This document shows positions 1 through 32,000 of a DNA stretch of 32,000 bases, in pieces (position 1 is the stretch's first letter; each line of letters opens with the position of its first letter). The notes under the pieces were generated by a model. The model was not told the DNA's origin, did no database searches, and was given only the letters and a program-made list of their open reading frames with translations. The translations under genes were made by a program, and so were the position numbers. The stretch lies in NCBI GenBank assembly GCA_000175855.1, contig ACYB01000022.1:30001-62000 (forward strand), in the 5' to 3' direction. Source of the DNA: Raphidiopsis brookii D9. GTDB lineage: Bacteria; Cyanobacteriota; Cyanobacteriia; Cyanobacteriales; Nostocaceae.

Positions 1-2149
1 GGAGAAATGAATCTCTATCCCAAAATAAATTATATGGAGAATAGCGATTTTCAAACTGTGCTAAATTTTGAGTAATTGTATGCTTAAGAAAGTCTCGGCG
101 CAAGAATATAATGACCCCTATATTTGCTTTTCTAATTTCTGAAATCTTTGTGGGTACATCATCAATTAAAGCCTTTAAAGCTATCCTTTGTTGAGTATGG
201 GTATAAATCTCTGGAAAAATATTTTCCAAACCATCAAAAAGAAATACAATATTTAATTTTCTTTCTTTTAATTCCCGGTCTATTGCCATGAGAGTACTAT
301 GACCAATATCCAAATTAATATCGATTGACTTGGCAATAATCTTACTAATCCAAAATTCTGTCCATTTTAATTCATTCCAGTTTTCTTCTAGGGACTTTTT
401 TAGGGAACTTTTAATTTCATCAGTGTAGTTTGAGTGGCTAAATTCCAACGTACTTTTCAAAGCTGATCGAACTTCGTTCCTGGCTTTGTCAATAATATTT
501 TGAGCATCCCGTTCAACATACTGACTTTGAAGCAAAGGAAATATATAGGTTCTGTTTTTCGGTTCTTCATGATTTTGACTACCATCTACACGACGTAAAA
601 AACTTTCCCAATTCCTAAGACGTGATAGATGTATATAATTAAAAGTCTTTCCCGATCCTTTAGCACCAATACATAAAACATTGGGTAATTTATCCGAGAA
701 GTCACTTGCTAAATTTCGTAAGGGTTCTATAATCAGTAAATTTTCTCCTTTGCCAGTTTCTGCATATCGATATTTTTCACACAAGTCTCTGATTTTTTTC
801 AAATCATCTAACTTCTTATTGAACAAATCTTCAGATAAAACCTCTTGATTATTAGCATTATCAGCAGTGATCAACTTTGTTTCTGCCCATTTTCTGGCAT
901 TCTTCATTAATGTAGTTGCTGATAATCTTGATCGAGCTTCTTCCCAACTATTAACATAGAGTAGTTCTTCTGCAAAGAAAGCCTCAATAATTTCCAACCT
1001 TTTGCTATAAACATCTTCTGTATCTTCCGGTTGAATATAATTTTGGTAAAATTCATCCACGGCATTTTTATAACGGGGTGAATCTATGACTTCCTGCTTC
1101 AACATATTAATCAATAACCATGGATCATAATATTTTTCATGTTGTATATCCGATTGTGATGGTGCTACTTTACCGATTTGTTGTAAAACTAGATTAGTAC
1201 CACGAATAGACTGTTCACTAATGCTGGTAACAATAAACCTTTCAACTCTAGGATCAAAGATTATTGGGCTAGATATCTCACTTAGTCCAGCTCTTAAATC
1301 AATAAATACATAATTTATGTCAAGCTCTTGACCTAAAAGATTGATAGCATTACTGTACCCCCAAGCTCCATGAGCACCCCTAACTAAATGTTCTGGTAAG
1401 ATTGGTTTATCTAACAACTGTTGGTCATTTAAACAAGCAGGCAAAAAGTACACTTTTGATCGGTCTTCATTTATATGACTAGTTAAATTTTTTTTCAATT
1501 CTTTAGCAAATAATGATAGTGTCTGTTCTACGGGTAGGCGAGAATAATGATAAACTTCTAAAAAGTCCAGGAAACAAACTGCTGGATTCTTGACACCATT
1601 CCAATAGGTCAAACCTGGTGCTTCTAAATCAGCATCAATAACCAAGATATTTATTGGTTGATTTAATTGCTTAGATCTCTCCAGTAATGCCAAAAGATAG
1701 GCTACCAGATTTAAGGTTCTACCTACACCACCTTTAAAAGAATAGAAAGCTAATAATTCAGTTTTATTAATTTTTGTTTGAGTATATGGGTCTGGTAGAT
1801 TAATTGCACTCTTTTGAGAAGTCTCTATTTCTGGTAAGTAGGCAATTTCTTCCCAAAAGGGACGGGGCTCAATAGGATTAATCTCTATTTCCTCCGGTCC
1901 AGTAAATTCTACCGGTAACTTATCATCTCCCATATCAAGTTGAATTACCGATTCTTCTTCTAAATACCAATCACCAAACCACTGTTTGACAATACTTTTA
2001 GCTGATTCTTTATCACCAGTAATTCCTATTTCTACAGCGTCAGAAAAGCAGTTAACTCTGACTATACCTTTATTTTTCAGTTCTCTGTCACGTCTAGTTT
2101 CTTGAAGAATTCTTCTTCTCACATCTAACCATGTTAAAAATCTATTCAT
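1..2149 (-). CDS. Large two-P-loop NTPase, C-terminus cut by the window edge. A ParA/MinD-like domain with variant Walker A KGGVGRT is fused to a second P-loop domain (GAKGSGKT ... FLFDGLE).
   Basis: It is absent from the ORF track because there is no stop inside the window. Hand translation of the minus strand from ATG at 2149..2147 gives 716 sense codons down to nt 2 (MNRFLTWLDVRRRILQETRRDRELKNKG...). FYSFKGGVGRT lies at nt 1735..1715. LVIDADLEAPG and VFIDLRAGLSE match ParA-type A-prime and B motifs. The second Walker A, CIGAKGSGKTF, lies at nt 667..644, and a Walker-B-like NIVFLFDGLEN has its Asp at 235..233. Confidence 0.8.
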   Translation of the reverse strand, partial: MNRFLTWLDVRRRILQETRRDRELKNKGIVRVNCFSDAVEIGITGDKESAKSIVKQWFGDWYLEEESVIQLDMGDDKLPVEFTGPEEIEINPIEPRPFWEEIAYLPEIETSQKSAINLPDPYTQTKINKTELLAFYSFKGGVGRTLNLVAYLLALLERSKQLNQPINILVIDADLEAPGLTYWNGVKNPAVCFLDFLEVYHYSRLPVEQTLSLFAKELKKNLTSHINEDRSKVYFLPACLNDQQLLDKPILPEHLVRGAHGAWGYSNAINLLGQELDINYVFIDLRAGLSEISSPIIFDPRVERFIVTSISEQSIRGTNLVLQQIGKVAPSQSDIQHEKYYDPWLLINMLKQEVIDSPRYKNAVDEFYQNYIQPEDTEDVYSKRLEIIEAFFAEELLYVNSWEEARSRLSATTLMKNARKWAETKLITADNANNQEVLSEDLFNKKLDDLKKIRDLCEKYRYAETGKGENLLIIEPLRNLASDFSDKLPNVLCIGAKGSGKTFNYIHLSRLRNWESFLRRVDGSQNHEEPKNRTYIFPLLQSQYVERDAQNIIDKARNEVRSALKSTLEFSHSNYTDEIKSSLKKSLEENWNELKWTEFWISKIIAKSIDINLDIGHSTLMAIDRELKERKLNIVFLFDGLENIFPEIYTHTQQRIALKALIDDVPTKISEIRKANIGVIIFLRRDFLKHTITQNLAQFENRYSPYNLFWDRDSFL

Positions 2150-2165
2150 AATTTTACCAATGTTT

Positions 2166-2639
2166 TTAATCTTTTAACTCAGTTTGGATCCATTTTGATA
2201 TTTTCAACAACCTATTTTCAATATCTCCGTCTGTAGCATCTTGAATTCTATCATCTTCTACTATTTTAATTACTTCTGCGCCATATCGCCACACTTGGTT
2301 GATTTGCCCACTATTTATTTTTCGGTCAATTGGATTCCCCTTGGTATCTACTATTTCGCTAATTGATATTTTTGGTAACTTTAATAGTTGACCAGCATGG
2401 ACTCTATCTAATAACTTATTGATGTCATGCTGGCATTCTGTGATATCTTGACACAGATCAGTACGATTTTGCCTTTGCCTTCTCATTAGGACTGCTTTAA
2501 GTCCACATTCAACGGCATAAAACAAGTTTAACCGGTGAGCATTATTATTATTTTTGCATATAGAAGTAGCCGTTTTATAAGCGAAAAAGTGATTACGCCA
2601 AGCCTTTTGCATCTCACGCTGTGTGAAAATTATTGTCAT
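2166..2639 (-). CDS. Hypothetical 157-aa protein with a HEPN-like helical N-terminal half. It is the first gene of a two-gene module with the ATPase.
   Basis: The ORF is in the track, starts with ATG, and sits 16 nt upstream of the ATPase start on the same strand. The pattern LFYAVECGLKAVLMRR ... ECQHDINKLLDRV resembles the HEPN helix-2 / helix-4 (xHDLxxLL) signature. There is no Arg 4-6 residues before the His, so the canonical Rx4-6H motif is not intact. I did not recognise any other family. Confidence 0.6.
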   Translation of the reverse strand: MTIIFTQREMQKAWRNHFFAYKTATSICKNNNNAHRLNLFYAVECGLKAVLMRRQRQNRTDLCQDITECQHDINKLLDRVHAGQLLKLPKISISEIVDTKGNPIDRKINSGQINQVWRYGAEVIKIVEDDRIQDATDGDIENRLLKISKWIQTELKD

Positions 2640-2663
2640 TGAGAATTAGGTTAATTAAAACTC

Positions 2664-2697
2664 CAGTTTTGATTCTACCATGGTAGGATCAAAACTG
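2664..2697 (-). terminator. 34-nt near-perfect palindrome (16 of 17 positions pair), probably the ftsH intrinsic terminator. It may double as an operator or promoter element for the downstream module.
   Basis: CAGTTTTGATtCTACCATGGTAGgATCAAAACTG. On the minus-strand RNA the stem is followed by GAGUUUUAAUU. It lies 30 nt after the ftsH stop and 24 nt before the ATG at 2639. Confidence 0.5.
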
Positions 2698-2727
2698 TAC
2701 CTAGTGAGAGTTTGGGTCCGAGCTAAT

Positions 2728-4665
2728 CTAACCCAAAATAGTTTGTAGCAATGGCTGATCACCATTTAACTTACCACTTCTTAACCACTCATCCATTTCA
2801 TCTGGTTGATTAGATAAGATTAATTTTTCCCGTAAATAACCACCTTCTAAAATCTCCCTTTGTAATAATTCCTGAGCAATTTCCTCCAATAAATCCCTAT
2901 TACACTGCAAAATCCTCAATGCAATATGATGAGCATTATCCACTATCTCCTTTACTTCCCGATCAATTTCTTCAGCAACATGGGGACTAATAGCACGACG
3001 GGGATTACTATAACCTTCTAAAAATTGCTGTTGAATTTTCTCAAAAGCTACTGGTCCAAGTTTATCACTCATACCATACAAAGTCACATATCTTTCCGCC
3101 AAATCTGTGGCTTTTTGAATATCATCAGATGCACCAGTAGAAACCTTGCCAAACACAATTTCTTCCGATGAACGTCCACCCAATAAAGTAGCAATACGAC
3201 CCCGAATTTCATCTTCTACCATCAGAAATCTATCTTCCTCTGGCATTTGAATTGTGTAACCCAATGCTCCCACACCCCGGGGCACAACGGAAATCTTCTC
3301 TACCTTACCCGCTCCTGGCATTAACGCTCCAATAATGGCATGACCAACTTCATGATAAGCAACCGTTTTCTTCTCCAATTCATTTAACACACGGGAGCGT
3401 TTTTCTAACCCAGCAATTAATCTTTCAATAGCCTCGTTAAAATCCGCCATCAGAACAGCTTGACGATTATTTCTCGCTGCTAATAATGCAGCTTCATTAA
3501 CTAGGTTCGCTAAATCCGCACCAGCAAAACCAGGAGTGCGTGTGGCAATAATTTCTAGGTTCACATCTTCTGCTAACTTGACATTTCTAGCGTGAACTTT
3601 CAGAATTGCCTCCCGACCTATTTTATCTGGTCTGTCTACCACAATTTGACGGTCAAACCTCCCGGGACGACGTAATGCAGGGTCTAAAACTTCAGGACGG
3701 TTAGTAGCAGCAATAATTATCACGCCCGTATTGGCGTCAAAACCATCCATTTCCGTCAATAATTGGTTTAGGGTTTGCTCCCTTTCATCATTACCACCTA
3801 CAAAACCACCAGCTCCACCCCGAGATTTGCCTAGAGCATCTAATTCATCAATAAAGACTATACAGGGAGCTTGTTTTTTGGCTTGTTCGAATAAATCTCT
3901 TACCCTAGCAGCACCTACACCAACAAATAATTCAATAAATTCTGACCCAGAAATACTAAAAAATGGTACTCCTGCTTCACCTGCAATGGCTTTTGCCAAT
4001 AAGGTCTTACCTGTTCCCGGTGGTCCCACTAATAATACACCTTTGGGAATTTTTGCCCCTAAGTTTGTGTACTTACTAGCATTTTTTAAAAAGTCAACTA
4101 TTTCCTCTAATTCTGCTTTGGCTTCATCTACACCTGCAACATCGGGAAATTTGACTCCGGTGCTACCTTCCGAATAAATTCGAGCTTTGCTTTTTCCCAC
4201 GGTTAATGCAGCAGGTCCTCCTCCCTGACGACTCATGAGAAAAGCCCAAATACCAAAGAAGATTAAGGGAGGTGCAACCCAACCTAAAACTGTACCAATC
4301 CAGGCATTTTCATCCGGTGGTGGGGCGGCAAATTCTACGTTGTTTTCTCGCAGGATTTTCGGTAGGTCTAAGTCTATAGCCACCGGTGTGGTTCTAAAAA
4401 CCTGCTCGACAATTTTTCCTTCCGGAGTTTGGGTTGTAATCGCATATTCAATCTGGTCTACTCCTACAATTGCTTTATCTACTTTACCAGCTTTTACCTG
4501 ATTAATAAAATCACTGTAAGGTACTTGTTGCAACCTAGGTCCTAAAATGCTAGGAACTATTAAATTTAGTAGTAATAAAATGGTTATTAAAATCAAGAAA
4601 CTTCCGCCAAACTGTCGGAGTTTTGGCTTTTGCATCTGGTTCTTATTGTTAGTTTCTACAGGCAT
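2728..4665 (-). CDS. ftsH: ATP-dependent zinc metalloprotease FtsH
   Basis: 645-aa ORF with an N-terminal TM segment, AAA+ Walker A GPPGTGKT, Walker B IVFIDELD, the SRH region and the HEVGH zinc motif. Confidence 0.97.
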
Positions 4666-4747
4666 GATAATTTACCTCAAAATTTTGATAATTGATTACT
4701 TTATGATTGAGCTAACAACTTGATAACTGGGTAAGTCATGAACTTAA

Positions 4748-5415
4748 TTAACTTAATAATAAAGCAAATAGTCCACATAAAGCAATACCGTCAAATACTC
4801 CCGCACCACCAATACTTAAAACTCCCTCACTCATGAATTGAATATCTTTAAGATGCAATAAGTCAGCACCAATAACAGTGCCTAGAATACCTCCCGCAAA
4901 TGCTACGGGGGCTCCTGCATGGGGGGCTATTATCATGGCTGATATAACCGCAGTTAGAGGAGCTAATAATGGATTCATTTGAATTCCAATTCCGGGAACT
5001 ATCCGAGCTGCAAAATAACCAACCACTGATACAATGGTGCTTACCAGGGTGATTGCCAACAGGTTTCCTCGGGAATTTGGTATAACGCTAAAAGTACGGG
5101 TATTAAACCACCTCCTACGTTTAGTGCTATAACTGTAGACCGCTCTAGTCTTCTTAGCGGGATTCCCCAAAATTCCCTTAGCCACAGGGTGGCAAATTCG
5201 TCTACTACTTCTATGGTGTTTTCCAGTCGGTATAAGGGAATATTGATTGTGCTAGTAATTATTATTAGCAAAAAGAGGAAGAAGGCAATTTGGGGAGAAA
5301 AACCTAACTTGGCTACGGCAATTTCCACTATGTCTACTGCTAGAGCAAACCAAATAAAGGGTAAAAGTAACAGTAAGACCAGAAATAACAGTATTGAAAC
5401 TGGTAGATAGATCAT
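4748..5415 (-). pseudogene. DUF1614-like polytopic membrane protein split by an apparent 1-nt deficit (frameshift or sequencing error)
   Basis: Two overlapping minus-strand ORFs in different frames (5415..5041 and 5185..4748) are both hydrophobic and join naturally: ...NVGGGLIPVLLALYQIP | RGNLLAITLVSTIVSVVGYFAARIVPGIGI... Adding one base near 5071..5078 restores a protein of about 222 aa. The family name comes from memory of motifs such as GADLLHL and IGGAGVFDGI. Confidence 0.6.
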
Positions 5416-5567
5416 ATCTTAATTGTCTCCCTCCTTTTAGTTCCTGCACTTAGTTACCGTAAAACCTACACTCTGCGAATAATCAGTTTCTCTTTCATTA
5501 TAGAGACTAGACACTGGACTCCAAATTCGTATCTACCCAACCCCGAAATGGGTGTCACCGCACTTCT

Positions 5568-5759
5568 ATGAATAATCAACTCTTTTTTCTGGTCAAGCTA
5601 CTTCTGCTTTCAACTTTGATTTCGGGTCTGATTAAATATGTAGGTCCTATATTCTTATTCCCACCTACAGCAGTAAATGCGCTCATGATGGTATTGCTTC
5701 CGACTATATTCATGATATCCTTTCTTGTTTTACCTATGGTCTTAAAAAGACAAAGTTAA
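5568..5759 (+). CDS. Small hydrophobic protein (63 aa, two predicted TM helices), function unknown
   Basis: ATG ORF that ends 18 nt before the AI-2E transporter gene on the same strand. The sequence is strongly hydrophobic and I recognised no family. Confidence 0.35.
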   Translation: MNNQLFFLVKLLLLSTLISGLIKYVGPIFLFPPTAVNALMMVLLPTIFMISFLVLPMVLKRQS

Positions 5760-5777
5760 AGCTACAGTTCAACAAAT

Positions 5778-6872
5778 TTGGGGAGTGTATCCGTGAAACT
5801 TGGTCAATGGATTGGTTTAATTGCTTTAGTTGTGTCTCTGTACATATTATGGCAACTACGTGAAGTATTACTATTGATATTTGCTGCTGTGGTTTTAGCT
5901 ACCACCTTAAATAGACTGGCTAGAACTTGTCAAAATCTGGGAATTAAACGTGGACTAGCTGTCTTCTTATCCGTAATGTTTTTTTTGGTGGGTATAGTTG
6001 CTTTTTTTTGGGTCATTGTGCCACCCTTTGTTCACCAATTCCAAGAACTGACTTTACGAGTACCACAGGGTTTTGAACGGGTTAATACCTGGATAGATGA
6101 GCAAAGAAGTCATATTCCCCAGGAATTGGAACCTGTTATTCCCGATCTTAATCGTTTGATCGCAGAAGCTCAACCCTTAATTAATCGAGTTTTGGGCAAT
6201 TCTTTTGCTTTTGTTTCCGGTTCTTTAGTACTGGTTCTCAATATTTTATTGGTTTTAGTTTTAACGGCAATGTTCCTAACTAATCCCCCAGCTTATCAAA
6301 AGTTATTTGTTAGACTTTTTCCTTCCTTTTATCGACGACGGGTAGAGGGAATTTTGAATCAGTGTGAGGATTCGCTAGAAAGATGGCTGACAGGAGCTTT
6401 TATTGCTGTTTGTGTAGTGGGATTGATGAGTCTAATTGGTCTGTCAATTTTAGGTGTCAAAGCAGCTTTGGCTTTGGGTGTTTTGGCAGGATTGATGAAT
6501 TTAATTCCCAATTTGGGACCCACTATGAGTGTGGTTCCAGCTATGGCGATCGCTCTTTTAGATTCTCCTTGGAAACCAATTTTTGTCCTAATTCTTTACT
6601 TTTTTATCCAACAGCTTGAAAGTAATTTTATCACTCCTATGGTGATGGCACACCAGGTTTCTCTATTACCAGCTGTTACCCTAATTTCTCAGTTGTTTTT
6701 TGTCACCTTTTTTGGATTTCTAGGCTTATTTCTAGCATTACCCTTGACTGTGGTGGCAAAAATTTGGATTCAGGAAGTATTGATTAAGGACGTATTAGAT
6801 TGCTGGGAACACCATGGTCATGATCAAGTTGACTTAGTAATTATTACTGATGATGATTCTCAAGGGGAGTAG
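5778..6872 (+). CDS. AI-2E family transporter (PerM / UPF0118-like permease)
   Basis: 364-aa polytopic ORF with the family's typical architecture and C-terminal NLIPNLGP ... FFIQQLESNFITP pattern. The track start is TTG at 5778, and GTG at 5793 is an alternative. Confidence 0.85.
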   Translation: MGSVSVKLGQWIGLIALVVSLYILWQLREVLLLIFAAVVLATTLNRLARTCQNLGIKRGLAVFLSVMFFLVGIVAFFWVIVPPFVHQFQELTLRVPQGFERVNTWIDEQRSHIPQELEPVIPDLNRLIAEAQPLINRVLGNSFAFVSGSLVLVLNILLVLVLTAMFLTNPPAYQKLFVRLFPSFYRRRVEGILNQCEDSLERWLTGAFIAVCVVGLMSLIGLSILGVKAALALGVLAGLMNLIPNLGPTMSVVPAMAIALLDSPWKPIFVLILYFFIQQLESNFITPMVMAHQVSLLPAVTLISQLFFVTFFGFLGLFLALPLTVVAKIWIQEVLIKDVLDCWEHHGHDQVDLVIITDDDSQGE

Positions 6873-6882
6873 TCAACTCCCC
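6864..6882. terminator. Short GC hairpin between convergent genes (GGGGAGT-agtca-ACTCCCC)
   Basis: A 7-bp perfect stem spans the TAG stop of the transporter and lies 10 nt before the stop of the convergent PPIase gene. There is no clear U-tract on either strand. Confidence 0.3.
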
Positions 6883-6891
6883 TCCCTCCTC

Positions 6892-7989
6892 TTATGCTGG
6901 TGGCTCAACTAAATTTTCAATTCCTTGAATAACCTGGGCTGACTCGATTATATCACCTGCTTTTAGCTTATCCAAAATCTCTTTACCTTCAACCAGATAA
7001 CCAAATACAGCGTAGCGTCCATCCAAAAGATTACGCCCTGCTGGGGTTAATTCTGGTTCAAATAAAAAGAAGAAAATTTGGGAAGAACCACCATCTGGAT
7101 CACCCTCAGGACGGGCCATCGCTAATGCTCCAAAGGAAGAAAATGGTAATACTGGCATATCTAAATAACGTCCCGCATCTTCCAAGGTAATACCATAAGT
7201 TGGTTGTTTATCCCCTTCCGCTAAAATCTCTAGGGGAATAGCTCGATATTTGCCCGTTACAGGATCAATAAAACCAACTTCTTTACCTTCTGGATCTCCC
7301 GTTTGTAAAACATAGGACTCTTCAGAACGGGTGAATTTTAATCCGTTATAAAAGCCTCTTTGTACTAGATCTACAAAATTACCAGCTGTCACTGGTGCAC
7401 TGTAACCGTCTACTACTACCGTTAGATCCCCCTTATTTGTTTTTATGGCAATAGTAGCACGACCTTTGAGTTGAGGTAGGTTACTAAATTCAGCAGGAAC
7501 TTCAAAGGGAAACCCCTGAACCATGGATTCTTCTAATAAACTCACAAGATTGAGTAACTTGGCTCTCCCTTCCAAAATGGGGGTTTTTTGTCTAGTTTTC
7601 ACTACTTCTTGCAGTTCTCCTATGCCAGATTTTAACTCCCCAATCCAAGATTCAGCTTGGGGTTGGCGTTCTGGGGGAATGCTGGTTAAGATTTGGGAGG
7701 GTCTGTCAAGAATTCGCGATGCTTGACTCAGATCCCTGGAAATCGCACCCCATCGCTTATTAGCACGTAGTTGGTTAGAAATATCCTCTAAACTGGCTTG
7801 CAGTTTGCGTACTGGTTGATTTTCTATGGGAAGTGCATATCTCAACAAAGCCCTACCATCTGTAATAGCATTCCCAGACGGTAAAGCTGCGTAAGAAGTC
7901 CACCCAGTGGTGCTGATTCCTAAAAATATCATTCCCAGCAGCATGACTTTTAGGCTATATATTAGCCCAGACCTGATAAACTTAAACAT
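6892..7989 (-). CDS. Cyclophilin-type peptidyl-prolyl cis-trans isomerase with an N-terminal helical domain (thylakoid-lumen TLP40/CYP38-like)
   Basis: The C-terminal cyclophilin motifs are [18 protein letters not shown] and [14 protein letters not shown]. The N-terminus has a signal/TM segment ([14 protein letters not shown]). The track ORF extends to 8061, and I prefer ATG at 7989 (MFKFIRSGL...). The start is uncertain. Confidence 0.85.
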
Positions 7990-8138
7990 GGAGTTTCTCA
8001 AATGCAGGAAGTAACCAACTATCCATCTTCCCATATTGCGTGTCTCTTCCTGTGTCTTCACCCCATCCTTGTTTATTCACCAGGTCCCAATTTACGGTTA
8101 CAATAAATCCCGATTGTCTTCTAATATTTGTAAGTTTC

Positions 8139-8720
8139 ATGATCTCCAGTAATGATTTTCGACCCGGCGTTTCTATCGTGTTAGACCAGTCCGTTTGGCG
8201 AGTAGTTGAGTTTCTTCACGTTAAACCCGGTAAGGGTTCCGCTTTTGTCAGAACTAAATTAAAAAATGTCCAAAATGGTAACGTGGTGGAAAAAACTTTC
8301 CGCGCTGGGGAAACCGTACCTCAAGCAAGTTTAGAGAAAATTACCATGCAACATACTTATAAAGAAGGTAATGAACTTGTCTTTATGGATATGGAAACAT
8401 ACGAGGAAGATAGATTAAATGCCACCCAAATTGGTGATGGTGTTAAGTACCTAAAAGAAGGTATGGAGGTTAATGTCACCTTTTGGATGAAACAGGAGGA
8501 AAAACAGGTTCTAAAACAAGTTCTAGAAGTTGAACTCCCTAATTCTGTGGTTCTGGAGGTGGTGGAAACTGACCCAGGTGTCAAAGGTGATACTGCTACT
8601 GGGGGCACTAAGCCAGCAACATTGGAAACTGGTGCAATTGTCATGGTTCCTTTGTTTATTTCTAAAGGTGAACGGATCAAGATAGACACCAGAGAAGATA
8701 AGTACTTAGGGCGAGAATAG
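8139..8720 (+). CDS. efp: Elongation factor P
   Basis: [44 protein letters not shown]... is canonical EF-P. The track ORF start at 8040 is a spurious upstream extension. The product is 193 aa and carries an internal insertion (see findings). Confidence 0.95.
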
Positions 8721-8812
8721 TTCTTGTTGGTGAATATTACCTCCTAAAATGGGCAAGATTAACAAAAGATGAGAAAAAAGAAATTTACGGTTAGGTCGAG
8801 GTAAAAAATACT

Positions 8813-9301
8813 GTGCCATTAGATTTTAATGAAATCCGCCAATTGTTAGCTACTATTGCACAAACTGATATTACTGAGGTGTCACTCAAAAGCAATGATT
8901 TTGAGCTGAGAGTCTCTAAAGGGGGAAATAATTTCCCTGGGTCAGCACCGGTTGTACCAACGGTGACTCAAACCGCACCAGTTCAGCTACCAGAGTCAGC
9001 TAGTCACCGAGATAGTTCTACCGGGGGACAGTCACCCCTAGCTAATGCAGCTGCTTCTAAATTTATGGACGTTCAGTCTCCTATGGTGGGAACTTTTTAT
9101 CGCGCTCCTGCTCCCGGTGAAGCACCTTTTGTGGAGGTAGGAGACCGAGTTCGGGTAGGTCAGTCCGTCTGCATTATTGAGGCCATGAAATTAATGAATG
9201 AAATTGAAGCTGAGGTCTCTGGACAGGTGATGGAAATTCTGGTGCAAAATGGTCAACCCGTAGAATACGGCCAACCTTTAATGCGAATTAACCCTGATTA
9301 G
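8813..9301 (+). CDS. accB: Acetyl-CoA carboxylase biotin carboxyl carrier protein
   Basis: 162 aa with a GTG start, a Pro/Ala-rich linker and the biotinyl-lysine motif [11 protein letters not shown]. It follows efp, which is the conserved efp-accB pairing. Confidence 0.93.
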
Positions 9302-9355
9302 TCGGATTTGTCTAATTCGGTAAAGTTTCACCACCTTTTGTTTGGTGAATACCCG

Positions 9356-9967
9356 CTAAAGAGGATAGTTTTCCTGGAAGGTTTTACGGGTTAGTGGTTG
9401 TTCTATTTCTACTCCTTCACCACCCAATACTTCTAAGGGTTTACCGTTAATTTCTAGGTACACTTTAGCATTGGGATCTAGGGTTGTAGCAGTGTAGACA
9501 ACCTGACCCACCCGACCTACCATGGAAGCGCTACCACCTCCACCAGTAAAATTTTCTGAGAGGTTTACATGAATTTCATTGTTCTCTATTTTCAGACTCA
9601 GCAATTTTGTCCCCGGGGGAATAGTTGTTGAGTCTTTGGTTTCTTTTGGACCCTCTAATAATGTGTTCAAAGCACTTTCTAATGCTTGACCTGGTTGGTC
9701 ACTGGCAATTTTTACCGGTTGAGCAACTAACTGAAAACTTTTTGCTGTTGGTTTTAGCCAATATATATTAGCCGTTTGTTCTTGACCTGTTTGGCTTGTT
9801 AATGGCTGTTGTTTTTCTATACTTTGGTTGGGGTTACCTTGTATGGGAGCATTGGGTGTTTGAGAACTCAACCACGCAACACCACCGCTCACTGCTACTA
9901 CTGTAGCTGAAACAGCAGCTATTACTCCTGAAGAAATATTACGATTTGTTCTTGTTTGGTCGTTCAT
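9356..9967 (-). CDS. GerMN domain-containing protein (membrane-anchored or secreted)
   Basis: 203 aa with an N-terminal TM segment. The C-terminal pattern ALNTLLEGPKE..TTIPPGTKLLSLKIENNEIHVNLSENF...VGQVVYTAT is typical of GerMN domains. Confidence 0.7.
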   Translation of the reverse strand: MNDQTRTNRNISSGVIAAVSATVVAVSGGVAWLSSQTPNAPIQGNPNQSIEKQQPLTSQTGQEQTANIYWLKPTAKSFQLVAQPVKIASDQPGQALESALNTLLEGPKETKDSTTIPPGTKLLSLKIENNEIHVNLSENFTGGGGSASMVGRVGQVVYTATTLDPNAKVYLEINGKPLEVLGGEGVEIEQPLTRKTFQENYPL

Positions 9968-10107
9968 ATATAAAACCTGCTTGACATAAAACTCAAATGG
10001 TTTATCACCAGACTCATCTCTAATTTTAGGTTGATATTTTTCATCTGCAACATGTGATCTGCTAATCTTAAATTCCTGTTTTCCTAGAATTTTTCTAATT
10101 CGCGTTA

Positions 10108-11922
10108 TTACGTTATTACAGCTCTTTGACTAATCCAGCTTTCTAGTGTGTTTACTAGATCCTCAATGGCAATTTCCTTAGATTCACGGGTTGCTCTTGT
10201 GACTACTTCTACCTTACCATGGGTGATGGAACGACCAGTAACTATTCTGTAGGGAATACCAATTAGGTCTGCATCTTTGAATTTTACCCCTGCTCTCTCG
10301 TTTCGGTCATCCAATAGGGTCTCTATACCGACTTTGTTCAGCTCTGTATAAATTTTTTCGGCAATCTCTACCTGCTGACTATCTTTTATATTCGGAATGC
10401 TAATAATCGCATGATAAGGAGCGATCGCCACTGGCCAAATTATCCCATCCCCATCATAAGATTGTTCTACTGCTGACTGGGCCAGTCTGGATACACCTAC
10501 ACCATAACAACCCATGACTAAGGGCTTTTCTTCTCCTTGTTCGTTGGTATAAGTTGCACCCATGGCTAGGGAATATTTTGTTCCTAGTTGGAAAATATGA
10601 CCCGCTTCTATACCCCTGGCTGTTTCTAAGGTTTGACTGGGATCGTGCACCGAGCGATCGCCTGGTTTTGCTTTCCGAATATCTACTACTAGTTCAGGTA
10701 GTTTAAACTGCTCTTGCCAGTTGGCCCCAACCAGGTGAAATCCGGATTCATTTGCCCCTGTCACAAAGTGCTTTAATTCTACCGCTGTTTGATCAATCAG
10801 ACGGATGAATTTTGGGTATAGGTATTCACGGGTAGCAATATAATCATCACTCAAATCAGGGGCAATGTAACCCAATGGTAAGCTCTTGGTTGCCCAACTG
10901 GCGATCGCTTCCTGATTAGGCACTGTCAGACTAATTACTGTTTTGGCATGGAATTGGGGAGCTAATTTGGTCAGTTCGTTTTGTAATTTGACCTCGTTAA
11001 TTTCCTGGTCTCCCCGAATGTTCACCAACACTAAAACCGTTAACCCCTGATCATAAACAGTTTGATATAAAACATTTTTCACTACTTGGGTAGGGGAACA
11101 TTTCAAGTAATCACATACTTTTTCGATGGTCTCTGTTGCTGCTGTTGGTACTTTTTCACAAGTTTTAAAATTGGATGGTTCCGCGTCAGCAGGTAAGGAA
11201 ACTGCCTTTTCCACATTTGCTGCATATTTGCCATCCTGAGTGTAGAGGACCTCATCTTCCCCAGCATCCGCTAGAACCATAAATTCTGTTGATCCAGAAC
11301 CACCAATTGCACCGGAGTCGGCTTCTACTGCTCTAAAAGCCAGACCGCAACGCCGCAATATATTACTGTAAGCTTTGTACATATCCTGGTAGGTTTTCTT
11401 TAAACTTTCCTCATCAGTATGGAAAGAATAACCATCCTTCATGATAAACTCCCTACCTCTCATCAAACCGAAGCGGGGGCGGATTTCATCTCGAAACTTA
11501 GTTTGAATTTGATATAAATGTACTGGGAGTTGGCGATAGGAACGAATCATGTCACGGCCAATGGTAGTAATCACCTCCTCATGGGTGGGACCCAAGCCTA
11601 GATGTTGTTCCCTCCTATCAATTAAGGAGAACATAATTCCTTCCGCCTTGGTGTAAGTATCCCACCTTCCTGACTCCTTCCATAACTCAGCTGGTTGTAG
11701 TTGTGGTAGTAAACATTCTTCTGCACCTGTGGCGTTCATTTCTTCCCTGATTATCTGGGAGATTTTTTGTAAAACTCGCCACATTAATGGCAAATAGGCA
11801 TAGACCCCACTGCCAATACGACGGATATAACCTGCACGCAACAATAATTTATGACTGGGAATTTCTGCATCCGCTGGATCGTCCCTAAGCGTAACAAATA
11901 ACTTCTGTGATAAGCGCATCAT
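10108..11922 (-). CDS. proS: Proline--tRNA ligase (bacterial type with INS editing domain)
   Basis: [35 protein letters not shown]... with class II motifs. The track ORF start at 12012 is an artefact that reads through the tRNA-Ser gene. The real start is ATG at 11922 or 11919. Confidence 0.95.
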
Positions 11923-11950
11923 TTTTCCTTTTTTGTGGAGCCTTTTAAAA

Positions 11951-12034
11951 CGGAGAGGGGGGATTCGAACCCCCGTTGAGTTGCCCCAAAACACATTTCG
12001 AGTGTGCCGCATTCAACCACTCTGCCACCTCTCC
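11951..12034 (-). tRNA. tRNA-Ser (anticodon CGA), class II with a long variable arm
   Basis: Hand fold: acceptor GGAGAGG, D-arm GCA/TGC, anticodon stem GCACA/TGTGT with loop CTCGAAA, variable arm TTGGG-GCAA-CTCAA, and T-arm GGGGG-TTCGAAT-CCCCC. The C-run shared by the T-stem and acceptor has 6 C where a canonical fold needs 7. No CCA is encoded. Confidence 0.85.
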
Positions 12035-12106
12035 CCATGTTAACCTAATAAAACTTACTAAATTAACTTGAATTAACTTAACTATTGAATATCAACTTGA
12101 GCTGTA

Positions 12107-12136
12107 ATTATAAACCATACCTGTTATTTTTGTCAA
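12107..12136 (-). promoter_or_regulatory. Consensus sigma70-type promoter upstream of tRNA-Ser and proS
   Basis: The minus strand reads TTGACA (12136..12131), an 18-nt spacer, then TATAAT (12112..12107). It lies about 70 nt upstream of the tRNA 5' end, immediately after the comEC stop. Confidence 0.4.
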
Positions 12137-12138
12137 GG

Positions 12139-14478
12139 CTATAAATTAGAAGATTCGTTTTCTGACACTTGGATAAAGGCCTGAAAATTTTGCTGGGGAT
12201 CCCACTGAATGGCTCCATCTCTACCTGTAAAAAAAAGTTTCGTTTTCCCTTGTAGTATTTGATCTGAACTATTTTTATTAATCTTATTGGTAGGTGCGAT
12301 CGCCACTTGTGGTTTTAAAGCAGTTGTTAAATCTTCCAAAGACTCTGATGGGGACCATACCACTTGAGGAGATAACAGCTTGCCATCTTGTGCCAATTGA
12401 GCGATTTGTTGAGACTTAACACTGCCAATTAGTAACCAATTTTGTCCAAAAACTTGTAATTGGAGAATAGGTAGTTTATCATCATTAAAATTTGCCATCA
12501 CTGAACCCGTATTAACCGATTGACCCGATGATAAAGGTTGATAGTTAGTTTGTTCTTGTCGTAATAATTCTCTAAGTGTTTGAGTAGTTACCGGATTAAT
12601 GTGGGGGGAGGTATAATCCAAGAAGTTTTTAATGTGTAAATTATTGATAACCTCAGACCAGGAATTATTTGCATCTCCAGAAAAATTAGTAGATATTGCC
12701 CAATCAATATGATTAATTCCCTGCTGGCGAAGAAAAGGTAAAATAGTAAAACGTCCCGTGCCAGGATCACCACTATTAATGAGAGTAACTTGTCCCCGAT
12801 CTTGAATTACCAAAACAGGCTCACTATTGGTTGCCAAGAGGGTTATTTTTAATAAATTGCTGGTGTAGTACCAAATAGGAATAACTGCCAAAATGGTAGC
12901 AATCAAACCAGCCAACAACCATCTTTTTTGCCACCAAGGTACTAAACAAGTAGCAACAATTAAGCCATAGATAATCAACATTTGCCAAATTGATATACTA
13001 CCAATATTTAGGGAATTTCCCGGCAAATGATCAAAAAATTCTGCCATTTTAATTAATATATGAGCAGGATAATATAAGAAACTTGCCACATAGCCACCTA
13101 AATCTGACAGGAGTAAACTTACCAACCCACTAATCATTCCCCCAATACTAATAATAGAAATTAGAGGGGTGGCAATAATATTGAGGGGTACACTGTAAAT
13201 AGCCACAGTGCTAAAAATATGTAGCAGTAAGGGGAGAGTCCAAATTGTAGCTGCAAGAGGAACGGAAATCAAAGTAGCGAATAGGGGAGGTAACCAATCC
13301 AAGCGTTGAGTAATAGGGGTTGCAGTAACCATCAAACCCAAAGTAGCTAAAAAGCTCAATTGAAAACCTAAATCCCAAATCCACACAGGGTTAAATAATA
13401 GTAAAAGTGTAGCTGCTAAGAGCAAAGATCCGAATTGTTGAACCTTTCTGTCTAAAGCCAAACCAATTAAAGCGGCAAATCCCATAATTACTGCTCGCAG
13501 GATAGATGGTTGTAACCCAGCCAAACCCAGAAAAATTATCAACCCCAAAGCTCCGCAAAAAACTTGCACTTTTTTATTGGCGGACTTAGTTAACTGTAAA
13601 ACCACTGCCAGAATGAGAGAGGTTTGAAAACCAGAAGCAGCTAGAGCATGAGCCAAACCCACATTAACAAATAAATCTCGAATATTATAGGGTAAATCAA
13701 CCGCCTTATTACCCAGAACCATAGCACTGACTAAAGGACCTTCAGGTACACCTAAAAAACGAACTTGAGAGCGGACAATTTGTTGGCGAATTTGCCACCA
13801 TCCCCAAGGGATATCCTCATCAATCAGATTAACCTGTTTACCAATCAAACCAGCAAAACTACCCTCTTGACGGAGGTATTTTTGAAAATCAAAACCCCCG
13901 GGGTTATCAGCTGGTTTAGGTTTATATAACATTCCAGTAACAGTGATTTGTTGACCAGGATATAAACCCGTAGCTTGTAGTATAGGTACTGTTACATATA
14001 ATTTACCAGTTACCACCCTAGGTAACCCAGCGGGACCGCGATCGTTTTTCACCTCATCCAGTTGTTTGGACTGGAACCAAAATTGTCCTCGCTGACTACG
14101 AGTTAAGCGGGGGGTATGTACAACTTCACCTCGAACAACCACTAACTGGGCCTGATTAGTATTATTTTCACTGGAGATAAATGAACTAACGTCTTGAGGT
14201 CCCGGTTGAGGAGTGCGAAATTGACAATAAAAACTGGCTATTAAACCAACTAAACCAGCTATTAACCATACTCGCGGGTGAGGTAGAGTTAAGGGAGCGT
14301 TTACCCCTTTTTGTACTTGAGTAATAGATTTGATGTGATAGGGAAAAAACCTTCTCAAAGCCAGGAAAACTCTCCGAAAAGAAATTGCGGCCAGCACACC
14401 GAATCCTAAGATAAAAAATCCCCCCCAGGGAAAAATACTGAGTAGTAAACCCAAAATATAAGCAAGACAAATAATCAA
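12139..14478 (-). CDS. comEC: ComEC/Rec2 family DNA internalisation (competence) protein
   Basis: 779 aa with N-terminal TM helices, an OB-like region (VVRGEVV...QFWFQ...LYVTVP), a polytopic competence domain, and a C-terminal beta-lactamase-like domain ([17 protein letters not shown]...). The track start is TTG and overlaps the glyQ TGA, so the start is uncertain. Confidence 0.85.
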
Positions 14479-15362
14479 CCTTCCCTACCTCCATTATTTT
14501 TGAGGAGGGGAAACCCCAGTTTTTGGCGTTGCTCCACATATAAATGGGCTACTTTCCTGGCTAGGTGGCGAATTCGGGCAATATATCGGGTTCGTTCTGT
14601 TACAGAAATCACGCCCCTAGCATCAAGTAAATTAAAAGTGTGGGAGCATTTAATAACATAATCCAAGGTAGGTAAAACTAAACTCTTTTCGGCAAGCTGA
14701 GATGCCTCTTGCTCATATACATGAAATAGATTGAGCAACATTTCGGGATTGGAGGCCTCAAAGTTATAGACACACTGTTCAATCTCACCTTGAAGATGAA
14801 CATCACCATAAGTAATGTGGTCTGTCCAATAAATTTTGGTAATGGCTTCTACTTGTTGGAGGTACATTGCCAACCTTTCCAGTCCATAAGTAATCTCAAT
14901 AGAAACCGGACGACAATCAATTCCCCCACATTGTTGGAAATAGGTAAACTGGGTAATTTCCATACCATCTAACCAAACTTCCCAACCGGTGCCCCAAGCA
15001 CCAACTGTTGCATCTTCCCAATTGTCCTCCACAAACCGAATATCATGATCTTCTGGAAGAATACCCAAAACCCTTAAAGAATCAAGATAAATCTCTTGAA
15101 TATTATCCGGTGAAGGTTTAATTAAAACTTGATACTGATAATAGTGTTGAAACCGATTAGGATTTTCACCATAGCGTCCATCGGTAGGACGACGACAGGG
15201 TTCAACATAAGCTACTGACCAGGGTTCAGGTCCTAAAGCCCTTAAAAAGGTATGAGGGTTTTTAGTTCCCGCACCTTTTTCCAGGTCATAGGGTTGGGCA
15301 ATTAAACAACCACGCTGTCCCCAAAATTGATGTAGAGCTGCTATTACCGACTGAAAATTCAC
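14475..15362 (-). CDS. glyQ: Glycine--tRNA ligase alpha subunit
   Basis: (M)[32 protein letters not shown]... is canonical GlyQ at 295 aa. I place the start at GTG 15362..15360, preceded by GGAGG five nt upstream. The track ORF start at 15668 is a spurious extension. Confidence 0.93.
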
Positions 15363-15552
15363 TGTAACCTCCACGCCTAAATTTTTTAGCTTGACCAAAG
15401 GAGTCTTAGCACCTGTAAACCCATAAGTGTAACTATCTTGTGATTTGGGTGGTGACTGCCAAACTATTATTGCCCAAAGACAGTATTCTAGGGAAGTTTC
15501 AGCCCCTAAGATTTTGGCAAAAAACTTTTTTGAAAAAAAGTGGAAAAAGTAG

Positions 15553-15581
15553 TTGACATTCTCAAAGAGGTTCGCTATATT
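15553..15581 (+). promoter_or_regulatory. rRNA operon promoter (TTGACA, 17 nt, TATATT) with an A/T-rich upstream tract
   Basis: TTGACA is at 15553..15558 and TATATT at 15576..15581. The sequence aaaaaacttttttgaaaaaaagtggaaaaagtag lies immediately upstream. The promoter is about 160 nt upstream of the mature 16S 5' end. Confidence 0.6.
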
Positions 15582-15631
15582 AAGTAAGTGGCTGAGAGAG
15601 ACGCAAGAAACAGCGACTCCCAAGCACACCC

Positions 15632-15644
15632 GAACCTTGAAAAC
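15632..15644 (+). promoter_or_regulatory. boxA-like antitermination motif in the rrn leader
   Basis: GAACCTTGAAAAC is repeated identically in the ITS at 17559..17571. It matches the cyanobacterial boxA as I remember it from ITS literature. Confidence 0.5.
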
Positions 15645-15742
15645 AATATAGTTTGAAAGACAGTACAAAGCAATCTACTCGTCAAGAAAATAATAACAGA
15701 CTGAGGTAATCAGTCAAAGAAAGAGCTAAAAACAAACTTAAC

Positions 15743-17230
<1,488 letters not shown>

Positions 17231-17349
17231 TAGGGAGACCTACCCATTGAAGAATCGAAAGCGGAAAGCGAATAGAGAATCAAATGGTCTACTCTAGGTC
17301 GGTGACGTGAGATTGTGAAGTCTTTCAAACTAATATTTGGTTCGCGAGA

Positions 17350-17423
<74 letters not shown>

Positions 17424-17429
17424 CCTGAT

Positions 17430-17502
17430 GGGGGTTTAGCTCAGTTGGTAGAGCGCCTGCTTTGCAAGCAGGATGTCAGCGGTTCGAGTCCGCTAACCTC
17501 CA
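17430..17502 (+). tRNA. tRNA-Ala (anticodon UGC) in the ITS
   Basis: GGGGGTTTAGCTCAGTTGGTAGAGCGCCTGCTTTGCAAGCAGGATGTCAGCGGTTCGAGTCCGCTAACCTCCA. The G3:U70 identity pair is present. Confidence 0.95.
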
Positions 17503-17558
17503 CATTGGGTATCTTCAGCAACTAGGAAAGACCTAGACTGCTGGTGATAAACCAGCCA

Positions 17559-17571
17559 GAACCTTGAAAAC
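17559..17571 (+). promoter_or_regulatory. boxA-like motif in the ITS, preceded by a boxB-like hairpin (about 17515..17543)
   Basis: GAACCTTGAAAAC is identical to the leader copy. Upstream, CAGCAACTAGG-aaaga-CCTAGACTGCTG forms an imperfect hairpin. Confidence 0.5.
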
Positions 17572-17602
17572 TGCATATAGAAAGATAAGAGTAAGAGTAA
17601 GT

Positions 17603-20422
<2,820 letters not shown>

Positions 20423-20499
20423 AGAAATTGAATTTACTCTTATCGAAATATATGCAGTCTTCAGGGTTTTGAAGTGGAAACTTTGAAACCGAGAGGTTT

Positions 20500-20617
20500 T
20501 CCTGGTGTCTATGGTGCGGTGGAACCACACTGATACCTTCCCGAACTCAGAGGTGAAACGCTGTTGCGGCGACGATAGTATGGGGGTTGCCCTATGTCAA
20601 AATAGCTCGATGCCAGG
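20500..20617 (+). rRNA. rrf: 5S ribosomal RNA
   Basis: TCCTGGTGTCTATGGTGCGGTGGAACCACACTGATACCTTCCCGAACTCAGAGGTGAAACG...GCTCGATGCCAGG. The terminal helix CCTGG/CCAGG is present. Confidence 0.9.
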
Positions 20618-20778
20618 TTTATTATTACACAATCGCTCACTCCATTTATTATGGGGTGGGCGGTTTGGTTTTGCATCCCCACGAAATAGGGTGGATTGGC
20701 GCTAAAATTGCTATATAATTTACACAGCAGGAGGATGAAAAACTAGGATCCGGAATTTTCTAAGGATAAGCAACAACA

Positions 20779-22329
20779 ATGACGCAAGCACAACCATCTA
20801 TTGCCGAATACTACCACGAACAGACAAAATATGATCCGGCGACCCTACGACAAAAAAGCCAATATTTAGATTGGAATAAACAACCAGTCCCCTTCAAAGA
20901 GTACAAAATAGGATCCGACTTTGAATTAAAGTACTATCTGAACAAGAAACTGGAGGATTTTAGCAACAATTCTTCACAGCAATGGTGGTGGAGACTATCA
21001 GAGTTATTGTTTTGTAGTTATGGGTTAACAGCGAAAATCCCTTCTATGGGTAGTACAGTATACCTACGTTCCGCACCAAGTGCGGGAGGATTGTATCCTG
21101 CAGAATTATATGTAGTTTCCCGTGGGTTACCCTTACTACCCGCAGGACTTTATAACTATCAATGTCGGACACATTCCCTAAAACAATTTTGGGACAGCGA
21201 TGTTTGGGAGAAGTTGCAAGCTGCTTGTTTTTGCCATTCTGGTTTAGAAAATAGCCAACTTGCAATAATCACAACAGCTGTTTTTTATCGTTCCGCATGG
21301 CGTTACCAAGATAGGGCTTATCGGCGTATTTTTTTGGATACAGGACATCTTTTAGGTAACATTGAATTGGCGGCGGCAATGACGAATTATAGACCCTATT
21401 TAATAGGGGGTTTTATGGATGAAGGAGTTAATAATTTATTGTATGTTGATTCTCGCCAAGAAGCAGCAACAGTAGTCATAGGACTATTAGATTTATTAAA
21501 GGAACCAAAACAATTTCCTTCAGAAAAAACTGCCCTTCCATCTTTGACTACCAGGAATTATCCTCCTATTCCCGACGGAGAAATATTAAATTATTTGCAT
21601 TTACATACTCAGATTAAGTCAGATTTTCAAGCTGAGAACCCAGAAGGTAAAACTACCATCAGCAATTATCAAAACAAGGATAACAATTTAGATGATAAAT
21701 ATAATTTTTCCTTTTGTGATAAATTTTCCACACACAGTCCATCAATTAATTGGGGCAAAAATTTGGGAGATCTAGCTGAAACAATGTATAAAAGACGTTC
21801 TACCCGATCTTATAGTGGCGAAAAGCTAGAATTCGATGAACTAAAACTTTTATTAGATTTTACCTATCAACCACAAAATTATCTGTACCAAAATTTCGAT
21901 AATTATCCCGATTATTTCGATTTAAATTTAATTGAAACATTTATCGCTGTTTCCGGAGTCCATGGATTAGAACCTGGTTGCTATTATTATGCACCAAAGG
22001 CTCAAGAATTAAGGCAAATTCGCTTCAAAAATTTTCGTAGTGAGCTACACTTTCTCTGTTTGGGACAGGAATTGGGTAGAGATGCAGCAGCTGTCATATT
22101 TCACACTGCTGATTTAAAAAAGGCAGTGGATAAGTATGGAGACCGGGCTTACCGTTATTTACATCTTGATGCAGGTCACCTAGGACAAAGACTAAATTTG
22201 GCAGCAATTCGTCTTAATTTAGGTGTTAGTGGTATTGGTGGTTTTTTTGATAATCAAGTTAATGATATTTTAGGTATTCCTATTGATGAAGCAGTCGTCT
22301 ATATTACTACGTTAGGAAGACTAAGATAA
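20779..22329 (+). CDS. SagB/ThcOx-type dehydrogenase with two tandem nitroreductase-fold halves
   Basis: 516 aa. The N-terminus has YHEQTKY and the first half has RSAPSAGGLYPAELYV...GLYNY. The second half starts with the FMN-site-like KRRSTRSY and has GLEPGCYYY...LDAGHLGQ. Confidence 0.8.
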   Translation: MTQAQPSIAEYYHEQTKYDPATLRQKSQYLDWNKQPVPFKEYKIGSDFELKYYLNKKLEDFSNNSSQQWWWRLSELLFCSYGLTAKIPSMGSTVYLRSAPSAGGLYPAELYVVSRGLPLLPAGLYNYQCRTHSLKQFWDSDVWEKLQAACFCHSGLENSQLAIITTAVFYRSAWRYQDRAYRRIFLDTGHLLGNIELAAAMTNYRPYLIGGFMDEGVNNLLYVDSRQEAATVVIGLLDLLKEPKQFPSEKTALPSLTTRNYPPIPDGEILNYLHLHTQIKSDFQAENPEGKTTISNYQNKDNNLDDKYNFSFCDKFSTHSPSINWGKNLGDLAETMYKRRSTRSYSGEKLEFDELKLLLDFTYQPQNYLYQNFDNYPDYFDLNLIETFIAVSGVHGLEPGCYYYAPKAQELRQIRFKNFRSELHFLCLGQELGRDAAAVIFHTADLKKAVDKYGDRAYRYLHLDAGHLGQRLNLAAIRLNLGVSGIGGFFDNQVNDILGIPIDEAVVYITTLGRLR

Positions 22330-23834
22330 TTTGATCTGTACGCATCAGACTGCTTTTGCATCATGGCTAATTCTTCAGGAGGAATTCGATCTAACTGTGA
22401 TAGGATTAAGTTTAATCGCCCTTGAGACTGGAGTTTTTCTCGGTGACGGGCTAAAAAATCCCAATAAAGGAAGTTAAAGGGACATGCACCCTCACCAGTT
22501 CTAGCTTTGGGATTGTAGACACACCCGCTACAATAATTGCTCATTTTATTAATGTAGTTTGCTGAGGCGGCATAGGGCTTAGACGCTAATAATCCCCCAT
22601 CAGCAAACAAACCCATACCTATGACGTTAGTTTGCATAACCCAGTCGTAGGCATCAATAAAAACAGCATGAAACCAGTCCACTACAGACTGAGGTGAAGT
22701 TCCTAGAACTAGATTAAAATTGCTTAATAGCATTAACCTTTGGATGTGATGTGCATAACCAGTGCGATGTATTTGCTCTAGAGTCTGATGCAGACAGTTT
22801 AAATCTGTTATTCCTGTCCAAAACCAATGGGGTAGAGGTTGATTGTGATCAAACCAGTTACGCTGAGTATAGTTGAGGTCTCTTTTGCTTTCATACATAT
22901 ATACTCCCCGCATGTACTCACGCCAGCCTAAAATTTGTCGGATGAACCCCTCCACACTATTGAGATTTAGCTGGTGTTTGTTGTATTCTTCTTGGACAGC
23001 TTGAATTACTTCCATGGGGTGAAGTAAACCCAGGTTCAGATAAGGGGATAGGAGAGAGTGCCATAGGGTGTCTTCTCCCGTTACCATAGCATCTTGGTAA
23101 GGTCCAAAATCTGGTAGATGGGTTTCCAGGAAGTGGGATAAAACCCTGCGGGACTGGGATCGGGTCACTGCCCATTTAAAAGTGTCCACCTCCCCATAGC
23201 CATGGGGAAAGTGGTTGCGCACATGGGTAATTACCTCTTGGGTGGTAGGATCAGGAGGGAACCAAAGAGCAGAGGGAGATGCTAGGCTCTTCTTGGGTGG
23301 TTTGCGATTCTGTTTATCTAAGTTCCATTGCCCACCAACAGGTTTTCCCTCTTTCATTAGTACATTAAACCGCTTGCGCCCTTCCCGGTAAAAGTCTTCC
23401 AAAAGTAATCGTTTCCGTCCCCGGGCCCATTGGGTAAATTCTGACTCTTTCCATAAGAATAGGTTATTGGGTAACCAGTGGATAGAACAGGTTAGGTTGA
23501 GCTGATTGATAAATTGGATGAAGGGGCGATCGCCCGGTTCCATGATCCATAGTTCAGTAATATTATGGGTTTGTTGCCAGTTAGTCAGGGCACTGGAGAA
23601 CTCAGCAGCTATCTCATAGGTAACTTGCCATCCCTGCTGACCCAGTTCCCGAGCAAAATGGCGCATTGCTGACCATACCAACACCAATTTTTGACGGTGG
23701 TAGGGACGTTCCTGAGCATAGGCCATGGATTCGATGAGAATAATCGATATCTGGTGACGTTTTATGGTCAACTCTTGTAAAGCTGGGTGGTGAAAACTGA
23801 GTTGATCTCCTAAAATCCAAATTCCAATGGTCAT
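22299..23834 (-). CDS. Cryptochrome/photolyase-family protein of the Fe-S bacterial type (FeS-BCP, PhrB/CryB-like, putative (6-4) photolyase)
   Basis: 511 aa with the N-terminus IWILGDQLS. Four Cys sit at residues 347, 435, 438 and 451 (LNC..., NYCSGCVYNPKARTGEGAC), with spacing 88 / 3 / 13. Confidence 0.85.
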   Translation of the reverse strand: MTIGIWILGDQLSFHHPALQELTIKRHQISIILIESMAYAQERPYHRQKLVLVWSAMRHFARELGQQGWQVTYEIAAEFSSALTNWQQTHNITELWIMEPGDRPFIQFINQLNLTCSIHWLPNNLFLWKESEFTQWARGRKRLLLEDFYREGRKRFNVLMKEGKPVGGQWNLDKQNRKPPKKSLASPSALWFPPDPTTQEVITHVRNHFPHGYGEVDTFKWAVTRSQSRRVLSHFLETHLPDFGPYQDAMVTGEDTLWHSLLSPYLNLGLLHPMEVIQAVQEEYNKHQLNLNSVEGFIRQILGWREYMRGVYMYESKRDLNYTQRNWFDHNQPLPHWFWTGITDLNCLHQTLEQIHRTGYAHHIQRLMLLSNFNLVLGTSPQSVVDWFHAVFIDAYDWVMQTNVIGMGLFADGGLLASKPYAASANYINKMSNYCSGCVYNPKARTGEGACPFNFLYWDFLARHREKLQSQGRLNLILSQLDRIPPEELAMMQKQSDAYRSNYLSLPNVVI

Positions 23835-23896
23835 TTTTCAACCTGCTTTCATAAATTATGAATTTATCTCCCCGCAGAATTGCTGAACAACTTTTT

Positions 23897-25210
23897 CTAA
23901 TCCAACGGAATGAGCAGCTTTAAATAATAGGCGATCGCCTGGTTGTACGTAGGTTTTAATAGGGAAACCAAATCACTATGGTTATGACAACGTTCGCAGG
24001 GTATCCCCTGAGCACTAGTAGCAATTATTTCTGCATCTGGACCATCAACTAAAACTAATAGACCATCCAGGTTCAATTTTCTCACTGTTTCTCCCACTTG
24101 TTGATGCAGTTTAGCAGATCTTTCCCCCAATTCTTTCATAGCACCCAAAACGGCGATTTTTCTCCTTCCAGGAGTTTGTGCTAATAGTTCTAAAGCTGCT
24201 AACATTGCTTCCGGTGCAGCATTATAGGTTTCATCTAAAATCATAATGTCCTTGGGCAACTTCCAACTTTGCGATCGCCCTTGTGGCATAGTCACGTTTA
24301 TTCCAGCTTCTAACAGTTTCCAATCCACATCTAATACTTTAGCCACTGCTAGTGCTGCTAAAAAATTACTCCCATTATGAACTCCAGTTAGGGGTAGGGG
24401 TAAAGTCATTCCCCCTACTTCTATCTTTTGATAATCCACTAACTTCCCTTGAATATCCCCCCCAGAAAACCCATAACTAATTACTTCCCCTGACCACACC
24501 TGCTTAGCAGTAGTCATTAATAGGGGATTGTCATAATTAAGAACTGCCACACTGTCATTAGGCATTTCCGCCAATAGCTCACATTTAGCTTCAGCGATCG
24601 CCTGTTCCGAACCTAGTAATTCAATATGTGCTGTTCCCACATTAGTAATTACACCTATATTCGGTTTAGCGATATGGGTTAGTTCTCCAATTTGCCCTCT
24701 CCCTCGCATAGCCATTTCTATCACAGCAAAATCATCCCCCTCAGATAATTCCAACAAGGTTTTAGGAACACCAATTTCATTATTGAAATTTCCATAGGTT
24801 TTGTGAACTTTTCCCCTTGTCCCCAATACGGACGCAATTAACTCCTTGGTTGTGGTTTTACCCACTGACCCGGTCACTCCAATTACAGGGATCCCAAACT
24901 GACCTCTCCACCATTTAGCCAATTCCTGGTATGCATTTAGAGTATTTGATACTTTTATTACAGGTAAATTAGGATAATCGTAAGTATAATCTACAATAGC
25001 AGCAACAGCACCTCGAGCGATCGCCATTTCGACAAACTGGTGTCCATCAAATTTTTCACCTCCTAGGGCTAGAAAAATTTCACCCGGTTGCAACACCCTG
25101 GTATCTGTTTGAATACCCACAATAACTTGAGAAAGGCTGGATGAAGGTATATTGAGGAGAGAAGCTGAGAGAACAGCAGCTAATTGGGACAAAGTGGCCG
25201 TAACAGTCAT
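23897..25210 (-). CDS. murF: UDP-N-acetylmuramoyl-tripeptide--D-alanyl-D-alanine ligase. The 3' end is apparently frameshifted, and the conserved C-terminus continues in another frame to a stop at 23856.
   Basis: The Mur ligase P-loop GVTGSVGKTTTKE and central and C-terminal domains are present. The last ~22 aa of the track ORF (PTYNQAIAYYLKLLIPLD) are atypical. The alternative frame reads TYVQPGDRLLFKAAHSVGLEKVVQQF..., which is the expected MurF terminus. Confidence 0.93.
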   Translation of the reverse strand: MTVTATLSQLAAVLSASLLNIPSSSLSQVIVGIQTDTRVLQPGEIFLALGGEKFDGHQFVEMAIARGAVAAIVDYTYDYPNLPVIKVSNTLNAYQELAKWWRGQFGIPVIGVTGSVGKTTTKELIASVLGTRGKVHKTYGNFNNEIGVPKTLLELSEGDDFAVIEMAMRGRGQIGELTHIAKPNIGVITNVGTAHIELLGSEQAIAEAKCELLAEMPNDSVAVLNYDNPLLMTTAKQVWSGEVISYGFSGGDIQGKLVDYQKIEVGGMTLPLPLTGVHNGSNFLAALAVAKVLDVDWKLLEAGINVTMPQGRSQSWKLPKDIMILDETYNAAPEAMLAALELLAQTPGRRKIAVLGAMKELGERSAKLHQQVGETVRKLNLDGLLVLVDGPDAEIIATSAQGIPCERCHNHSDLVSLLKPTYNQAIAYYLKLLIPLD

Positions 25211-25293
25211 AGGGAATAGGGGTATAACCAGCAGTTAATCCCCCTTATCATACAATATTATAGATCTAGCTAGGATTTGGTATTGAGCTAAAT

Positions 25294-25431
25294 TTAATGT
25301 TCTACTGTCTTCTCGATGGTCTCAATCAGTGCCAACCCTATACTAGAGAGCAGAATTAAAGCAATTACCGAAAGTAAATAGGCATTAGTTAACATATATA
25401 GGGCCCTATCGAAGAAAATATAGGTGGTCAT
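25294..25431 (-). CDS. Possible small membrane protein (45 aa), unrecognised
   Basis: Hand-found ORF below the track threshold: MTTYIFFDRALYMLTNAYLLSVIALILLSSIGLALIETIEKTVEH. It has one hydrophobic helix, GAAGG lies about 11 nt upstream, and it sits between the HDAC-family gene and murF on the same strand. Confidence 0.25.
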   Translation of the reverse strand: MTTYIFFDRALYMLTNAYLLSVIALILLSSIGLALIETIEKTVEH

Positions 25432-25667
25432 GGGTTAACCTTCAGAAACATTATGGGATTACTTGTGCCATGTAGTGCTACTTATGGATTCACACTCTGG
25501 TAGCCAAATTTTGCTAATAAAGTTTCCCAGTAATCATATCTTAACAAAACTTTAGCTAATTACCTCTTTTGTGAAGAAATTTATCTTTTTTTGCCAAAAT
25601 TTCTCCGTCTCTGAAGTCATAGCTTACATTTGTATCCATACATTAGATTTTCAATCGGCGTAGTAAC

Positions 25668-26576
25668 TCATAGACAAGCAGCAATAGTAGCTCTAACTGA
25701 TTTAGACAAGGATTCCAAATCATAACCACCTTCTAAACCAAAGAGAATTTTTCGGGTAACGCCCAGGCAATACTGAGTAAATAAACCAAAATCTTCCGGT
25801 TGCAACCGGACACTGGCGAGGGGATCATTTTCTAGTGCGTCATAACCAGCACTGATAATTAATATATCTGGGTTAAAACTTTTTAAAAACGGTAGGATTT
25901 GAGATTTCCATAGGGGTTGATAATCATTAATATCACTACCGGGTGCTAAGGGTAAATTTAAAACATTTTGATGGAAGCCATTTTCCGTAGCTTTTCCTGT
26001 TCCTGGATAAGCAGGATACTGATGTAGAGAACAATAGGCAATTTCCCGATAGCCCTCCACTATGGATTGGGTACCATTACCATGATGTACATCCCAGTCT
26101 AAAATGGCAACTCGATTAATTCCTGGTTGTTTTAAAGCATACAAAGCAGAAATAGCAGCATTAGAAAATAAACAGAATCCCATACCCACACTACTTTCAG
26201 CGTGGTGTCCCGGTGGACGTGCCAGGACAAAAGCGGGGTTTTTCTCAATCAATACCTGATTTATCCCATCTAACCAGGCGCTGACGGCTAATAAAGCTAC
26301 ATCATAACTACGGGGAGAAATGGGAGTATCTCCATCCAAATAGCCTCTTTGACCAGCCATCTGTGCCAGTTTATGAATATAATTCCGACTATGGGCCATT
26401 TCTATCCAAGACATTAACTGGGGATTAACCGGGGTGGGAGATAACCACTGGATTTTTTGGGCAAATTCTGCTGTTTTCAAAGATTGGACAATTGCTGTTA
26501 ACCTTTCTGGTCTTTCTGGGTGATAGCTCCCAGTTTGATGGTCTAAAAATTCTGGAGAATAGATGACTGGTAACAT
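25668..26576 (-). CDS. Histone deacetylase-family (arginase/deacetylase fold) protein, AcuC / acetylpolyamine amidohydrolase-like
   Basis: 302 aa with RPPGHHA, the metal/charge-relay region LDWDVHHGNGTQ, SAGYDA and LEGGY. Confidence 0.85.
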   Translation of the reverse strand: MLPVIYSPEFLDHQTGSYHPERPERLTAIVQSLKTAEFAQKIQWLSPTPVNPQLMSWIEMAHSRNYIHKLAQMAGQRGYLDGDTPISPRSYDVALLAVSAWLDGINQVLIEKNPAFVLARPPGHHAESSVGMGFCLFSNAAISALYALKQPGINRVAILDWDVHHGNGTQSIVEGYREIAYCSLHQYPAYPGTGKATENGFHQNVLNLPLAPGSDINDYQPLWKSQILPFLKSFNPDILIISAGYDALENDPLASVRLQPEDFGLFTQYCLGVTRKILFGLEGGYDLESLSKSVRATIAACL

Positions 26577-27062
26577 GGACGGGGAAAGAAAAATACTCAG
26601 GTTCTATTATCTAAGATTAACTTACCTAGCATGTTTTTACTAAAATCTAGTATGTTCACCCTCCAAATTCTATACTGAGGGAGGGAACCATCTGTTTAAC
26701 TGAGATTTTTCCTGCCATTAAAACTCAATTAAAACTAAATTTCCTATACAACAACATTCTAATCAATTAGAAACTCTGCATTCCGGAATTATAGGGTTGA
26801 AATTAACCAAAAATAAACATAGGTTTTTCCGGATCTATCGGATGTTATGTTCGCCCTTAACTATTCTCTATTGTCTATTATTACCTCTTGATGATGTTTA
26901 GTGATACAATATCTGTGTTTAGCCATTTTGACCACAAGTTTTAGCAAGAATGTGTTAAAATCATAGCTAAAACATGACAACTTTTCAAAATTAGTTGGAA
27001 ATAATTTTGCATTTTGTCAACTAACCAGGTTAAAATGTAGGATTTTTGGAGTTTTAAAGTCT

Positions 27063-29630
27063 ATGACAACCTCACAGGAGAGGATTATCCCGACCGATTT
27101 ACGACAAGAGATGTCACAATCTTACCTAGAATACGCTATGAGCGTCATTGTCGGTCGGGCGCTACCAGACGCTAGAGATGGTCTTAAACCTGTACACCGC
27201 CGCATCCTCTATGCTATGCACGAACTGGGTTTATTACATGATCGCCCCTTTAGAAAGTGCGCTCGTGTGGTGGGGGAAGTACTGGGTAAATATCACCCCC
27301 ATGGTGACACCGCTGTATATGATGCTCTGGTGCGAATGGCACAGGATTTTTCCATGCGATCGCCTCTGATTAATGGTCATGGTAACTTTGGATCAATTGA
27401 CAATGATCCACCAGCAGCGATGCGATATACGGAATGTCGTCTTCAAGCTTTAACCAGTTCGTCTCTGTTACAAGATATTGAGTCAGAAACTGTTGATTTT
27501 ATTGATAACTTCGATGGTTCCCAACAAGAACCAACGGTTTTACCTTCCCGAATTCCCCAGTTACTGCTCAATGGTTCCTCGGGAATTGCTGTGGGAATGG
27601 CGACTAATATTCCTCCCCATAATTTGGGAGAACTGATAGATGGATTGGTAGCACTGATTCATAATCCAGAAATAACAGATACTCAGTTAATGCAGTATGT
27701 TCACGGTCCCGACTTTCCCACAGGGGCGCAAATTCTAGGAACATCAGCCATTAAGGAAGCTTACACCACCGGTAGAGGATCAATTACTATGCGGGGTGTG
27801 GCTACAATTGAAACCATTCAGCAACGTAACCGACCGGAAAGAGAAGCAATCATTATTACTGAATTACCCTACCAAACTAATAAAGCAGCATTAATTGAAA
27901 AAATCGCTGAGTTGGTTAATGATAAGAAAATTGACGGAATTGCGGATATTCGAGATGAGAGCGATCGCGATGGTATGCGCATTGTTATTGAACTAAAACG
28001 CGACTCCTATCCCCGTGTAGTATTAAATAACCTTTATAAACAAACTCCGTTGCAAACCAATTTTGGTGCCAATATGTTGGCTTTGGTAAATGGAGAACCT
28101 CAAATACTAACTCTCAAGAATTTTCTCACAGTCTTTCTGGATTTTCGCATAGAAACAATTAATAGGCGTACTCGTTACCAACTCAGAAAGGCTGAGGAAA
28201 GAGACCATTTATTACAGGGTTTATTAATTGCGCTTGCCCATTTAGATTCAATTATTAATCTAATTAGAAATGCTCCAGATGCGCCCACTGCTAAAGGAGA
28301 ATTAATTAATAGCTATGGTCTATCAGAGGTTCAAGCAGATGCGATACTACAGATGCAGTTACGAAGATTAACAGCTTTAGAAGCAGATAAAATTCGCCTG
28401 GAACACGAAGAATTGCAGTTACAAATTACTGACCTGCGGGATATTTTGGACAGACGAGAAAGAGTACTAGAAATTATCGAGACTGAAGCTGGGCAAATTA
28501 AAACCCAGTTTACTACACCCAGACGCACAACTATTACCCATGCAGAAGGGGAAATAGATGATATTGATCTAATTGCCAATGAAAAGGTTCTAATTCTGCT
28601 GACGCAGCAAGGTTACATCAAGCGGATGCCAGTTAGTACCTTTGAATCGCAAAATCGAGCTACTAGAGGTAAAGCGGGAGCTAAAGTTAAGGAAGATGAT
28701 ACTATTGAGCATTTCCTAACTTGCTGTGATCATGATAGTGTTTTATTCTTTAGTGATAGGGGTGTGGTGTATAGTCTCAAAGCCTATCAAATACCAGAGG
28801 GTTCACGCACTAGCAGGGGTACACCCATTGTTCAGATGTTACCTATACCCAAGGAAGAGAAAATTACTTCCATTGTATCTGTAAGCGAATTTAGCAGTGA
28901 AGAATATTTAGTTATGTTGACCAAGGGGGGTAACATCAAAAAAACGGCCTTGGAAGCATTCAGCAATATTCGCGCCAATGGATTAATAGCTATATCCCTA
29001 GAAGAAGGAGATCAACTACGATGGGTAAGACGAGCTAAACCGGAAGATAGTGTGATGATTGGTTCAAGACAGGGAATGGCCATTCACTTCCGCTGTGACA
29101 ATGATCAAATGCGTCCGCTAGGTAGAGCTACCCGTGGAGTTAAATCCATGAAACTGAAAACGGGAGATGAATTGATTGGCATGGATATATTGCCTGCTGC
29201 AATTCTTAACACCCTAAATACGGAAATGGAAGAAGAACTCACAGAAGTTGAGGAAACCAGCGACAATATTGAAGAAACCTCTAATATCTTAGGTCCATGG
29301 GTACTAATTATTACCATAGGAGGTTATGGTAAGCGAGTGCCAGTGGGACAATTTAGACTTCAGAACCGAGCAGGTCAGGGACTTACAGCGACGAAATTCA
29401 AAAACCGCAAAACCAAAGACCAACTAGCAACTTTGCGTATAGTTAACCCTGACGAAGAAATCATGATGGCCACCAATCGTGGTATAATCATTCGTCAGTC
29501 AATAAATGCCATTTCTATCCAGTCCCGCACAGCTACAGGTGTGAGAGTGCAAAAACTAGATGAAGATGACGCAATTACTGGAGTAGCAGTGGTTCCCCCC
29601 GATGCTGGAGATGGTGAAGAGTCCGAGTAA
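27063..29630 (+). CDS. gyrA: DNA gyrase subunit A
   Basis: 855 aa with the [16 protein letters not shown] start, the active-site AAMRYTE tyrosine, a GyrA-box-like [10 protein letters not shown] and a C-terminal beta-pinwheel domain. Confidence 0.97.
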
Positions 29631-31236
29631 ACAAATACAAGAAAAGTTACAACCTATACTTTTCTATATAGTACCTTTAAGTAGTGGCATTTTGATGGGA
29701 GTCACTGTTGCTCCTATCAATGCTTGGTTTTTAGCCTGGATCACCCTGGCTCCATTATGGGTAATCGTGGTAAAATATACTCGAAAATCCCTCCTTTCAG
29801 CTTGCTGGTGGGCGATCGCCTATCATGGAATGGCTTTATCATGGATTACAGGTATTCACCCCATGAATTGGCTAAATGTTCCCTGGTGGCCAAGTTTATT
29901 AATTACCATCTTTTGCTGGTCATTTATTACCTTGTGGGGAGCATTATTAGTTGGACTATGGGCATTTTTGATGGTTAGGTTAAATCCTCAAAAACCCTGG
30001 TTACGAGTTTTAATCGGTACAGCTTTGTGGTGCGGATTAGAAAGTTGGTGGAGTACAGGTTCCCTATGGTGGAGTTCTTTATCTTACACACAGTCACCGT
30101 ACAATTTAGCACTTTTGCATTTGGGGCAACTTTCCGGTCCTAATACTATTACAGCAGTAATTGTAGCTGTTAATGGACTAATAGGTGAAGCATGGATATG
30201 GCAAAATCAGAAAAAACGAGAAGTAATCAGTACAGGCAAACAGTTAAAGGGAGTTACTAGGTTTAATAAAGTAGTAATAGGGGTGATTAATAGATATTCT
30301 ATTTCAGGACTTGTTTTATTAATTGTCTCCCATATTTTAGGATCAATTCTATATTTCCAGCCATATTCTCAACCACTGAATAATCGGCAAAATTCGGGTT
30401 TAAAAATAGGGATTATTCAGGGTAACATTCCCAATGAAATCAAATTGCTTCCCCTAGGATTTACCAGAGCAATTACAGGTTATACTAATGGTTATATCAA
30501 CCTAGCAAATCAAGGAGTAGACGGAGTATTAACCCCTGAAGGTGCTTTACCATTATACGATAAGAATTTGTCTAATACACCTCTGTTGGATGCAGTTAAA
30601 CAAAAAGGAGTGGTGGTTTGGATAGGGGGTTTTGGAAGAACTGGAACCAGCTACACCAACAGTTTATTTAATATCAATAGTCAGGGACAAATTACCAGTA
30701 GATATGATAAATCTAAACTAGTTCCCTTGGGTGAATTTGTACCTTTTGCCGAGATTTTTGGCAATTTAGTCAAGAGACTATCACCTCTGGATGAACACCA
30801 AATACATGGCGCTAAACAACAAGTTTTTGATACTCCATTAGGTAGAGCAATTGTTGGCATTTGTTACGAATCTGCTTTTACAGAAATATTTAGATACCAA
30901 GCTAAGAATGGGGGAGAATTCATTTTAAGTTCATCCAATGATGCTCATTACACAGCAGCAATGGCGGATCAACACCATGCCCAAGATATAATGAGAGCAA
31001 TTGAAACAGATAGGTGGGCAGTTAGGTCTACCAACACAGGTTATTCAGCCTTTGTGGACCCCCATGGTAGAACCTTATGGAAGTCGGGATATAATGTTTA
31101 TGAAACTCATGCAGAAACTATTTATCCACTTCAAACCCAAACCTTGTATGTGCGATTCGGTGACTGGATTATGCCCTTACTACTAGTGTTAGCAGCACTG
31201 GGACTTATATATAAGTCCTTAGTTCAAATTTTATAA
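29602..31236 (+). CDS. lnt: Apolipoprotein N-acyltransferase
   Basis: 544 aa with a polytopic N-terminus and a C-terminal CN-hydrolase domain carrying the E/K/C triad contexts ([30 protein letters not shown]). ATG at 29602 overlaps the gyrA 3' end by 29 nt, and ATG at 29611 is an alternative start. Confidence 0.85.
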
Positions 31237-31261
31237 TAGTGTTGTAATTACGCTTTGCATA

Positions 31262-31999
31262 CTAACTACTTAAAGCCTTAATAAATCTTTGTAAGCTTTT
31301 AAACACACTGGTTCTTTTGCTTGTTACAATCCCGGTTTCCGGTTGTCCCTTGATTAAAATTGAGTCTATCTCATCTCCAGAAGGTTTTTGAGGTAGTTCG
31401 GCAATTTTTCGGTACTCACCATCGGTTTCTAACCATATTTCCCAGTTTCCGGGATAGGAACGCATGAGGGCGCTTTGTTCATCAATAGGACGTAGATAAT
31501 AGCAAGATTCAATGGTACTAATAAAACGCCTGCGGGTTTCCCGTGCAGCATAACCAATACCCACCACACTAGAGTCTTCCAACCGGGGATTTAACATCAC
31601 AAAAGGACGTTCACCAATGATTTGACAGAGTTTTTCCAATTGAGCTACTTCCACCGAGGTGGGAGCTATGAACAGGAAAATCTCATCCTCTGGTTGAATT
31701 TTTGATTCTGAAGAAGCAGCTCTTCCCGTACCGATATCCATAATTTTGAAGGGTATATCACCCCAATCTCGACGAGCTAAAGCAGCAGCACCCGCATCAG
31801 CAAAAAAGACCTTGAGACCAGATTCATATTCGGTAAATAGGGGGAGAAATTGTTCAGCGACTGGCATAAATTGCAGTTCTGGGAAAAGCAACTCTACCTG
31901 TATTCGCGTTTTACCATCAGACAAAGCCGATTTTGCCGCTGCACGGGATTGGGCAATTGCTTCTTCTAGGGTTTTGGGTAGTTCAGTCAAGGTAGCCAT
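31262..31999 (-). CDS. DUF1995-like protein (cyanobacterial/plastid lineage, LPA3-related family)
   Basis: 245-aa ORF. The N-terminal pattern LPKTLEEAIAQSRAAAKSALSDGKTRIQVELLFPEL matches my memory of DUF1995. The family assignment is not verified. Confidence 0.6.
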   Translation of the reverse strand: MATLTELPKTLEEAIAQSRAAAKSALSDGKTRIQVELLFPELQFMPVAEQFLPLFTEYESGLKVFFADAGAAALARRDWGDIPFKIMDIGTGRAASSESKIQPEDEIFLFIAPTSVEVAQLEKLCQIIGERPFVMLNPRLEDSSVVGIGYAARETRRRFISTIESCYYLRPIDEQSALMRSYPGNWEIWLETDGEYRKIAELPQKPSGDEIDSILIKGQPETGIVTSKRTSVFKSLQRFIKALSS

Positions 32000-32000
32000 G

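Follow-up and report, generated by a model that had tools for sequence, protein, structure and literature searches.

What do two minus-strand genes at the left edge of this window (the whole 32,000-nucleotide stretch of Raphidiopsis brookii D9 DNA that was analysed) do? The original prediction paired a HEPN-like small protein with a large ATPase carrying two P-loops and read the two as a conflict system. We give roughly even odds to a conflict module of the abortive-infection or defence type, made up of these two translationally coupled genes and no others and acting by the mechanism proposed below. A literature search on KGGVGR, PDC-M28 and MAE_18760 found no experimental work, in keeping with the uncharacterised status first assigned to the pair.

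A two-gene locus beside ftsH

The small gene, which encodes a 157-aa HEPN-like putative effector, occupies positions 2166..2639 of the minus strand in the ORF list. A 16-nt minus-strand spacer (2150..2165) separates its stop codon from the ATG of the large gene at 2149, which reads leftward off the window on the same strand (1..2149, open to base 2). The gene order and spacing are as first described, as is a large protein exceeding 716 aa: 716 codons lie within the window and relatives indicate a full length of ~924 aa, so that ~208 codons at the 3' end, for a helical lid and the winged helix, fall beyond the window edge. The full-length protein was taken from homologues, among them P0002 (924 aa, 93% identical). 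Both ORFs are real genes rather than chance ORFs: the search with the large protein gave 1401 scored homologues at E<=0.001 (counted as cluster representatives; best match 96% identity), and the small protein matches CRD_01283 of R. brookii D9 at 100% identity. The low G+C content noted at the outset is real but modest: 0.335 for the large gene (GC3 0.24) and 0.350 for the small gene, against 0.409 for ftsH and 0.37-0.46 for the remaining window genes.

Between the small gene and ftsH lie 88 nt (2640..2727, minus strand) that include a perfect 12-bp palindrome, CTACCATGGTAG, at 2675-2686, overlapping a -10-like TAGAAT at 2672-2677. This element is kept in three Raphidiopsis alleles, also where an insertion of ~800 bp lies upstream. 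A consensus promoter scan of the spacer found no promoter and did not report this element, and a terminator scan 3' of ftsH found none. The palindrome and TAGAAT could possibly serve as the pair's own promoter and operator.

In ~60 loci that span at least ten phyla, the large gene is immediately preceded by the small one in the same orientation; these loci come from Cyanobacteria, Desulfobacterota, Gammaproteobacteria, Bacillota, Actinomycetota, Myxococcota, Acidobacteriota, Chloroflexota, Omnitrophota and others. The two genes are a median of -4 nt apart (an ATGA overlap), 43 of 60 homologous loci overlap, and one locus (L076) carries a fused ORF. This syntenic co-occurrence across phyla, together with the failure to find a conserved third gene in the flanks of homologous loci, bears out the proposed two-gene module: the pair is a self-contained operon. 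The further partner genes suspected to the left did not materialise: close relatives have a convergent PF13482 gene there, followed by housekeeping genes.

Several recurrent neighbours were considered as partners and rejected. The upstream 830-aa gene in Nostocaceae is recG, a matter of lineage synteny, and in Oscillatoriales a downstream gene of ~680 aa proved to be uvrB; the 482-aa PF13482 gene adjoins the pair in Raphidiopsis only, and a cluster of ~490-aa neighbours is heterogeneous. Neighbours also gave aggregate PADLOC matches to Cas3, SspA and DndA, which we discounted: they are cross-hits of helicases and cysteine desulfurases, such as recG, uvrB and Aminotran_5 would produce.

Two P-loop domains in the large protein

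Five parts make up the large protein (N-terminal alpha/beta domain, ParA/MinD-like domain, helical linker, second P-loop and winged helix), and all six motifs quoted in the original prediction, from KGGVGRT through IIFLRRDF, were located (all on the minus strand). In the AF2 model of P0002 the N-terminal domain (aa 1-88, 1886..2149) comprises strands within residues 29-86 and a helix at 47-64 (pLDDT 60-88), followed by a disordered linker to about aa 130 (pLDDT <50 for residues 92-131).

The ParA/MinD-like domain (aa 131-325, 1175..1759) is delimited by a match to NF047398, 'KGGVGR-motif variant AAA ATPase', at 145.8 bits (E 1.8e-42, profile positions 3-189 of 190) against a curated cut-off of 90 bits; the NCBI label given in the original prediction was the right one. 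It contains a variant Walker A, KGGVGRT (aa 139-145, nt 1715-1735), a switch-I-like IDADLEAPG (aa 171-179, nt 1613-1639) and a Walker B-like FIDLRAG (aa 282-288, nt 1286-1306). Similarity to ParA/MinD is evident in fold and in profile. Foldseek aligned it to MinD (1g3q) across 158 columns, with 21% identity and a probability of 1.00, and phrog_164 'ParA-like partition protein' matched at 2.7e-05; CbiA and VirC1 were each matched by 29 of 38 large-family members below Pfam cut-offs, the AAA_31 match was sub-threshold, and the family profile retrieved ParA alone from PDB sequences (E 0.5). Source annotations of homologues read ParA, MinD or BcsQ. The domain shares with ParA/MinD/Soj proteins the dimer 'signature' lysine (xKGG), a DxD-type switch I and an hhhD Walker B. 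It departs from their deviant Walker A, xKGGxxK[ST] with both lysines, in that arginine replaces the P-loop lysine (KGGV[GS]R[TS]) in 47/47 diverse homologues; it also has no ParB or centromere and is embedded in a larger protein.

The ParA/MinD-like domain and the annotations derived from it would be expected if the large protein were a housekeeping positioning or scaffolding ATPase of filamentous or multicellular bacteria, with the small protein as partner or adaptor in the manner of ParB, MinE or McdB. The familywide lysine-to-arginine change does not fit a cycling positioning ATPase, however, and fusion to a STAND/ORC-like switch also counts against this reading.

The C-terminal half follows a helical linker (~aa 343-467, 749..1123, from model secondary structure) and begins with a second P-loop NTPase core of STAND/ORC-Cdc6 type (2..748 in the window, from Foldseek and PADLOC PDC-M28C). 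Here the Walker A is canonical, GAKGSGKT (aa 495-502, nt 644-667). The Walker B, FLFDGLEN (aa 636-643, nt 221-244), is present as claimed, but starts 141 aa from the start of GAKGSGKT rather than the ~137 given, and a sensor-1-like IIFLRRDF follows (aa 680-687, nt 89-112). Conservation is high throughout (GxxGxGK[TS] in 47/47 homologues, DGLE[DEN] in 44/47, hhFhRxD in 47/47). In the model a helical domain and then a winged helix at 860-900 succeed the core, completing the STAND layout of Walker A, hhhhD Walker B, sensor-1 arginine, helical domain and winged helix; the protein ends ~25 residues later, and no repeat or other sensor domain was found after the winged helix. Motif conservation, NF047398 and Foldseek thus all uphold the proposed fusion of a KGGVGR domain to a second, STAND/ORC-Cdc6-type P-loop.

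STAND and ORC-like affinities do not separate for this second P-loop because ORC1/Cdc6 scores equally well. Foldseek of the C-terminal half gave probabilities of 0.99 for ORC1 (7mca_A), 0.97 for Dark (8y6q_J) and 0.72 for Apaf-1 (3sfz); of the curated STAND models, nSTAND1 and nSTAND3 each match only 1 of 38 members (E 0.12 and 0.26). Chains of ORC1/Cdc6 rank first among the structural neighbours, with probabilities of 0.93-0.99. This ranking, the C-terminal winged helix, the ParA-like domain and a G+C content below that of the surroundings would also suit an ORC/Cdc6-like initiator fused to a ParA partition ATPase that replicates and segregates an episome, helped by the small protein as a DNA-binding accessory. 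The genomic record speaks against such a role in mobile-element maintenance. The large gene occurs in just 3 of 72,556 plasmid records, all Ralstonia megaplasmids, and neither a full gene nor the system was found in 50,697 phage records and 2.9 million viral contigs. Integrase, relaxase and other mobile-element genes do not recur in the flanks, where the genes are ordinary chromosomal ones. Across these plasmid, phage and viral collections we reject carriage of the whole module by plasmids or phages, and we regard maintenance of a mobile element as very improbable.

A further comparison is with the STAND NTPases of bacterial immunity (Avs, bNACHT, AP-ATPases). They share with the large protein the hhhhDGLE[DEN] Walker B, the hhFhRxD sensor-1-like arginine and the helical domain and winged helix that follow the core, as well as enrichment in multicellular bacteria. 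AP-ATPases with an added inactive MinD/ParA-like domain have been described (Kaur et al., 2020; PMC7159879), and here too a MinD/ParA-like domain, predicted to be catalytically impaired, is part of the same polypeptide. The large protein differs in having no TPR, WD40 or LRR repeat sensor and no Pfam STAND match, in scoring equally against ORC/Cdc6, and in that the effector of the pair is a separate gene. Neither a large survey of STAND proteins nor the DefensePredictor paper refers to a system with a fused ParA domain.

A HEPN-like small protein

AF2 models the small protein with confidence (pLDDT 95.3) as a helical protein that stands alone, interrupted by a ~45-residue beta insert (aa 90-134). 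A WRYG motif is invariant, as are Y41, E44, G46, K48, H71 and R118-Y119 across the broad family (minus-strand codons nt 2427-2429 for H71 and 2283-2288 for R118-Y119). E44 and K48 form an Ex3K motif in helix 2 (residues 33-54), invariant in 57 diverse members, which is the helix-2 acidic residue in the Ex3[KR] form typical of the HEPN superfamily. The canonical HEPN Rx4-6H motif, as defined by Anantharaman et al. (2013; PMC3710099), is absent: R118 ends helix 110-118, with no histidine 4-6 residues on, and the sole invariant histidine, H71, lies in the insert between helices 2 and 3.

Structural and profile matches to HEPN are weak. Foldseek of the model against the PDB gave a best E of about 0.3, with AF_0298 (2hsb), TT1696 (1ufb) and 4nqf reaching appreciable probability at E 0.6-1.0 and target-normalised TM 0.35-0.53. 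No small-family member matched a Pfam HEPN-clan model at gathering threshold; PF05168 was matched below threshold by 2/54 members (best E 0.17) and 3/57 (best E 0.0031), and KNTase_C by one (E 0.26, sub-threshold). Matches of the family profile to Sac7d, PDCD5 and mS34 among PDB sequences were set aside as chance level. Some source annotations call homologues 'HEPN domain-containing protein'.

One analogy is with AF0298-like HEPN-T and AbiV-type HEPN proteins, which carry Ex3[KR] in helix 2 and an alternative histidine from the helix 2/3 insert (PMC3710099). The small protein shares both features, and its invariant set of E-x3-K, histidine and Arg-Tyr is of a kind seen in non-canonical HEPN proteins. 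No structural match to them is significant, however, the beta insert and WRYG are different, and their partners are a nucleotidyltransferase or an RNA antitoxin, whereas the small protein is partnered by an ATPase. The HEPN assignment first proposed from the helix pattern is thus favoured by the Ex3K motif in helix 2, does not extend to Rx4-6H, a clear Foldseek match or Pfam matches above threshold, and is weakly supported overall.

Distribution, decay and a possible conflict role

Two predicted systems resemble the pair. The first is PDC-M28, a computational 'phage defence candidate' of PADLOC with components A, B and C, all of which have counterparts encoded together here; we found no paper that mentions it. 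PDC-M28A matches the window's small protein at E 0.0036, and the small ORFs of two distant homologous loci more strongly (L081, 9e-8; L084, 4e-6). PDC-M28B matches the N-terminal half of the large protein (P0002, 5.7e-11; L081, 2.3e-40) and PDC-M28C the C-terminal half (P0002, 7.4e-14; L081, 8.6e-27). L081 is a distant fused homologue whose upstream small ORF shares a YAxECxLK motif. The similarity is partial, confined in B to the surroundings of the P-loop and in C to profile positions 298-409, and in PDC-M28 B (~330-440 aa) and C (~480 aa) are separate genes, whereas here they form one fused 924-aa protein. On profile similarity the family is a fused, distant relative of this candidate.

The second is a dyad of a HEPN protein (MAE_18760 family) and a ParA/Soj ATPase, predicted to be an intragenomic-conflict module by Anantharaman et al. 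(2013; PMC3710099), so that the idea of the module is not wholly new. As here, it joins a small HEPN-type gene to a gene for a ParA/Soj-like (SIMIBI) ATPase, and its prototype comes from Microcystis, where close homologues of the pair occur. The MAE_18760 family is tabulated as keeping Rx4-6H, which the present small family lacks, and that paper makes no mention of a second, STAND/ORC-like P-loop such as the large protein has.

The family is large, with at least 537 large-protein matches from species-representative genomes and 653 small-protein representatives at the 50% identity level; all full-length loci examined encode large ORFs of ~910-950 aa. Filamentous lineages are enriched for the pair (Nostocales, Oscillatoriales, cable bacteria, Parabeggiatoa), unicellular Microcystis and Crocosphaera have it too, and bloom formers with the family include Raphidiopsis/Cylindrospermopsis, Dolichospermum, Microcystis and Planktothrix. 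In the gene tree, Desulfobacterota sequences branch within the cyanobacterial clade, and the cyanobacteria themselves are split among at least three clades. This conflict with the species tree indicates horizontal transfer of the gene pair. Several paralogous subfamilies occur within single lineages, and Rhizonema PD37 holds two (L038 and L052).

At many loci the neighbours are housekeeping genes (recG, uvrB, ftsH, transporters, glycosyltransferases) and not defence islands. The pair is retained at one position downstream of recG in Nostocaceae and at one position beside ftsH in Raphidiopsis/Cylindrospermopsis, where its constancy suggests a long-resident element and not a recent island. Several observations run counter to a defence reading: the housekeeping flanks, these fixed positions, which are more stable than is typical of defence genes, the weak HEPN assignment and the small G+C deviation.

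A housekeeping positioning role would account for the stable chromosomal sites beside core genes and for the enrichment in filamentous lineages. It sits poorly with the conflict between gene and species trees, the paralogous subfamilies (two in Rhizonema PD37), the frequent pseudogenes, the crippled copies in phages and the presence of the family in unicellular hosts, and we consider it quite unlikely.

Either gene can be lost. A 411-bp in-frame deletion removes the small gene and leaves the large one in one Raphidiopsis population; the loci with an intact large gene beside a lost or broken small gene are L002, L012, L078 and L066, the last three with a broken small gene. Conversely, at six loci (L035, L038, L033, L050, L069, L040) the large gene is frameshifted or truncated and the small gene is intact with all invariant residues; some frameshifts, in copies taken from metagenome bins, could be artefacts of assembly, but L035 is from the near-complete isolate genome of Sphaerospermopsis kisseleviana NIES-73.

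This pattern bears on whether the pair is a classical toxin-antitoxin system, with the HEPN protein as a constitutively active RNase toxin and the ATPase as an antitoxin acting through nucleotide-dependent conformational change or phosphorylation. The 2013 prediction for HEPN and ParA/Soj (PMC3710099) and the tight translational coupling are in line with such a system, as are the surroundings in Microcystis, where two PIN genes, a Gp49/HigB-like gene and a Dam-like methylase provide a toxin-antitoxin island context; a natural allele without the small gene is also the tolerated direction of loss. An intact toxin gene should not occur without a functional antitoxin gene, however, and the small gene stands intact beside a broken large one at the six loci, including the isolate (some others being metagenome bins). 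A constitutive toxin left free in this way should not persist. Moreover, a five-part antitoxin of 924 aa is far more elaborate than neutralisation needs, and the small family is without the Rx4-6H reported for the MAE_18760 family. We regard this possibility as unlikely.

In a gated conflict module neither partner would be harmful alone, so that either gene could decay with the other intact. We propose that the KGGVGR domain may act as a poorly hydrolysing, nucleotide-binding dimeriser or latch and the second, catalytically competent P-loop as the switch. A trigger such as phage infection would change the oligomeric state through the second P-loop, and the switched large protein would license the bound HEPN-like protein, probably a dimer, to cleave RNA and arrest the cell. 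The conflict logic of the original prediction draws support, all of it circumstantial, from PDC-M28 homology, horizontal transfer, decay, the Microcystis toxin-antitoxin island and the crippled phage copies.

The copies in Microcystis phages are exemplified by Mic1 ORF5, which shares 61% identity with residues 471-687 of the large protein from Microcystis (E 2e-80) and has its Walker A destroyed; four syntenic IMG/VR homologues share the defect. ORF5 was published as ParA and taken as evidence for ParABS partition and lysogeny in the phage (PMC7156551). Our comparison corrects that reading, in that ORF5 is a copy of the second NTPase core. The fragment could be a neutral gene capture. Alternatively, Mic1-like cyanophages might counter the system with this copy, its destroyed Walker A poisoning the assembly. 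We entertain, as less likely than not, the more specific possibility of an anti-phage system in which a hydrolysis-impaired ParA-like dimeriser and a STAND/ORC switch, fused in one protein, gate a non-canonical HEPN RNase with an alternative histidine instead of Rx4-6H, and in which the conserved Mic1-like decoy of the host NTPase core works by subunit mimicry.

If the pair does serve in defence, it would represent a new regulatory architecture, a ParA-like latch and a STAND/ORC switch over a separate HEPN-like effector, and Mic1 ORF5 would offer a ready-made phage counter-measure for study. The family is large and present in ecologically important bloom formers and in cable bacteria. Should the anti-phage reading prove true, it would constitute a widespread anti-phage system in bloom-forming cyanobacteria and other multicellular bacteria, together with a case of anti-defence by subunit mimicry.

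The gene pair, its locus and its distribution

The original prediction described two co-directional minus-strand genes 16 nt apart, and we recovered this arrangement. The small gene, a 157-aa ORF, lies at 2166–2639, and its product matches Raphidiopsis brookii D9 CRD_01283 at 100% identity. Downstream, the large gene reads from an ATG at 2149 and stays open to the window edge (716 codons). A low G+C content had also been claimed for the module. The large (0.335) and small (0.350) genes do have the lowest values in the window, but the gap to ftsH (0.409) and the remaining genes (0.37–0.46) is modest, and the GC3 of the pair overlaps that of some neighbors. The high-G+C block at 16–20 kb is explained by a complete rRNA operon (16S, two spacer tRNAs, 23S and 5S; 15743–20618), and a long minus-strand ORF call has a single tRNA on the same strand at its 5′ end (11951–12034). 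A 12-bp perfect palindrome, CTACCATGGTAG, with an overlapping −10-like TAGAAT is present on the minus strand at 2672–2686, ~33 nt upstream of the small-gene ATG. A consensus promoter scan did not report this element, which is kept in three Raphidiopsis alleles (one with ~800 bp inserted upstream) and may be the pair's own promoter/operator.

The complete large protein comprises 924 aa (P0002 from R. curvata NIES-932; homologs at 93–96% identity). The gene order in these close relatives is ftsH, small gene, large gene and a convergent 482-aa PF13482 (RNase_H_2) gene, which shares 32 nt with the large-gene 3′ end, followed by the housekeeping genes class-V aminotransferase, YjbQ, NIF3 and alaS. 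The suggestion that further partner genes might lie left of the window edge is thus not borne out in close relatives. The same locus holds the pair in R. brookii, R. curvata, C. curvispora and C. raciborskii, with several variations. NIES-932 carries ~800 bp of additional DNA between ftsH and the pair (L004 8627–9516), which encodes a C-terminal piece of 90–94 aa from a C5 cytosine DNA methylase (PF00145, E 6.6e-19) as well as a 74-aa ORF. The junction sequence ATGGTAGAAT recurs as a partial second copy at the left end of the insert, and together with the methylase fragment this suggests that a restriction-modification insertion at this very site has left a remnant. A clean deletion of 411 bp at a TATG microhomology (L002 9839–9960 versus window 2150–2561) occurs in one metagenomic Raphidiopsis population (JGI 3300044622, also Logan SRR27426722). 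This deletion removes the small gene from codon 27 to its end and joins the first 26 codons in frame to the large-gene ATG, so that the product (P0001) has 953 aa. In several C. raciborskii genomes the small protein is truncated to 106 aa.

A scan of one genome per GTDB species identified at least 537 stretches with a relative, and 79 loci were retrieved. Using a small-protein profile, we found the small gene directly upstream on the same strand in essentially all loci that include the large-gene 5′ end, a synteny that persists where large-protein identity has fallen to 30%. The proposed two-gene module thus recurs across many phyla and lineages: Cyanobacteria, Desulfobacterota (including the cable bacteria Electronema and Electrothrix), Parabeggiatoa, Alteromonadaceae, Bacillota, Actinomycetota, Myxococcota, Acidobacteriota, Chloroflexota, Aminicenantes and Omnitrophota. 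The median stop-to-start distance is −4 nt, with overlap in 43 of 60 loci, and a Thermoanaerobaculaceae MAG encodes both parts as a single ORF (L076 9296–12415), a natural fusion that supports a predicted physical interaction of the two products.

A search of the flanks of the retrieved loci for a conserved third gene found none. Flanking genes are heterogeneous and include recG in Nostocaceae and uvrB in several Oscillatoriales, along with glycosyltransferases, transporters and HypF. Defense-type genes form a minority (mad2/3/8, PbeA, PsyrT, AriA, Uma2, a caspase-domain protein and a UvrD/Schlafen-like helicase). A mad2-like gene of the MADS system (L084 12309–13256, E 4e-17) lies directly downstream of a distant homolog in Nostoc KVJ20, Mad8-like ATPases adjoin four other loci (neighbor set A3), and the large protein's second Walker A gives faint mad8 matches. 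In Microcystis, the pair stands among two PIN genes, a Gp49/HigB-like gene and a Dam-like methylase.

The pair might instead serve as the replication and partition module of an integrated element. This reading is highly improbable, as the whole module occurs in only 3 of 72,556 plasmid records, all Ralstonia megaplasmids, and is absent from phage genomes and 2.9 million viral contigs. On the Ralstonia pseudosolanacearum megaplasmid NZ_CP069246.1, the full-length large homolog (L085 8001–10727; 35% identity, 99% coverage) has no feature annotated under its coordinates in the PLSDB gene table.

A two-P-loop ATPase and a HEPN-like partner

The sequence motifs originally quoted for the large protein were all found in the stated order and spacing. 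The NCBI label named there, KGGVGR-motif variant AAA ATPase, corresponds to the NCBIfam domain model NF047398, which matches aa 131–325 at 145.8 bits (cut-off 90). In the AlphaFold2 model of P0002, which is confident at residues 440–900 and weaker for the ParA-like part, an alpha/beta domain (aa 1–88) and a disordered linker (up to ~aa 130) precede the ParA/MinD-like domain (~aa 131–340). A helical linker (~aa 343–467) then leads to a second P-loop domain, a helical domain and a C-terminal winged helix (from ~aa 470). By Foldseek probability the first P-loop domain resembles MinD (1g3q, 1.00) and the best neighbors of the second, none with an E-value below 1e-3, are ORC1/Cdc6 (0.93–0.99), the Dark apoptosome (0.97) and Apaf-1 (0.72), in agreement with the proposed union of a ParA/MinD-type and a STAND-like domain in one protein.

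Among 47 homologs from all clades, the first Walker A is invariably KGGV[GS]R[TS], meaning that the ParA "signature" lysine is retained and the catalytic P-loop lysine is replaced by arginine. The second Walker A is canonical (GxxGxGK[TS]) in all 47, Walker B is DGLE[DEN] in 44, and every homolog has an hhFhRxD element, which we take to resemble the sensor-1 "hhhTTR" motif of NB-ARC proteins. Since a Lys-to-Arg change in P-loop NTPases usually leaves nucleotide binding and cripples hydrolysis, the KGGVGR domain would be a latch or dimerizer and the second P-loop domain the working switch.

The small-protein model (AlphaFold2, pLDDT 95.3) has helices at 7–27, 33–54, 64–69 and 73–79, a beta-rich insert (90–134) containing helix 110–118, and a last helix at 137–155. 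In a broad alignment that takes in relatives at 23–35% identity, Y41, E44, G46, K48, H71, R118 and Y119 are invariant. In helix 2, E44-x3-K48 corresponds to the Ex3[KR] element of HEPN domains, and H71 falls in the insert between helices 2 and 3 that holds the "alternative" histidine of AbiV and AF0298-like HEPN proteins (Anantharaman et al., 2013; PMC3710099). R118 ends its helix at the place expected for the arginine of the canonical Rx4-6H motif, but no histidine follows. Foldseek against the PDB returned nothing below E 0.3, though the HEPN entries 1ufb, 4nqf and 2hsb are among the few matches with appreciable probability. Pfam HEPN is matched below threshold by two to three family members, small-family profile searches of PDB sequences gave chance-level matches, and some databases name homologs "HEPN domain-containing protein". 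Direct similarity to HEPN domains is thus weak: sequence and model tentatively suggest a non-canonical, HEPN-like protein rather than a proven HEPN RNase.

Relatives, decay and function

We compared the pair with PDC-M28, a computational phage-defense candidate in PADLOC. The window's small protein weakly matches PDC-M28 A (0.0036), and the incomplete large protein matches B (1.3e-10) and C (0.0065). Full-length P0002 matches B at 5.7e-11 and C at 7.4e-14, and a distant fused homolog from Mastigocoleus (L081) does so at 2.3e-40 and 8.6e-27. A small ORF upstream of the latter matches A at 9e-8 and has a YAxECxLK motif in common with the small family. Because of these matches to A, B and C, the KGGVGR pair is, by sequence, a relative of PDC-M28 in which B and C are fused. 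Predicted-inactive MinD/ParA-like domains have been reported from multicellular bacteria as parts of their conflict systems, one of them joined to an AP-ATPase (Kaur et al., 2020; PMC7159879). The module is not categorically new, but a fused, divergent variant of the PDC-M28 candidate and of an earlier predicted theme of HEPN and ParA/Soj proteins.

This earlier theme raises the possibility of a classical HEPN toxin held by an ATPase antitoxin, as postulated for a gene dyad of the Microcystis HEPN family MAE_18760 and a ParA/Soj-like ATPase (Anantharaman et al., 2013; PMC3710099). The MAE_18760 family is tabulated with Rx4-6H, a motif that, in a comparison by description only, is absent from the small family here. 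The pattern of decay, for which some loci are metagenome bins, also bears on this possibility. Frameshifts or truncations break the large gene in L035 (Sphaerospermopsis kisseleviana NIES-73, a near-complete isolate genome), L038/L042, L033, L050, L069 and L040, and L080 retains no more than a remnant of it. The small gene beside these broken copies, present in all except L042 and L080, retains every invariant residue. In the opposite direction, L002, L012, L078 and L066 combine an intact large gene with a lost or broken small gene. Decay in both directions counts against a constitutive toxin held by an antitoxin, rendering that arrangement unlikely, and fits a mechanism in which neither protein would be harmful alone.

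Gene-tree topology indicates vertical inheritance toward the tips and horizontal transfer deeper in the tree, because Nostocales including Raphidiopsis form one coherent clade, Desulfobacterota sequences fall inside the cyanobacterial clade, and Cyanobacteria are split over at least three separate clades, with Bacillota, Chloroflexota and Acidobacteriota interleaved among them. Two subfamilies coexist in Rhizonema sp. PD37 (L038 and L052; 53% and 30% identity to the Raphidiopsis protein), and the 53% copy ends after ~aa 435 in both bins (PD37 L038, PD38 L042).

Taken together, we favor, at a probability of about one-half, a conflict or defense module of the sensor-effector type. The original reading of an uncharacterized conflict module is essentially supported: the pair is real and widespread, and a literature search found no paper mentioning KGGVGR or PDC-M28. 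The main weaknesses of the sensor-effector reading are the weak HEPN evidence, frequent housekeeping neighbors and a position of the pair that stays stable both in Nostocaceae and in Raphidiopsis. Slightly less probable still than a toxin-antitoxin pair is a ParA-type housekeeping role in cell biology, in which the small protein would be an adaptor. Functions outside these four readings account for the leftover probability.

Crippled copies in phages

ORF5 of Microcystis phage Mic1 (L086 5031–5651; MN013189.1 8171–8791; 206 aa) is annotated as a "ParA family protein" and has been cited in support of lysogeny and a ParABS partition system (PMC7156551). We reject a ParA/MinD-like identity, as ORF5 is a copy of the second, STAND/ORC-like P-loop core alone, truncated from the host KGGVGR protein. 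It is 61% identical to aa 471–687 of the Microcystis host large protein (E 2e-80) and 37% identical to Raphidiopsis P0002. Its Walker A is destroyed (IGAKGAGKTF to IGEDVAKKTF) and FLRRD is changed to FLHRD. Homologs with 67–69% identity occur on four IMG/VR contigs with Mic1-like gene order (L093–L096, ~6001–6516), and in all four a ruined Walker A stands in an otherwise well-conserved domain. Such a fragment of a predicted oligomerizing host NTPase, conserved and nucleotide-binding-dead, looks as a dominant-negative anti-defense protein would, though it could also be a neutral capture of a host gene.

Three features of the KGGVGR pair thus stand out: a ParA-like P-loop, universally changed from Lys to Arg, in combination with a canonical STAND/ORC-like switch, the small protein's non-canonical constellation of putative catalytic-type residues and the crippled copies encoded by phages. 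These copies make the defense hypothesis directly testable in the Microcystis-Mic1 pair.
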